Below, piece after piece: positions 1 through 64,000 of a DNA stretch of 64,000 nt. The notes below the pieces were generated by a model. The model saw only the letters and a list, made by a program, of their open reading frames with translations, did no database searches and was not told where the DNA came from. The position numbers and the translations under genes are program-made. The stretch comes from a virus. The stretch lies in IMG/VR virus record IMGVR_UViG_3300007554_000005, positions 5,379 to 69,378 of that record; one strand, given 5' to 3'. Each line of letters opens with the position of its first letter. Position 1 is the stretch's first letter.

Positions 1-245
1 AGCAAGTTCAAGACTTGCTAGATAACGGTGATGAGTCTGCACAGGACTTGAATGACTGGATTCGTGCAAGGCAAAGCTCAGACAATCCTCTGGTAGATGA
101 GGCAGGCACCCCATTTGAGTTTGTATACTTTCATGACATCAAGGTTTACCAGTTAGAAGAAACCAGGGACATTGTTGACTTTGGAACAGCCAGAACTTTT
201 GCAGGTAACAAAATAATTATTGACTATAATTGGCACAAATCGTAA
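1..245 (+). CDS. 3' end of tail-module protein (tail terminator/completion-like), truncated by window start
   Basis: Open frame from the window edge, directly upstream of the major tail gene. Confidence 0.5.
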   Translation, partial: QVQDLLDNGDESAQDLNDWIRARQSSDNPLVDEAGTPFEFVYFHDIKVYQLEETRDIVDFGTARTFAGNKIIIDYNWHKS

Positions 246-262
246 TTATATCATAATCGTCC

Positions 263-277
263 TGTATAATTAGTAAT
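263..277 (+). promoter_or_regulatory. -10 promoter element for major tail gene (GTATAATTAGTAAT, repeated at 1732-1745)
   Basis: TATAAT in intergenic gap; SD GAGGTG before ATG 324. Confidence 0.55.
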
Positions 278-323
278 GAGGAAACACGCCCAATTATTCT
301 AACGAAAATGAGGTGAATAAATT

Positions 324-962
324 ATGGCATATACACGTGGTTCGAGTACCAACATTATCGTTGGTGCCGCATCTTTGTTTACGTACGGTACAACACTAAC
401 CGACGCAGACCTACCAGCCTACACTGCAGCTCAGTCATTCCGCGAGGATCTCTCGGACGACCTTGACTTCACAAACGTAGGTTACACCATGAACGGTTTG
501 GAGCTTCAGTTCCAGCCAGACTTCGGTGAAGTACAGGTTGACCAGGTTCTTGACGTTGCTAAGCTGTACAAGCAGGGCATGCAGGTAAACATGAACACAA
601 CTTTTGCTGAGGCTACTCTAGAGAACTTGCTAGTTGCAATTGCTGCATCTGACAACGACCTATCTTCCCTTACAGGAACTGGCATCGGATCAAACTCTCA
701 GGAGCTATTGATCAACGCTGGTAACTTGGGTGAGTGTCCAGTAGAGCGTGGACTTGTTGCTGTTGGTCCTGGTACAGGTGACTGTGCTCCAACAGAGCAG
801 GTAGAGCGTGTCTACGTTGCATACCGTGCGTTGTCGATTGACAATGTTACAGTTTCTGCAAAGCGTGACGAGGCTTCTATGTTCGACGTATCATTCCGAT
901 TGCTACCAAACGACTCTGGTGCATACGGTAAGATCGTTGACCGCACAATCCCAGCTAGCTAA
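324..962 (+). CDS. major tail tube protein
   Basis: 212 aa, NIIVGAA and VGYTMNGLELQFQPDF motifs typical of actinophage tail tube proteins; precedes chaperones and tape measure; followed by terminator. Confidence 0.8.
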   Translation: MAYTRGSSTNIIVGAASLFTYGTTLTDADLPAYTAAQSFREDLSDDLDFTNVGYTMNGLELQFQPDFGEVQVDQVLDVAKLYKQGMQVNMNTTFAEATLENLLVAIAASDNDLSSLTGTGIGSNSQELLINAGNLGECPVERGLVAVGPGTGDCAPTEQVERVYVAYRALSIDNVTVSAKRDEASMFDVSFRLLPNDSGAYGKIVDRTIPAS

Positions 963-985
963 TAGCTGCAAATATAACTTAATAG

Positions 986-1017
986 AACTGCCCTGGCTAC
1001 GGCTGGGGCAGTTTTTT
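986..1017 (+). terminator. intrinsic terminator
   Basis: AACTGCCCTGGC-TACG-GCTGGGGCAGTT stem followed by T run. Confidence 0.85.
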
Positions 1018-1030
1018 GCTATAATGGAGT

Positions 1031-1711
1031 ATGGCCAATAAAGTGTATGAGAGCTCTACTGTAGAGTTAATTGACGGAACCCAGATTTATATTACCCCAC
1101 TAAAGATATTTTACCTAAGAGATTTTATGTCTAAGTTTTCAGAAATAGAAAATGCATCCACAGAAGATGAAAAGATAGATGTTCTCATTGAGTGCGTTGC
1201 CTTTGCTATGAATCAGTTTAGACCAGAGATAGCATCCCCAGAATTAGTAGCTGATAGTATGGACATAAAAACGATGTATAAGGTTGTAGAAATTGCTGGA
1301 GGAATCTCCTTTTCAGAGAAAGCCGAGAGTGGCTCCAAGCCAGTTGGTGAAGGCTCTGGCTCTAGCTGGGAAGAACTAGATTTAGTTAAGCTAGAATCAA
1401 AAGCATTTTTGTTGGGAATCTGGAAAGACTTCTATGAGCTAGAGACCTCAATCTCCATGCCAGAGCTTATTGCAATATTGGAGTCTAAGAGCGAATCAGA
1501 CTATGCTGATAAGAAGTTTCTTGCAGCTATCCAGGGGGTAGACTTGGAGAAGGATCAAGGTAGACAGGATGAGTGGACAAAGCTAAAGGAAAAGGTGTTC
1601 GGCCCAAAGAAGACAGAGGAGCAGGAAAACGATGTCACGTCACTGACAGGTAAGAAGGCTGCCGATGCTGGATTTGGCATTGGAATGGGGCTTTCCTACG
1701 AGAAACTCTAG
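1031..1711 (+). CDS. tail assembly chaperone, long form (GT-like)
   Basis: Between major tail and tape measure; N-terminal ~95 aa paralogous to 1776-2102. Confidence 0.7.
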   Translation: MANKVYESSTVELIDGTQIYITPLKIFYLRDFMSKFSEIENASTEDEKIDVLIECVAFAMNQFRPEIASPELVADSMDIKTMYKVVEIAGGISFSEKAESGSKPVGEGSGSSWEELDLVKLESKAFLLGIWKDFYELETSISMPELIAILESKSESDYADKKFLAAIQGVDLEKDQGRQDEWTKLKEKVFGPKKTEEQENDVTSLTGKKAADAGFGIGMGLSYEKL

Positions 1712-1775
1712 TAAAAACAAGGCTCTGTATGGTATAATTAGTAATCACAACAAGTGGTAAAAGGAAGAGGAGACA

Positions 1776-2102
1776 ATGGCTACAACCGTTAACGAAAACA
1801 AGGTTCTAAAGCTAATTGATGGGACAGAGATTAACGTTCGCCCGCTAAAGATCTCGTTGCTTCGTGACTTCACAAAGAAGTTCGAGGACATCGCAGATGT
1901 TGCAGACAACAATGAAAAGTCAATGGATATTCTCATGGCTTGTGTCCAGATCGCAATGAAACAGTATAACGCTGATCTTGCAGGAGACATCAAAGCACTA
2001 GAGGATAATATAGATCTACCAACCGTCTATAAGATCATTGAAGAAGCATCTGGCATTAATATGACAGAAGCTTTAGGTGGTAACTCTCTACCTAATAAGT
2101 AG
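1776..2102 (+). CDS. tail assembly chaperone, short form (G-like)
   Basis: LIDGTEINVRPLKISLLRDF matches upstream paralog LIDGTQIYITPLKIFYLRDF; strong SD. Confidence 0.7.
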   Translation: MATTVNENKVLKLIDGTEINVRPLKISLLRDFTKKFEDIADVADNNEKSMDILMACVQIAMKQYNADLAGDIKALEDNIDLPTVYKIIEEASGINMTEALGGNSLPNK

Positions 2103-2124
2103 AACAACACGAGGTGCTTAATGA

Positions 2125-5100
2125 ATGGCTGATATCAGGTCTAATATACAGGTAAATATTGATACCGCTAATGCGTTATCAGCTATCAAAAATCTGCAAG
2201 CTCAGATATCAGCTTTTCATACCAGCATCCGCAATTCTGGAAATGCTGCCAATAAAGCAGTCTCAGACAATCTTACAAAAAATCTTTTAAATTCAGTTAA
2301 TGCCACAAAGCAGTTTTCTGGCAGCTTAACTACGATTAGTGACAGGGCCACTAGCTTCACAAATGCCCTTGAAAAGAACAAGTTTTCCCTAGGCCAATAC
2401 TTCAAGTATGGTGCTGCTACATCTAAGACTTTCAGCAGGGCATTTAGAAAAGAATTTGACACCATTGAGCTTGTGGCACGTGAGCGTGTCAAGACAATGC
2501 AGACACAATTTATCTCTCTTGGTAAAACTGCTAATGGTGCAATCGAGGCAATTAAGGTAAGACCTCTTACACTAGACATGGATAACCTTGGAACACAGGT
2601 TGCTATGACTGCACAGAAGCAGCAAATCTTTAATCAGCTACTTAAGCAGGGATCTACAAATCTTCTAAACTTTGGTAAGAATACACAGTGGGCTGGTCGC
2701 CAGCTCATGGTTGGTTTTACCCTACCACTAGCAGTTCTAGGTTCTTCAGCAATGAAGACATTCCAGGAGATGGAAGAACAGGCTATTAGGTTTAAGCGTG
2801 TGTACGGTGAGCTATTCACAACTGAGGCTGAAACCGAAGCAATGACCAAGGAGCTTCAGAAGCTAGCATCTGAGTTCACAAAGTATGGAGTATCAATTGC
2901 CGATACCATGGGCCTTGCTGCTGACGCAGCTGCCATGGGTAAGATGGGTGCAGACCTAACTGCTCAGGTAGCAGAGGCAACTAGGCTAGCAGTTCTTGGT
3001 GGGGTAGAGCAGGCAGACGCACTTGAGACGACTATCTCTATTACGAATGCCTTTGGTGTTGCTGCAGAAGATCTTGCTGGAAAGATTGACTTCCTAAACG
3101 CAGTAGAAAACCAGACTGTAACTGCTATTGAAGATTTGACAATTGCAATTCCTAAGGCTGGACCAGTTATCCAGCAGCTAGGTGGAAGCGTAGAGGACTT
3201 GGCCTTCTTCCTAACAGCTATGAAGGAAGGTGGCATCAATGCTTCAGAGGGTGCTAACGCACTAAAGTCTGGTCTTGCAAAGATGATCAACCCTACTGCA
3301 AAAGCAACAGAGATGCTCGGTGGCCTTGGCATTAACATTAATGGTATCGTAGAGGGTAATGCAGGAGACATCAAGAGCACCGTAATTCAATTTGCTCAAG
3401 CTTTAGATACATTAGATCCCCTGAACAGGGCCAGAGCAATTGAGGAGCTATTCGGAAAGTTCCAGTTTGCACGTATTTCCACACTATTCCAAAACGTTGT
3501 AGCTGAGGGTAATCAAGCACAAAGAGTTCTACAGCTAACTCAGGCAACCTCACAAGAGCTAGCCATCCTGAGCGAGAGAGAGCTTCAGAGAGTAGAAGAT
3601 TCTCCACTCTACAAGTTCCAGAAGTCAATCGAGGACTTGCAAAAAGCACTAGCTCCAATTGGACAACAGTTTGCCGAGCTTATTACTCCAATCGTAAAGT
3701 TTGCAACAGACCTTTTAGATAAGTTTAATAATCTAAGTAGTGGAGTCAAATCATTTATTACTGGAACTATAGCTACTCTAGGACTTCTTGCACCAGTTGC
3801 CCTAATGGTATTTGGTCTATTGGCCAACGGTGTTGCCAATATCATAAAGGGATTTGGCGTTGTAAGATCCTTGTTTATTGGTGTTTCTCAGGCTGGTACA
3901 GGGCTATCAGCCTCCATGGGATACATGACCCAAGAACACTTAGAGGCAGCAACCTCTGCAAACTCATTGGGTGCAGTACACAGTAACCTAATAAATATCT
4001 TTACTTCTGAGCAGGGTGCCATATCCAACCTCAGAGTAGCATATGAGCAGGCAACAACTGCCATAAATAGATTTAATGTTGCATCTGGAACCAGGGTAGG
4101 CAAGGCACCAAACGGAAAGGGCGGCCTGAAGCTTGCTAGCGGAATTGTATCAGTGCCAGGTCCAAAGGGTGCTGGAGACATTGTCCCTGCCATGCTTTCT
4201 CCAGGAGAAGCAGTTATTCCAGCAGACAAGGTACAGAAGTACAGCTCTCTAATCTCTGGCATGATTGCTGACAATATCCCAGGATTTGAAAGGTCTAACG
4301 TTCAGGTTAAGGGGGCTACTTTAGCTGTAGGCGGAGCAGAGTTCTCGTCCTCTTCGCCAAAAGCAGCAGCAGAGCTTGCAAGGACAATAGATAAATTAAT
4401 TGAGGCCGCAAAGCTTCTGGGTCTAAGTGCTGAAGAGGCAGAGCAGGTAGTCGTTGCGTTAGCAAAACAGACCGAAGCAGAGTCAAAAAATAAGAAGATT
4501 ACAAGCGAGTCTCTTCGTGCACAAGAAGAGAAGCAGATGGGCGGCGGACTAGGCCTTGCAGGAAATAGAACGGTTGGTGTAAGAGAGGCTCTTGAAAAAG
4601 ATAGACTAGTGATGGGCAATGAGGGCGTGACCCTTTCCCACGCAGGCACCCCAGTTCCACTAAGCAATGAGCAGCGTCAGAAGCTAGCTGCCCAGATGTC
4701 TCCAGGAACAAATAGGGATAGAGTTCTTAATATGGGTAAGGGACTTAACGCTTATAGCGAAGAGGTTTTCCCAACACCAGCAATCCTAAACGCCAAGGGT
4801 GGAATTCTTTCAAAGGGACAGGCCGCAGACATCATTAGAGAAAACCCAGCAGGGCTGGCAGCAGATGCTGCTCAAGCAGCAGGCTTAGATCCAAACTCCC
4901 CAGCCTTCAAGCAATTTGGACAAAATGTTGCTGACGAGCTAGCAGCAGATGCAAGTGCAGCCTTTAGCGATATGGACCTTACACCAGCGGTAAACAAGGC
5001 CATCGATAAGATGGAAGACAGTGCTGAAAAGAGAGTGCTGCAAGATCGTAAAAAGACATTCCGTACTCTCGGTGGTGGAAAGGGAGAAAAGAGGTTTGGT

Positions 5101-8100
5101 CTAGCAAAGGATGTGGCCCTAGATATTGGAGATGGCAGAAAGATTGAGGGCGGACCTAACTACATAGATAGAAGAGATAAGAAATCCTCAGAGGCAAGGC
5201 TTGCAGAGCACAAGAAGGCAGACAAGGCAGTTATTGCTCTTGCAAAAGCAAGGATTAAAGAAGCAGAAAAGCAAGGTAAAGCAGAGGGCACTGCAAATGG
5301 AAAGGCATTTGCTAAGGCAAGGAAGCAAGTCCTAAAGAAGGAAAAAGACAGCTACGTAGAAACAAGGGATAGAAAGAGCCCTCACCGATTAGCACCCAAA
5401 GACGGTGCCGACGACGGTAAGGCCTACGGTAAAGCACGCAATAAGGCCCTGTCAGCAGAAGACAAGAAGATAGCTAAACAAGCTGCTGCACAAAAGAGAT
5501 CTGGCAGGGCAGGAAAAGCATTCGGTATTTTGGGAACTGCAACCATGGTCGCTGGCATGGCTACTCAGGTAGGTGGCCCAATAGGAGAGATTGCAGGCAA
5601 GGCTATGCAGATTCTCCCAGCCCTATCAGCAATTGTTCCTGCTCTACTAGCTTTGCCAGCACCGATTGCTATTGCCGTTGGTGCAATTGGACTTCTGGGA
5701 TTCACACTATTTAAGCTACATGAGGGTCAGAAAAAAGCCTCAGAAGCAGGAAGAAAGCTTGCTGACTCGTTGGCTGCAGGTGCTGGTGCCATGGATGACT
5801 TCTCGAAGTTTGCTGGCACGGTAAACCCTACAGAGCTAATGGCCAGAACTAGAACATCACAGTTTGGAGATATTAATGTCAAGACTGGAAAGACAGAGTT
5901 TGGAGAGAACTATCTAGCCTCTGACCCTGGGAAAGAACTTGTAACAAGCGTAGAAGAGGGCATGCTAAAGCTTGGAAAGTCTCCTACAGTATCTAGGGTA
6001 GTAACTCAGCTAGGTCAGGCCGTCGCCAGCAATATTCTGACCAAGGAGCAGGCATCTAATATTGTTTATGCTTTGGGAAACCAGCTCGGAGATAGCACCT
6101 TTGCACTTAGTGTGAACGGCCAGCTTAACGAGCTACTAGGACCAGACGGAGAAAATATCCTGACCCAGGGCCTAGAAATTCAGGTAAGACTAAATGAAAG
6201 GTCTCTCAACTCAGTCATTGGCCCAACTGGTAGCCTAACGCAGCTATTCTCAGAAGGTGGCGGAGCAGAGAGGAACTGGCTTACTGGAATTATTGGTAAC
6301 GTAGACTGGAAGAAGCTTGGAAACCTGGAGGGTCAGGTAGCTGGAGAAATTAATGGTGTAGTTCAGCAAATCGCACTAGGCCTAGACACACTTGACGCAA
6401 GGTACTTAAAGCAAATTCAAGCACTGAAGGATAGCGGAGATCTTACTGGTGCACTTTCAAAGCAGAAAGAGTATGAGGAGGCAAGGGCAAAGCTAATCGC
6501 TTCTAATGAACAGATGAGCAACCAGCTTTTTGGAAGGATTACAGAAATTGAAGAGAGATATGATAAAGCTCTAAAGTCTGGTTACGCTGTAGATGCTGGT
6601 CTTATGACACAGTATCGATCAATCGAAGCAGTCGTAAATCAATCAGAAGAGCTAGCAAAAGCCTTCTTTGACGGAAACGAAGAAGCAAAGAAGCTAATAG
6701 AGACTCTGTCAAACAGCCTTGTTCTCAGTAGTGAAACAAAGCTAGTATTTAATGCAGCCCTGGCTAGTGATACTCTAAGCATTGATGCCGCCAAGGCCAT
6801 CCTTGAGGGTGATCTTAAGTCTACAGAGATTGAGCTAGTAGCAGACATGATGATCAAGTATGGTGCAGGAACTGGTCAGCAGATGGCAAATATTTTGTCT
6901 ATGTTTACTGGAGATGCAAATGCTGCACAAAAGAAATCAGACTTCTTGCTAATGATGGATTCTCAATCAACAGAAGAATTCAATAGGGTTCTCAATCTTC
7001 TAGATATGGTTACTGCATATGAGGGTGCCATCGGCAAGGACGGAAAACTAATCTTTGACGCCTATATGAAGGATCCAAAGAAATTAGAGGCATTGCTAGG
7101 CAAGCTAACAGAGCTTAATGACCTAGCTGATGGAAACAAGCTAGAGTATGACGTAATTATTAACACAGATATTCTAGGGTCAGATGGACTGGCTGCCCTA
7201 AAACAAGATGCAGAATACTTCAAAACACTAGACCCAGTACAGAGATTCCTATACATACAGACCATGCTTACTGTAGAAGGAACCTATTCTAATTCAGATG
7301 TAGACTCATTCCTAGCATCTAAGGGGATAAAGCCAGGCGGCTCATCACTGAGCTATTCTCCAGGAGCTGATCGTGCTATTACTACTGGTAGATATACTGC
7401 AGCCCAGAGAACGCAGGGCATTCTAGATATGATGGCACGAGATGCTCAGAAGATAACGGAAGCAGCAACTACCAACATTGTTACTGGTGAGGAGACGGAG
7501 CCTACGGACACAGGCACTGGATCAAAGAGTGACCCATTCGCAAACATCTTAACTAGGCTAAAGCAAGTTAGGAATGCTGCTATAAACGCTGCAGGTGGCG
7601 TCGCAGAGCTTATGAGAGTTCTTGGCAAGGGGAAAGAGCTAACACTATTTAAGGGAATAAGCCAACAGCTTACATTTGCTGGGTACGGAAAAGAGTTCTC
7701 TTCATACATCTCTGGACTAGACGAAGAGACTAGATCTAAGTTTGTTTCAATTGAAAATGGAGTTGTCAAGGTAACTGCAGCAGGTAAAGCAATGAGCAGG
7801 GCCTTCTCAGAGGCAGCACTTGGAGACTACCAGCTATCACTTGTTCAGGGTGTGTCAGATATCAATAAGCAGATTCAGGCTGTAACCACCCTAACATCCA
7901 GAGGCCTATCCCTTAATGATTCTTATGAAATTGCTAGCGATGCAAACCTTGCCTATGCTATAGCCACAGCTGCTACCACAGAAGAGGTAGACGAGCTAAT
8001 CTTTAGATTCCAAAAATTGCAAGAGGCACAAGAGAAGTGGGCAAACACAACACCAGAGGGAATTGAGCAAGGTCTTTCAAAAGCATTTGCATCTATCAAA

Positions 8101-9471
8101 GAATTCTTTGCAGCCCAGGAAGAGGCTGTCAACCTAGCTTTCCAGTCAGACACCTCATACCTGACGAATGCTACAGATGGTTTAATCACAAAAGCTGCTC
8201 AGGAGATAGAGGACTACCAGTACCTACTCGACGATTTGAACTACGAGCTGGACGGCATAGCTAAGCAAGAAGATGCTATCAACAAGAAATATGACGAAAG
8301 AGTTGAAGCACTTAATAAGGTATACGAGATCAATGCAGACCTAGCAAGCCAAGAAAAGGGTAAGCTAGATATTGCCTCTGCTTTGGCATCTGGTGACATT
8401 GCAGCTGCAGCCAGGGCAATTCAGGAGCAAAGAAGGCAGCAGGCAGAGCAGCAAAGAAAGAAGTCGGAAGCGATTCTTGAGGCATCTCGTCAGAAGGAGC
8501 TAACATCCGTTACCTCTTCAAACAACAGAACCAGGCTTGATATTGAAAACGAGATTAAAGATATTACAGAGAAGATCGCAGTTATTGAAGAAGAAAGACT
8601 GGAACCAAACCAGAAGCTACTCAAGGATGCAGAACGACTCAGAGATGTAAACCTAGAAGCTATTGGTAACGATGGATACTTGAACAAGACCAAGGCCGAG
8701 TGGGCTCTAGTAGAGAATGGAATCAGACTTGCCAAGGTAGAGTCAGAGGGATATTCTACATCGATTTTGGCAGCAATTAGCAACATTGAGAAGCTTAAAG
8801 CACTTTATAATGACCCAGCAACATTTACTGCAAAGTTGCCAGAAGACTTTAACCCAGTTTCCCAAAATCCAACAGCTACAGATTCTGGATCTTCTAGCAC
8901 TTCTGGATCCAGCAGCTCCTCTGGTTCGTCTACAGACCCTGACCCAACTTCATCCAAGGATCCAGGCCCAATGCCTCCATATAATCCAGGTACTGGTAAA
9001 TACTGGAAGCTTAAGAATAACAAATGGACTGCAGCAACTATACCACCAAAGCCAAGCTACACTCCTCTCAATACCTACTGGAAGTTTGACACAGCCAAGG
9101 GACAGTGGACATCGGTAAAGAAGACAACAACCACTACATCTGGCGGCGGCGGAGGAAGTGTAATGTACCGCTCCACTGGTGGAATGGTTCCAAAATACTT
9201 TGCAGCAGGTGGGTATGCTCGGGGAACAGACACAGTCCCAGCAATGCTGACCCCTGGAGAGTTTGTTGTGAGAAAATATGCTGTAGATAAGTTTGGAGCA
9301 GATAACCTCAAAGCAATTAATAGTGGTGCAAACCTAGGTGGAACCATGTATAATAGTTATGAAGTAAATGTCAACGTTAAGTCAGACTCTAACCCAGATC
9401 AAATTGCCAGGGCAGTCATGAATCAGATTAAGCAAGTTGACTCACAAAGACTAAGGAGTAATAGGTTCTAA
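2125..9471 (+). CDS. tape measure protein
   Basis: 2448 aa Ala-rich helical protein, TP901-type core, hydrophobic segments, DTVPAMLTPGEFV motif. Confidence 0.93.
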   Translation: MADIRSNIQVNIDTANALSAIKNLQAQISAFHTSIRNSGNAANKAVSDNLTKNLLNSVNATKQFSGSLTTISDRATSFTNALEKNKFSLGQYFKYGAATSKTFSRAFRKEFDTIELVARERVKTMQTQFISLGKTANGAIEAIKVRPLTLDMDNLGTQVAMTAQKQQIFNQLLKQGSTNLLNFGKNTQWAGRQLMVGFTLPLAVLGSSAMKTFQEMEEQAIRFKRVYGELFTTEAETEAMTKELQKLASEFTKYGVSIADTMGLAADAAAMGKMGADLTAQVAEATRLAVLGGVEQADALETTISITNAFGVAAEDLAGKIDFLNAVENQTVTAIEDLTIAIPKAGPVIQQLGGSVEDLAFFLTAMKEGGINASEGANALKSGLAKMINPTAKATEMLGGLGININGIVEGNAGDIKSTVIQFAQALDTLDPLNRARAIEELFGKFQFARISTLFQNVVAEGNQAQRVLQLTQATSQELAILSERELQRVEDSPLYKFQKSIEDLQKALAPIGQQFAELITPIVKFATDLLDKFNNLSSGVKSFITGTIATLGLLAPVALMVFGLLANGVANIIKGFGVVRSLFIGVSQAGTGLSASMGYMTQEHLEAATSANSLGAVHSNLINIFTSEQGAISNLRVAYEQATTAINRFNVASGTRVGKAPNGKGGLKLASGIVSVPGPKGAGDIVPAMLSPGEAVIPADKVQKYSSLISGMIADNIPGFERSNVQVKGATLAVGGAEFSSSSPKAAAELARTIDKLIEAAKLLGLSAEEAEQVVVALAKQTEAESKNKKITSESLRAQEEKQMGGGLGLAGNRTVGVREALEKDRLVMGNEGVTLSHAGTPVPLSNEQRQKLAAQMSPGTNRDRVLNMGKGLNAYSEEVFPTPAILNAKGGILSKGQAADIIRENPAGLAADAAQAAGLDPNSPAFKQFGQNVADELAADASAAFSDMDLTPAVNKAIDKMEDSAEKRVLQDRKKTFRTLGGGKGEKRFGLAKDVALDIGDGRKIEGGPNYIDRRDKKSSEARLAEHKKADKAVIALAKARIKEAEKQGKAEGTANGKAFAKARKQVLKKEKDSYVETRDRKSPHRLAPKDGADDGKAYGKARNKALSAEDKKIAKQAAAQKRSGRAGKAFGILGTATMVAGMATQVGGPIGEIAGKAMQILPALSAIVPALLALPAPIAIAVGAIGLLGFTLFKLHEGQKKASEAGRKLADSLAAGAGAMDDFSKFAGTVNPTELMARTRTSQFGDINVKTGKTEFGENYLASDPGKELVTSVEEGMLKLGKSPTVSRVVTQLGQAVASNILTKEQASNIVYALGNQLGDSTFALSVNGQLNELLGPDGENILTQGLEIQVRLNERSLNSVIGPTGSLTQLFSEGGGAERNWLTGIIGNVDWKKLGNLEGQVAGEINGVVQQIALGLDTLDARYLKQIQALKDSGDLTGALSKQKEYEEARAKLIASNEQMSNQLFGRITEIEERYDKALKSGYAVDAGLMTQYRSIEAVVNQSEELAKAFFDGNEEAKKLIETLSNSLVLSSETKLVFNAALASDTLSIDAAKAILEGDLKSTEIELVADMMIKYGAGTGQQMANILSMFTGDANAAQKKSDFLLMMDSQSTEEFNRVLNLLDMVTAYEGAIGKDGKLIFDAYMKDPKKLEALLGKLTELNDLADGNKLEYDVIINTDILGSDGLAALKQDAEYFKTLDPVQRFLYIQTMLTVEGTYSNSDVDSFLASKGIKPGGSSLSYSPGADRAITTGRYTAAQRTQGILDMMARDAQKITEAATTNIVTGEETEPTDTGTGSKSDPFANILTRLKQVRNAAINAAGGVAELMRVLGKGKELTLFKGISQQLTFAGYGKEFSSYISGLDEETRSKFVSIENGVVKVTAAGKAMSRAFSEAALGDYQLSLVQGVSDINKQIQAVTTLTSRGLSLNDSYEIASDANLAYAIATAATTEEVDELIFRFQKLQEAQEKWANTTPEGIEQGLSKAFASIKEFFAAQEEAVNLAFQSDTSYLTNATDGLITKAAQEIEDYQYLLDDLNYELDGIAKQEDAINKKYDERVEALNKVYEINADLASQEKGKLDIASALASGDIAAAARAIQEQRRQQAEQQRKKSEAILEASRQKELTSVTSSNNRTRLDIENEIKDITEKIAVIEEERLEPNQKLLKDAERLRDVNLEAIGNDGYLNKTKAEWALVENGIRLAKVESEGYSTSILAAISNIEKLKALYNDPATFTAKLPEDFNPVSQNPTATDSGSSSTSGSSSSSGSSTDPDPTSSKDPGPMPPYNPGTGKYWKLKNNKWTAATIPPKPSYTPLNTYWKFDTAKGQWTSVKKTTTTTSGGGGGSVMYRSTGGMVPKYFAAGGYARGTDTVPAMLTPGEFVVRKYAVDKFGADNLKAINSGANLGGTMYNSYEVNVNVKSDSNPDQIARAVMNQIKQVDSQRLRSNRF

Positions 9472-10130
9472 TGGCAACAGCACTATACATGAGCCAAAGG
9501 CAAAAATACTCACGCCCTCAAGCACTGCTATTCTCCGAAAATCCTGGAACAATTGATTTTGTAGACCAGGGTACTGAAAATGAGCAAGTCCTATATGCTC
9601 CAGAAGGATATGAGGTAGGAGCCTTATTGCCAGAGGGAGAAGACCTGTCCCTAGCCGACCAGTTTGTAATTTTATCCGATCACAATAGAAGTGGGTTGGA
9701 TTTCTCAACTAATAGAATTGAAAGCCGTGAAAGAATGGTAAACGGCAGAATGCGTTCTTACCATATTGCAGACAAGCTGGAGCTATCAGTTTCTTGGGAC
9801 ATGCTTCCATCTAGATCCTTTCCTGGCAGACCAGACTTTGACACCCTTGGGATAGCCCCATACTCAAAAACTGAAGAGTACACAGCCGACAACGGTGCAG
9901 GTGGCGTAGAACTAATGGACTGGTATAATAAGCACACTGATCCATTCTGGGTGTTTATATCTTACGATAATTACAAGAGCTATGGATCAATTCCAGCTGC
10001 GTATAATCAGCTAGGAAGATATAGTCAGGTAGTAGAGATGTTCATCTCTAGCTTTGACTATAGCGTGGTAAAGCGTGGAAACGGCACCTATGACTTCTGG
10101 AACATAAGCATGAGACTTGAAGAGGTCTAA
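9471..10130 (+). CDS. minor tail protein (distal-tail-like)
   Basis: Directly after TMP; RERMVNGRMRSY and C-terminal WNISMRLEEV typical of distal tail proteins. Confidence 0.6.
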   Translation: MATALYMSQRQKYSRPQALLFSENPGTIDFVDQGTENEQVLYAPEGYEVGALLPEGEDLSLADQFVILSDHNRSGLDFSTNRIESRERMVNGRMRSYHIADKLELSVSWDMLPSRSFPGRPDFDTLGIAPYSKTEEYTADNGAGGVELMDWYNKHTDPFWVFISYDNYKSYGSIPAAYNQLGRYSQVVEMFISSFDYSVVKRGNGTYDFWNISMRLEEV

Positions 10131-13100
10131 ATGTTTCAAAATACAGATCTTGAGTCCTACCTAACAACATCATCAACTGTAAGCAGTGATAGTCTTGTGT
10201 CTGCAGAATGGAACATGAATATTGCAGACAACATCCTGCAGGTTGGTAACTATAGATATAGGCCCTCGGAAAGAGCTTCCCTGCCAGCATCTGCACAGTC
10301 TATCTATGCCGTAGCCAACAATACTTTTGATAGCGATGACGTAGGGAATTACTATACTGATGCAACTTATTCAGACATAGTCATTGATGGCGGATTCGAT
10401 GATGACGATACACCCACAACCTTTAAGTCTAGAAGGCAGAAGGAGCAGATGCTCTATTCTCTCGAAGACTGCTTGGGAAGATTTAGGCCACGTTCAGGTA
10501 TCAATAAGATTAGATATTTTAACAATAACTTTATTCACTTTGCTAATAGCAGTATGGCAACTCGGCCAAGATATTATATGGGGCACAGGGACGACAAGTT
10601 TAAATATTGGACATCCTATCGCATAGATGATAACGTCGAACGTGGTATTGGAAATCAGTTAATAAACGGTTCATATTACATAGACGATGCAGCACCATTT
10701 GTTGTGTATAAAAATCCAATTCCTGCAAACAGGCTTGTAGTAAAAATGCAAACCAATGTTGGAGGATCAGACCTAGGACCCTTCTACAGCGGCTCAGGGG
10801 CCTTCTCAGACCCTTTCTACGGTGACCAGAACATGACAGTACCCTCTAAGTGGTCAGTACAATACCTAGATAATGATATTTGGATAGATGCCATATCGTT
10901 TAGTGAAAGCTCAACCAGAACAGATGGCTCAAGAATAATTAAATCAGACGGCTATGTTGAGCTACAATATGGCGTAATCATTCCAGAAAAATATAAGAAT
11001 TCGTTTTTCCTTGTTGGAGAAATCTTTTCTGAAAAAGTGTTGCCAGAAACAGCTGCAGATGGTCAGTCTTATCTAGTTAAAAGACCAACTGACGTCACTG
11101 GAACATTTTATATATGGCAAGATTCGTCAGGCTCCTTCGAGTCATTTTCTCCAACTTTTGGCTGGAGCCTGGTAGAAGATGAGTCAGCTAATAATGTGTC
11201 AAATTTTGTTAACACTTTGGTATCTCCACCAGAATACACTGACCCAGTAAGCGGACGTTCTGGTTATACAGAATTCCAAGAAATATCTGGAATAAGAATC
11301 CTGGTAGATACTATGAATAAGTCGGATGCAACCTTTGATCTAATTGAGATGTCTCCAAGACTAGTGGCAGACTTGACAGATATGACAAAGTCTTTTACAG
11401 TAAATAAAACTGCTTCAGATCTAGGGGTCACTGGATTGCCAGTAGGTCAGCTTCTAGCATCTACGGGTAGCCTAGAGCTGTTTGATACTGAACTAGCATT
11501 TAGCTCGGTAAATTCAGACAGCATAATTCAAAGCTTTATATCACAAAACTTACAGATAAAGCTATATGATATTATTAAGAATTTGGATGGGTACAAGTAC
11601 CACGTTCCACTAAAAACATTTTACGTAGATGGCATGGCAGAGACAAATGTGCAGACAAGGTCTACAGACCTAGTTTTAAGAGATCTATTCTTTCACCTAG
11701 AGTCAATTTCAGCACCAGAGCTAATGATACCAGATACCTCTCTAAGCTATGCAATATCTACAATCTTGGACTATGTTGGTTTTTCAAACTACACAATTAA
11801 AATGCTTGATGGTCAAGCAGAGCCTATCATTCCATATTTCTTTGTAGATTCAAATCAGACCCTAGCCGAGGTCCTAGAAAGCCTGGCGGTTTCAACACAA
11901 AGTGCCATGTTCTTTGACGAATATAATAACTTTGTAGTGATGACAAAAGAGTATCTAATGGCAAGTGAGGGCGATCGGTCTACAGACATAACGCTGCTAG
12001 GCAGCCGAGACTCTCAGGCTGCAGGTGCTTACAAGAACCTGTCAAACGGATTATCTAAGGCAAACATTATAGAGATTGCCTCTAAAGAAAACCGTGTATA
12101 CAATGATGGAATTGTTAGGTATACTCCAAGGTATATTCAGAAAAACTACAAGAACATTGGATCTGCAGACAAGTTACAAAGGGACATTAACTGGGTATAC
12201 AAGGCATCAGAGCTTTGGGAGGTAGCCCCAGAAAGCAGTGTAACTTCACAGAATGAAACACTTGGAACGCAAGAGTCTTATACGCTAGGGGCATACCCAA
12301 TCAATTCGGACATCCCATCCTCAGAGCCATCAGTATACAATGGTGCAGTAATCAATAACACAATTGACATTGGCGAAGCAGTCAACTTCATGGCTAGGTA
12401 TAGCGGTTACCTGTATGCAAATGGAGAAATTATTAAGTTTGACGCTGTTCAGTATAGCGTGCCAGGACTGTCGGAAATAGAGTCAACCGATGGGAATGTT
12501 TGGATTACAAGTGTAAAAGATTACCAAAAGTATTTTGCAAAGATTCCATTTAACGGAAAGATGTACCCTACTGGTTTGGTTAGAATATTTACAGAGCCAG
12601 AGTACGAAGTCGTCGATGGAGTGACAAGGCTTAAGCCAGGTTCAATAGCTAGAAATGGAAGAGCCCAATTTGGTACACAGATTACAGAACACTCTGCAGG
12701 ACTAGATTCATATTGGCATGACAACGCTAATGTTAAAGGCTGTAAGATGCGTGCCAATCTCATATTCGGCATTGAGGATTCTAGCAATATAACTGCAGGC
12801 CTACGTGGCGTAACACTAGAAAGCGGAGCAGCTGGAACCGATAGAGCTGTCGGTGTTGCAAGCTCTAGGAATGGAATTATAAAGAATTATCTAGCATCTA
12901 ACTTTCCAAAAGATGTAAATGTTGATAGGCTACTGTCAACACAGACAGGAACTGTCCAAGCATCAGCACTAGTAATGACTGGTGGAAACTTTGCCAGTAC
13001 GCAAGACCCACTTAATTATATCTCCTATGTTCACAAGCCACTGTCTGATAACTTCAAACATTTTGGGACTAGGCTTAGGATTGTTGGCAAGAGTCAGAAC

Positions 13101-14459
13101 AATGAGATAAACTTTCAGACGCCTTATGGAAGCACACCATATTACAATGGAGTTAGCGGCGGTAGTGCAGGCCTCGCATGCCTGATCAATCCAGAAACTA
13201 ACAATGGATACTACTACGAAATTATAGCACTAGACACTGTCGACACAAAGAGTATTGAAAATAAAGACTCAATGTTTAATATTGTATTCTACAAAATTAT
13301 GAAAGATGCCACCACAGGCGAGGCAGTGCCAGTAATGCTTTGGGGAGGAATCACAAAGATAACGGTAGATAGCGGTGACTTCGTAGGTCAGTATAGAATG
13401 GTGGCAGAGGAAAATCCTAGCGTATATGATCTAGCGGTAGAGTATGAAGATATCGGCACGACAAGAACCTTTTACCTTTATCTAAATAATAAGCTTATCA
13501 GAACTGTAAATGATCTAAGTCCACTGCCAGTATACAATAACATGGCACTATTTATACGTGGAGCATCTCGTGCAATGTTTGAAAATATATATGCTATCGG
13601 ATCAAACTATTCTCAAAACCCATCTTTAGCAGTTGATCTGCCAACGAGCACAGCTTTTAGCTCAGGAGAGATAAGCCTCAGCGAGTCATTCAGAAAGTAC
13701 TCAATGAGCGGCATCGTGCAATCTACAGTGCTGTCTGGTATAAGTCCAGCAGAAGATCCTAAGTACAACCTATACTTTGATGAGTTTGGAACAATTATGA
13801 GAGAGGCTGCTTACTTTAATGTGAGATATGAAAAGGCATATCCAGCACTATATGCAAGACTAGCACCAACATTTAATAGGATTAAGACATATACCGTCTC
13901 TGGCTTTATGGCAGGGGCATATGGAGCAGAGTTCATGGTATTTAACGCAACTGACTCTACCATAGACCTAAGCGAAAATAGCGGAAACTATCTTAAGATT
14001 CAGGGAATTGCATTCACCCAAAAGTCATCTAATGAGTTAACCGTGGACTCACATTTTTCCAATAGAGGATCATTTTATGATTCGGCAGTATCCAATGATC
14101 CAGAGAGCATTTCTCCAATTGTCTCTAGAGAAGAATACAACAGAATTAAGAATAGTCGGATTAAGTATGGTAAGAATGAGTTTGTCTTAGATGCATCCTA
14201 CATCCAAAGCCAGGACGCAGCCTCTGACATGATGGAATGGATTGTGTCAAAAATAATGAAGCCTAGAGCTTCCCTTGGAATAAAGGTCTTTCCTAATTCC
14301 ATGATCCAGCTTGGAGACATCGTAAAGATTGAATACAAGTCAGACTCGGGAAAGGACCTTGCGATTGATTCCACTAAGCGTTTTGTAGTATATAATATAG
14401 AATATTCCAGAATGTCTTCTGGTCCAGAAATGACGTTGTATGTAAGCGAGGTGTCATAA
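10131..14459 (+). CDS. large minor tail/baseplate hub-tip protein
   Basis: 1442 aa, beta-rich; C-terminal IQLGDIVKI-type tail-tip motif; tail module context. Confidence 0.65.
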   Translation: MFQNTDLESYLTTSSTVSSDSLVSAEWNMNIADNILQVGNYRYRPSERASLPASAQSIYAVANNTFDSDDVGNYYTDATYSDIVIDGGFDDDDTPTTFKSRRQKEQMLYSLEDCLGRFRPRSGINKIRYFNNNFIHFANSSMATRPRYYMGHRDDKFKYWTSYRIDDNVERGIGNQLINGSYYIDDAAPFVVYKNPIPANRLVVKMQTNVGGSDLGPFYSGSGAFSDPFYGDQNMTVPSKWSVQYLDNDIWIDAISFSESSTRTDGSRIIKSDGYVELQYGVIIPEKYKNSFFLVGEIFSEKVLPETAADGQSYLVKRPTDVTGTFYIWQDSSGSFESFSPTFGWSLVEDESANNVSNFVNTLVSPPEYTDPVSGRSGYTEFQEISGIRILVDTMNKSDATFDLIEMSPRLVADLTDMTKSFTVNKTASDLGVTGLPVGQLLASTGSLELFDTELAFSSVNSDSIIQSFISQNLQIKLYDIIKNLDGYKYHVPLKTFYVDGMAETNVQTRSTDLVLRDLFFHLESISAPELMIPDTSLSYAISTILDYVGFSNYTIKMLDGQAEPIIPYFFVDSNQTLAEVLESLAVSTQSAMFFDEYNNFVVMTKEYLMASEGDRSTDITLLGSRDSQAAGAYKNLSNGLSKANIIEIASKENRVYNDGIVRYTPRYIQKNYKNIGSADKLQRDINWVYKASELWEVAPESSVTSQNETLGTQESYTLGAYPINSDIPSSEPSVYNGAVINNTIDIGEAVNFMARYSGYLYANGEIIKFDAVQYSVPGLSEIESTDGNVWITSVKDYQKYFAKIPFNGKMYPTGLVRIFTEPEYEVVDGVTRLKPGSIARNGRAQFGTQITEHSAGLDSYWHDNANVKGCKMRANLIFGIEDSSNITAGLRGVTLESGAAGTDRAVGVASSRNGIIKNYLASNFPKDVNVDRLLSTQTGTVQASALVMTGGNFASTQDPLNYISYVHKPLSDNFKHFGTRLRIVGKSQNNEINFQTPYGSTPYYNGVSGGSAGLACLINPETNNGYYYEIIALDTVDTKSIENKDSMFNIVFYKIMKDATTGEAVPVMLWGGITKITVDSGDFVGQYRMVAEENPSVYDLAVEYEDIGTTRTFYLYLNNKLIRTVNDLSPLPVYNNMALFIRGASRAMFENIYAIGSNYSQNPSLAVDLPTSTAFSSGEISLSESFRKYSMSGIVQSTVLSGISPAEDPKYNLYFDEFGTIMREAAYFNVRYEKAYPALYARLAPTFNRIKTYTVSGFMAGAYGAEFMVFNATDSTIDLSENSGNYLKIQGIAFTQKSSNELTVDSHFSNRGSFYDSAVSNDPESISPIVSREEYNRIKNSRIKYGKNEFVLDASYIQSQDAASDMMEWIVSKIMKPRASLGIKVFPNSMIQLGDIVKIEYKSDSGKDLAIDSTKRFVVYNIEYSRMSSGPEMTLYVSEVS

Positions 14460-14460
14460 T

Positions 14461-14934
14461 ATGGTTTCAGCTGAAGCAAACCTTCCAGAGTCTAGCTCTT
14501 CATCTTCTTCATCTGTGAAGGAAGCCACCCCAGACATTATTCTGGATGACCAGTCAATAGAGATAGATGAGGGTATCTTTAACATTGCCCTAGAGCAGTT
14601 GTCTGCTCAAGAGATCATAACCATATCTAGACACGATACAATTAACGGCCAAACAGTTGCTTATCAGCCAATTAAGAATCTCGCACAACTTGCTGTCAAG
14701 TATGGACCCCAGACAATAATTCCAGTACAGAATTCATCACGGGCATTTTTTAACAATTTCTCTATCAAGCTAGAGGACTACCTTCCCAATGAGGGCAATG
14801 GCCTAGGTGGACTTTATGTCTATATGAACTCAGAAAACTCTATTGTGATTGAGTTGGTTGGATTGGCAGAAGATGAGCAAGTTGAACTTCAGATACTAAG
14901 CTCAGGCCAGATTATTAATGATACAATATACTAG
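14461..14934 (+). CDS. putative minor tail protein
   Basis: 157 aa ORF tightly packed in tail operon. Confidence 0.5.
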   Translation: MVSAEANLPESSSSSSSSVKEATPDIILDDQSIEIDEGIFNIALEQLSAQEIITISRHDTINGQTVAYQPIKNLAQLAVKYGPQTIIPVQNSSRAFFNNFSIKLEDYLPNEGNGLGGLYVYMNSENSIVIELVGLAEDEQVELQILSSGQIINDTIY

Positions 14935-14942
14935 AGGAAAAA

Positions 14943-16154
14943 ATGATAACTAACACAGGAAAAGACATTCTAGCCAAGTACTTGATTGGCCACGTTCCGT
15001 CATACGCATCATATTTGGCTTTTGGCTGTGGTGCAGCACCGCTATCTACATCAGATAACTTTAACCTATCATCATACGAGCAGAAGGAAAGCCTAGACTT
15101 TGAGATGTTTAGGGCACCTATTATCTCTAGAGGATATGTTACTCAAAATGTTTTAGACGAGAACGGTGACGTTACGGTTGACGGCGATGGAAACCCAGTA
15201 CAGTATACCGAGATAGTTTTTACATCAGAGCTACCAACTTCAGAAAGATATGAGATTACGGAGATTGGTCTATACTCTGCAGGAACAAACCCAGTAACAA
15301 GCTCTAATCAAAGTAGAAATATTTATACATTTACTAACACAGAAAACTGGGAGTACCACACTAGCGTTTCTGCAACTGACATTCCTGTACACCCAGATAC
15401 TCTCTATAACCTTGCAGACGGAACTCCTGGAGGATTGGAGTCGAGTATCAATGTTGAAGAGAAAGTTTTCCAGGCAAATGCAGACGACATCGTGCTTGAT
15501 GACACGGTAAGAACTCAAAGAAACGAAAGACCAAGGTTTTTAAATAGCGTAATATTTATGCGTGGAGACACATCGTCAGTGCTTGGAACTGGAGATAATC
15601 TCTACGTAGAGTCAGATCCAGAAAGCGTTGACTACGATCCAACTCATATTCACTTAAATGGCATCCAGCTTGATCTGGATAAGTACTCTGCAAAGGATGA
15701 GCTCAGGCTCGCATTCTCAGTTATTAATAAGAATGCAGACAGCACTGCCCCAACAGATATTAAAATTATAGTGGAGTTTGCTACGCCAGAAGGCAGCGGA
15801 ACCCAGCAGTATGCCAGATTCAAGACTCACCTTCTATCTACTACAAGTGATTTTGCTAATAACAGATATTTTGTTGTAAGCAAAAGGCTGGAAGAGTTAG
15901 ACAAAAGCTCAGAGTTTTCCTGGCAGGGAGCGAGCGTAGTTAAGATTTATGCATCTGCCATAAGCGGAGGAGACTTCTCATCAGACTACTACATAGCACT
16001 TGACGCTATGCGTGTAGAAAACCTGAACTCCGTAAGCCCAGTCTATGGACTAACAGGGTACACAGTAACAAAGACAGACTCAGGACTCCCAATCTTAAAG
16101 GCACCAAACACTGCCAACCTTGTGGAATTTAGATTTGCAATGGATGTAGCGTAA
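14943..16154 (+). CDS. putative baseplate/tail structural protein
   Basis: MITNTGK..LAFGCG..ITEIGLY pattern typical of tail/baseplate N-terminal domains. Confidence 0.55.
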   Translation: MITNTGKDILAKYLIGHVPSYASYLAFGCGAAPLSTSDNFNLSSYEQKESLDFEMFRAPIISRGYVTQNVLDENGDVTVDGDGNPVQYTEIVFTSELPTSERYEITEIGLYSAGTNPVTSSNQSRNIYTFTNTENWEYHTSVSATDIPVHPDTLYNLADGTPGGLESSINVEEKVFQANADDIVLDDTVRTQRNERPRFLNSVIFMRGDTSSVLGTGDNLYVESDPESVDYDPTHIHLNGIQLDLDKYSAKDELRLAFSVINKNADSTAPTDIKIIVEFATPEGSGTQQYARFKTHLLSTTSDFANNRYFVVSKRLEELDKSSEFSWQGASVVKIYASAISGGDFSSDYYIALDAMRVENLNSVSPVYGLTGYTVTKTDSGLPILKAPNTANLVEFRFAMDVA

Positions 16155-16618
16155 TGGCCGATAGCAATATTAAAAAAATCATTATTCGTCAGTCAGAGCT
16201 GCCGCCTCTAAACACAGATGAAGAGAAGTATGTTGTAAGATTTAGGATAGTGTCGGAAGACAAGAACAGGGTTTCTCACTGGTCACCACAGCACCTTCTT
16301 GAGCCAAAGCCACTTGAGATTGCCGAGGACGACAGGATCTCTGTCACTAGTGGCAATGGACTATTGGCTATATCTTGGGAAGAGCTTGAGCCAGGATCAA
16401 TCGCACCTTATGATGTGTGGGTTGCTTGGGGTACGCAGTCTGGAAGCACTGGCTTGTCAGAGTTTAAAGCTACTGTAGCTGGAAACTATGTCACTATACC
16501 AATCCCAGATGGAAAGGTTTCTGCACAAGTCTTTATTCAAAACATGACTGTGCCAAGAAAGCAGCTGCCGTCCTTAGTTGTTGCTCAGACTAGCGTGCTA
16601 GACTTGAATGTGGTATAA
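16154..16618 (+). CDS. putative structural protein (beta-sandwich)
   Basis: TAATG coupling to upstream gene; YVVRFRIVSEDKNRVSHWSP. Confidence 0.5.
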   Translation: MADSNIKKIIIRQSELPPLNTDEEKYVVRFRIVSEDKNRVSHWSPQHLLEPKPLEIAEDDRISVTSGNGLLAISWEELEPGSIAPYDVWVAWGTQSGSTGLSEFKATVAGNYVTIPIPDGKVSAQVFIQNMTVPRKQLPSLVVAQTSVLDLNVV

Positions 16619-16625
16619 TTAAACC

Positions 16626-17066
16626 ATGGCCATTATTCCACTACCAGAGCGAGGACAACCGCTAGACCTTGCATATGTCTATCAGCTAGCTAATGCTATC
16701 AATGATCTGTCTGCACAGGTATCTCCATCTACTGCAAAGTATACAACAATTGATACTGCAGTTGGTAAACAGACCCTAAGGACAGCTGACTCAAAGGTTC
16801 TTGGCGGTATTATCCCAGTGACCAACAACAGTATTGTTACAGCTGGTAACGAGCGATCATTCTTTTATGACTTTCCAGCAGACTTTAAATACGCACCGAT
16901 TGCAACGGCAACGGCAGTAAATATCGGAGACACCCCAGCAGGTAAAAATGTTACAGTAATTCTTACTTCAGTAAGCAATGCCAGAATTGAGGGCATTGTT
17001 AGATTTGGAACATCTGGTGAGGTATCTATTTCTGTTAACTTAATCGCAATTGGTGTGCCTAACTAG
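16626..17066 (+). CDS. putative tail protein
   Basis: 146 aa, end of tail module; TATAAT-N6-ATG start. Confidence 0.5.
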   Translation: MAIIPLPERGQPLDLAYVYQLANAINDLSAQVSPSTAKYTTIDTAVGKQTLRTADSKVLGGIIPVTNNSIVTAGNERSFFYDFPADFKYAPIATATAVNIGDTPAGKNVTVILTSVSNARIEGIVRFGTSGEVSISVNLIAIGVPN

Positions 17067-17075
17067 TAGGAACCC

Positions 17076-17624
17076 ATGGCTCCCAATCCAAAGCGTGGGT
17101 ATAGGACTCGTGAAGAATATAACGAGGCCCCAATAATTCCTGGAAATAAAAAGGTATGGTTTTTAAATGGAGATTTGGTACGGGTTCATCATCTTAACAG
17201 GTCTAATGGAATTATGTCTGTTTATAATATTATTCAAGATAGAATTGAAAGCTGTCTTATCTCGGACTTTAAAAAGAATAGAAAACGTGCGTACACTGTT
17301 GGTGAAACAGCAGACCTAGTAAACAGACACAAGAAGTATATGCCAAGTCTAATGAAGCGTGGAGTTATTCCTCATCCAACTGGATCACAAAAGGGAGGAC
17401 AGACGGCGTGGCAAGTAAGAAGTTATTATTCTGAGACACAGGTGAGAGAAATTCGTGATATACTAGCTACCTACCATATGGGAAGACCTCGCAAAGATGG
17501 ACTTATCACTAATGATATAACACCATCCAATCAGGAGTTGACAAGGCGTATGGGCGATGGTATACTGACTTATACGAGAACAGAAGATGGGAGATTCATT
17601 CCAGTTTGGTCTGAATCAATTTAA
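17076..17624 (+). CDS. HTH DNA-binding protein (MerR-like)
   Basis: AYTVGETADLVNRH...RSYYSETQV helix-turn-helix/wing pattern. Confidence 0.6.
   Translation: MAPNPKRGYRTREEYNEAPIIPGNKKVWFLNGDLVRVHHLNRSNGIMSVYNIIQDRIESCLISDFKKNRKRAYTVGETADLVNRHKKYMPSLMKRGVIPHPTGSQKGGQTAWQVRSYYSETQVREIRDILATYHMGRPRKDGLITNDITPSNQELTRRMGDGILTYTRTEDGRFIPVWSESI
17538..17566 (+). promoter_or_regulatory. sigma70/SigA-type promoter within HTH gene driving replication genes
   Basis: TTGACA-17 nt-TATACT with extended TG. Confidence 0.65.
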
Positions 17625-17639
17625 GAGAGAGAATCGGGT

Positions 17640-17849
17640 ATGAATAACGAAGACACCAGGGTAAGGGTAGCACTTGGCTACACCCTAAATCTAGGAAATT
17701 TTCAGTCATTGCGTATTGACCTAGAGATTACAGATAGCAAGCGTGAAGGCGAGAATACAGATCAGGCATTTACCAGAATCTACGAGTACGTAGAGACTAA
17801 ACTGTCAGAGAAGGTACAAGAGGCCTCTGCGGAGCTAGAGAGTAAGTAA
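17640..17849 (+). CDS. small conserved-type phage protein
   Basis: 69 aa, LGYTLNLGNFQSLRIDL motif; TAATG coupling. Confidence 0.6.
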   Translation: MNNEDTRVRVALGYTLNLGNFQSLRIDLEITDSKREGENTDQAFTRIYEYVETKLSEKVQEASAELESK

Positions 17850-18157
17850 TGGCTGATCGCAAGGAACGTTTTGCCTTGCTGAGTCGCTACAGTAAACTTC
17901 ATACTGCAAGGTATGAGGAAAGACCGCAAGTCAATTTAAATGTTGAGCAATGGGCAGCAGATGCCTTAGTTGACTCATACGGTTTACAAGAATGCTACGA
18001 TCTGCTAGAATATTATTTTAGTGTAGCACCAAGTCCCAACTGGAAATACTTTGCACATTATGCTCAGGATATTATTAATCGTCAGCAACAGTATAAGCAG
18101 GATCTAGAAGAGCGTAAACAACGCAGACAACAAGCGAAGAAGTGGTTAAGTGAGTAA
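17849..18157 (+). CDS. hypothetical protein (possible helicase accessory)
   Basis: 102 aa, overlaps start of dnaB. Confidence 0.55.
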   Translation: MADRKERFALLSRYSKLHTARYEERPQVNLNVEQWAADALVDSYGLQECYDLLEYYFSVAPSPNWKYFAHYAQDIINRQQQYKQDLEERKQRRQQAKKWLSE

Positions 18158-19370
18158 TACAGAATCCAAACTAATATCAGCTGTCCTTAAGGATAAGCAG
18201 GTCCACGTGCTGCTTCAGGCAAACGTAGACAATCTGATGTCAAGCCACGGAGATATCTGGCAATTCATCAGAACATACTTTGAAAAAAATGGTGCTACCC
18301 CACCAGTAGATTTAGTCGTAGACAAGTTTAGAGACTTTCACCCAGAAGAGGGTGTCGGAGCTACGAAGCACCACCTAGAAGAGCTTCAGTCAGAGTTTAT
18401 GCATAACAGTCTTAAAGAGGTTCTAAGAACTGCTGCAGGCGACATTCAGGCTAATAAAACTACAGAAGCACTAGAAATGCTAATCTCTAAAACTGCAGAG
18501 CTCAAGAAAGGCTCAGCAGCAATTCGAGATATTGATGCCACAGACCTAGAGTCTGCAGTTGCATATTACGAACAACAGAAAGAGCTTGCAGAACTTGGCA
18601 TAACTGGAATTAAGACTGGCCTACCAGGCTTTGATGACTACCTTCCAGCTGGCATTATGCCAGGACAGCTTGGAGTATTCCTAGCTTATCCAGGTATTGG
18701 TAAGTCGTGGCTATCCCTATACTTTGCGGTACAGGCATGGAAACAGGGCAAGTCTCCAATGGTAGTAAGTCTTGAGATGAGCGAGACAGAAGTTCGTAAC
18801 CGTGTATTTACGATTATGGGTGATGGTCTATTCTCACACCGTAAGCTAAGCTCAGGTCAGGTAGATCTAGATATGCTTAAGAAGTGGCATAAGGAAAAGG
18901 TACAAGGAAAGCCAGAGTTTCACATCATCTCAAATGACTCAGGTGGCGAGGTGACTCCTTCTGTTCTTCGTGGAAAGATTGACCAGTACAAGCCTGACTT
19001 TATTATCGTAGACTACCTACAGCTAATGTCTCCTAATCAAAAGGCAGATAGCGAAACTGTTAGGATGAAGAATCTTTCTCGTGAGCTTAAGCTTATGGCT
19101 ATCTCAGAAGAGGTACCAATCATAGCTATCTCCTCAGCGACTCCAGATGACGTTACAAAGCTAGATACCGTTCCAACCCTAGGTCAGACTGCCTGGAGCC
19201 GTCAGATAGCCTACGATGCCGACTGGGTAATGGCTCTAGGGCGTGGACCTAACTCAGACGTTATTGAGTGTGTGTTTAGGAAGAACCGTAACGGATTTAT
19301 GGGTGAGTTCTTTGTGCAGGCTGACTTTGATAAAGGTTACTATAAGTACAAAGATTTTGAAGATAACTAG
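18150..19370 (+). CDS. dnaB: DnaB-like replicative helicase
   Basis: Walker A AYPGIGKS, SLEMS, IIVDYLQLM, AYDAD, KNRNG motifs. Confidence 0.93.
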   Translation: MSNTESKLISAVLKDKQVHVLLQANVDNLMSSHGDIWQFIRTYFEKNGATPPVDLVVDKFRDFHPEEGVGATKHHLEELQSEFMHNSLKEVLRTAAGDIQANKTTEALEMLISKTAELKKGSAAIRDIDATDLESAVAYYEQQKELAELGITGIKTGLPGFDDYLPAGIMPGQLGVFLAYPGIGKSWLSLYFAVQAWKQGKSPMVVSLEMSETEVRNRVFTIMGDGLFSHRKLSSGQVDLDMLKKWHKEKVQGKPEFHIISNDSGGEVTPSVLRGKIDQYKPDFIIVDYLQLMSPNQKADSETVRMKNLSRELKLMAISEEVPIIAISSATPDDVTKLDTVPTLGQTAWSRQIAYDADWVMALGRGPNSDVIECVFRKNRNGFMGEFFVQADFDKGYYKYKDFEDN

Positions 19371-19382
19371 TATAATGGTTGT

Positions 19383-19715
19383 ATGAGTTACGTACATCAT
19401 AGGCCTATTAAAAGGTTTAGCCTAGAAGGAATCATCCATGATGATTCTCAGATCATGCGTCTGAAGGCTGAATACGTTAGGCTATTATGGACAAGCATGC
19501 GAATGTCTGGATATGTTCCAAGATTGGATGTTGACTTAGACTTCACAACAAGCTATAATGAAAAAGCACAATATTTTGAATTTGAATTATCGGTATATGG
19601 AACTTATTTAGGGAAAAGAAAGAGCGAATGGATACTAGGACTAGACGGATCAAGAGCGATACATACTCACCAGATCAAATCAAGCGTGTACTCACAGGCA
19701 GCGGCCTCACAGTAG
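19383..19715 (+). CDS. hypothetical protein
   Basis: 110 aa; TATAAT-N6-ATG start; overlaps primase 5' end. Confidence 0.6.
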   Translation: MSYVHHRPIKRFSLEGIIHDDSQIMRLKAEYVRLLWTSMRMSGYVPRLDVDLDFTTSYNEKAQYFEFELSVYGTYLGKRKSEWILGLDGSRAIHTHQIKSSVYSQAAASQ

Positions 19716-20572
19716 AGACAGAGATTGATACTGACTATATCCTGTTTTGCCCATTTCACCCAAACCACAGAACTCCAGCAGGAGAAGTAGATAAATTTAA
19801 AGGTACCTTCTTTTGCTTTTCTTGCCACCATGTGGCTAGCCTTACAGAGCTGGTTATGCATGCAACAGGCAGATCCTACTTCGAGTCAATTAGATTTATT
19901 AAGGCTAGAGAACAGCAGACCAATATTCAAGAAGATGTCGCCAAAGCTTTGGTAGTAAAGCCAGACTATGTTCCATACGACAAGGAAGTTCTTCTTAGGT
20001 TAAACAATGAAGCCTTGTCTAGCCCTAGGGCTTTAGAATATTTTGCAGGTAGGAGTATAACCAAAGAGTCTATGTCTAAGTTTAAGCTAGGATACTCCTC
20101 CAAGCAAGACATGGTTACTGTACCAGTCAGTGCACCTGACGGCATGCCAGTTGGTTTTGTGGGCAGGTCTGTAGAGGGCAAGGTTTTTAAAAATACTCCA
20201 GGACTACCAAAAGCAAAAGTACTCTTTAACTTGCATAGAGTTAGAAACGAAGATACGATTTATGTGGTAGAATCTTCTTTCGATGCAATTAGGCTAGACC
20301 AGTGTGGGCTTCCTGCAGTCGCCACCCTGGGAGCTAACGTGTCAAACCTACAAATAGACTTGCTACAAAAATACTTCAATAACATTTATGTTGTTGCAGA
20401 CAATGATGAAGCAGGCGGTAACATGAAGACCAGGATCTATGAAAAGCTTAGTTCTCGTGTAACCGTGATTCAACTAGACAAACAATACAAAGATATAGGC
20501 GAAATGAATGACGACGAAATAAAAAAGCTCAACATATCGTTTGACAAGTCAATATCCGCCATGCTACAATAA
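19628..20572 (+). CDS. dnaG: DNA primase (CHC2 zinc finger + TOPRIM)
   Basis: CPFH...CFSC zinc finger; VVESSFDA and DNDEAG TOPRIM motifs. Confidence 0.92.
   Translation: MDTRTRRIKSDTYSPDQIKRVLTGSGLTVETEIDTDYILFCPFHPNHRTPAGEVDKFKGTFFCFSCHHVASLTELVMHATGRSYFESIRFIKAREQQTNIQEDVAKALVVKPDYVPYDKEVLLRLNNEALSSPRALEYFAGRSITKESMSKFKLGYSSKQDMVTVPVSAPDGMPVGFVGRSVEGKVFKNTPGLPKAKVLFNLHRVRNEDTIYVVESSFDAIRLDQCGLPAVATLGANVSNLQIDLLQKYFNNIYVVADNDEAGGNMKTRIYEKLSSRVTVIQLDKQYKDIGEMNDDEIKKLNISFDKSISAMLQ
20541..20570 (+). promoter_or_regulatory. sigma70-type promoter for ssb/dnaE
   Basis: TTGACA-18 nt-TACAAT with extended TG. Confidence 0.6.
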
Positions 20573-20594
20573 ATAAACAAAACAAGGAGAAAAA

Positions 20595-21248
20595 ATGAGC
20601 GTAATTAAAGGGCTAAAAGATATCAATGCACTGCTTGATAAGCCAAAGTATGACTCCAGCGGTCCAAAGGTTCGTTGGGTAAAGCTAGCAGACGGACAGT
20701 CCGCTAAGATTCGTTTTGCAGAAGAGCTAGATTCTGAGTCTGCTCACTATGCAGAAGAGCGTGGACTTTCTGTAGTCATTGCACAGCACACAAATCCCAA
20801 AGACTACAAGCGTATGGCAGCATGTACTCAGGAGTCTGAGGGTCGCTGCTTTGCTTGCGAGATGGCCCGTAAGGAGCCAAAGGCTGGCTGGCGTTCAAAG
20901 CTACGCTTCTACTGCAACGTGCTAGTAGATGACGGGCTAGAGGATCCATATATTGCTGTATGGTCCCAGGGTGTAAGCAAGCAGTCTGCATTTAACACCA
21001 TTCGTGAGTATGCACTAGAGACTGGAAGCATTTCCAATCTTACGTGGAAGCTAAAGCGTAACGGTCAGGGAACAGAGACAAACTACACTCTTATCCCAAC
21101 TGGACCAGACTCTGAGCCATACGACTGGTCAACTCACGAGTTCCACAACCTAGAAAAGGTTGTAAGGGAGATCCCTTATCCAGAGCAGGAGTCCTTCTAC
21201 TTTGGATTTGATGCTCCATCCGTAACCTCTACCAATATCGACTGGTAG
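20595..21248 (+). CDS. single-stranded DNA-binding protein (gp32-like, Zn-binding)
   Basis: H...C..C-x2-C ligands, KRNGQGTETNYTL, aromatic C-terminus; between primase and polymerase. Confidence 0.7.
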   Translation: MSVIKGLKDINALLDKPKYDSSGPKVRWVKLADGQSAKIRFAEELDSESAHYAEERGLSVVIAQHTNPKDYKRMAACTQESEGRCFACEMARKEPKAGWRSKLRFYCNVLVDDGLEDPYIAVWSQGVSKQSAFNTIREYALETGSISNLTWKLKRNGQGTETNYTLIPTGPDSEPYDWSTHEFHNLEKVVREIPYPEQESFYFGFDAPSVTSTNIDW

Positions 21249-21256
21249 GGGCTAGG

Positions 21257-24200
21257 TTGAGCTATAACGGACTTCACGTACATACACATTTCTCACTCTT
21301 CGACGGTATTGCAACTCCAGAAGAGTACCTAACACGTGCCAAAGAACTTGGCATGTCTTCCCTAGCAATTACAGATCACGGTTCGCTTTCTGGTCACAGA
21401 GAGTTCTACCGTATCGCTAAGGAAAAGGGCATCAAGCCAGTATTGGGTATTGAGGGGTATATTACTAACGATAGGAAGGACCAGCGTGCTACAGATGTAC
21501 GTGACGGCCTACTAGACCTAGTGTATAACCACATTATTGTGCTTGCAAAGAATAGTGTTGGACTTGAAAACCTGAATAAGCTCAACGAAATTGCGTGGAC
21601 TGAAGGATTCTTCAAGAAGCCACGCTTTGACTATGAGGTTCTAGAGAGGCATTCGGAGGGACTAATTGTTCTTTCTGGGTGTCTCTCTGGTGCCCTAGCA
21701 AAAGCTATTGAGGCAGAAGAGCTTGCAGAAGCCAAGCGTATTATCGAGTGGCACAAGCGTGTGTTTAAAGATGACTTCTATATTGAGGTTATGCCTCACA
21801 ATCCACCAGAAGTAAACAAGCAGTTACTAGAGTTAGCTGATAAGTATGATGTTACACCAATTGTGACACCAGACTGCCACCACGCACACACTGGTCAAAA
21901 AGAAATCCAAGAGCTTAAGCTAATCCTGAACAGCTATTCAAACAAAGTTGAGAAGGATGCCACATACGAGAAGTCCAAGAAGTACGATAACCTTATGGAT
22001 CGTCTAGACTATCTATATGGAGAAAGACAGATTAGCTTTTCTAAGTTCGACATTCACCTTCTATCTGATGAAGAGATGAGGGCTGCTATGCAGGCCCAGG
22101 GGATTGACCGTGAAGACATGTATTCTGCAACCCAAGAGGTAGCGGACAAAGTAGAAGACTATAAGATTAAGGATCACCTAGATCTATTGCCAGTGCAGTA
22201 TCAGGATCCAGACAAAGAGCTATACGAGCTAGCTGTCGCAGGACTGAAAGATCGTGGGATACACACAGACGAATATCTTGCAAGGCTAGACGAAGAGCTT
22301 AAGGTAATTAGGGATAAGAACTTTGGTCCTTACTTTCTAGTAGTGCGAAGCATGATTGCCTGGGCAAAAAAAGAAGGAATCATGGTGGGGCCAGGACGTG
22401 GTTCTGCAGCAGGCTCTCTTCTTTGTTATGCACTTAGGATTACTGACATTGACCCCATTCAGCATGGTCTTCTGTTCTTTAGGTTCATTAACCCTGAGCG
22501 TAATGACTTTCCTGATATTGATACAGATATTCAGGACTCTAGACGTGATGAGGTAAAAGACTACCTAGTTAGACAGTACAAGCACGTAGCTTCTATTGCT
22601 ACATTCCTGCAGTTCAAGGATAAGGGTGTTGTACGAGATATTGCACGTGTACTACATATACCACTGAGTGATGTCAACAAGGTTCTAAAGGTTATTGACA
22701 CCTGGGACGATTACTGCTACTCAAAGCAAGCAACATGGTTTCGTGAAAAGTATCCAGAAATTGAGGCATATGGAGACCAACTCCGTGGTCGTATTCGTGG
22801 TACTGGAATTCACGCTGCTGGCGTTGTTACTTCTAAGCAGCCCATTTTTAAGTTTGCACCAATGGAGACCAGGACTGCACCAGGAACCAAGGAGCGTATT
22901 CCTGTTGTTGGGGTAGACATGGAGGAGGCAGAGCGTATTGGTCTAATTAAGATTGATGCACTAGGTCTAAAGACTTTGTCAGTTCTAAGAGATACCCTAG
23001 ATATTATTGAGGATCGTCACGGCAAAAAACTAGACCTGCTATCAACAGACATGGAAGACCCAAAAGTCTATCAGATGCTCTCTGACGGCTTTACAAAGGG
23101 TGTTTTTCAGTGTGAGGCAACCCCATATACAAACCTTCTTGTAAAGATGGGCGTAAAGAATTTTGCAGAGCTAGCGGCGTCAAACGCCTTAGTACGTCCA
23201 GGTGCTGCTAATACTATTGGTAAAGACTACATTGCTCGTAAGCATGGTAAGCAGAACATTAGCTACCACCACCAGGTAATGAAGGCTTTTACAGCAGAGA
23301 CCTATGGATGCATCCTATACCAGGAACAGGTTATGCAGGCTTGTACAGAGCTTGGTGGCATGTCCATGGCAGAGGCAGACAAGGTTCGTAAGATCATTGG
23401 AAAGAAGAAAGATGCCAAAGAGTTTGACGTATTTAAGGACCGCTTTGTTGCTGGTGCTTCAAAGTTTCTCAGCCCTAATGTGGCTCTTGACCTATGGCAT
23501 GATTTTGAAGCCCACGCAGGGTATTCGTTCAATAAGTCGCACGCTGTTGCGTACTCTACGCTATCGTACTGGACGGCATGGCTAAAGACTTACTATCCTC
23601 TAGAGTTTATGTATTCTATCCTTAAGAACGAGAAGGACAAGGATGCACGCACCGAGTACCTTATTGAGGCAAAGCGTATGGGGATTAGCATCAAGCTTCC
23701 ACACATTAATGACTCAGATGCTGACTTTAAGATTGAGGGCAAGGGGATCAGATTCGGTCTCACTGGAATCAAGTATATCTCTGACAATATTGCAGAGAAG
23801 TTTATTGCACGTAGGCCATTCACCTCTTATGCAGAGCTAGAGCAGTTTACAGTAGACAAGGGTAGCGGTGTCAACACCAGATCATTGTCATCCCTGAGAC
23901 TCATTGGTGCAGCGACATTTTATGATAATCCTAGAAACGAGGAAGAGGTTCGGGAAAACTTATACGAGTACCTGAACCTTCCAGAGTTTAATATTTCTGT
24001 TCCACAACACTTCTATGCATTTGTCAATGATGTAGAAGAGTTCGAGGAGAAGGGTGCCTTTGTACTTATGGGAATGGTAAAGTCAATCAAGCGTGGGAAG
24101 GGATGGTCTAGAGTTGAGGTATTGGACAAGACGGGAAGCGTTGGAATCTTTGATGAAGAGCAGACAGCTATCGAGCCAGGCCGTACGTATCTTTTACTGG

Positions 24201-24532
24201 CTAGTGATAATAGGATTGTTAGTTATGTTCCTATAGATGAGCTAGGCAAGTCTGAGTCAGCTTTGGTTAGATACCTAAACTACAAACAACTTCCATATAA
24301 GGATGACCAGATGTACGTTGTGTCTTTTAACCCTAGGGTCACTAAGGCTGGAAAGAAGATGGCCTCAATGACTTTGGCTGACTCTTCTAGGGAGCTACAC
24401 CCAGTAACAGTATTCCCAACTACGTTTGCAAAGGCTTACATGAAGATCAAAGAAGGAAATGCATACACATTTTCTTTTGGAAAAACAAAAGATGGAACCG
24501 TTATATTGGAGGATATAATTGACAACAATTGA
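21257..24532 (+). CDS. dnaE: DNA polymerase III alpha subunit
   Basis: PHP domain LHVHTHFS/AITDHG, GPGRGSAAGS, PDIDTD, GYSFNKSH. Confidence 0.96.
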   Translation: MSYNGLHVHTHFSLFDGIATPEEYLTRAKELGMSSLAITDHGSLSGHREFYRIAKEKGIKPVLGIEGYITNDRKDQRATDVRDGLLDLVYNHIIVLAKNSVGLENLNKLNEIAWTEGFFKKPRFDYEVLERHSEGLIVLSGCLSGALAKAIEAEELAEAKRIIEWHKRVFKDDFYIEVMPHNPPEVNKQLLELADKYDVTPIVTPDCHHAHTGQKEIQELKLILNSYSNKVEKDATYEKSKKYDNLMDRLDYLYGERQISFSKFDIHLLSDEEMRAAMQAQGIDREDMYSATQEVADKVEDYKIKDHLDLLPVQYQDPDKELYELAVAGLKDRGIHTDEYLARLDEELKVIRDKNFGPYFLVVRSMIAWAKKEGIMVGPGRGSAAGSLLCYALRITDIDPIQHGLLFFRFINPERNDFPDIDTDIQDSRRDEVKDYLVRQYKHVASIATFLQFKDKGVVRDIARVLHIPLSDVNKVLKVIDTWDDYCYSKQATWFREKYPEIEAYGDQLRGRIRGTGIHAAGVVTSKQPIFKFAPMETRTAPGTKERIPVVGVDMEEAERIGLIKIDALGLKTLSVLRDTLDIIEDRHGKKLDLLSTDMEDPKVYQMLSDGFTKGVFQCEATPYTNLLVKMGVKNFAELAASNALVRPGAANTIGKDYIARKHGKQNISYHHQVMKAFTAETYGCILYQEQVMQACTELGGMSMAEADKVRKIIGKKKDAKEFDVFKDRFVAGASKFLSPNVALDLWHDFEAHAGYSFNKSHAVAYSTLSYWTAWLKTYYPLEFMYSILKNEKDKDARTEYLIEAKRMGISIKLPHINDSDADFKIEGKGIRFGLTGIKYISDNIAEKFIARRPFTSYAELEQFTVDKGSGVNTRSLSSLRLIGAATFYDNPRNEEEVRENLYEYLNLPEFNISVPQHFYAFVNDVEEFEEKGAFVLMGMVKSIKRGKGWSRVEVLDKTGSVGIFDEEQTAIEPGRTYLLLASDNRIVSYVPIDELGKSESALVRYLNYKQLPYKDDQMYVVSFNPRVTKAGKKMASMTLADSSRELHPVTVFPTTFAKAYMKIKEGNAYTFSFGKTKDGTVILEDIIDNN

Positions 24533-25526
24533 TGAAGCATTAGCACTACTAGATCCTAAGATTAGAAAGCGTCTAGGGCCCGCTGTGGGCATTAAAACAG
24601 AATTCCAGGCTACTCCTAGCCCAGGTCTTAATAAGGCCTTAGGAGGCGGTCTGCCGTACGGTAGACAGGTACTCCTGTGGGGCAGCAAGTCCAGTGCAAA
24701 GTCTTCCCTATGCCTACAGACAATAGGTATGGCACAGAAAGATGGAAAGCTGTGTGCTTGGGTGGATGCAGAAATGTCCTACGATGAAGAGTGGGCAAAA
24801 AAGCTTGGAGTAGATACGAGCCAGCTAATTTACTCAGAGGCGAGAAGCATTAATGACATGGTTGATGTGACAGTCGCTCTATTGCATGCAGGAGTAGACC
24901 TAATTGTTATTGACTCAATTAGTTCACTACTACCAGCGGTATACTTTGAGAAGGACTCTACAGAGCTGAAGGATCTAGACAAGACTAAGCAGATTGGTGC
25001 AGAGTCTAAGGATCTAAAGCATGCATGGATGATGATTAACTATGCAAACAACCAGGAGAAGCCATCGCTAATTATTGCTATCTCTCAGGCACGAAACAAT
25101 ATTACACCAACTTATACACAAGCTGTACCAACTGGAGGAAATGCTACGCAGTTCTTTTCGTCTACTATTGTAAAACTATTCTCGTCATCATCTGACGGAC
25201 AGGCTATTAAAAAGAAGATTAAAGTTGGAGACAAGCTTATTGAGCAAAAGGTTGGCCGCAAGGTACGCTGGGACGTACTAAATTCAAAGACCTCTGCTCC
25301 TGGAGAGTCTGCAGAGTATGATTTCTACTTTAGGGGCGACATGATTGGTATTGATGAGGTTGGAGATCTTGTAGACACAGCAGAGATGAATGGTTACGTA
25401 GAGAGAACTGGTGCTTGGTACCTGTTGCCAGACGGCAATAAGGTTCAAGGACGAGACGCTTTCGTTGACTATGTAAGAGAAAACGAATCGTTCCAAGAAG
25501 AACTGAGGGTAAAGCTTAATGGGTAG
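24519..25526 (+). CDS. recA: RecA-like recombinase
   Basis: LGGGLPYGR, AWVDAE, LIVIDS, TGAWY motifs; variant P-loop GSKSSAKS. Confidence 0.9.
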   Translation: MTTIDEALALLDPKIRKRLGPAVGIKTEFQATPSPGLNKALGGGLPYGRQVLLWGSKSSAKSSLCLQTIGMAQKDGKLCAWVDAEMSYDEEWAKKLGVDTSQLIYSEARSINDMVDVTVALLHAGVDLIVIDSISSLLPAVYFEKDSTELKDLDKTKQIGAESKDLKHAWMMINYANNQEKPSLIIAISQARNNITPTYTQAVPTGGNATQFFSSTIVKLFSSSSDGQAIKKKIKVGDKLIEQKVGRKVRWDVLNSKTSAPGESAEYDFYFRGDMIGIDEVGDLVDTAEMNGYVERTGAWYLLPDGNKVQGRDAFVDYVRENESFQEELRVKLNG

Positions 25527-25695
25527 GTATTCTATTTATCATGGAGAATTCTTGTGTCAAGTTTGTAAGGCAGAGGTATCAACCCTCAGACATTATCAAG
25601 ACGACAAGCTTCTGACATGGATGTGCCCAGATAAGCATTTGTCAGAGGTTAGTCTAGATCCAAAGAGAAAGAAAGCCGACTTTATTAATGAGTGA
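25519..25695 (+). CDS. small zinc-ribbon protein (58 aa, not in ORF track)
   Basis: MGRYSIYHGEFLCQVCK...WMCPDKH...ADFINE; fills the gap and overlaps both neighbours. Confidence 0.7.
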   Translation: MGRYSIYHGEFLCQVCKAEVSTLRHYQDDKLLTWMCPDKHLSEVSLDPKRKKADFINE

Positions 25696-25978
25696 GCGTG
25701 GAGAGACCAAGAGGCTAGGTGCCCAGGGCATCAAAAACTCTGGTAGAGGAAACAAAAAAGGTGATGCTACTTGGGAGAACTTTACTGTAGACTTTAAAGA
25801 ATATCCAAAGGGCTTTACCGTTAATCAAGACAACTGGGCAAAGGCTGTAACTGATGCCTTGCGTAATGGCAACGATCCTGCTATAGTAGTAGTATTGGGT
25901 GAAACTAATCGTAAAACAAGACTAGCAATAATTGAACTAGAATTACTAGAACAGCTAGTAGAAGAGAGTAAGAAGTAA
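25688..25978 (+). CDS. Holliday junction resolvase-like PD-(D/E)xK nuclease
   Basis: NSGRG..KGD....VDFKE motif. Confidence 0.65.
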   Translation: MSERGETKRLGAQGIKNSGRGNKKGDATWENFTVDFKEYPKGFTVNQDNWAKAVTDALRNGNDPAIVVVLGETNRKTRLAIIELELLEQLVEESKK

Positions 25979-26586
25979 TGAAAACACTATATCTAGATAT
26001 CGAGACAACACCAATTAAAGCTTATGTGTGGGGCCTATGGGACCAGAACGTAAGTATTGATCAGATCATTGAGCCAACCGAGATGCTATGCTTTGGTGCC
26101 AGGTGGGGCGGTACAAAGAAGGTCATCTTTAAGTCAGTACATCACGATGGCAAGAAGGCAATGCTACAGGAGCTACATGCCCTCATGGAGGAGGCCGATG
26201 TCCTAGTTGGGTGGAACTCAGCAGCATTTGACCATAAGCACATTAACCGTGAGTTCCTTGAGAATGGCATGGCACCACCATCAACAGTTAAAGACCTGGA
26301 CCTTATGTCAATTGTTAAGGCTAACTTCCAGTTCCCATCCAACAAGCTAGACTATGTCGCACAAAAGCTTGGCGTTGGTGCAAAGGTAAAGCACTCAGGA
26401 TTTAGCCTATGGATTAGGTGCATGGAGGGAGATGCCAAGGCGTGGGTAGAGATGAAGAAGTATCAGATCCAGGATGTCAATCTCCTAGTGGATCTGTATG
26501 ACATTCTTTTACCATGGTTTGTAGGCAAGGCAACCGTTACTAGTAAAGATAAGCAGAATATAGTGAACGGCGAATCTATGGTATAA
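25978..26586 (+). CDS. RNase H-like 3'-5' exonuclease (YprB/DnaQ-like)
   Basis: LDIETT, GWNSAAFD, NKLDYVA, YQIQDV motifs. Confidence 0.85.
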   Translation: MKTLYLDIETTPIKAYVWGLWDQNVSIDQIIEPTEMLCFGARWGGTKKVIFKSVHHDGKKAMLQELHALMEEADVLVGWNSAAFDHKHINREFLENGMAPPSTVKDLDLMSIVKANFQFPSNKLDYVAQKLGVGAKVKHSGFSLWIRCMEGDAKAWVEMKKYQIQDVNLLVDLYDILLPWFVGKATVTSKDKQNIVNGESMV

Positions 26587-26593
26587 TTCTACT

Positions 26594-27403
26594 ATGGAAA
26601 AATTTACAGCCCCAGAGATGTGGGACTACCTGTCTGACGATATGTCTAACTATTTGTCTGACTTGCCATTTTATGTAAATGATGCTTTATCTGATGATCA
26701 AGTTTTTAGAGTAACAAAAATTATTGAAGATACTTTATCACAAAATAGTAATGCAGAGTACAATCTTGTTAATGGCGGACAGGAAGAGTATCGTGGAAAT
26801 AGGTGGTACGACCCCAAAAAGGTTGTTCATATGTCTAGGGAAATGGTAGAGTATGATGTTCCAGAAGATATTGAAAATCTTATGGATAGCATCGTTAAAC
26901 CACTTTATCGTGGTGAATTGAGGCTGGCACATTGGAACTATATAGATTATGATTTAAGGCACGGGGATGGGCGTTACGCCCCTTCCTTGCCTCCTCATAT
27001 TGATAATAGCGAAGATCTTCTTACGTTTAATTATATGTTAGACGGAAATATAGATTGGGACCTATATATTGACAACGAAAAATATCAGCTAAAGAAAGGC
27101 CAAGCTATTGTCTTTAGTGCATTAAACCAGCCTCACTTTAGACCAAAGCGAAAATGGAAAAGGGGAGAGTTTGTAAAAATTCTAACATTTGACTACTCAC
27201 CCCCATCCGACTTTAGATTTACTGGAAAAGATTATGCACTGGATCCAGGAAAGTTTCCAGAAAGGCTTAAGCCATATTTGGATTCGGTGAACAAGCACCC
27301 AAAGATGCAGGCAGCCTGGATGCTTTACAACTCTCTTGGAAAAAAAGAAGGCATTTCGGACCCAGAGACACACGGTACTTGGGAGGAAACCGATGAACTT
27401 TGA
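26594..27403 (+). CDS. 2OG-Fe(II) oxygenase-like protein
   Basis: PHID (HxD) ... PHFR facial triad pattern. Confidence 0.6.
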   Translation: MEKFTAPEMWDYLSDDMSNYLSDLPFYVNDALSDDQVFRVTKIIEDTLSQNSNAEYNLVNGGQEEYRGNRWYDPKKVVHMSREMVEYDVPEDIENLMDSIVKPLYRGELRLAHWNYIDYDLRHGDGRYAPSLPPHIDNSEDLLTFNYMLDGNIDWDLYIDNEKYQLKKGQAIVFSALNQPHFRPKRKWKRGEFVKILTFDYSPPSDFRFTGKDYALDPGKFPERLKPYLDSVNKHPKMQAAWMLYNSLGKKEGISDPETHGTWEETDEL

Positions 27404-28004
27404 TCAACCAAATCTAATTGTCAAAGACATTTTTACAGATATAGAAATTGCTCAGATCTATGGGCATATTAACAATACTCCAGAAGACAGGAAGCAGGTT
27501 GTAGAAGTTTTTTCTCACCAAGCATATCATAGCTGGATGCCTCAAAATATTGTAGAGACAATCACCAGAGCAGCTCAATCAACGACCGACATTCCGATTG
27601 TTCTTAGAGAGCTATCGTTTGCTAGATACGCAAAGTTCGATGATGCACCGAAGATACAACTAACTCCACATACAGATCAGACTTTCAGGGAGCCTCGGCT
27701 GACATTTGATATTCAGCTAGATTCAAATAGGACATGGCCCCTGGTTGTAGAGGGTCGTTCGTATACTTTGCAGAATAATGAGGCTCTTACATTCTCAGGC
27801 ACTCATCAGGTTCACTGGAGAGAAAAGGTAGAGTTTCTAGAAGATGATTATATGGACATGGTCTTTGCTCACTTTAGTGCCGCAGACTATGTACCAGAAG
27901 AGCTCGGAAAATTTGATGTAAATGACTTGTCAAATATGGCAGAACATGATAAGCTTATGACAGATAAGCGAGAATACTGGGAAAAAATTTATAACGAAAG
28001 TTAG
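27393..28004 (+). CDS. 2OG-Fe(II) oxygenase-like protein (paralog of upstream)
   Basis: PHTD ... VHWRE; start moved to ATG 27393 after GGAGG. Confidence 0.6.
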   Translation: MNFDQPNLIVKDIFTDIEIAQIYGHINNTPEDRKQVVEVFSHQAYHSWMPQNIVETITRAAQSTTDIPIVLRELSFARYAKFDDAPKIQLTPHTDQTFREPRLTFDIQLDSNRTWPLVVEGRSYTLQNNEALTFSGTHQVHWREKVEFLEDDYMDMVFAHFSAADYVPEELGKFDVNDLSNMAEHDKLMTDKREYWEKIYNES

Positions 28005-28007
28005 GGT

Positions 28008-28310
28008 ATGACAGATAAAACAACTTTAGAATCAGTTAATGGTTTGGCAGAAATCGCAGACTTCATGCAAGATGAAGAGCTAACGCAGGCACTAACAATG
28101 GTGGCTAAGTTAATTCTTAAACCAGATATCCCCATTCAGGTAGCAACACTGGAGATCGTAAGGCTGCAAGCAATTGCTGCAAAGATGTCTCTTAAAGCAA
28201 CATGGATGGTAAACGTAGATAAGGGAGATAGAGCAAAGAAGAATATATACTTCACAACTGCAGAGGCCGTAAATGACCTTGTGGCAGCACTCAAGTATAT
28301 TGCTCGATAG
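28008..28310 (+). CDS. hypothetical helical protein
   Basis: 100 aa ORF preceding Cas4-like gene. Confidence 0.6.
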   Translation: MTDKTTLESVNGLAEIADFMQDEELTQALTMVAKLILKPDIPIQVATLEIVRLQAIAAKMSLKATWMVNVDKGDRAKKNIYFTTAEAVNDLVAALKYIAR

Positions 28311-28315
28311 AAAAT

Positions 28316-29119
28316 ATGGCAAAAAATTTATTAAACCAGGTAATGCTTAAAGCTGCACAACAAAAGTCATTCCTTAATACTAAAGATCTAGTAGATAGGA
28401 TTAACTCTGGCTATACAGTTAAGAGAGTCTCTAAGCACACCCAGAAGAAGACATTCGCTCCTTCAACTATTGCTTATGGGCACGGAGAGTGCCCAAGGTA
28501 TTGGTACATAGCTTTTGACGGCACAGAGTTCCACGACAGTGCAGATGCCTACGGTGCTGCAAATATGACAGCTGGAACAAAGTCTCACGAGAGAATCCAG
28601 GAGGCAATGGGAAACGTAGACGACTTCCTGATTGACTCTGAGTTTAAGATTACAGCGAATGACCCACCAATATTTGGCTTTGGGGATGTTATGCTAAAAT
28701 GGGATGGCAAGGAGCTTCTTGGTGAAATCAAGACAATGCCACAAGAAGGGTTTGAATATCGCAAGGCAGCTGGTAAGCCAAAGCTAGGACACCTAGTTCA
28801 ATTGCTTATCTATATGAAGATTCTAAATAAGACAGAAGCTGTTCTTATTTATGAAAACAAAAATAATCATGAGCTACTGATTCTACCAGTAGAGATTAGT
28901 GATTATTATATTAAGTGGGTAAATGGCACATTTGACTGGTTGAGGTCAGTTCGTAAGGCTTGGGTTGACAGAACCCTTCCTGAAAAGAACTACCGATCTA
29001 ACTCAAAGATTTGCAAGACATGTCCTGTAAAGGCAACTTGTGATGTGGCTGGTAAGGGAGACATTAAACTATTATCTCTGGAGCCGATAGATGAAAAGCA
29101 AGCACTGCCAGTGGTGTGA
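28316..29119 (+). CDS. Cas4-like/PD-(D/E)xK exonuclease
   Basis: CPRYW, GD...EIKT, QLLIYM, C-x2-C-x5-C Fe-S ligands. Confidence 0.8.
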   Translation: MAKNLLNQVMLKAAQQKSFLNTKDLVDRINSGYTVKRVSKHTQKKTFAPSTIAYGHGECPRYWYIAFDGTEFHDSADAYGAANMTAGTKSHERIQEAMGNVDDFLIDSEFKITANDPPIFGFGDVMLKWDGKELLGEIKTMPQEGFEYRKAAGKPKLGHLVQLLIYMKILNKTEAVLIYENKNNHELLILPVEISDYYIKWVNGTFDWLRSVRKAWVDRTLPEKNYRSNSKICKTCPVKATCDVAGKGDIKLLSLEPIDEKQALPVV

Positions 29120-29381
29120 CCACGCCTTTGAGACTGAGATCTCTTACCAAATATATTGTTGTGCTGAATGCCGAGAGGCAGCCACAAAAGAAAAGATTGC
29201 AGCAAGGTATAACCAAACTCGTAGAACTAGGCGTAAGGGCAAAGATCGTCCATGCAAAAACTGTGGAAAACAGCTGTCCATCTACAATGACGGAGACCTT
29301 TGTGAAACTTGTGTGACTGACCCTAGAGATTTAAAGGGTGCACTAAAAGAAATAAAGAGGCTTATCAATGGTAAGGAATAA
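29091..29381 (+). CDS. Cys-rich zinc-binding protein
   Basis: CxxC...CCxxC...CxxC...CxxC. Confidence 0.65.
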   Translation: MKSKHCQWCDHAFETEISYQIYCCAECREAATKEKIAARYNQTRRTRRKGKDRPCKNCGKQLSIYNDGDLCETCVTDPRDLKGALKEIKRLINGKE

Positions 29382-29931
29382 ACTTTTTTCTGTAGACGCA
29401 AGCACAACTAGCATGGCTTTTGCAATCTTTGATGGAGAGGCTCTTGTATCATACGGTAAGATCAACTTTGAGGGTAAGTCTATATATGCAAGAGTGGCAG
29501 ATGCAGGCAGAAAATGCAGAGCCTTTTTCGAAGAGTTTCCAGAGATAAAAAATCTTGTTATTGAGCACACTGTATTTATGAATAGCCCTAAGACAGCCGC
29601 AGACCTTGCCCTTGTGCAAGGAGCCTTGCTTGGTGCGGCAGCACAGTCTGGCATCACTCTTGCAGGAGCAGTTAACCCAATTGCTTGGCAGAGTTATTTG
29701 GGGAATAAGAAGATGACTAAAACTGAACAGTTTGAGCTTACAAAAGAATTCCCAGGCAAGTCAAAGACATGGTATAAGAATAAAGAGCGTGAAATACGTA
29801 AACAAAGAACTATGAATATTATTAAGATAAACTACGATAGAGATATACTAGACAATGATGTTGCAGATGCGGTTGGTGTTGGACATTACGCAATTGGAAA
29901 CTGGGCAAAGGTGGTTGACAAAGATGGCTAA
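29368..29931 (+). CDS. ruvC: RuvC-like Holliday junction resolvase
   Basis: SVDAS, VIEH, DVADAVGV RNase H-fold catalytic motifs. Confidence 0.75.
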   Translation: MVRNKLFSVDASTTSMAFAIFDGEALVSYGKINFEGKSIYARVADAGRKCRAFFEEFPEIKNLVIEHTVFMNSPKTAADLALVQGALLGAAAQSGITLAGAVNPIAWQSYLGNKKMTKTEQFELTKEFPGKSKTWYKNKEREIRKQRTMNIIKINYDRDILDNDVADAVGVGHYAIGNWAKVVDKDG

Positions 29932-29943
29932 ATCTGCTAAACT
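29915..29943 (+). promoter_or_regulatory. putative sigma70-type promoter
   Basis: TTGACA-17 nt-TAAACT with extended TG. Confidence 0.45.
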
Positions 29944-30085
29944 ATATACAAATGAGTTGTGGTTAAAGAAACGTTTCCACATGGACAAGAAGACACCAGA
30001 GCAAATTGCCCAGGAATGCGGTGTAAGCGTAGAGACTGTTTACGTTTACCTGGCAAAGTTTGGGCTAAGAAAGTCGAGAAGGTAA
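29924..30085 (+). CDS. small HTH DNA-binding protein
   Basis: KTPEQIAQECGVSVETVYVYL; start at ATG 29924. Confidence 0.7.
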   Translation: MAKSAKLYTNELWLKKRFHMDKKTPEQIAQECGVSVETVYVYLAKFGLRKSRR

Positions 30086-30369
30086 TGGCACGTCGTAATA
30101 AAGCAGTAGTAGCCCCAAGTCACTTTGTTACAGAGCCCTACATGGAGCTAGATGGTTTTCCAATTAACGCAGGAGACACCATCAAAGTAAAGGGTGAGTA
30201 TGGCACCAAGTTTAAGTTTGTAGGAGTTACTACCAATGAGCTTACTGGATCGCAGTGGGTAGACTGCTTTGAGATTTTTAGAGGAAAGGCACAGCAGTTC
30301 CGTGCATTTAAGGAGGACCGTATCAAGCGTGTGCCTCAGAGGGGAAAGAGGGCCAAGCGTGTCAATTGA
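30085..30369 (+). CDS. hypothetical SH3-like small protein
   Basis: TAATG coupling; GDTIKVKGEYG..FKF..WVDC. Confidence 0.6.
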   Translation: MARRNKAVVAPSHFVTEPYMELDGFPINAGDTIKVKGEYGTKFKFVGVTTNELTGSQWVDCFEIFRGKAQQFRAFKEDRIKRVPQRGKRAKRVN

Positions 30370-30892
30370 GGACCTAACAGTAGAGCACCTAGATCAAGTA
30401 AATAGAGTTGTTGAAAAGTACCTAGCAGGAACACCAGAAACACAGATCTCCAAAGAGCTTGCAATTCCTAGGCAGAAGGTTGTTGGCTATATCAATGAGT
30501 GGCGTGCAATGGCTTCCGACAATGCTGCAATTAGAGCCAGAGCCAAAGAGGCTTTAGTAGGTGCAGACACACACTATAGCAAGCTAATCCAAAAAGCCTA
30601 TGAGGTAATGGACGAAGCCACAACAACTGCAGACCTAAGGTCTAAGAACTCTGCAATCAAGTTGGTCATGGACCTCGAGCGTACCAGGATTGATATGCTT
30701 CAAAAAGCTGGCCTTCTTGAGAACAAGGAGTTGGCGGAAGAGATGATGCAGATTGAAGAGCGTCAGCAGGCCCTCATCCTAATCCTTAAAGAGATTGCTG
30801 CAGAGCACCCCGAGATTCGGGATAAGATTATGAGAAGACTGTCTGATGCAACCAAGCCTGGAGAAACAATCACAGTAGTGAGCGGTGAGTAA
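30359..30892 (+). CDS. putative terminase small subunit (HTH + helices)
   Basis: ETQISKELAIPRQKV HTH; directly upstream of and coupled to terL; GTG start 30359. Confidence 0.6.
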   Translation: MSIEDLTVEHLDQVNRVVEKYLAGTPETQISKELAIPRQKVVGYINEWRAMASDNAAIRARAKEALVGADTHYSKLIQKAYEVMDEATTTADLRSKNSAIKLVMDLERTRIDMLQKAGLLENKELAEEMMQIEERQQALILILKEIAAEHPEIRDKIMRRLSDATKPGETITVVSGE

Positions 30893-32667
30893 TGTTTGAT
30901 GATTTTCTAGATGCACTTAAGTCTGATGCTTTTGCAGAGATTCCTGTAGATGCAAAGACCTTTGTAGAGGGTGAAGACTACCTTGGACAGCCACCACTAT
31001 CTCAGGTACAGTACGATATCGTTGAGGCAATGAGCCAGATCTACAAGCAAGAAGATCTAGAAGACATTATGGGTGCCGAGGAAGGTGCCAAGTACTACAA
31101 GAAGTATACTAAGAATGAAGTAATTTTGCAGCTTGGCAAGGGTAGTGGTAAAGACTTTACATCTACTGTAGCATGTAGCTACATCGTATACAAGCTGCTA
31201 TGCCTTAAAGACCCAGCGAGATACTTCGGAAAGCCTTCTGGTGACGCCATTGATATCATCAACGTTGCTATCAACGCACAGCAGGCAAAGAACGTTTTCT
31301 TTAAGGGCTTCAAGTCCAAGATTGAAAGGTCTCCATGGTTTGCAGGCAAGTATTATGCCAAGGCAGACAGCATTGAGTTTGATCACGCTATCACAGTATA
31401 CTCTGGTCACTCAGAGCGAGAATCTCACGAGGGTCTAAACCTTATACTAGCAGTTCTAGACGAGATTTCTGGATTTGCTCAGGAGGTTGGCACTGGTAAT
31501 GACCAGGGCAAAACAGCAGATAACATCTACAAAGCTTTCCGTGCCTCTGTAGATTCTCGTTTCCCAGATCTCGGCAAGGTTGCATTGCTATCATTCCCAC
31601 GTTTCCCTGGCGACTTTATTTCTCAGCGGTATGACGATGTTATTGCAGACAAAGAGGTGATAACCAAGACTCATAAGTTTGTTATGAATCCAGACCTACC
31701 AGAGGATGCAGATGGTAACAGTCTGGAAATTAGCTGGGATGAAGATACTATCGTAAACTATAAGTATCCAGGAGTGTTTGCACTAAAGAGGCCAACCTGG
31801 ATTGTCAACCCTACAAGAAAGGTTGATGACTTTAAGCTAGCATTCTATACAGATATGGGCGATGCTATGCAACGCTTTGCCTGTGTGCCAACCTTCGCAT
31901 CTGATGCATTCTTTAAGCAGCGTGACAAGGTAAGAGCGTGTATGACAGTAAGAAATCCTATTGATAGCTCTAAGAGGTTCGACGAAACATTCAAACCAGA
32001 TCCAGACAAAGTTTACTATGTCCACGCAGACCTTGCTCAGAAGCATGACAAGTGTGCCGTAGCAATTGCCCACGTAGAGAAGTGGGTATCTGTTCAGGTA
32101 ATGAAAGACTATGAGCAGGTAGTGCCAATGGTAGTCGTAGATGCCGTAGTATACTGGGAGCCAAGGGTTGAGGGGCCAGTTAACCTTTCAGAAGTTAAGC
32201 AGTGGATTCAGAATTTACGTCGCCAAGGATTTAACGTCGGAATGGTATCCTTCGACCGCTGGCAGTCATTCGATATTCAGAATGAGCTAAAGGCTGTGGG
32301 AATGAGAACTGAAACGGTATCGGTCGCCAAGAAGCACTACGAAGATATGGCTATGCTTGTTTACGAAGAGCGTCTAGCTATGCCAGCAATTGAGCTACTG
32401 TTTGAGGAGCTAACAGAGCTTAAGATTGTAAAGCAGAACCGTGTGGACCACCCCAGAAAGCTATCTAAGGACCTTGCAGATGCGGTGTGTGGTGCAGTCT
32501 TTGGAGCAATCTCTCATACTCCCAAAAACGTTAACCAGGAAGTAGAGATTCACACTTTCAGGGATAGGCCAAAAGATCCACTTGAAGATAATTCTAAAAA
32601 CGTGATACAATATAAACCCAGTAAAGAAAAGATTGAGGATTATCTATCCCAATTTGAGGTCATATAG
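30892..32667 (+). CDS. terL: terminase large subunit
   Basis: GKGSGKD Walker A, VLDEI Walker B, HADLA and DHP..SKDLADA nuclease motifs. Confidence 0.88.
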   Translation: MFDDFLDALKSDAFAEIPVDAKTFVEGEDYLGQPPLSQVQYDIVEAMSQIYKQEDLEDIMGAEEGAKYYKKYTKNEVILQLGKGSGKDFTSTVACSYIVYKLLCLKDPARYFGKPSGDAIDIINVAINAQQAKNVFFKGFKSKIERSPWFAGKYYAKADSIEFDHAITVYSGHSERESHEGLNLILAVLDEISGFAQEVGTGNDQGKTADNIYKAFRASVDSRFPDLGKVALLSFPRFPGDFISQRYDDVIADKEVITKTHKFVMNPDLPEDADGNSLEISWDEDTIVNYKYPGVFALKRPTWIVNPTRKVDDFKLAFYTDMGDAMQRFACVPTFASDAFFKQRDKVRACMTVRNPIDSSKRFDETFKPDPDKVYYVHADLAQKHDKCAVAIAHVEKWVSVQVMKDYEQVVPMVVVDAVVYWEPRVEGPVNLSEVKQWIQNLRRQGFNVGMVSFDRWQSFDIQNELKAVGMRTETVSVAKKHYEDMAMLVYEERLAMPAIELLFEELTELKIVKQNRVDHPRKLSKDLADAVCGAVFGAISHTPKNVNQEVEIHTFRDRPKDPLEDNSKNVIQYKPSKEKIEDYLSQFEVI

Positions 32668-32681
32668 AAAGCGGTGTACTA

Positions 32682-33081
32682 ATGGTATTGCCAATTTCTA
32701 TAGTCTACTTTTCCAATTACTCCGAGAACACTAAACGATTTGTAGAAAGGCTCACAGATGCAGGAATTCGTATTCCCACTCGTCCTAGCGACGCTCGGGG
32801 CTTCACTGTGGATGCTGAGTATGTACTCGTTTTACCGACTTATGGTGGTGGCAATGAATCACCTGCTATCCCAAAGTCAGTAAAGGTATTTTTAAATAAT
32901 CCTGCCAACAGGGATTTATTGCGTGGTGTCATAGGCACAGGCAACACAAACTTTGGCGAGCACTACTGTAAGGCAGCAGATATGATCTGCAATAAGACTG
33001 GTGTACCACTTATAGGACGTGTAGAAATTATGGGGACACCAGAAGACGTAGAAGAAATTACAAGGAGACTGGAGCTACTAT

Positions 33082-33095
<14 letters not shown>
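32682..33095 (+). CDS. nrdI: class Ib RNR flavodoxin NrdI
   Basis: [25 protein letters not shown]. Confidence 0.92.
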
Positions 33096-36146
<3,051 letters not shown>

Positions 36147-36162
36147 TTAAATAAGTTGGAAT

Positions 36163-36193
36163 GGGGGGCATGGCTTAGGCTGTGCCCCTTTTT
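36163..36193 (+). terminator. intrinsic terminator
   Basis: GGGGGGCATGGC-TTAG-GCTGTGCCCCTT plus T run. Confidence 0.85.
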
Positions 36194-36255
36194 CATTTAT
36201 AAAGTCCAGTATAATAGTATTAGAATACATTCCCCAGCTACCCCAAAACTAGGAG

Positions 36256-37716
36256 ATGAGGTTAATTAACAGATTATTTAAGCTTTCATTGTCAGCACTG
36301 TTAGCTCTTTTCGTAGTGCTTCTTTTTCCTATTTCAGCAAGTGCTAACCACCCCAACACGCCTACTAACCTATCCGCATCTGTATCTTCAGAGCGTAATA
36401 TTACAATAACTTGGACCCAGGCAGCAGCTGTAGAAGGGCAATATAAACCAGAAAGATATGCCATTGGATTTGGCATGAACAGTAGCTGGCCATACGGAGT
36501 TGCAACAGGCAATGTTGGCGGAGCTAACTCTCTTAACACCACGTACACTTTTACCTGTAACTATCTTAAGCAGGTATTTCAATTGGATGATTGTGTGGGT
36601 AGTTTTAATTTTAAAGTTAGGGCTGACAATGACACTAACTCAGTCTACTCTGGTTGGTCTACAGCGGTATCCGTAACTTTAACCACACCAGTTGTATCAC
36701 AAGCAGAGTACGATGCTCTTAATGCTCAGTACCAAGCCTTACAGACTAATTACAATCAGCTTAAGTCAAGTTATGATAGCTTGCAGGCATCTTACGATGA
36801 GCTAAAAACAGCCTATATTAATTATCAAGACAGTGCAAAGGCACAGATTGAACAAGATCAAATAACAATTGCTGGATATATCAAGAAGGTGGACTCGCTT
36901 ACTGAGAGCCTTGCGACCAAGTCTGCAGAGCTAGAAGATAAAGTAAAGGAACTTGCTACAGCACAAGAATCAATTGCCACCCTTAAGGCTGACCTGGAAG
37001 ATGCAAACTTTAAGCTGGGAATTGCAGAAGATAATTTTGCTACAGTTAGCAAAGAGCTAAAAGACGCACTAACTAGTCTGGCTAAAAGCAAGTCTGACTA
37101 CGAGCTAGAGAAGGCTAAGTCCGCTGATCTTGGCAAACAGCTTGCAGCATCTAAGGCTAGGGTAGAAGAGCTTGAGGCAAAGCTAGCAGATGTAACCAAG
37201 AGACTAGATGATATGACAGCTAAGCAAGGATCTACTCAAAAAGAGCTAGAGGCAGCGAGAGCGACCATAGAAAGCCTAAAGGCCCAGCTTACAGCTGCCA
37301 ATGCAACCATAGACGAGCAGAAGAAAAAGATAGAAGATTTACAGGCTATTCTAAATAACCCAAAGGCTGAGCAAAATCTAGCTTTGGCAGAAGAGGTTAA
37401 AGAAATTGCAATGGCAAAATTTCAAACTTCAGAAAAAGATTCAGAAGAATACCTGGTGGCTCTGGAGCTGCTAGCAGTTGCAGCAGAAGCAGATGACCCA
37501 GACTTGGCAGAAGAAATTGCTGTGATACCAGTCGTGGGTGCAGTAGCTGAACAGGTGCTAGAGGTTATGAACAACCTGGGAAATATTGGTGCTGACATTG
37601 CACCAGAACAGCGAGAGCGAGCAGAAGAGATTGTTGTTGCATCTGTTATTGCAGGAAATGTTGCAGCATCGGCAGGAGCATCCGCAGCTAGTGGAGCAAG
37701 GAGGAAAGTAGAGTGA
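36256..37716 (+). CDS. secreted protein: signal peptide, FN3-like domain, long coiled coil
   Basis: Signal peptide ending ASA; PNTPTNL..ITW..FKVRADND..YSGWS; heptad repeats. Confidence 0.7.
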   Translation: MRLINRLFKLSLSALLALFVVLLFPISASANHPNTPTNLSASVSSERNITITWTQAAAVEGQYKPERYAIGFGMNSSWPYGVATGNVGGANSLNTTYTFTCNYLKQVFQLDDCVGSFNFKVRADNDTNSVYSGWSTAVSVTLTTPVVSQAEYDALNAQYQALQTNYNQLKSSYDSLQASYDELKTAYINYQDSAKAQIEQDQITIAGYIKKVDSLTESLATKSAELEDKVKELATAQESIATLKADLEDANFKLGIAEDNFATVSKELKDALTSLAKSKSDYELEKAKSADLGKQLAASKARVEELEAKLADVTKRLDDMTAKQGSTQKELEAARATIESLKAQLTAANATIDEQKKKIEDLQAILNNPKAEQNLALAEEVKEIAMAKFQTSEKDSEEYLVALELLAVAAEADDPDLAEEIAVIPVVGAVAEQVLEVMNNLGNIGADIAPEQRERAEEIVVASVIAGNVAASAGASAASGARRKVE

Positions 37717-37913
37717 AAAAGTTTATTAAAAAGATTTTCACAGGCATCAAAAATGTATTTGCTGACGTAGTAGCAGAGTCTTGGACCCTGGTAGGTATGT
37801 TTGTAGCTTGGATTGTTCTTGAAGGATCTGCCAGAGAAATGACTGGTTACGTAATCCTTGGAACTCTAGCACTGTGGATTATAACTTTTAGGCTTAGAAA
37901 CCCTAAAGAATAA
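37713..37913 (+). CDS. small membrane protein
   Basis: GTGA overlap; two hydrophobic segments. Confidence 0.65.
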   Translation: MKKFIKKIFTGIKNVFADVVAESWTLVGMFVAWIVLEGSAREMTGYVILGTLALWIITFRLRNPKE

Positions 37914-37924
37914 AGGAGGAAAGT

Positions 37925-38191
37925 ATGAACGAAGGAATGGGAACCGACAAGTCTGCTATGGCAAAAAATATAGCAAAAAGGATTACCGCCGTTTTTGTTG
38001 CGTCTGGCCTTAGCGTTTTGGGTGCAGGAGCCATTGTAGGCGTTGACGTAATACAGGCCGTTCTAATGGCTGGTATTCTAGGAGTAGCAAGCGTAATTGA
38101 AAAACTTGCCAGGTCGTTTATTGATGACGGCAAGCTTACTATGGATGAAGTTGACGAGGCATTTTCAAAAGTAGATAAGAACCAGGAGTAA
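37925..38191 (+). CDS. small membrane protein (holin-like)
   Basis: SD AAGGAGG; two TM segments; DDGKLT..E tail. Confidence 0.6.
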   Translation: MNEGMGTDKSAMAKNIAKRITAVFVASGLSVLGAGAIVGVDVIQAVLMAGILGVASVIEKLARSFIDDGKLTMDEVDEAFSKVDKNQE

Positions 38192-38196
38192 TCCTA

Positions 38197-38225
38197 TAGA
38201 CACGCATCTGTTTATGGTGTATAAT
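38197..38225 (+). promoter_or_regulatory. sigma70-type promoter
   Basis: TAGACA-17 nt-TATAAT. Confidence 0.55.
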
Positions 38226-38268
38226 ATTCATTAGGATATTTTTTTGTACTTTAGAAAGAGAGCGTAAC

Positions 38269-38994
38269 TTGAAAGACAATGATGAAGATGGTGCCAATTT
38301 CCCAGAGAGCTGGGACTTTGACAGGGACTCAAAGCCACAGAAGTTCTTTGAAAGATTCTTGGACAATGACCTTGATTACGTTTCGGATAGGCTAAAGCTA
38401 GAGTATTCTAGAATTGAAAAACTAGAGATGCACGGAATACTTCCGCACGACGATGATAAGGATATCTTTACTTATTCTAAGTCATTGTCTACTCATAAGT
38501 CTAGGGAGTATAATGCGTTTCAGATGTACTACCCATTTATGCATGAGCTTTTCTCTGCAGTTGTAGATATGACACGTGAGGCTTGCGAGTACTACGAAAT
38601 TGACTATAACTCTGAGCAGTGGATGGCACAGGCATGGTTTAACATTAATAGCCGTGAAAAGGGTGCAAAGCTAGAGTGGCATGATCACCTAGACAAGAAC
38701 ATCAAGGTGCCAGCCTTCCATGGCTACTATTCAGTAAATGCTGAGCCCTCTACAACTCACTATGATGTAAATGGTGAGATGAAGGTTAATGACAACAAAA
38801 ATAATCGTGCCGTAATGTCTATGGTTGGCTACCAGCATGCTATGGGTCCATGGGAATGGGAAGGCGAAAGGATTACCATCGCCTATGACGTTATTCCTCT
38901 AAAGATTATGACCCAAGAAGCATTCTTAGATGCAGACATGAAAGACGAGCCATTCTGGGAGCAGCACTACTTCCCACTTCCTAAAATCTATTGA
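38269..38994 (+). CDS. 2OG-Fe(II) oxygenase-like protein
   Basis: AWFNIN..WHDH..HGYY..HAM..RITIAYDV double-stranded beta-helix pattern. Confidence 0.6.
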   Translation: MKDNDEDGANFPESWDFDRDSKPQKFFERFLDNDLDYVSDRLKLEYSRIEKLEMHGILPHDDDKDIFTYSKSLSTHKSREYNAFQMYYPFMHELFSAVVDMTREACEYYEIDYNSEQWMAQAWFNINSREKGAKLEWHDHLDKNIKVPAFHGYYSVNAEPSTTHYDVNGEMKVNDNKNNRAVMSMVGYQHAMGPWEWEGERITIAYDVIPLKIMTQEAFLDADMKDEPFWEQHYFPLPKIY

Positions 38995-39019
38995 CAAATA
39001 CTTCAAGATTGGGTATAAT
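38991..39019 (+). promoter_or_regulatory. consensus sigma70 promoter (leaderless to ATG 39026)
   Basis: TTGACA-17 nt-TATAAT. Confidence 0.75.
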
Positions 39020-39025
39020 TTTAAC

Positions 39026-39196
39026 ATGAGAGAAGAAATGAATATTGGTCAGTGGGTTGACTACGGCATTGAAAAGGGATGGGTATCAGAACCTTTCTGC
39101 CACACTCACGACGGCGATCCGTATATGACAGAAGAAGAGTCACAAGAGTGGGAAGATGGTGGGGACCCATGCATGCACGTATTAAAAATATTGTAG
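39026..39196 (+). CDS. small acidic metal-binding-type protein (56 aa, not in ORF track)
   Basis: MREEMNIGQWVDYGIEKGWVSEPFCHTHDGDPY...GGDPCMHVLKIL; starts 6 nt after TATAAT. Confidence 0.7.
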   Translation: MREEMNIGQWVDYGIEKGWVSEPFCHTHDGDPYMTEEESQEWEDGGDPCMHVLKIL

Positions 39197-40392
39197 TATA
39201 TTCTTTAATGGCAAGCATTCTTGCTGGCTGTGTCTCTATCCCAGAAGCAACTTCTACTGCGAGTCAAGAAATAGCTATTGAAGATGAAATGTCGGAGCAA
39301 GAGTATTTAGAACTTTTGCAACGGGTTGCAGAAAATGACGCCTTAGAAAAGGAACTTCTGCAAAATGTTAGAGAGTCTGAGGAGCGATCAAGCTCGGAAA
39401 GTGCAGTTGCAGAAGAGACATCCACTCCCATAGCCAAAGATTCAGTATCTCAGGGCACGTCTGCGATCACACCTGAAGCATCAGAATTAAAGGAACAGCC
39501 TTCTGAGCCAGATAGGTCCATAGCGTTAAGGGCATACCAGGAAGTTGTCGGCAGCCTTAATAACTCCGCATATCCCGAAGAGAGTCAGGTCGTCACATCC
39601 GAGTCCATTGGCGATAGCTACAGGAATGAGCTTTACTCAGTTTTCGCCTTGTCAGTAGACGCCTGGGATGAGTATGTGGGTAATAATCCAAATCAAATTG
39701 GTGTCTTCTTTACTAATAGCTTAGAGGACCTTTCTTGGGCTGACGAAATGGTAAAGACCTATGGAGGTTATGGACCTGAAGGGGGCTGGGCAAATTATAT
39801 TCTTAAAAGTAAGTACTGGTCTGGACCAGATTGCGGACCAGGTGATGCAACACCACGGGCGTTCTACTTATGTGTATCCTCTAATCCCTCAAGGAGTCAG
39901 TTGGCGGCACAAAGGGAAACAATAATCCACGAGTACTTTCACATAGTACACATGCAAGTTGCTAAGACTTGGCAGCTTCCGATGTGGATAACTGAAGGTT
40001 CCGCTACCTACTTTGGCACAACACTCGGAGTAGGTAAAACGATTGCTGACAGGGCCACAACAAGGGCCACAGACTGGCTGACTGTCAACTATGGGTTTGG
40101 CTGGAACAACGTCATTAAAAATATTTCAAAAGAAGAATTTGTGCAAATCTTCATCGAACTTGAGTCATTGTCGACAAACACGACGCGATCAAAAATTGAG
40201 AAATATAATGCTTATATAACTGGAGGCCTGGCAGTCGAATATTTGATCGGGGTGCATGGCTATCAGGAGTTTATGACTTTTCTTTCAGACATAGCCTCTG
40301 GTATTACATGGCAAGAATCTTTTTCTAGGCACTACGGAGGCAGAGAAGCTTTCTATGATACAATGTATACATATTTAAACGAAATTTATTAA
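39169..40392 (+). CDS. lipoprotein zinc metallopeptidase (gluzincin-like)
   Basis: Lipobox ILAGC after ATG 39169; HEYFH plus WITEGSATY third-ligand motif. Confidence 0.7.
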   Translation: MHARIKNIVVYSLMASILAGCVSIPEATSTASQEIAIEDEMSEQEYLELLQRVAENDALEKELLQNVRESEERSSSESAVAEETSTPIAKDSVSQGTSAITPEASELKEQPSEPDRSIALRAYQEVVGSLNNSAYPEESQVVTSESIGDSYRNELYSVFALSVDAWDEYVGNNPNQIGVFFTNSLEDLSWADEMVKTYGGYGPEGGWANYILKSKYWSGPDCGPGDATPRAFYLCVSSNPSRSQLAAQRETIIHEYFHIVHMQVAKTWQLPMWITEGSATYFGTTLGVGKTIADRATTRATDWLTVNYGFGWNNVIKNISKEEFVQIFIELESLSTNTTRSKIEKYNAYITGGLAVEYLIGVHGYQEFMTFLSDIASGITWQESFSRHYGGREAFYDTMYTYLNEIY

Positions 40393-40403
40393 ATGATGTA
40401 TGA

Positions 40404-40475
40404 TCTCCCTTAGCTCAATGGCAGAGCAGAGAGCTGTTAACTCTAAGGTTCGTGGTTCGAGTCCACGAGGGAGAG
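40404..40475 (+). tRNA. tRNA-Asn(GTT), no encoded CCA
   Basis: Cloverleaf TCTCCCT/AGGGAGA, loop CTGTTAA, TTCGAGT T-loop. Confidence 0.92.
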
Positions 40476-40479
40476 CTCA

Positions 40480-40553
40480 GGTCTGTTAGCTCAGTTGGTT
40501 AGAGCACCACCCTGTCACGGTGGGGGTCGTGGGTTCAAGTCCCATACAGATCG
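40480..40553 (+). tRNA. tRNA-Asp(GTC), no encoded CCA
   Basis: GGTCTGT/ACAGATC acceptor, CCACC-CTGTCAC-GGTGG anticodon arm. Confidence 0.93.
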
Positions 40554-40568
40554 CTGGTAGAAATACCT

Positions 40569-40640
40569 GCCCCGATAGCTCAGTGGTAGAGCAACGCACT
40601 TGTAATGCGTAGGTCGTCAGTTCAATCCTGACTTGGGGCT
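40569..40640 (+). tRNA. tRNA-Thr(TGT), no encoded CCA
   Basis: GCCCCGA/TTGGGGC acceptor, ACGCA-CTTGTAA-TGCGT anticodon arm. Confidence 0.93.
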
Positions 40641-40643
40641 CTT

Positions 40644-41342
40644 ATGGAAAAAGAAATGGTTAGTGATTCGCAGGGTGCACTTGCAGATAAGAACATCTGG
40701 TATACAACAAAAGATCCAGACTTTGTAGAGATAAGCCTAAGGTCTCTTGTACGCCCAAGTTGGCTAGACTATAGGCCAGTGTTGCAGGGTAGATATTCAA
40801 GTAGTGTCCTTAAACCACTAAGTAACTATGTAGAGAACATAGGTACTGAGCCTTCGATTGTCAGCATTATAGGGAATACAGTAAGGTTTAGGTTTTATCT
40901 TTATGCAGACATCTACCTTTTGGGTGAGAATGATAGTTTTTATAATGTAGATAGGACCTGGATGAGGCAATACTATCTTACAGACAAGCACCTCAATGAT
41001 CCAGACAACCAATGTTTCGATGGAACGTTTAAGTTCTTTGTACCATGGTTTATAGAAGACAACCTAGAGGTTAGATATGAACAATGCAGCGATGTGGAGT
41101 CTCCAGTTTTAGTAGAGGCCACTAATGACTTCTGGCATAAACCAGTTATCAATTCGGAGTCTATATCCAGACCCATGTTCTTGTCACCGCACTTTGTTTC
41201 TTTTAAATTTAAGAAATACGGTAGTCACATGGAGGATGACATTTTTGGAATACCAAGAAGGGGGGCACCAATCTTTGACATGGTAGCTTCAGTTAGTGAT
41301 ATAATGTTAAAGAGAATAAAGGAGCAGTATGCCCACAATTAG
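40644..41342 (+). CDS. hypothetical protein (possibly distant DUF6065-like)
   Basis: 232 aa; C-terminal IPRRGAPIFDM echoes IKQGTPIAQL of downstream genes. Confidence 0.5.
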   Translation: MEKEMVSDSQGALADKNIWYTTKDPDFVEISLRSLVRPSWLDYRPVLQGRYSSSVLKPLSNYVENIGTEPSIVSIIGNTVRFRFYLYADIYLLGENDSFYNVDRTWMRQYYLTDKHLNDPDNQCFDGTFKFFVPWFIEDNLEVRYEQCSDVESPVLVEATNDFWHKPVINSESISRPMFLSPHFVSFKFKKYGSHMEDDIFGIPRRGAPIFDMVASVSDIMLKRIKEQYAHN

Positions 41343-42054
41343 GTTTTACCCATTTAGCGAAGTCTCTCAGGAATTCGCACCTTTGCCACAGCCTGGCATT
41401 AAGTTTATACCAGACTGGTACAAGGCTCAGCCAGGCAACAAGGGCGATAGCGAAATGATCCCAGCAATAGGAGTAGCAGCTTCCACAGTAAAGAGATGTA
41501 TGCCTATCTTCGATGCTATTACTGCTGGCTACATCATTGTTGCACCTTGCGATATACACTTAGACGCAACAAATCCAGAAAAGCTTGAGTGGTCCATCCC
41601 TGCCCAGTTGCAATCTTTAAAGGCGGACATGTTTGCCTTTCACTCTCCAGAACAATATGAGAATTATCCAGTAGATCCAGATCAGTATCATAAACAAATT
41701 TTTAGAATTCTGCCAACATGGGCAGTAGGAACTGATGAGGGGTACAGTACCCTGTATACTAATCCATACCATTCAGATGCCTCACCACTATGGGCCTTTA
41801 CGGCAATCGTAGATACTGATAAGTTTGTCACAGACGGTCATCTTTCCTTTTTGGTAAAGAAGGGATTTAAGGGAACAATTAAGCAAGGAACTCCGATTGC
41901 ACAGCTAATACCGTTTAAGAGAGAGGCCTGGACATCAGAAGCAATTGATCCAGACGAGGCAAGGTCGTTCTTTGATAAGCAAAGGTTTAATCTTAGAAGT
42001 ACTTTTATTAATGGATACAAAAATAAGTTTAGGTCAAAGAAAGAATACAAATGA
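41329..42054 (+). CDS. DUF6065-like protein
   Basis: PDWYK, TVKRCMPIFDAITAGY, GTPIAQLIPFKRE. Confidence 0.55.
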   Translation: MPTIRFYPFSEVSQEFAPLPQPGIKFIPDWYKAQPGNKGDSEMIPAIGVAASTVKRCMPIFDAITAGYIIVAPCDIHLDATNPEKLEWSIPAQLQSLKADMFAFHSPEQYENYPVDPDQYHKQIFRILPTWAVGTDEGYSTLYTNPYHSDASPLWAFTAIVDTDKFVTDGHLSFLVKKGFKGTIKQGTPIAQLIPFKREAWTSEAIDPDEARSFFDKQRFNLRSTFINGYKNKFRSKKEYK

Positions 42055-42806
42055 GTGATGAAGAAGATTTTTTAAAAATCACCTTTGTTCCAAGCACTCC
42101 AGACCATAGGCAAATCGGCCTTCTGCCACCAGAGCCATCTACTTGGCATGTTCCAGAATGGTACAAAAGCCTTGCAAAACATAATAGGTCTAATAGTGAA
42201 AAAACCTTATACCCTGTAAACTTTATTGGATCAGACGGTGCTACTGTTGCAACAAAGCAGTGTCCGCCATTTTTGGACGCCATGACTGCTGGCTATCAGT
42301 ACGTTCTAAGCGGTGATCTTCATGTCGATATTGACGATGACGGCAAGCCAATCTTGTGGTGGGATAGCGATATGATGCTTGTAGATCACAGGCCAACCAT
42401 CGAGCTGCCAGTGCCAGAGGGTCATCACCCAATACACTATGGATTTAAGATGGCATGGTACTACGAAACGCCCCCAGGGCATTCTGTATTAATAACGCAC
42501 CCAATGAATAGGTACGACCTACCATTTACTGTTCAGTCTGGCATAGTTGAATCCGACATTTGGGGCTTGCCAGTATTCGTAGCTTTCTTTCTAAAGAGGG
42601 GGTTCCGTGGAATCATACCAAAGGGCACCCCACTATTTCAGATTATTCCATTTAAAAGAGACAACTGGCAAATGCAGATTTTAGATTCTCACGAAGAAAT
42701 TGAGAAGCATACCTTTGCAGCCGAAAAAAGAAGAACAAGGGCTCACGGATACTATAAGTGGTTTGCTTGGAGAAAGAAAATATTTAGGGGCTTGGGCAAG
42801 TCATGA
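42051..42806 (+). CDS. DUF6065-like protein (paralog)
   Basis: PEWYK, TKQCPPFLDAMTAGY, KGTPLFQIIPFKRD. Confidence 0.55.
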   Translation: MSDEEDFLKITFVPSTPDHRQIGLLPPEPSTWHVPEWYKSLAKHNRSNSEKTLYPVNFIGSDGATVATKQCPPFLDAMTAGYQYVLSGDLHVDIDDDGKPILWWDSDMMLVDHRPTIELPVPEGHHPIHYGFKMAWYYETPPGHSVLITHPMNRYDLPFTVQSGIVESDIWGLPVFVAFFLKRGFRGIIPKGTPLFQIIPFKRDNWQMQILDSHEEIEKHTFAAEKRRTRAHGYYKWFAWRKKIFRGLGKS

Positions 42807-43633
42807 CAGATATTAGCATAGTAATTTACTCATACAAGGGGAAAAATCTAGCTGACGTGCTGGAAAGCCTACTTGAATCTGCATCTAGCGAGATCCACAT
42901 TACCGTCTATGACCAGCATCCTATGGATAGAAAAGAAAAGCTTTCTAAGCTTCACAATATTCAGTACAGGCATATTTTTTGGGATGAAATCTTAAGCCCA
43001 ACATCTTACAAGGCAGGTGGACTAAATGATGAAAACATTGTAGCACCATATTCCATGCTTATTTCTGATGACATACAGCTTGCTGATGGCTGGGATAAAA
43101 CTTTAATTAGGTATATATCAGAAAATAATAAGATAGTGTCTGGCTTTAGTAGTGGCAAGCTCATGGTTCACGATAAGTATTTCCTTCGTCAGGAGGTCAT
43201 AGCCTCGGATGGATTTGCGACCACTAACTATATAAACACCAACTTTATATTCGCCAGGACTGAAACCCTTCGAAACCTGAAGTATCCAGATGATGTAAAG
43301 TATTTTGGCGAGGCAGAGAAGTTATCAATGGATGCATTTATAAAAAATGTTGATGTCGTCTGTGCACCATCCAACATTCTGAAGAAAGATTTTGGTGACA
43401 GGACAATGGAAAATCTTTACGTGCCATTCTCGACAGAGCACAACTATAATAGTTGCATAGACATGATGCTGTCAGAAGAGTATTCTGGCTGGGTAGAGTT
43501 TCACGGCTTATCTGATAGATTGCCCAAAAAGCTACCATACCAAATAGATGATGTTTTATACAACCCCTATGACCTTAAATTTAACGATGTGGAACAAGAT
43601 AGGTTTATAGGTCTAGTAAAAGCTATCTATTAA
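42803..43633 (+). CDS. glycosyltransferase, GT60 (Gnt1/GlcNAc-T)-like GT-A fold
   Basis: ISIVIYSYK..LESLLESA..YDQ N-terminus and NFIFA..YPDDVKYFGEAEKLSMDAF..VDV..P resemble the GT60 consensus; DxH degenerate (SDD). Confidence 0.5.
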   Translation: MTDISIVIYSYKGKNLADVLESLLESASSEIHITVYDQHPMDRKEKLSKLHNIQYRHIFWDEILSPTSYKAGGLNDENIVAPYSMLISDDIQLADGWDKTLIRYISENNKIVSGFSSGKLMVHDKYFLRQEVIASDGFATTNYINTNFIFARTETLRNLKYPDDVKYFGEAEKLSMDAFIKNVDVVCAPSNILKKDFGDRTMENLYVPFSTEHNYNSCIDMMLSEEYSGWVEFHGLSDRLPKKLPYQIDDVLYNPYDLKFNDVEQDRFIGLVKAIY

Positions 43634-43663
43634 TGGTATAATATTATTACAGGAGGCAGAGCA

Positions 43664-44302
43664 TTGAGCCATAGAATACACGTAATAGAAAACTTTATTA
43701 CTCCAGAAGATGCCGCAATAATGATGCAAGAGCAGGACAGGCCATCAGAGGTGAACCCCTACCCACCATACTACGCCGATAGGTTTGGCGGCACAGCCTT
43801 TCCATACAATAAAAGAATTTTAGACCTTCAGATAAAGTATGGAGAAATGTCTAATGAGGTTCACAAAGAGGTAAACGGTTTTCTTAACCCTATATATGTA
43901 TTCAAGTCATTTGGCTCCGTATGGAATCCAGGGAGCATGGGAGGCCTGCATGAAGACGCACAGGATCCAGAACCCTTTATTGAATGGAGTACGATCATAT
44001 ATCTAAATGATGAGTACGAGGGGGGAACAATATATTTCCCCAATCAAGGTGTGGAAATTTCTCCCAATAAGTACTCTGCAGTTTTTTTCCCAAGTGCTGG
44101 ATCCGAGTACATCCATGGAGTATCGAAGGTAACCTCTGGCACTAGAAGGACATGCCTATATATGCATACGAGTAAGCCAGGCCATGCAGACCCAGACTTC
44201 ATTGGCGGCAGAGTTTTGACAAATGCAAATGACTGGGAGGCACACAGACATCCACACGCTATTGAGCAGGCAGAGAGCGGCGAACCTGGTTATGGGAATT
44301 GA
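43664..44302 (+). CDS. prolyl 4-hydroxylase-like 2OG-Fe(II) oxygenase
   Basis: HED, IIYLNDEYEGGTIYFP, HGVSKVTSGTR; SD AGGAGG. Confidence 0.85.
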   Translation: MSHRIHVIENFITPEDAAIMMQEQDRPSEVNPYPPYYADRFGGTAFPYNKRILDLQIKYGEMSNEVHKEVNGFLNPIYVFKSFGSVWNPGSMGGLHEDAQDPEPFIEWSTIIYLNDEYEGGTIYFPNQGVEISPNKYSAVFFPSAGSEYIHGVSKVTSGTRRTCLYMHTSKPGHADPDFIGGRVLTNANDWEAHRHPHAIEQAESGEPGYGN

Positions 44303-45239
44303 TGCAGACGAAATACTCCTTGATCCACCACTAGAAGTTACTGAGTTCTATAGTCAATTTGGTTTTTCATATGAAGAGTGGTACCCTTATAAAGAAGAGT
44401 TGACTGCGTATATTGCTAAAAAGTTCTCATTGGCCCATCAGCATAAGTCAGGGGTGAATGATCTAATGCTACTTCAACCAGCAACAGTTTCTCCGTTTAA
44501 TGTATACTTTACTAATAAAAATTTAGAGTCAGTGGGGAGATCTTATGACTCAGAGTTCTCTATTAATTCTTCTGGTCTCAGGTCAGACGAATTCTCTAGT
44601 AGTCACAATGGAATGCATATGTTGTTTGCTGGCTGCTCCGTAACTTTTGGTGATGGAATGATAGAAGAGCACACTTGGCCCAAAAAGGTTTATGATAGAA
44701 TAGCCTCAGAACAAAGCGTATCTGGCTACTACAATATAGCTATTCCAGGTGCAAACCACTTAAACATTTATCACCAGATATTTAAATATATTGAGCTATA
44801 CGGTGCTCCAGACGTTTTATTTATTAACTTTCCAGACCTTCTAAGGACCCTCGATGCTGGCATAGAACTTAGTGTATTAGATCGTGTTGTCGCACCAATG
44901 CACCTCGCCCTAGAACTTCTCTGCGAGGAAAAAAATATAAAGCTTATAATGTTTTCCTGGGATAAGCATGTGTTTCTAGAGGGCAGTCCTAGCAGGGACG
45001 CTGACCCACATGATCTGATACAAGGCCATGTGAACGACCCAAGGCTAATCTGGCATAAAGGATTCTACAGATTTGCTGAAAATGATAGGCTACGGCATAA
45101 GATGCAGTTTGCCCAGGCAAATAAGGGGCATGAGCTAGAAGAATATTTCTTTAATGCATTTGATGTAGTGCACCCAGGCATTGCGGAGCAAGACTTTTAT
45201 GCTAACTTTGCATATGAAAAGTGGAAAGATTCAGAGTAG
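44292..45239 (+). CDS. SGNH/GDSL-like hydrolase/acyltransferase
   Basis: NSSGLRSDEF, AGCSVTFGDG, NIAIPG, DVVHPG. Confidence 0.65.
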   Translation: MGIDADEILLDPPLEVTEFYSQFGFSYEEWYPYKEELTAYIAKKFSLAHQHKSGVNDLMLLQPATVSPFNVYFTNKNLESVGRSYDSEFSINSSGLRSDEFSSSHNGMHMLFAGCSVTFGDGMIEEHTWPKKVYDRIASEQSVSGYYNIAIPGANHLNIYHQIFKYIELYGAPDVLFINFPDLLRTLDAGIELSVLDRVVAPMHLALELLCEEKNIKLIMFSWDKHVFLEGSPSRDADPHDLIQGHVNDPRLIWHKGFYRFAENDRLRHKMQFAQANKGHELEEYFFNAFDVVHPGIAEQDFYANFAYEKWKDSE

Positions 45240-45244
45240 TTCTA

Positions 45245-46186
45245 ATGCTTCTTATACGGGACATGTTAAAAATTCCAGCACAAGAAGAGTACCACATGTA
45301 CTCTTTTGACAAGTCTGCGATGGGCACCTACTGGAAACTACAAGATAAGATAAACAAAGAGATACTCTCTGAGATATTTTATAGCCCAGACCCCTGGCCA
45401 GAAGGTCTTAGGCCGATAATTCCACCACAAGACATGAGATCATTTTTTGTTGAAAGGGAGATGCTAAGATCGCAGGGTATGGAGCTTAGTGATATATATT
45501 CTTTAAATAGTTTGAACTATCGTTCAGACGAGTTTACTAAAGATCACGATGGTATGCATGTCCTATTTGTTGGCTGCAGTATAACCTTTGGACAAGGTCT
45601 GCCACTAGATGTTACGTGGCCTAAGATAGTATATGACCACCTAAGCAATGGCTCGAAGCTGAGCGGATTTTTTAATTTAGGCCACCCAGGAATAACGAGG
45701 CTTCAAATATTGTCTCAGATATATGAATATATAAATAGTTATGGAATACCAGACCTAATAGTAGCAAATCTTCCAGACACTTTTAGACAGTTTGCAAAAG
45801 ATTCTATTAGTGAAAAAGTAATCTTAGATGTTAAAGATGCATTTTCTGCATCGGCAAATATCCTTACAGACTTTCTGGATTTAGTAGGATCACGCATAGT
45901 CTATACTTCTTGGAGCAATGAAAACTTTTATGCACCAGTAGATAGTCAGACTGACAAAGAGGTTTACTTCTGGCCACTAGGTAATCCAGAATCTGAAATA
46001 AAAAACTTTAAAGAAATGCCCCATGATGACATGCAGGAATACGTAGACAATTTTAGGATAGAAGATCAGTATAAGGATATTGGAATTCTAAAGTATAGGG
46101 CCTTAGATTTAGCACACCCTGGTATAGCAGAACAATCATTTTATGCATCAGAGTTGATAAAATATATTGATGATTATGGGGTATAA
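45245..46186 (+). CDS. SGNH/GDSL-like protein (paralog)
   Basis: NSLNYRSDEF, VGCSITFGQG, NLGHPG, DLAHPG. Confidence 0.65.
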   Translation: MLLIRDMLKIPAQEEYHMYSFDKSAMGTYWKLQDKINKEILSEIFYSPDPWPEGLRPIIPPQDMRSFFVEREMLRSQGMELSDIYSLNSLNYRSDEFTKDHDGMHVLFVGCSITFGQGLPLDVTWPKIVYDHLSNGSKLSGFFNLGHPGITRLQILSQIYEYINSYGIPDLIVANLPDTFRQFAKDSISEKVILDVKDAFSASANILTDFLDLVGSRIVYTSWSNENFYAPVDSQTDKEVYFWPLGNPESEIKNFKEMPHDDMQEYVDNFRIEDQYKDIGILKYRALDLAHPGIAEQSFYASELIKYIDDYGV

Positions 46187-46193
46187 TTATATT

Positions 46194-46280
46194 ATGAAAA
46201 AAATTATAGAAACCATAAAATTCTTTATCTGGAAAAGAAAAAATCGAGACAAGCTAAAGCCTAGAAAGTATATATACTAA
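46194..46280 (+). CDS. 28-aa basic peptide coupled to carbamoyltransferase (not in ORF track)
   Basis: MKKIIETIKFFIWKRKNRDKLKPRKYIY; starts 6 nt after TATAAT, stop overlaps next ATG (TAATG). Confidence 0.65.
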   Translation: MKKIIETIKFFIWKRKNRDKLKPRKYIY

Positions 46281-47719
46281 TGATCATCTTGGGGGTAAAC
46301 GAGACTACCCACGACGCTTCAGTAACCCTGATAAAAGATAACATAATCTTATTTGCAGGGCATGCGGAGAGGTACAGTAAAGAAAAGAACGACTGGTTTG
46401 TCAATGACTCTTTAATTGATGATGCACTTAAGTACGGCCAGCCTGACCTCATAGCATACTACGAGCACCCAATGCTAAAGAAAACCAGGATTGCAATCAG
46501 CGGTGGTCTTGGTGGGGGAAAACCAAAGTTTAAAGACCACCCAGCCCTACAGAGTGTTCCAGTAAAATACTTTAGCCACCACTATTCACATGCTGCTGCT
46601 GGATACTATACAAGCAGGTTTAATGACGCAGTAATCGTAGTTCTTGATGCTATAGGAGAGTGGAACACCTCCAGCATCTGGGTAGGAGAAGGTGATAAGA
46701 TCAAGAGTGTCTATAAGAAAAACTATCCCTTTAGCTTTGGACTATTTTACTCAGCTTTTACCCAGCTACTTGGCCTAAAGCCTAACGAAGAGGAATACAT
46801 TATGATGGGCATGGCATCATATGGAAAGCCAAAAAGGTTTTATAAGAAAGTATCTGAATACTTCAGCACAATCAATGGTCAAAAATATAATTTTCACAAG
46901 GGCATTGTAGACTGGGACATTGGGGTGACGGACGTTAACAAGTACGATATAGCAGCAGCTGTTCAAAAGGTATACGAGGATAGACTATATGAGTTTATGG
47001 AGTTTGCCAAGAAAAAGACTGGCAAGCATAACCTAGTTTTCATGGGCGGATGTGCTCTTAATGCTACGGCTAACACTTCTCTCTGGAGTCAGTTCGCAGA
47101 CGTATGGATTATGCCAAACCCAGGAGATGCTGGTAGCTCACTTGGAGCAGCAGCAGCCGCTTATGGCAAACACCTTAACTGGAGAAATCCCTACTTGGGT
47201 TACAATCTAGGAGAGTCTAGGTATCCAGCAGAGTCAGCCCTTAATGCAATTCTAAGCGATGGTGTTGCACCAGTTGTATACGGCAGGGCAGAGTATGGCC
47301 CAAGAGCTTTAGGAAATAGGAGCATCCTAGCTGATCCAAGAGATCCAGAGATAAAGGACAAGGTTAATAGAATTAAGAAGAGGGAGCTATTCCGACCCTT
47401 TGCACCAGTAGTTTTAGAAGAGCACGCATCTGAATGGTTTGACCTACCAGCCACTTCGCCATATATGCAGTATACGGTTAGGTGTAAGCAGCCAAACCTG
47501 ATACCAAGCGTGGTTCATGTTGATGGAACATCTAGGGTACAGACAGTAAATAGGCACCAGCACCCAGGATTACACAGGCTACTAACCTTATTCTATAAAG
47601 AGACTGGGGTCCCAGTCCTACTAAATACTAGCCTTAACATAAAAGGTCAGCCCCTTTTAAATGACGAACATGATATAATTGAATGGGAAAAGACCTACGG
47701 GCAGAAAGTGATAAGATGA
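46280..47719 (+). CDS. carbamoyltransferase (NodU/CmcH/TobZ family)
   Basis: HDAS, HHYSHAA, GGCALN, GPRALGNRSIL, KKRELFRPFAP, LNTSLN. Confidence 0.93.
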   Translation: MIILGVNETTHDASVTLIKDNIILFAGHAERYSKEKNDWFVNDSLIDDALKYGQPDLIAYYEHPMLKKTRIAISGGLGGGKPKFKDHPALQSVPVKYFSHHYSHAAAGYYTSRFNDAVIVVLDAIGEWNTSSIWVGEGDKIKSVYKKNYPFSFGLFYSAFTQLLGLKPNEEEYIMMGMASYGKPKRFYKKVSEYFSTINGQKYNFHKGIVDWDIGVTDVNKYDIAAAVQKVYEDRLYEFMEFAKKKTGKHNLVFMGGCALNATANTSLWSQFADVWIMPNPGDAGSSLGAAAAAYGKHLNWRNPYLGYNLGESRYPAESALNAILSDGVAPVVYGRAEYGPRALGNRSILADPRDPEIKDKVNRIKKRELFRPFAPVVLEEHASEWFDLPATSPYMQYTVRCKQPNLIPSVVHVDGTSRVQTVNRHQHPGLHRLLTLFYKETGVPVLLNTSLNIKGQPLLNDEHDIIEWEKTYGQKVIR

Positions 47720-48375
47720 GTTTAGAGTTTGAAGTGTTAGACCTAGGGCTAGTGTACTATAAGAATATCATACCAAGAACAGAGTATATTGTAGATCTTG
47801 TAAAGAAACTATCAGATAGGTACGATAGCGGAGAGCATGGCGATAATTGGACAGCAGTACGCCCATGGGAGGCCTGGTGGGATCCGCACATGCCAAAGCC
47901 ATTTAACCACAAGTTCTATATATTCCGCCATAATGAGATTCAAAATGATGACTTCTATAGGGATGACCTAATTCAAATTGCAGATTCTCTATATGGCTCA
48001 CTGGATGAGGCATTTAAGCACTATTCCGAGTCGCTATATCCTTGGGCCAAAGCGGCTGTAAAGTCAGAAGAGCCACTTGATGGTATTCTTAGGTATGAGG
48101 ACGATGGGGGTCACCTCCCAGCACACCAGGATCTGGGGGTAAGCAGCAGGCTAATTTCTACTGTCAGCTATCTAAATGATAACTACGATGGTGGAGAGAT
48201 TGAGTTTAGGCAGTCTGGTGTAAAGATTAAGCCAGAGGCTGGAAGTATTGTATTTTTCCCATCAAACTATCTTTATGTCCACGAGATTATGCCAATCACT
48301 AGTGGAACAAGGTACTCTATGCCTCATTGGTATCACCATCTAGAAAAACCTAGAATGTCAGATGGCACAGAATAA
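47716..48375 (+). CDS. prolyl 4-hydroxylase-like 2OG-Fe(II) oxygenase
   Basis: HQD, YLNDNYDGGEIEF, FPSNYLYVHE, GTRYS; ATGA overlap. Confidence 0.85.
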   Translation: MSLEFEVLDLGLVYYKNIIPRTEYIVDLVKKLSDRYDSGEHGDNWTAVRPWEAWWDPHMPKPFNHKFYIFRHNEIQNDDFYRDDLIQIADSLYGSLDEAFKHYSESLYPWAKAAVKSEEPLDGILRYEDDGGHLPAHQDLGVSSRLISTVSYLNDNYDGGEIEFRQSGVKIKPEAGSIVFFPSNYLYVHEIMPITSGTRYSMPHWYHHLEKPRMSDGTE

Positions 48376-48406
48376 CGTTATAACATACAAACAATAAGGA
48401 GACAGC

Positions 48407-49198
48407 ATGTCAAAGTATCAACAGCCCATTGACGGGGCATACGGAAAAACTTGGAAGATTACTTCTAAGATGGGTTGGAGAATTCACCCAGTCAAGAAGA
48501 CACGAAAGCACCACAACGGAACAGACATCTGTGGACTAGGCAGAGCCCCATGGTATGTCGAAGCCTTCGCTGGGGGTACAGTTCTAAAGGCTAGGGTTTC
48601 TGATGCAGCTGGTGGTGGATTTGGGCACTATGTTGTAATCCGCCATATGATTGACGGAGAGTACTACACATCTCTATACGCACATCTAGAGCCAGGGTCC
48701 ATCCAGGTAAAGCCAGGACAAAAGGTTAAGCCTGGAACTGTCCTAGGAAAAATGGGGACATCTGGGATGTCAACTGGTATTCATCTTCACTGGGAAATTT
48801 GGAAGGGCAAGACTCACGGGTGGTCCGCAGACGGTAAGGGCTTTGTTGAGCCAATCAGCTTTGTAAAGGCACTGACCGCTGCAGAAAAAGCCAAGGCTTA
48901 CGCAAACGTAGCAACAGATGAGAAGGAGCCAACGGCTCCTGCACCAGTGCATGAGCCAGCCAAGAAGAAAAAGATTAATCCTTATGGTGTTGCACGCAAG
49001 ATGCCAGTAGGTGCTCCAAAAAAGCCAGCTGCAAAGAAGGTTGACAAGCCAGCACCTAAGGTGTATACTGTTAAGAGCGGAGATACCCTTGGTAAGATTG
49101 CTAGGGCAAATAAAACCACAATCTCTGCACTATCAAAGCTTAATGGCATTAAGAATCCTAACCTGATTAGAGTTGGCCAAAAGATTAAGCTTTCTTAA
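48407..49198 (+). CDS. endolysin: M23 peptidase + LysM
   Basis: [18 protein letters not shown]; C-terminal [24 protein letters not shown]. Confidence 0.9.
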
Positions 49199-49212
49199 AG
49201 AGAGGTATTCAT

Positions 49213-49413
49213 TTGGAGTCTAAGCGTAAAAGTCTGGTAAAGACTGCAAGCTGGGAGACTTTTCATCTTGTCGGTGTAGCTGGTGTAATATACCTGTTTA
49301 CTGGTGAGTGGGAGTATGCCAGCCTAGGTGCATTGATCTATATAGCGTGGGAGGCAATAGGATATTTTCTACACGAACGCCTCTGGGCCAAATGGGGTAG
49401 GGGGCTAAAATAA
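49213..49413 (+). CDS. DUF2061-like membrane protein
   Basis: ESKRKSLVKTASW...YFLHERLW. Confidence 0.7.
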   Translation: MESKRKSLVKTASWETFHLVGVAGVIYLFTGEWEYASLGALIYIAWEAIGYFLHERLWAKWGRGLK

Positions 49414-49596
49414 ATGCCGCTTTATGAGTATGAGTGCCTAAAGTGCGGAGTCTCTTCTCCGATTTTTCGTGGCATTAATGAGGAAGATCCTGGGTACCAA
49501 TGTAAAGATTGCAGCGAGCCCTTGTCTAGAAAATTTGCAGTGGGGGGTGTTCAGTTTAATGGTGGAGGATTCTACAGTACCGACAACAAGCGATAG
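49414..49596 (+). CDS. FmdB-family zinc-ribbon protein
   Basis: MPLYEYECLKCG...CKDC...FNGGGFYSTD. Confidence 0.85.
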   Translation: MPLYEYECLKCGVSSPIFRGINEEDPGYQCKDCSEPLSRKFAVGGVQFNGGGFYSTDNKR

Positions 49597-49813
49597 CCCC
49601 ATTCTTTCACAGCAAGATAGGTGCGATCTATGCGGTGCTCAGGCATACGTCCTGGTGCGAGGGATGAGTGGAGAGCTAATGTTCTGCTCCCATGATTATA
49701 ACGATATAGTGATGTCAGATTCGGGCAAACAAAAGATAGAGGCATTCTCCTTTGAGACGATAGACGAGAGAGATAAACTAATAGAGAACCGCCTGATAGG
49801 AGACAACGTATAA
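49559..49813 (+). CDS. small Zn-binding protein of actinobacterial type
   Basis: DRCDLCGAQAYV...LMFCSH...IDER. Confidence 0.6.
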   Translation: MVEDSTVPTTSDSPILSQQDRCDLCGAQAYVLVRGMSGELMFCSHDYNDIVMSDSGKQKIEAFSFETIDERDKLIENRLIGDNV

Positions 49814-50217
49814 TGTATGAGTATTACGTAAAAGAAGTTACAAAAATTGTAGATGGCGATACTATTGACGTAATCATGGACTTAGGGTTTGACATTCACT
49901 TCAAGTCTAGGGTTAGGTTGGCTGGTATTGACACACCAGAGTCAAGGACCAGGGATCTTAATGAGAAGAGGCTTGGCCTAGAAGCTAAGCACTATCTAGA
50001 AACAAAGATTAAAGAAGCAGAGACTGTGACTATTCGTACAGAGAAGAGTAATAGTGCTGGTAAATATGGTCGTGTTCTTGGCTGGATCCATCTAGACCAC
50101 AATGATAAGTCTGTGAATATGGAGATGGTGGAGAAGGGCTATGCTTGGGGATATCTAGGTGACACGAAAGTTAAAAACTTTGACGAACTACTAGCCAAGA
50201 GAAAGTCTAATGGCTAG
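49813..50217 (+). CDS. staphylococcal nuclease (SNase)-like thermonuclease
   Basis: VDGDTIDV, RLAGIDTPE, GKYGRVLG. Confidence 0.9.
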   Translation: MYEYYVKEVTKIVDGDTIDVIMDLGFDIHFKSRVRLAGIDTPESRTRDLNEKRLGLEAKHYLETKIKEAETVTIRTEKSNSAGKYGRVLGWIHLDHNDKSVNMEMVEKGYAWGYLGDTKVKNFDELLAKRKSNG

Positions 50218-50539
50218 CTCTGCAGATGACTACATAGAAAAGCTAATCCTTGCTGGTGCCATCGAAGTAGCTGGAATAGACTCTGAAACGGGAGAGTTTA
50301 TGTACTCGTTTACAGAAAAAATCAAGGAGATAGACGAAGAGCTTAAGCAAAGAATGGATGATCTATTTCTTGACGAGGTTAATCAACTTTGGGAGAGGGG
50401 CTTCTTGGATATGAATGTGACAGAATCTAACCCAGTCGTTAGGCTATCTAGCAGGGCCCTGTCTCAGAATGATAGAGATTGCTTGCCTCAAAACTTAAAA
50501 GAAACTTTAGAATACATTATACGACTATTAAAACTATAA
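50210..50539 (+). CDS. hypothetical protein
   Basis: 109 aa ORF, overlapping operon packing. Confidence 0.6.
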   Translation: MASSADDYIEKLILAGAIEVAGIDSETGEFMYSFTEKIKEIDEELKQRMDDLFLDEVNQLWERGFLDMNVTESNPVVRLSSRALSQNDRDCLPQNLKETLEYIIRLLKL

Positions 50540-50564
50540 AGTATAATAATATGGGAGGCTATTA

Positions 50565-50984
50565 ATGGAGTACGTTATTGGAGCACTTACAGCATTGTCT
50601 GCTGTGCTAATCACGTATAACTTTTTTAAGTTTAACATAGATAGTATAAAGAGAATTGATGTTCAGTATACGCAAAGCTATAACTTTGATGTACTAAAAC
50701 CCTGGGGAGTCATGCCAGCCAAGATACAAAAGAAGCCAGTAGGCCAGTCCTTTGACTACCTAGAGAAGCATTCTACTAAGGTTGTTCTAACCGAAGACAC
50801 GGCATATTGGATAAAGAACGATGCTCTTCTAGCAGCAGAGATCGTTAACGGAAAAATAATTGAAGAAACTACAAAAACAGTTGACACAATGTCCATGAGT
50901 AATGTAGAATTAGATACTATAGCATTTATTGTTGAGACACTAACGAAAGGCCAAGACAATGAAAATCCTTATTCAGGGAACTAA
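50565..50984 (+). CDS. membrane-anchored hypothetical protein
   Basis: N-terminal TM helix; SD GGAGG. Confidence 0.6.
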   Translation: MEYVIGALTALSAVLITYNFFKFNIDSIKRIDVQYTQSYNFDVLKPWGVMPAKIQKKPVGQSFDYLEKHSTKVVLTEDTAYWIKNDALLAAEIVNGKIIEETTKTVDTMSMSNVELDTIAFIVETLTKGQDNENPYSGN

Positions 50985-51312
50985 GGCTTTTAGCCACTAC
51001 GAAATATTTATTAATGCACTTGGCAGGTCTATAAGATCTATGGATAGCGAAGACCATGAGCTAACCTTGTTTTCTCTAGGTCCAGCTAATATTAACTCGA
51101 TGGCCTACGAGTTCACCAATATTTCAGAGAACACTCTGAAGGCTAATGGAATTAAGGGCAAGGTCGTAAAGGTGACCAGGTCCTGGGTACGAGACAATCT
51201 CGACGAGTTAGATGAATTCATCTACCTATGTAACCCAAAAGAAGCACTATCTGACATGGCAACCCTAGTAGATAAAAAGGGTAGACCAGACCTGAACGTG
51301 TTTCGATACTAG
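50959..51312 (+). CDS. hypothetical protein
   Basis: 117 aa ORF. Confidence 0.55.
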   Translation: MKILIQGTKAFSHYEIFINALGRSIRSMDSEDHELTLFSLGPANINSMAYEFTNISENTLKANGIKGKVVKVTRSWVRDNLDELDEFIYLCNPKEALSDMATLVDKKGRPDLNVFRY

Positions 51313-51326
51313 ACGGAGAGAAAGAA

Positions 51327-51536
51327 ATGAACATCACTTCACTAGAGCAAATGGAAAAAATTGTTTCAAGAAATAAGATGCTATCATGGCGTGGTTGGGA
51401 CGTAGTCTTTTCAAAGGCATATCCTGGTGCATGGTCTAACAAGAATGGTGCATTTGTAAAGGGCGTATGGTACTCTCAAGACATCTTTGAGGTTGGGTCA
51501 AACGGCTGGGAGATTCCGAATAAGCTTGTGAGGTAG
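51327..51536 (+). CDS. hypothetical protein
   Basis: 69 aa Trp-rich ORF with SD. Confidence 0.6.
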   Translation: MNITSLEQMEKIVSRNKMLSWRGWDVVFSKAYPGAWSNKNGAFVKGVWYSQDIFEVGSNGWEIPNKLVR

Positions 51537-51539
51537 CTC

Positions 51540-51827
51540 ATGAGTAAGGAAGCGTGGAAGCAGGATGCGTCTTGCCTAAACTACGATGTAAACATATTCT
51601 TTGAAACCTATGAGGAAAATGAGCAGCTCCGTCCTGCAGTAGAGCAGCTTTGTGGTGGATGTCCAGTTGCAAGAGAATGTTTTGCAGTTGGAGTTTCTCA
51701 AAAGGAATACGGTGTCTGGGGTGGTGTCTATCTGGAGCATGGAAAAGTTTCCAGGGAATTTGGTCGGCACAAGACCAAGAAGCAATGGGCAGAAACATGG
51801 AAGAGGCTTACACAAAATGTACACTGA
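51540..51827 (+). CDS. whiB: WhiB-family transcription factor
   Basis: W..ASC...FF...C-x2-CPV..EC, GVWGG. Confidence 0.9.
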   Translation: MSKEAWKQDASCLNYDVNIFFETYEENEQLRPAVEQLCGGCPVARECFAVGVSQKEYGVWGGVYLEHGKVSREFGRHKTKKQWAETWKRLTQNVH

Positions 51828-52065
51828 TCCAATGAGAAGGGCAGTTCAATCACTGTCTAGCTATGCACCAAAAGGCTTCTACCTAGATATCATTGACGAG
51901 GACCACTTCCTTGTAGTGAGAGCAAGCGAGAGGGTATTCATGTCTTTGCCAAATGTGGAGACAAAGAGAATGGCCGTAGACTACATGATTAGGATCAAGA
52001 AAGCACTGGAAGACAATGGTGCTATCGTAATGTTAACTAGAGAAGGAGGTAAGGAAGATGTCTGA
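51817..52065 (+). CDS. hypothetical protein
   Basis: MYTDPMRRA...KKALEDNGAIV; start ATG 51817. Confidence 0.6.
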   Translation: MYTDPMRRAVQSLSSYAPKGFYLDIIDEDHFLVVRASERVFMSLPNVETKRMAVDYMIRIKKALEDNGAIVMLTREGGKEDV

Positions 52066-52219
52066 AACTAAACTAACAGAAGAGCAACACAAACTTGTTA
52101 ATTATATTCTCGCACAGGGTGTGCTAGGAGAAAGAGATAGGATCTTGAGCTTGATTAATGCTGAAGAATCTGATACAATTTCTAAGGAGAATATCATTAA
52201 GCTAATTAGTGAGGAGTAG
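52058..52219 (+). CDS. small hypothetical protein (53 aa, not in ORF track)
   Basis: SD AGGAGG/AAGGA; MSETKLTEEQH...GERDRILSLI; fills gap. Confidence 0.55.
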   Translation: MSETKLTEEQHKLVNYILAQGVLGERDRILSLINAEESDTISKENIIKLISEE

Positions 52220-52220
52220 C

Positions 52221-52583
52221 ATGGAGCTAGGACTGTTTATAGCTACAATAGTATCTATTGTTTCTGGTGCTGCTATATCTATTAATAGGCATCTTAAGTA
52301 TCGCAAAGCAATAGAGCGTGTAACACAGCTTGAGATAGATAAGCTTACAGTATCAAATGCCTTGTTGGATGCTCATCAGGAGCTTGAGAACTTCAGACTT
52401 GGAGAGACAGAGGAGTTTGTTAAATTCTTGTCTACATCTAGACAGTGGGCATTTGACTTCATAGATGAAATCCAGGTAACACTTAAAGATCTTTTCGAAA
52501 TGCTTAATAAGCCAGGGCAGGATACCCAAGAACTTTTAACCAAGTTTAGAGAGCTTAAAAGATTTCTTCCGAAAGATAATTAG
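52221..52583 (+). CDS. membrane-anchored coiled-coil protein
   Basis: N-terminal TM; EEFVKFLSTSRQWAFDFIDE. Confidence 0.6.
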   Translation: MELGLFIATIVSIVSGAAISINRHLKYRKAIERVTQLEIDKLTVSNALLDAHQELENFRLGETEEFVKFLSTSRQWAFDFIDEIQVTLKDLFEMLNKPGQDTQELLTKFRELKRFLPKDN

Positions 52584-52618
52584 TATGATACACTGTATAT
52601 CTAATTTGGAGGAACACA

Positions 52619-52786
52619 ATGTTAGCACTAAAAGATGCTATACAAAAACGCAAGTATCTGTATGATGTTTGTGAGGAGTCTACTTGCTTTAATAGACAAG
52701 AAGAAACCTATACTACAACTGAAAATAGAAGCATACAATTATGCAATACACACTATCACCAAATAGCTGATGAAGTTCTTTGGTAA
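52619..52786 (+). CDS. small Zn-finger protein (55 aa, not in ORF track)
   Basis: SD GGAGG; C-x4-C ... C-x2-H. Confidence 0.6.
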   Translation: MLALKDAIQKRKYLYDVCEESTCFNRQEETYTTTENRSIQLCNTHYHQIADEVLW

Positions 52787-52798
52787 AAGGAGAGAAAC

Positions 52799-53155
52799 AT
52801 GAATAAGGCTATGATTGATTCATATCTACGTAACCTGCTGGGTGTAGTCCTAGCACTAGTAACCACTGCAATGGCATCTGCTGGCGTCTCATCGCCACTA
52901 GATCTAGGCACTGGAGAATGGCTAGGAGTTCTTAATGGTGTTTGGGCAGCTGCAGTACCAACTGTCATTCGCTACCTAAATACTAAGGACCCAGCTTTTG
53001 GTCGTATCGCTGACTCAGTGGCTGGAGAAATTGCAGCTAAGATTGATGAGGCAGCAACAAAGGCCAAGTCGTCTGCACCAAAGGCTCCAGCTAAGAAGCC
53101 TGCAGCCAAGAAGCCATCTGCTGGTGGCGGAGGAACTGCAAAGAAAGTTCAGTAG
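52799..53155 (+). CDS. holin-like membrane protein with Lys/Ala/Pro-rich tail
   Basis: SYLR, TM segments, RYLNTKDPAFGR motif, AKKPAAKK tail. Confidence 0.55.
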   Translation: MNKAMIDSYLRNLLGVVLALVTTAMASAGVSSPLDLGTGEWLGVLNGVWAAAVPTVIRYLNTKDPAFGRIADSVAGEIAAKIDEAATKAKSSAPKAPAKKPAAKKPSAGGGGTAKKVQ

Positions 53156-53165
53156 ACAATATAAA

Positions 53166-53200
53166 GGATAGCCCTTGGATATTTCCAGGGGCTATTTTTT
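53166..53200 (+). terminator. intrinsic terminator
   Basis: ATAGCCCTTGGA-TATT-TCCAGGGGCTAT plus T run. Confidence 0.85.
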
Positions 53201-53201
53201 A

Positions 53202-53262
53202 TGCTATAATATATTTGCTTGCCCATTCGGGGAGCAACAGTCGCTTTATAAGGAGGACAAAA
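53202..53262 (+). promoter_or_regulatory. extended -10 promoter and ROSE-like structured 5'UTR of hsp20
   Basis: TGCTATAAT; hairpin TTGCT..CCC/GGG..AGCAA; UCGCU motif able to pair with AGGAGG SD. Confidence 0.55.
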
Positions 53263-53664
53263 ATGATGGCATCGCTATACATGAAGGATCCATTTGCAAC
53301 ATTCAGTCAGGACATTGACAGAATGTTTAATGCACCACTACAGAAAACCAACTACCCACCCTACAATGTTCGTAAACTAGATAACGAACGATTCGTTATG
53401 GAATTTGCGGTAGCTGGATTTAAAAAGGAAGACATTGACATCTCTGTCGAGAAGTCTATCCTAACCGTAAAGGGCGAACTAGCCGAGTCTGATGATAGTG
53501 ATTACCTGTATAAGGGAATTGCTGGACGAAAGTTTGTTCGCTCGTTCTCACTGCCAGAATACTTTGAGGTGGGGAGAGCAGGTATGTCAGACGGCATTCT
53601 TTACATTGACTTGTACAAGGATGTTCCAGAAGAGAAGAAGCCAAAAACTATCGCTATCGATTAG
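53263..53664 (+). CDS. small heat shock protein (Hsp20/IbpA-like)
   Basis: NYPPYN, AVAGF, YLYKGIAGRKF.RSFSL, DGIL. Confidence 0.93.
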   Translation: MMASLYMKDPFATFSQDIDRMFNAPLQKTNYPPYNVRKLDNERFVMEFAVAGFKKEDIDISVEKSILTVKGELAESDDSDYLYKGIAGRKFVRSFSLPEYFEVGRAGMSDGILYIDLYKDVPEEKKPKTIAID

Positions 53665-53668
53665 TTAG

Positions 53669-53677
53669 TGGTATAAT
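53669..53677 (+). promoter_or_regulatory. extended -10 promoter for ncRNA
   Basis: TGGTATAAT; predicted +1 at 53684 by analogy with leaderless genes. Confidence 0.6.
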
Positions 53678-53683
53678 TAAAAG

Positions 53684-53767
53684 GTCCCCACACAGGGCAA
53701 GGGTTTGCTAACCTTAGGATGATTAGTTACCATTTTCTGGGCCAATCCAGGGTCGCTGTGTGGGGGC
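53684..53767 (+). ncRNA. unassigned structured RNA (closing stem + three hairpins)
   Basis: GTCCCCACACAG/CTGTGTGGGGGC 12-bp closing stem enclosing three hairpins; intergenic; own promoter. Confidence 0.65.
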
Positions 53768-53789
53768 TTTAACTAAGTAAGGTACTGCA

Positions 53790-54788
53790 TTGCTATATAA
53801 TAATTCTAAAGATTCTATAAACAATCCTCTATACGACTTTCTTACTTTCCGTAAAGAAGACTACATAATTCATGCCCATGCAGGAATTAATGGTCTAGAG
53901 CTTATAGTTGATCAAAGCAGTACAGATCCTTTAGATGCTGCATCGGACTTAAGGTCCGAAACAGAAAAGCTTGTTGTTGTAATTATGCCATCTATTGCAC
54001 ATACCATATTAGACGGTATAGCCCTTATGGCAGAGTGGTTTGACGCATACCCAGAAGCAGAGATTATCATTTTAGAAGATCTATATATTCATAACCCCAA
54101 AGACCCTAGGTCGGTTAAGTATGACACAGACGTTCTTGATGTATGCATAGCTATACTCCAGGAACGTGGTGCAAAAATTACAAGGATAACTGGGAAAATA
54201 TTGATAAATAACTTTTATGAAGTTTCATCACCAGGATTTTCCATACCTAAGACCGTACATACCTACAGGGCTCTAGGCTCATTGGCAGATGGTCTTGCTA
54301 CCTCCGAGAAGCCATATAGAAAAGTATACATCTCTAGATCTAAAATTAACGGCAGGGGCTTTTCAGATGAACACTATACAAATAATTCTATGCTTACAGA
54401 CGACTGCCGAGTGTATAATGAAGAGCACCTTGAGCAGCTTTTTGTAGAGATGGGATTCGAGATTGTTTACTTTGAAGAGATGGGAAGCTTTGTTGAGCAG
54501 ATGTCCATAATGAAAGAATCTAAAATTGTTGCTGGTGTAAGTGGTGCTGGATTAACCAGCTCAGTATTCATGAGACCAGGAACCACGGTAGTTGAGATTT
54601 CTACACTAATTCTTGCTCCAGACTCAGCACGCCGACTTCGTCCTAGCTGGCACCACCACCTATCGGATCTAGCCTTTTCAGTCAACCTAAATAAGGTTTC
54701 AGTACCAGTTGTTGAATACAGAGATGGAATTGATGTGGCAAGTAGAATTAGATCTACCCCAATGTTTGACTATCTAAAGAATTATTAA
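53790..54788 (+). CDS. glycosyltransferase family 61-like
   Basis: KVYISR..RVYNEE..GFEIV.FE..SFVEQ..GVSGAGLT..FM.PGT.VVEI. Confidence 0.8.
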   Translation: MLYNNSKDSINNPLYDFLTFRKEDYIIHAHAGINGLELIVDQSSTDPLDAASDLRSETEKLVVVIMPSIAHTILDGIALMAEWFDAYPEAEIIILEDLYIHNPKDPRSVKYDTDVLDVCIAILQERGAKITRITGKILINNFYEVSSPGFSIPKTVHTYRALGSLADGLATSEKPYRKVYISRSKINGRGFSDEHYTNNSMLTDDCRVYNEEHLEQLFVEMGFEIVYFEEMGSFVEQMSIMKESKIVAGVSGAGLTSSVFMRPGTTVVEISTLILAPDSARRLRPSWHHHLSDLAFSVNLNKVSVPVVEYRDGIDVASRIRSTPMFDYLKNY

Positions 54789-55357
54789 GCAAAGTCAATA
54801 TTTAGAATACACCTGAACTCATTATTTACTGGGGATGATGATGCATGGTATACGTTGCCATTAAAAACTACTCCTCTGCCTGCTACAGGGTTAACCCTAA
54901 CATCTTCGCTAAATGATTCTGGCACCTGTTCGGACAGCGTTTCATTAAAAAATACAGTGTCTCCGTCAGAGTTATTTATATAATACAGGAATACTTTATG
55001 TTCAGAGTCAAAGTCAACGTGGGGGGTGTGATACCCAGAAGAAGAAAAAGATCTGGGCAACCAGTTTAGCTTAACTCTGATAATTTTATTAACCTCTATC
55101 CTATGCTTCAGTGTGAAGGCCCTAAAGACCTGCATAAAATATTCATAGGCCTGAGTACCCTCTCTAAGTCCTGCTGCAAACTGATAGCTCTGGGTAACAT
55201 TTTGGTCATCAACTGCATATGGCCCATTTGGGGTATCTGTTCGATATGCAAGGGTCCATGGAATGTCTAAACCATTTATAATTACCCTATCAGATATGTC
55301 CCTGACGGCGGCATCTGGCAAAAAGTTATCGTCTATTAGCACGTTGCTCTCTTTCAT
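54785..55357 (-). CDS. 2OG-Fe(II) oxygenase
   Basis: PHVD, LYYINNSDGDTVFF, YHASSSP, RCILNID; start at MKESN. Confidence 0.8.
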   Translation of the reverse strand: MKESNVLIDDNFLPDAAVRDISDRVIINGLDIPWTLAYRTDTPNGPYAVDDQNVTQSYQFAAGLREGTQAYEYFMQVFRAFTLKHRIEVNKIIRVKLNWLPRSFSSSGYHTPHVDFDSEHKVFLYYINNSDGDTVFFNETLSEQVPESFSEDVRVNPVAGRGVVFNGNVYHASSSPVNNEFRCILNIDFA

Positions 55358-55577
55358 ATGTTCTTTTCTTATGGCAGTTGGAGCAAACAACGTCACACTT
55401 ACTTACTTCCTGCCAAGCAGCTTCCCGACCATATTTTTTCAAAACACGATAGACTATGTCCACCTTCTTTTTCTCTGGGCGGTGATCAAATTCAAGGATA
55501 TAGTGGGGGTATCTGACCTCACAGTCATGGCAACCCTTACTCTCCTTATAAGCTTGAAACTCTGCAAATATTGACAT
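55326..55577 (-). CDS. HNH endonuclease-like protein
   Basis: CHDC..LEFDH..CDVVCSNCH. Confidence 0.8.
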   Translation of the reverse strand: MSIFAEFQAYKESKGCHDCEVRYPHYILEFDHRPEKKKVDIVYRVLKKYGREAAWQEVSKCDVVCSNCHKKRTYEREQRANRR

Positions 55578-55585
55578 GTACAAAT

Positions 55586-55611
55586 ATTATACACCATTAT
55601 CCTGGTATAAT
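55586..55611. promoter_or_regulatory. back-to-back divergent -10 promoters
   Basis: TATAAT on minus (55591-55586) and TGGTATAAT on plus (55603-55611). Confidence 0.6.
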
Positions 55612-55621
55612 TGTTTTCATA

Positions 55622-56473
55622 ATGAATAAACTTAATTTAGATTATGGAAGCTTTATATCCAGAAGCTTTAACTCTGTTACTGTATCTGGAGATGAAGTTA
55701 TAAAGTCTTCCAGAAATTTAGAAAAGATTATTAATGAGCACGCATACTTTTATAGTATATCTGACGATTTAAAGCATTTCATGGTTCAGCCCTATCAGTT
55801 GTCTATCTCAGAAGGTAGGGCAAGCTATAGGATGAAGTTCTGGAGATCTCCAGACGCAGGAGGTCTTTATTCATCTAAAAGCCTGGAGATGTCTGACTTT
55901 GTAAAGATTGTGGACTCTGTAGATTCATTTAAGAAAGCAGCTAAGAGAAATACAAGGACGACAGCTAATTCCTGGAACAGTATGCTTCAGTCAACAACAA
56001 TAAAAGCAAGGTCAAGGGTGACTGACTTTGTTAGCGATCGTGCCATCCCACTTTGTGACAGGCTTGAAGAGCACATTCTTAATATCACACCCTATAGTAT
56101 AGACAGCATAGAGTCACACGGTGACCTTTGCCTGTCAAATATAATTCTTTGTGAAGACGGTATGGTTAGATTTATAGATCCAAGGGGCAGTGACAGCATC
56201 TGGATGGATGAGTATTATGACATGGCTAAGCTGAGCCAGTGCATCTTGGGTGGATATGACTTTATAGTTAATGATGTCCCAGAGAATCATAGCAGAGATA
56301 TACAGGAATATTTCTTGCAATACATAAAGTCTGTTGGACTTTCATACGAGATGCTACGTATATATGAGGCATCTTTGTTTATATCGATGTGCCCACTACA
56401 CTCGGATAGACCAGACCATGTAGAAAAGTTTTTAGATGCTGCTGAAAAGATTTTGATGGAGCTGGGGGCATAG
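55622..56473 (+). CDS. APH/choline-kinase-like phosphotransferase
   Basis: SRSFN, HGDLCLSNI, FIDPRG, YYDMAKL. Confidence 0.75.
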   Translation: MNKLNLDYGSFISRSFNSVTVSGDEVIKSSRNLEKIINEHAYFYSISDDLKHFMVQPYQLSISEGRASYRMKFWRSPDAGGLYSSKSLEMSDFVKIVDSVDSFKKAAKRNTRTTANSWNSMLQSTTIKARSRVTDFVSDRAIPLCDRLEEHILNITPYSIDSIESHGDLCLSNIILCEDGMVRFIDPRGSDSIWMDEYYDMAKLSQCILGGYDFIVNDVPENHSRDIQEYFLQYIKSVGLSYEMLRIYEASLFISMCPLHSDRPDHVEKFLDAAEKILMELGA

Positions 56474-57135
56474 TGAATATTCTACTGCTTATGGCAGGAG
56501 CAGGAAGCAGGTTCGCTGGCAGTAGATACAGCCTACCAAAACCACTGATAGAAATTAATGGCAAGCCAATGTACGAGCATGCCATAGAATCACTTGGGCT
56601 AGATGGAATGGTAATAGCAGTCTCACGCTTCCAGCTGGAAAGAAATAACTACTTCGTAATAAATGTTGACAGAGTTTTAGATGGCCCAGCTGTTAGTGCA
56701 CTATTAGCTAGAGATTATATAAACAATGATGAAGAGCTTGTAATAATGAATTCTGATCAGATGATAGAGTGGAACCCCTCAGACCTGAGCCTAGCTCAAG
56801 CACACGACGGTGGACTTATGCTATTCAAGGCAGGCGGTAATAGATGGTCCTTTGCAAGAGTGATAGATAACAGGGTGGTTGAAGTGGCAGAGAAAGATCC
56901 TATTAGTGAGGATGCTTTGGTGGGAATACACTACTGGAAGCGTGGAAAAGATTTTGTTAAATATGCTGAACAAATGATTTCTAGGAATGACAGGGTAAAC
57001 GGAGAGTTTTATATTGCACCAGTTTACAACTATGCTATTAGTGATGGCTTAAGCATTGTTCCTATCTACGTTAGCAAGATGCACGACCTAGGTACGCCAC
57101 AAGCCCTTGACAGGTATCTAGCAGATAGGATATAA
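56473..57135 (+). CDS. sugar-phosphate nucleotidyltransferase-like protein
   Basis: MAGAGSRF..PKPLIEI, NSDQ, VAEK, RVNGEFYIAPVYN, LGTP. Confidence 0.85.
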   Translation: MNILLLMAGAGSRFAGSRYSLPKPLIEINGKPMYEHAIESLGLDGMVIAVSRFQLERNNYFVINVDRVLDGPAVSALLARDYINNDEELVIMNSDQMIEWNPSDLSLAQAHDGGLMLFKAGGNRWSFARVIDNRVVEVAEKDPISEDALVGIHYWKRGKDFVKYAEQMISRNDRVNGEFYIAPVYNYAISDGLSIVPIYVSKMHDLGTPQALDRYLADRI

Positions 57136-57142
57136 TTTAAGC

Positions 57143-57727
57143 ATGAAGAATATTCTAATTATTTCTGCACACCCAGATGACTTAGAGATGTCATGTGGTG
57201 GATCTGTTGCCAAATGGGTGTCAGAGGGGCACAATGTTGTAAACTTAATTCTTGTTTCCGATGTTAAGCAGATAGACTCCCTTGGCTTTGCTAGGGAGCA
57301 CCTGGGCTACGAAGCAATCCTCTGGCCAGGAGATAGGGGTAGCCTCTCCGTAAACTCTGATATGATTGCAGACATCGAGGCACACTTCGTAGACGTAGAC
57401 TTTGATAGAATAGTTACTCATTGGAGAGAGGATTGGCATCAGGATCATCAGGTTTGTCATAACCTAGGAAGAGTGTTGGCCCGTAAGCAGCCCACTGAGC
57501 TTTGGTATATGTCTTCTCACCCATATCATCTTAAGTACAGGGAATTTAGCCCAGACATATATGTTGACGTAAGCGAGCACGCTCACCTAAAGTATAAGGC
57601 TATTACTGAGTACGACAACTTGCCAGGTTACTGGGAGACTGGCGTTAGGTCACACGATAGCTGGCGTGGAACATTTATTCATGCTAAAAAGGCAGAGGTA
57701 TTCATGGCAGGCAATCTTCTAGGATGA
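57143..57727 (+). CDS. PIG-L/LmbE family deacetylase
   Basis: SAHPDDLE and HQDH motifs. Confidence 0.88.
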   Translation: MKNILIISAHPDDLEMSCGGSVAKWVSEGHNVVNLILVSDVKQIDSLGFAREHLGYEAILWPGDRGSLSVNSDMIADIEAHFVDVDFDRIVTHWREDWHQDHQVCHNLGRVLARKQPTELWYMSSHPYHLKYREFSPDIYVDVSEHAHLKYKAITEYDNLPGYWETGVRSHDSWRGTFIHAKKAEVFMAGNLLG

Positions 57728-59346
57728 AGGTCCTTGGCGTAAACATGTCGCATGACGGTAGCGTATGCGTTATCGAGGATGGTTCAGTAATCTTTTACCA
57801 AGAAGAGGAAAGGATTACACACGAGAAGCATACTACTGGTTTCATAAATAGCTTTGCCAAGGCCATGAGACTCCATGACCCACGGCATATTGTTTTTGTT
57901 GGTGCCTTCCCATATGAGCTAAATGCCAGAGACCTGCTTTCATACCTACTTGTATCAATTGGTAAGACTAAGCATCTTAGTAACAATGAGAAGTACCAGG
58001 CATACTGGCTCAGAGACCATCACTTGGCACATGCAAACGTTGCATTTTATAACTCAGGCTTTGGGGATGCTGGGATCTTGGTGGCAGATGGAGCAGGCCA
58101 AGCATTCTATGACGGAGAGAATCTTTACAGGGAATCCGAAACTATCTACCATGCCTCTAAAGATATTGAGACTCTTCATAAAAACTTGATTACTCAGCAT
58201 TCATCCTGGAGATACGGGGAGCTTGCGATTGAGCTAAGCAGCATGCCACACTTCACCAAATGCTCTGAGAGGCTGCCACTAAATTACCCCTATACAATAT
58301 ACCCCTCCAATTTGAGTTTAGGTAAAATGTTCAGTGCAGCAGGCATTAAAATATTTAATTCTTATCATAATGCAGGAAAAGTTATGGGCCTATCTGCCTA
58401 TGGCGTTGATAATCCATCAGATCCCAGGGCATTTGTTGATGGAGTTGCCAACCCAGAAATTTTGAATAGCGATATCTCGGATGAGAATTTGGCATATAGG
58501 GTACAGAATGATTCTTTGGATGTATCTATTAGCCTTATTAAGAAAACTATAGAGATGTCTGGCAGCAAAAATATTTGCCTTAGCGGTGGGTACTTTCTTA
58601 ACTGTGTCAATAACTACAAGTATCTTAAAGAGTTTCCAGACATTAACTTCTATGTAGAGCCAAACTCCAGTGACTCTGGTACCGCTATCGGGGCAGCCCA
58701 GTGGCTTTATAAGAAGCTAACCAACAAGCCATCTATGCCAATCAATAGGATGTATCTTGGATCACAGGCTAACCACGAGGTCTTCTCAGACACCCAGTCC
58801 ATTGACGTGACGTCAGACCATGTAGCTAAGCTGCTATCTGAGAGAAATGTAGTGGCTATCTACCAGGGAAGGGCTGAGTCAGGGCCTAGGGCCCTAGGTA
58901 ATAGGTCAATTCTTTATGACCCAAGAGATCCAGATGGAAGAGATGTTGTTAATACTATCAAGAAAAGAGAATACTTCAGACCATTTGCTGGCTCAGTTCT
59001 AGAGGAGCGTGCCCCCGACTGGTTTGACATGCAAACACTCTCTAGCAGCCCAGAGATGATGTTCGCCGTCGAGACTTTGCCAGACAAGAGGGATGTCGTC
59101 CCTGCCCTACAGCACAACGATGGAACATCAAGGATTCAGACGGTATCAGCCGATCAAAACAGTAACTACTATGAGTTAATCGAATCATTCTATAATATCA
59201 CTGGAATCCCAATGCTATTGAATACATCATTTAATCTGGCTGGAGACACCCTGGTAGAAAATATGGATGATGCAATCAGAACTTGCAAGGAGTCTGGTAT
59301 TAAGTATCTATACTGCCCAGAGATCTCTAAGCTTATATTGTTATGA
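57724..59346 (+). CDS. second carbamoyltransferase (NodU/CmcH family)
   Basis: HDGS, HHLAHA, GKVMGLSAYG, GPRALGNRSIL, KKREYFRPFA, LNTSFN. Confidence 0.92.
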   Translation: MKVLGVNMSHDGSVCVIEDGSVIFYQEEERITHEKHTTGFINSFAKAMRLHDPRHIVFVGAFPYELNARDLLSYLLVSIGKTKHLSNNEKYQAYWLRDHHLAHANVAFYNSGFGDAGILVADGAGQAFYDGENLYRESETIYHASKDIETLHKNLITQHSSWRYGELAIELSSMPHFTKCSERLPLNYPYTIYPSNLSLGKMFSAAGIKIFNSYHNAGKVMGLSAYGVDNPSDPRAFVDGVANPEILNSDISDENLAYRVQNDSLDVSISLIKKTIEMSGSKNICLSGGYFLNCVNNYKYLKEFPDINFYVEPNSSDSGTAIGAAQWLYKKLTNKPSMPINRMYLGSQANHEVFSDTQSIDVTSDHVAKLLSERNVVAIYQGRAESGPRALGNRSILYDPRDPDGRDVVNTIKKREYFRPFAGSVLEERAPDWFDMQTLSSSPEMMFAVETLPDKRDVVPALQHNDGTSRIQTVSADQNSNYYELIESFYNITGIPMLLNTSFNLAGDTLVENMDDAIRTCKESGIKYLYCPEISKLILL

Positions 59347-59358
59347 TATAATTAATCT

Positions 59359-59610
59359 ATGAATGATAAAAAAGATTCTATTATAAAGGATAAGGTAATG
59401 CTAGTGCTTGCCACTGGTGTAATGCTTGCAATTTTAGTTGCAATTGTTGGTGACTATGTGGTTGCGGCCATTGAGACAACCCAAACTGGAGAGCCAGTAG
59501 ACGTATCTGCTGAAGTTATGACTCTTGTTCAAACAGCACTTGGTGGTGTTATCGGTATTATTGGTGGTTATTTTGGTGCTAAAGGCATCTTAAAGAAAGA
59601 TGGCGAATAG
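59359..59610 (+). CDS. small two-TM membrane protein
   Basis: Two hydrophobic helices, GGVIGIIGGYFG; TATAAT-N6-ATG. Confidence 0.65.
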   Translation: MNDKKDSIIKDKVMLVLATGVMLAILVAIVGDYVVAAIETTQTGEPVDVSAEVMTLVQTALGGVIGIIGGYFGAKGILKKDGE

Positions 59611-59611
59611 G

Positions 59612-60469
59612 ATGAGCACAGAAGATAGTCTAGACAAGCAGGCACCCTGTTGGGATGGGTACGTTCAGCGTGGGATGAAGCCTGGAAAAGGTGGCAAACC
59701 AGTTCCAAATTGCGTTCCATCTAAGAAAGCTGACTCGATGGACAAGGCTGACACTCCAGAGGGATACCACAGAATGCCAGATGGCACACTAATGGCAGAC
59801 TGGATTCCACACGAGGGGGATATGGTTATTGGTATGACTAGCGAAGGCCCAGTAGTTGGTCTTGTAGAGCATGTCATGCTTGAGGGCGGTGTGTATGGTG
59901 TACCAGGAACAGAGTATGCAATCGAGTCCAATCCAGAAAACCCAGCTATGGCTGTTAGGGTCTATGAAAAAGATGACGATATGTACTATCCAACAGCCTA
60001 CTCTATCGGTATGCTAGCTAGCGACGCCACCATTGTTGATGACTTAAAGATCGGCATTAATGATGAAGAGAATGAAAAGTTTTTGAAGGCAGACGGTTAC
60101 GCACCTACAGCTGGAATGAAATCCGCTGCAAGACGAGCAATTAAGTGGAAAGAGGATGGTAAGGCTACGGGTGCTGGAACTCCAGTCGGTTGGGGCAGGG
60201 CAAGAGACATCGTAGCAGGGCGATCAATGTCTCTTAGTGTAGTTAAGCGTATGTATTCTTTCTTCTCTCGTCATGAAGTGGACAAAAAGGGCAAAGACTT
60301 TAACAATACCAGCAATCCATCTAATGGAAGAATCATGTGGGATGCCTGGGGCGGAGACGCTGGCTTCAGTTGGTCAAGAAAGATTGTTAAGCAGCAAGAA
60401 GACAAGGCATTATTTGCTGATTTTGGCAAGGACCACACCAAGTCTGTTAGCCTTAGAGAGTTGTTTTAG
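59612..60469 (+). CDS. modular phage protein (CWDGY..VPNCVP motif plus head-associated-type domain)
   Basis: CWDGY...VPNCVP, HRMPDGTLM, GTPVGWGRARD..KRMYSFFSRH..WDAWGGDAG motifs. Confidence 0.55.
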   Translation: MSTEDSLDKQAPCWDGYVQRGMKPGKGGKPVPNCVPSKKADSMDKADTPEGYHRMPDGTLMADWIPHEGDMVIGMTSEGPVVGLVEHVMLEGGVYGVPGTEYAIESNPENPAMAVRVYEKDDDMYYPTAYSIGMLASDATIVDDLKIGINDEENEKFLKADGYAPTAGMKSAARRAIKWKEDGKATGAGTPVGWGRARDIVAGRSMSLSVVKRMYSFFSRHEVDKKGKDFNNTSNPSNGRIMWDAWGGDAGFSWSRKIVKQQEDKALFADFGKDHTKSVSLRELF

Positions 60470-60475
60470 CCATCA

Positions 60476-61078
60476 ATGATTGAAAGCAATCTCCCAATAT
60501 ACATTTATGATACTGAGCTTCTTTCTAAAGATGAGGCTCATGAGATCTTAATGCAGACTAGGGACGCTGACTTTCACTTTGAGACCCATAGCATTGGGGC
60601 TGCAACAGATGGCTATACTGGCATTCCTGGAGATAGGTTTCTAGACAGACCAATCATGGTTGCTGGAAGCAACAACATACATGAAGCAGATATGATGAGG
60701 CCAATAGCCAAATCTATATTTTTAAAGTTTGCTGAAAAGCACAGCCTAGTTCTTAATGAGGTATTTAGGACTAGGACAAACATATCTTTTACTAGCCTAG
60801 ACACCAGGCCAACAGTACCACACGTTGATCTAAGAAATGAAAATAAGCATTTTGTTTTTATATACTATCTAAACGACTCAGATGGAGATACAATTCTATT
60901 TACACAGAAAGTAGACGGCCATTTCCACACAGAAGAGGATCTAGAGGAGCTAAAGAGGTTTTCTCCTGTTGGCGGTGGTGCACTTCTCTTTAACGGTGAC
61001 TACTTCCATACATGGGAGCACCCCTCAAAACATGACTACAGGGCAACGATAAATCTAAATGTAGACATATCTTGTTAG
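60476..61078 (+). CDS. 2OG-Fe(II) oxygenase (paralog of 54785-55357)
   Basis: PHVD, IYYLNDSDGDTILF, FHT, RATIN. Confidence 0.8.
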   Translation: MIESNLPIYIYDTELLSKDEAHEILMQTRDADFHFETHSIGAATDGYTGIPGDRFLDRPIMVAGSNNIHEADMMRPIAKSIFLKFAEKHSLVLNEVFRTRTNISFTSLDTRPTVPHVDLRNENKHFVFIYYLNDSDGDTILFTQKVDGHFHTEEDLEELKRFSPVGGGALLFNGDYFHTWEHPSKHDYRATINLNVDISC

Positions 61079-61106
61079 CCTTTGTTATAAAAATGTAATC
61101 TACATA

Positions 61107-61136
61107 TTGACAGCTAGGCAAATCTAAAGGTATAAT
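61107..61136 (+). promoter_or_regulatory. sigma70 promoter for nrdH
   Basis: TTGACA-18 nt-TATAAT. Confidence 0.7.
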
Positions 61137-61162
61137 AGATGTAACGACCTTAGGAGATTTAA

Positions 61163-61384
61163 ATGACAACAGTTTATACCAAGCCAGCATGCGTGCAATG
61201 CGACATGACAAAGAGATACCTAGACAAGGCAGGGGTAGAGTATGATACTGTTGATATCACAGAAGATCCAGCAGCACTAGAGATGATTCTAGGAATGGGT
61301 TTTCAGGCAGCACCAGTAGTTGTTTCAGATGCAGGCAACTGGGCAGGTTTCCAACCAGATAAGCTAAATCTATTAGCCGCTTGA
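61163..61384 (+). CDS. nrdH: glutaredoxin-like NrdH
   Basis: VYTKPACVQC, APVV, WAGFQPDK. Confidence 0.92.
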   Translation: MTTVYTKPACVQCDMTKRYLDKAGVEYDTVDITEDPAALEMILGMGFQAAPVVVSDAGNWAGFQPDKLNLLAA

Positions 61385-61409
61385 CAATCGTTTTCAATAA
61401 GGGTATAAT
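61381..61409 (+). promoter_or_regulatory. sigma70 promoter
   Basis: TTGACA-17 nt-TATAAT. Confidence 0.72.
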
Positions 61410-61439
61410 TGTTATAACACAATAAGAGAGAGACAAAAA

Positions 61440-61640
61440 ATGGAACACGGACACGAGGGTGAGACCTTCCTAGAAGGTATTATTGAGATTACTTTTGGAT
61501 TAGAGCATGTAGTTGCAGAATTCTTTTGGAATGCAGTATTCGTTGCCGCAACATTTCTACTTACACGAGGAATTGCATTACGTAAAGCACACAAATATAT
61601 TGACGGCAAGCATGGTGTAGAGCACGACGAAGGATATTAG
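61440..61640 (+). CDS. small His-rich membrane protein
   Basis: 66 aa, one TM helix, H..ID..HGVEH tail. Confidence 0.6.
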   Translation: MEHGHEGETFLEGIIEITFGLEHVVAEFFWNAVFVAATFLLTRGIALRKAHKYIDGKHGVEHDEGY

Positions 61641-61641
61641 T

Positions 61642-62733
61642 ATTAGTTCAGTAGCAGTAATTGGCCAGGGGTACGTTGGTAGAGAGATTTCTTTAGCAGC
61701 AGTTGCCTCTGGTCATTCTGTTATCGGGATTGATACTTCACAGGCGGTATTAGATTCGGTATCTGAGTACAAGACTAGTACCCTGTATGATGACATATCT
61801 CAATCCGACATAGTTCTAATCTGCACGCCAACCCCAGCAGACGGACACCTTGGCATATCTGATGCAATATATCGTGTAATGCAGCACATTAAGGCTGGTG
61901 CATTGCTATGTATAGAGTCTACAGTTTCTATTGGTTTTACCTCCTTGGTAGCCGAAGAGTATAAGGATCGTAATGTATTCGTAGCTTACTCACCAGAGAG
62001 AATTGATCCAGGCAACTCTAGTTATACTATTACAAACACTCCAAAGATTGTGTCGGGCATTGGGCCAACGGCTGCTGCAATTGCAACAGAGTTTTACTCT
62101 TCAATGTGCGAAGAGGTTATTACAGCTAATTTACCAGAAGAAGCCGAAGCAGCTAAACTTTTAGAGAACTCATTTAGACTACTTAACATTTCTTTTGTAA
62201 ATGAAATGAGCAAGTTCCTGTATAGATCTGGCGTGAAGGCTTCTAATGTTATAGAGCTGGCATCCACTAAGCCATATGGTTTTATGCCATTTAAGCCTGG
62301 ACTTGGCGTGGGAGGTCACTGTATACCCGTAGACCCACAATTCCTGATTGACAGTGCAAATAGATTAGGGCTACCTATAAAGACGTTAGAAGCAGCTCTG
62401 ATGGCTAATGCAGACGGTATACAGTTTATACATGAGCTGGCTATGCGTAAGCTGGGCAATCTAAGCGGTAAAAAGATTTTGGTGGTTGGCATAACATATA
62501 AGGCTGACACTGCCGATGTAAGGGAGTCAAAGGCATTGGAGTTAATCGCAATGCTTAGAGATTCTGGTGCTTCAGTGGACTGGCATGACGATGTTATAAA
62601 ACGGTACGGTGACGAGACATCAAGGGCATTGACAGATGGATACGACCTTGCTATAATTGTGAACAGACATAAAACTTTAGAGCAGAGTCTGCTGCCAAAG
62701 ATTCCTACGATAGATTGTGAAAGGCTGTATTGA
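61642..62733 (+). CDS. UDP-sugar (UDP-glucose/UDP-N-acetylhexosamine) 6-dehydrogenase; apparent ATT start
   Basis: VAVIGQGYVG and ICTPTP lie upstream of first ATG (61879); ESTV, SPERIDPG, KLLENSFR, GGHCIPVDP. Confidence 0.88.
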   Translation: MSSVAVIGQGYVGREISLAAVASGHSVIGIDTSQAVLDSVSEYKTSTLYDDISQSDIVLICTPTPADGHLGISDAIYRVMQHIKAGALLCIESTVSIGFTSLVAEEYKDRNVFVAYSPERIDPGNSSYTITNTPKIVSGIGPTAAAIATEFYSSMCEEVITANLPEEAEAAKLLENSFRLLNISFVNEMSKFLYRSGVKASNVIELASTKPYGFMPFKPGLGVGGHCIPVDPQFLIDSANRLGLPIKTLEAALMANADGIQFIHELAMRKLGNLSGKKILVVGITYKADTADVRESKALELIAMLRDSGASVDWHDDVIKRYGDETSRALTDGYDLAIIVNRHKTLEQSLLPKIPTIDCERLY

Positions 62734-63677
62734 GATATTTAGTAACTGGTGGTGCTGGGTTTATAGGATCTCATCTGTCTAACCTGTTGGTAGAGGAGGG
62801 GCATGAGGTAGTCGTTGTAGATGACATGTCTACTGGTAAGGTAGACAATCTGTTATCTGCTGGTGTTAGGCTGGTTCCAATGAACATGGCTAACTACGAA
62901 GCTATGATAGTTGAGGCACAACATGCTGACTGGATAATTCACTTGGCTGCAACTGTTGGAGTTAAAAATACAATGGACAAGACTCCACAGCTTATTAATA
63001 ATAATATTAATAATACAGACACGATGTTTCGTGTCGCTGCCATGTTGGATAAGCCAATCTTTTTTGCATCCACATCTGAGGCATATGGTACAAGCCCAGA
63101 AGTGCCATTTAAAGAGACTACAGCCAGCGTATTTGGATCACCAGATGTAATTAGATGGTCGTATGGACAGTCTAAAGCTATTGGGGAGGCCCTTGCAAAC
63201 TTTTATCAAAAAGATAGGGGCCTAAGATTTGTTACTGGAAGAATTTTTAATTCTGTTGGTCCAAGGCAGTCTGGGGAATACGGAATGGTCCTTCCTAGAT
63301 TTGTAAAGGCTGCCGTGGAGAATAAGCCTTTGTCAGTATATGGCTCTGGGCTTCAGACTAGATCTTTCTGCCATGTTTTAGACACAGTGAGGGCTATCTA
63401 TATGCTCACACAGTCTGGCAGGTTTGGTGAGGCATACAACATTGGCGGTAGCAAAGAAGTGTCAATCCTCTCCCTTGCAGACACCGTGATTAGGCAGACA
63501 AGATCAATGTCAACTGTTTCTATGATAGATTACGATACCGCCTATGGTCCTGGATACGAAGACACCGACAGAAGAGTTGCAGATACTAAAAAGATAACTA
63601 ATGATACTGGGTGGGAGCCACAGTATTCTTTAGAGCAAATAATAAATGATATAGCTAAGGAATATAATGGAGATTAA
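62730..63677 (+). CDS. NAD-dependent nucleotide-sugar epimerase/dehydratase/decarboxylase
   Basis: TGGAGFIGSH, ASTSEAYG, YGQSK, GSGLQTRSFCHV. Confidence 0.92.
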   Translation: MRYLVTGGAGFIGSHLSNLLVEEGHEVVVVDDMSTGKVDNLLSAGVRLVPMNMANYEAMIVEAQHADWIIHLAATVGVKNTMDKTPQLINNNINNTDTMFRVAAMLDKPIFFASTSEAYGTSPEVPFKETTASVFGSPDVIRWSYGQSKAIGEALANFYQKDRGLRFVTGRIFNSVGPRQSGEYGMVLPRFVKAAVENKPLSVYGSGLQTRSFCHVLDTVRAIYMLTQSGRFGEAYNIGGSKEVSILSLADTVIRQTRSMSTVSMIDYDTAYGPGYEDTDRRVADTKKITNDTGWEPQYSLEQIINDIAKEYNGD

Positions 63678-63954
63678 AGACTTCGAGGCCATGGCACAGA
63701 AGTACTATAGTGAAGCAAAAGATGTACTAGTTAAGAAGCAGATGGACTATGGTCCAAAAAACATTGCCTTTAGTCCAGGCGGCCCAGTAAATGGGTTGCG
63801 TGTACGAATGCACGATAAGCTTTCTAGGATTAATAACCTTGTTGATTCTGGAGCTACACCAGAAAACGAAAGCCTAAGAGATAGCTTTCTAGATATGATG
63901 AACTACAGTGCCATTGGATTGATGGTGCTAGATGGAGATTGGCCAAACGAATGA
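63667..63954 (+). CDS. DUF1599/Nmad1-like (MazG-like) nucleotide-modification-associated protein
   Basis: KQMDYG..RMHDKLSR..ESLRDSFLDMMNY. Confidence 0.7.
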   Translation: MEIKDFEAMAQKYYSEAKDVLVKKQMDYGPKNIAFSPGGPVNGLRVRMHDKLSRINNLVDSGATPENESLRDSFLDMMNYSAIGLMVLDGDWPNE

Positions 63955-64000
63955 CAACTTATATTAGAACTACACCAGATCCAGTAAGTGTGCTTGATGA
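63951..64000 (+). CDS. start of next gene, truncated
   Basis: ATGA overlap; MTTYIRTTPDPVSVLD. Confidence 0.45.
   Translation, partial: MTTYIRTTPDPVSVLD

Follow-up and report, generated by a model that had tools for sequence, protein, structure and literature searches.

A conserved small RNA gene family of uncultured phages with an invariant core complementary to helix 69 of 23S rRNA

Introduction

Antisense RNAs of the CopA/CopT and RNA I/RNA II type are short and structured, have their own promoter and end in a terminator-like stem. They expose a conserved seed in a loop and carry a second complementary segment that is able to extend the duplex with their target, an mRNA or a primer. The C/D and H/ACA guide RNAs of archaea and eukaryotes are likewise small, and they pair with central, modified regions of rRNA during ribosome biogenesis; guide-RNP proteins are, to our knowledge, not known in bacteria or phages. 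Phages also have small stable RNAs of unexplained function, such as rnaC and rnaD (species 1 and 2) of T4, which end its tRNA cluster, and tRNAs and tRNA-like RNAs, including the bacterial YrlA, are built on a four-way junction that is closed by a stem of the 5′ and 3′ ends. The phage small RNAs known to us act on mRNAs or proteins, and we know of none in which a complement of the functional core of host rRNA forms the basis of the molecule. In the part of the literature that a full-text search gave access to, there was no paper on a phage RNA complementary to 23S rRNA or to helix 69.

Helix 69 of 23S rRNA is a central intersubunit bridge and is exposed in the free 50S subunit. In its mature form, it is buried in the 70S ribosome, and it carries pseudouridines as well as one methylated pseudouridine that is unable to form a Watson-Crick pair.

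Here, we describe a small RNA gene in a 64,000-nt stretch of DNA (the window) from a 69-kb IMG/VR virus record with an estimated completeness of 61%. A sequence-only reading had drawn attention to a cloverleaf-like RNA with its own promoter downstream of an hsp20 gene, and had considered it as a tRNA-mimic decoy against anticodon nucleases, a protein sponge or a packaging RNA. The conservation reported below indicates that the structured small RNA is a real, conserved and uncatalogued phage gene. Its invariant letters are the complement of helix 69, and we infer that it would act as an antisense RNA on the 23S rRNA of the host.

Results

Layout and fold of the element

The promoter box, G53684 as first nucleotide, the 12-bp stem with its GGC/GTC extension past a bulge, the three hairpins and the T run all lie where the sequence-only reading had placed them. 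The features discussed in the text are, in window coordinates:

51555..51728, + strand: WhiB-family gene, a marker of an actinobacterial host (context; PF02467, 49.4 bits, above the cut-off)
53263..53664, + strand: hsp20 gene, the upstream neighbour (context; Pfam PF00011, E = 2e-20; phrog_432)
53669..53677, + strand: extended -10-type promoter box TGGTATAAT, 6 nt 5′ of the first G of the RNA
53684..53770, + strand: small RNA gene, about 84-87 nt long, a class-2 member of its family; supported by its fold and by hsp20-anchored homologues
53684..53698, + strand: 5′ strand of the closing stem P1 (GTCCCCACACAG at 53684-53695 plus GGC at 53696-53698), pairing with 53752-53767
53700..53715, + strand: hairpin 1, AGGGTT-TGCT-AACCTT, whose base and 3′ strand continue into the antisense core
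53711..53721, + strand: putative left antisense arm ACCTTAGGATG, opposite the 3′ strand of helix 69 and the junction (23S nt 2131-2141 of L149)
53716..53736, + strand: hairpin 2, AGGATG-ATTAGTTAC-CATTTT, from sequence and fold
53722..53730, + strand: 9-nt loop ATTAGTTAC of hairpin 2, which would present the seed of the right arm
53724..53732, + strand: putative right antisense arm TAGTTACCA, opposite the 5′ strand and loop of helix 69 (23S nt 2118-2126 of L149)
53737..53750, + strand: hairpin 3, CTGGG-CCAA-TCCAG, from sequence and fold
53752..53767, + strand: 3′ strand of P1 (GTC at 53752-53754, a bulged G, CTGTGTGGGGGC at 53756-53767), from sequence, fold and covariation
53768..53770, + strand: short T run TTT 3′ of P1; as a terminator tail it is weak, and relatives have longer ones

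The RNA begins 20 nt past the hsp20 stop, its downstream neighbour is a family-61 glycosyltransferase gene, and there is one copy in the 69-kb record. On the + strand, 53684-53772 folds with -38.5 kcal/mol (z = -3.54; 0/200 shuffles equal this), and the centroid structure is the four-way junction that had been drawn; the minus strand folds more weakly (-29.7, z = -2.57). This fold, and the -10-type box situated between the hsp20 stop and the stem, bear out the proposal of a stand-alone structured ncRNA with its own promoter. The genes surrounding the RNA make up a sugar- or modification-type cluster (46280-47719, 53790-54788, 54785-55396 on the minus strand, 56473-57135 and 57724-59346), which contains two carbamoyltransferases, the GT61 glycosyltransferase, a minus-strand 2OG-Fe(II) oxygenase-like gene and a nucleotidyltransferase.

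With respect to known RNA families, ARAGORN finds tRNAs in the window only at 40404-40641 (three) and none at the element, and Rfam release 15 (4227 models) at the gathering score likewise returns only three tRNAs from the window. At E<=10, the region 53400-54000 yields two irrelevant weak matches, both outside the element (53826-53875 and 53580-53613), and the loci of 15 relatives yield only tRNAs. The element departs from tRNA (RF00005) in its closing stem of 12+3 bp and its central loop of 9 nt, and the tRNA model does not match it. The earlier statements that this is no canonical tRNA and that it lies outside the known Rfam families thus both hold, and an identity as tRNA, tmRNA or Y-RNA-like RNA was rejected on the negative ARAGORN and Rfam results. 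In blastn searches, neither the window region nor three further members of the family had a useful match among 50,697 phage records, and the closest Hsp20 among cultured phages is at most 45% identical.

An ATG at 53720 within the core opens a 17-codon frame that runs to a TAA (53720-53773). Relatives carry insertions of 1-3 nt directly after this ATG and differ in their downstream frames, and because these indels break the frame, the coding reading was dropped.

Conservation in hsp20-anchored relatives

Homologues downstream of hsp20, which the sequence-only reading had suggested to look for, do exist. Retrieval anchored on Hsp20 gave 25 viral loci, and nhmmer found the element in 16 of them; the nine loci lacking a match are the most distant Hsp20 relatives, several of them with short flanks. 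All 16 copies have a TATAAT about 7 nt ahead of GTCCCC, a variable first hairpin, an invariant stretch CTTAGGATG..TAGTTACC and a closing stem that ends in GGGGATTTT, optionally followed by a further T. Among the distinct hsp20-anchored relatives, the left block CTTAGGATG and the right block TAGTTACC are each invariant in 14/14.

When the structure as first drawn was counted on 25 class-2 sequences, 87.7% of the cells were paired, as opposed to 41-55% in slid controls. The closing stem P1 is the best supported part: its 15 pairs are 98% paired in the 25 sequences, and in 5/15 both partners have changed. Hairpin 1 retains its base (AAGG/CCTT) in 25/25 with a variable top, and hairpin 3 retains no more than a 3-bp core (TGG/CCA) in the relatives. 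Hairpin 2 is invariant across the 25 sequences, and covariation therefore neither supports nor refutes it; within the core, RNAalifold favours an alternative small hairpin over the structure that had been drawn there. The covariation check called for earlier thus turned out in favour of the closing stem and was uninformative for hairpin 2.

The invariant core is complementary to helix 69

The core, as the pattern TTAGGATG-N1-6-TAGTTACC, was sought in one genome per prokaryote species, which returned at least 120 stretches. Among the 120 genome stretches listed, 119 share one 20-mer, TTAGGATGGTTATAGTTACC, letter for letter, as well as the long conserved sequence around it. All 119 are from Actinomycetota, and cultivable actinobacteria (Corynebacterium glutamicum, Streptomyces) have this 20-mer in their 23S rRNA; the remaining stretch is an unrelated site in a Bacteroidetes MAG. 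In two of the loci, L149 and L159, Rfam annotates bacterial LSU rRNA across the site on the strand opposite to the motif, so that the + strand core of the phage is the reverse complement of 23S rRNA. The matching site lies at about nt 2118-2141 of the 3109-nt 23S rRNA of L149, with the helix-69 core located at 2119, and we take it to be helix 69 of domain IV with the adjoining junction (about 1906-1930 in E. coli numbering).

Over its 11 nt, the left arm ACCTTAGGATG is identical to reverse-complemented L149 23S rRNA. In the predicted pairing, 53711-53721 face 23S nt 2131-2141 and 53724-53732 face nt 2118-2126, and between the two duplexes there are 4 target bases opposite 2 bases of the RNA. 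The inner 61 nt of the element align with reverse-complemented 23S rRNA at 32 identities over 39 columns, and their score of 36 is reached by 0/500 shuffles (20.3 +/- 2.2); the 23S sense strand and both strands of 16S rRNA score 16-19. Hairpin 1 aligns with reverse-complemented 23S rRNA right beside helix 69. The 14 distinct relatives had been retrieved via Hsp20, and thus independently of the motif, and their two longest invariant blocks (9 + 8 nt) are identical to reverse-complemented 23S rRNA in 17/17 positions. These blocks, ACCUUAGGAUG and UAGUUACCA, are complementary to both strands and the loop of actinobacterial helix 69. By sequence comparison, the RNA is thus built on an invariant bipartite core complementary to helix 69 of the host type. 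The suggestion that the 9-nt central loop is the key element finds support here, since the TAGTTAC of the right arm, which lies inside the loop of hairpin 2, is invariant and is predicted to be largely unpaired (UAGUUAC: 73-80% in the 25 class-2 RNAs, 54-79% in class 1). The left arm is predicted to be mostly paired inside the RNA.

Beyond the motif, exact-word sharing with the whole 23S rRNA is at chance level, and so is 11-mer sharing of the window with 23S, 16S and 5S rRNA at other sites. Outside the arms, the window element scores 12 on the helix 70-71 side, which is not above controls, and on the helix 68 side it exceeds the 95th percentile only. Among relatives, the helix 70-71 side exceeds the control 95th percentile in 24/102 actinobacterial-type elements for the antisense and 4/102 for the sense orientation, and in 8/17 versus 0/17 of the elements of another type (see below), which points to a modest enrichment of complementarity on this side.

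Among 286 tiled 32-nt fragments of 23S and 16S rRNA, the top two predicted gains from dimer formation both overlap helix 69. At -6.9 and -2.9 kcal/mol, the predicted net gain is small, and the predicted dimer opens the closing stem of the RNA. RNAduplex runs of the whole RNA against whole rRNAs gave long, uninformative duplexes.

Two other likenesses were considered and rejected. A mimic of the 16S '790' hairpin loop was discarded because the exact match lies on the 23S antisense strand, and a CsrA-type GGA site would leave the second arm unexplained. Elsewhere in the window, a 13-mer at 687-699 and a 14-mer at 16387-16400, both on the + strand and inside ORFs, complement the first 26 nt of 16S rRNA with overlapping targets; chance alone would give about 1.4 and 0.4 matches of this kind, and the two are probably a coincidence.

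A family of phage elements in several architectures

Viral contigs were scanned with the pattern TTAGGATG-N1-6-TAGTTACC, which at least 117 stretches match. A control pattern of the same letters with the arms swapped gave 35 heterogeneous stretches, many in open frames, and none of the 35 has the promoter-stem layout. Among the matches listed for the core pattern, 61 of the 98 distinct sequences show the layout promoter-stem-core-stem (36 in class 1, 25 in class 2), and about 15 look like chance hits within genes. In the window copy, the core is clamped by a long covarying closing stem (P1) and preceded by its own -10 box (TATAAT), in place of which other members have a link to tRNA genes. The motif defines a large uncatalogued family of phage small RNAs, of which the window RNA is a member.

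The scaffolds differ across the family. Class-1 relatives have no hairpin 1, and other relatives are permuted. Forms of 112-123 nt begin 2 nt past a low-scoring tRNA (L095, L099, L108, L086), and circularly permuted forms lie 17-65 nt upstream of the first tRNA of a co-oriented array (L030, L036, L040, L067, L129, L136), so that some copies are fused to tRNA arrays. Yet other forms bear a GC-rich terminator of their own. Relatives of the L057 kind keep several reverse-complemented 23S modules in rDNA order. Because class-1 relatives lack hairpin 1 and others are permuted, the cloverleaf is not the conserved feature. The likeness noted by the sequence-only reading is real as far as the four-way junction of this fold goes, but it is superficial, since relatives keep the core while dropping or permuting whole arms, and the cloverleaf look is incidental.

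The RNA lies directly 3′ of hsp20 in 14/25 class-2 and 7/36 class-1 relatives, the class-2 count being biased upward because part of this class was retrieved via hsp20, and there is no hsp20 at all in 22/36 class-1 and 5/25 class-2 loci. The link to hsp20 is frequent, not obligatory.

Arms and host lineage

One viral locus, L283, contains a genuine rRNA fragment with a different version of helix 69, whose reverse complement reads TTAGGACCGTTATAGTTACGG. Scanning viral contigs for arms of this second type gave 27 stretches, i.e., L283 itself, a chance-like match (L266) and 25 small intergenic elements. Type X comprises 15 of these 25; here, a terminator hairpin lies 3′ of the core, and its loop, (G)GAATTCGCTAC or AGTATCGCTAC, is similar to the neighbouring stretch of reverse-complemented 23S rRNA. 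The remaining 10 are of type Y and have the core in a loop that ACACC/GGTGT closes. The terminator loop of type X (L265-L291) reads GGAATTCGCTAC or similar and faces 23S rRNA just 3′ of helix 69; it looks like a second, putative antisense module in non-actinobacterial phages. Nine loci with second-type elements gave 0 matches to Rfam at E<=1. Two of the contigs with type-X elements are 430-kb genomes rated complete.

As a host marker, we used WhiB (PF02467), which was sought in whole contigs and which, among 14 control genomes, occurs only in Corynebacterium. WhiB is present in 19/20 contigs with the actinobacterial-type core and in 0/13 contigs with the second-type core, the hosts of the latter being known solely as lacking the actinobacterial marker. 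The phage of the window has a WhiB gene (51555-51728, record 56933-57106), and this marker identifies it as a phage of Actinomycetota. The comparison thus indicates that two phage groups carry the complements of two versions of helix 69, the first of which is tied to actinobacterial hosts. Since the arms can also pair with each other, their joint change from one host type to the other does not on its own prove pairing between two molecules. The runs holding the phage of the window are labelled as marine and riverine metagenomes.

Strand, promoter and expression

The 22 nt upstream of the stem contain a perfect TATAAT in 47/60 class-1 and class-2 relatives on the + strand and in 0/60 on the opposite strand; at least five of the six TATAAT positions are present in 59/60 and 22/60, respectively. 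At the 3′ edge, at least 6 of the 12 surrounding bases are T in 27/60. A simple consensus scan of the window does not list the promoter TGGTATAAT, because it has no -35 hexamer; it lists no + strand terminator at the element and one terminator-like minus-strand site (53702-53686). All large ORFs in the surroundings of the element read on the + strand, and tRNA-linked relatives are co-oriented with the adjacent tRNA genes. In metatranscriptomes, run X21 gave contigs over hsp20 only, and run X24 gave a single unstranded contig of 158 nt that covers 53671-53765 in a related copy. The flanks of this copy differ from those in the window, and the contig is possibly carried-over DNA. We thus rely on sequence signals in taking the RNA to be transcribed, and to be transcribed from the + strand.

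In the flanks of relatives, the next genes start 6-7 nt past a TATAAT (e.g., gtggtataataacagcATG; L014 376-406, L021 3488-3517). This apparent layout for leaderless mRNAs fits an actinobacterial host.

Discussion

We consider it reasonably likely, at a probability of about 0.6, that the element encodes an antisense RNA acting in trans, by pairing with helix 69 of the nascent or free 50S subunit. More generally, the phage probably pairs an RNA of its own directly with the ribosomal RNA of its host. In the mechanism that we propose, an RNA of about 85 nt would be made from the -10-type promoter ahead of it and would end in the long closing stem and a U tail. Its exposed 9-nt loop would start pairing with the loop and 5′ strand of helix 69, and pairing would next spread to the 3′ strand. 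An exposed loop combined with a paired left arm, as the folding predictions have it, would look like a loop-nucleated antisense interaction. The target would be 23S rRNA that is still nascent or in a free 50S subunit rather than rRNA within the 70S ribosome; a nascent 23S rRNA or a free immature 50S subunit is favoured because helix 69 bridges the subunits, is exposed in free 50S and carries modified uridines. Pairing at this site might block or delay late maturation of the 50S subunit or subunit joining. A counterpoint to any targeting of ribosomes is that phages need working ribosomes themselves. The small predicted gain from dimer formation, the opening of the closing stem in the predicted dimer, the mostly paired left arm, the limited similarity to 23S rRNA outside the arms, and the burial and modified uridines of mature helix 69 also weigh against the pairing. 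Possible gains for the phage lie in sparing nucleotides, in timing host shut-off or in countering a host factor.

The complementarity could also have a history that has little to do with rRNA pairing. The element may be a relic of captured, inverted host rDNA, in which the hairpin was kept for binding a phage or host protein. The L057-like relatives with their 23S modules in rDNA order do suggest descent from rDNA, hairpin 2 shows no covariation, and the ability of the arms to pair mutually makes a protein-bound hairpin conceivable. However, only the segments complementary to helix 69 are invariant, whereas the scaffold has been rebuilt, shortened and circularly permuted. The right arm is moreover predicted to be held in an exposed loop, and the arms match the helix 69 of the host lineage in two phage groups, which would require repeated capture. 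We therefore regard a protein-binding relic as unlikely. Reading the locus from the other strand would give a sense mimic of helix 69, i.e., a decoy for factors or toxins that recognise this helix. The minus strand does fold (z = -2.57), it has the terminator-like site at 53702-53686, and the A-rich stretch ahead of the stem would be a U run in its transcript, but the signals of the relatives are oriented otherwise: the perfect upstream TATAAT is found in 47/60 against 0/60, the flanking genes are all on the + strand, relatives read in the same direction as tRNA genes at a distance of 2-65 nt, and 14/15 type-X elements end with a hairpin and T run on the strand that reads antisense. Such a mimic is thus very unlikely.

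With hsp20 ending 20 nt upstream, one may ask whether the structure acts in cis, either as the terminator or 3′ UTR of hsp20 or as a leader or riboswitch for the glycosyltransferase gene that follows it. The position after hsp20 in 14/25 class-2 and 7/36 class-1 relatives agrees with this, and the closing stem with its T run could stop hsp20 read-through. Against it stand the separate -10 box between the hsp20 stop and the stem, the loci that have no hsp20 (22/36 and 5/25), the downstream genes of relatives, which differ and bear TATAAT promoters of their own, and the location of other classes in tRNA arrays; a simple terminator would also have no need of an invariant 17-nt core. A role confined to the flanking genes hence seems quite improbable. 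Least credible of all is the decoy against anticodon nucleases, or any other tRNA mimic, although the four-way junction, a length about that of a tRNA and the tRNA genes next to relatives agree with the idea. ARAGORN and the Rfam tRNA model are negative, the closing stem has 12-15 bp rather than 7, signatures of a T-loop or D-loop are missing, and with hairpin 1 absent in class 1 and other relatives permuted, the cloverleaf is not what is kept; the conserved letters are the complement of 23S helix 69. The proposed roles as protein sponge or packaging RNA are unsupported. The preferred reading is thus that of an antisense RNA to helix 69.

If the pairing is real, it would represent a new route of host takeover, in which a viral RNA controls ribosome biogenesis or subunit joining, and it would provide a natural antisense ligand of helix 69, a region that is a drug target. 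It would further suggest a candidate function for a widespread, uncatalogued RNA family of uncultured aquatic phages that is found partly within tRNA arrays. The core sequence could serve as a marker for host prediction, because the arms report the helix-69 type of the host. As a tentative generalisation, which we hold to be rather less than an even bet, phages of several bacterial phyla may encode an RNA that docks on helix 69 of nascent or free 50S subunits and so throttles or reprograms how host ribosomes are produced or how their subunits join. The arms of such an RNA would co-evolve with host rRNA, and small stable RNAs in tRNA clusters might perhaps follow the same logic.

Comparison with known systems

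The window RNA resembles tRNAs and tRNA-like RNAs such as YrlA in size and in the four-way junction closed by a stem of its ends. Unlike them, it has no Rfam match even at E<=10, and the junction is not shared throughout its family.

With T4 rnaC and rnaD, it has in common that these are phage small RNAs linked to tRNA genes, as are the class 3/4 relatives, but the window RNA itself lies 13 kb from the tRNAs of its phage. We compared the window RNA with the two T4 RNAs by reading the sequences, and rejected them as relatives since neither shows significant similarity to reverse-complemented 23S rRNA (both score 19, below the mean of 21 for shuffles, of which 284/300 and 275/300 do as well); local alignments to either strand of 23S rRNA fall below the shuffle mean. 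A post hoc observation is that rnaD (L293 1554-1672, minus strand) contains two 8-mers, TCGCTACC and AAGGAATT, that match reverse-complemented 23S rRNA. The first lies mostly within the 7-nt loop of the predicted first hairpin of rnaD, and the two are directly adjacent in the reverse-complemented 23S rRNA of L283, beside helix 69.

As with the C/D and H/ACA guide RNAs, a few target bases would be left unpaired between the two predicted duplexes. Unlike in these guides, the arms of the window RNA are adjacent on one strand, 2 nt apart, and a reading by eye found no H/ACA or C/D box motifs at the required places.

There is also a parallel in layout with antisense RNAs of the CopA/CopT and RNA I/RNA II type, whose small size, promoter, terminator-like stem, loop-exposed conserved seed and second complementary segment all have counterparts in the window RNA. 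It differs from them in that no chaperone, target degradation or logic of translational control is evident, and in that its complement, as read from the alignments, is the most conserved part of 23S domain IV rather than an mRNA or a primer.
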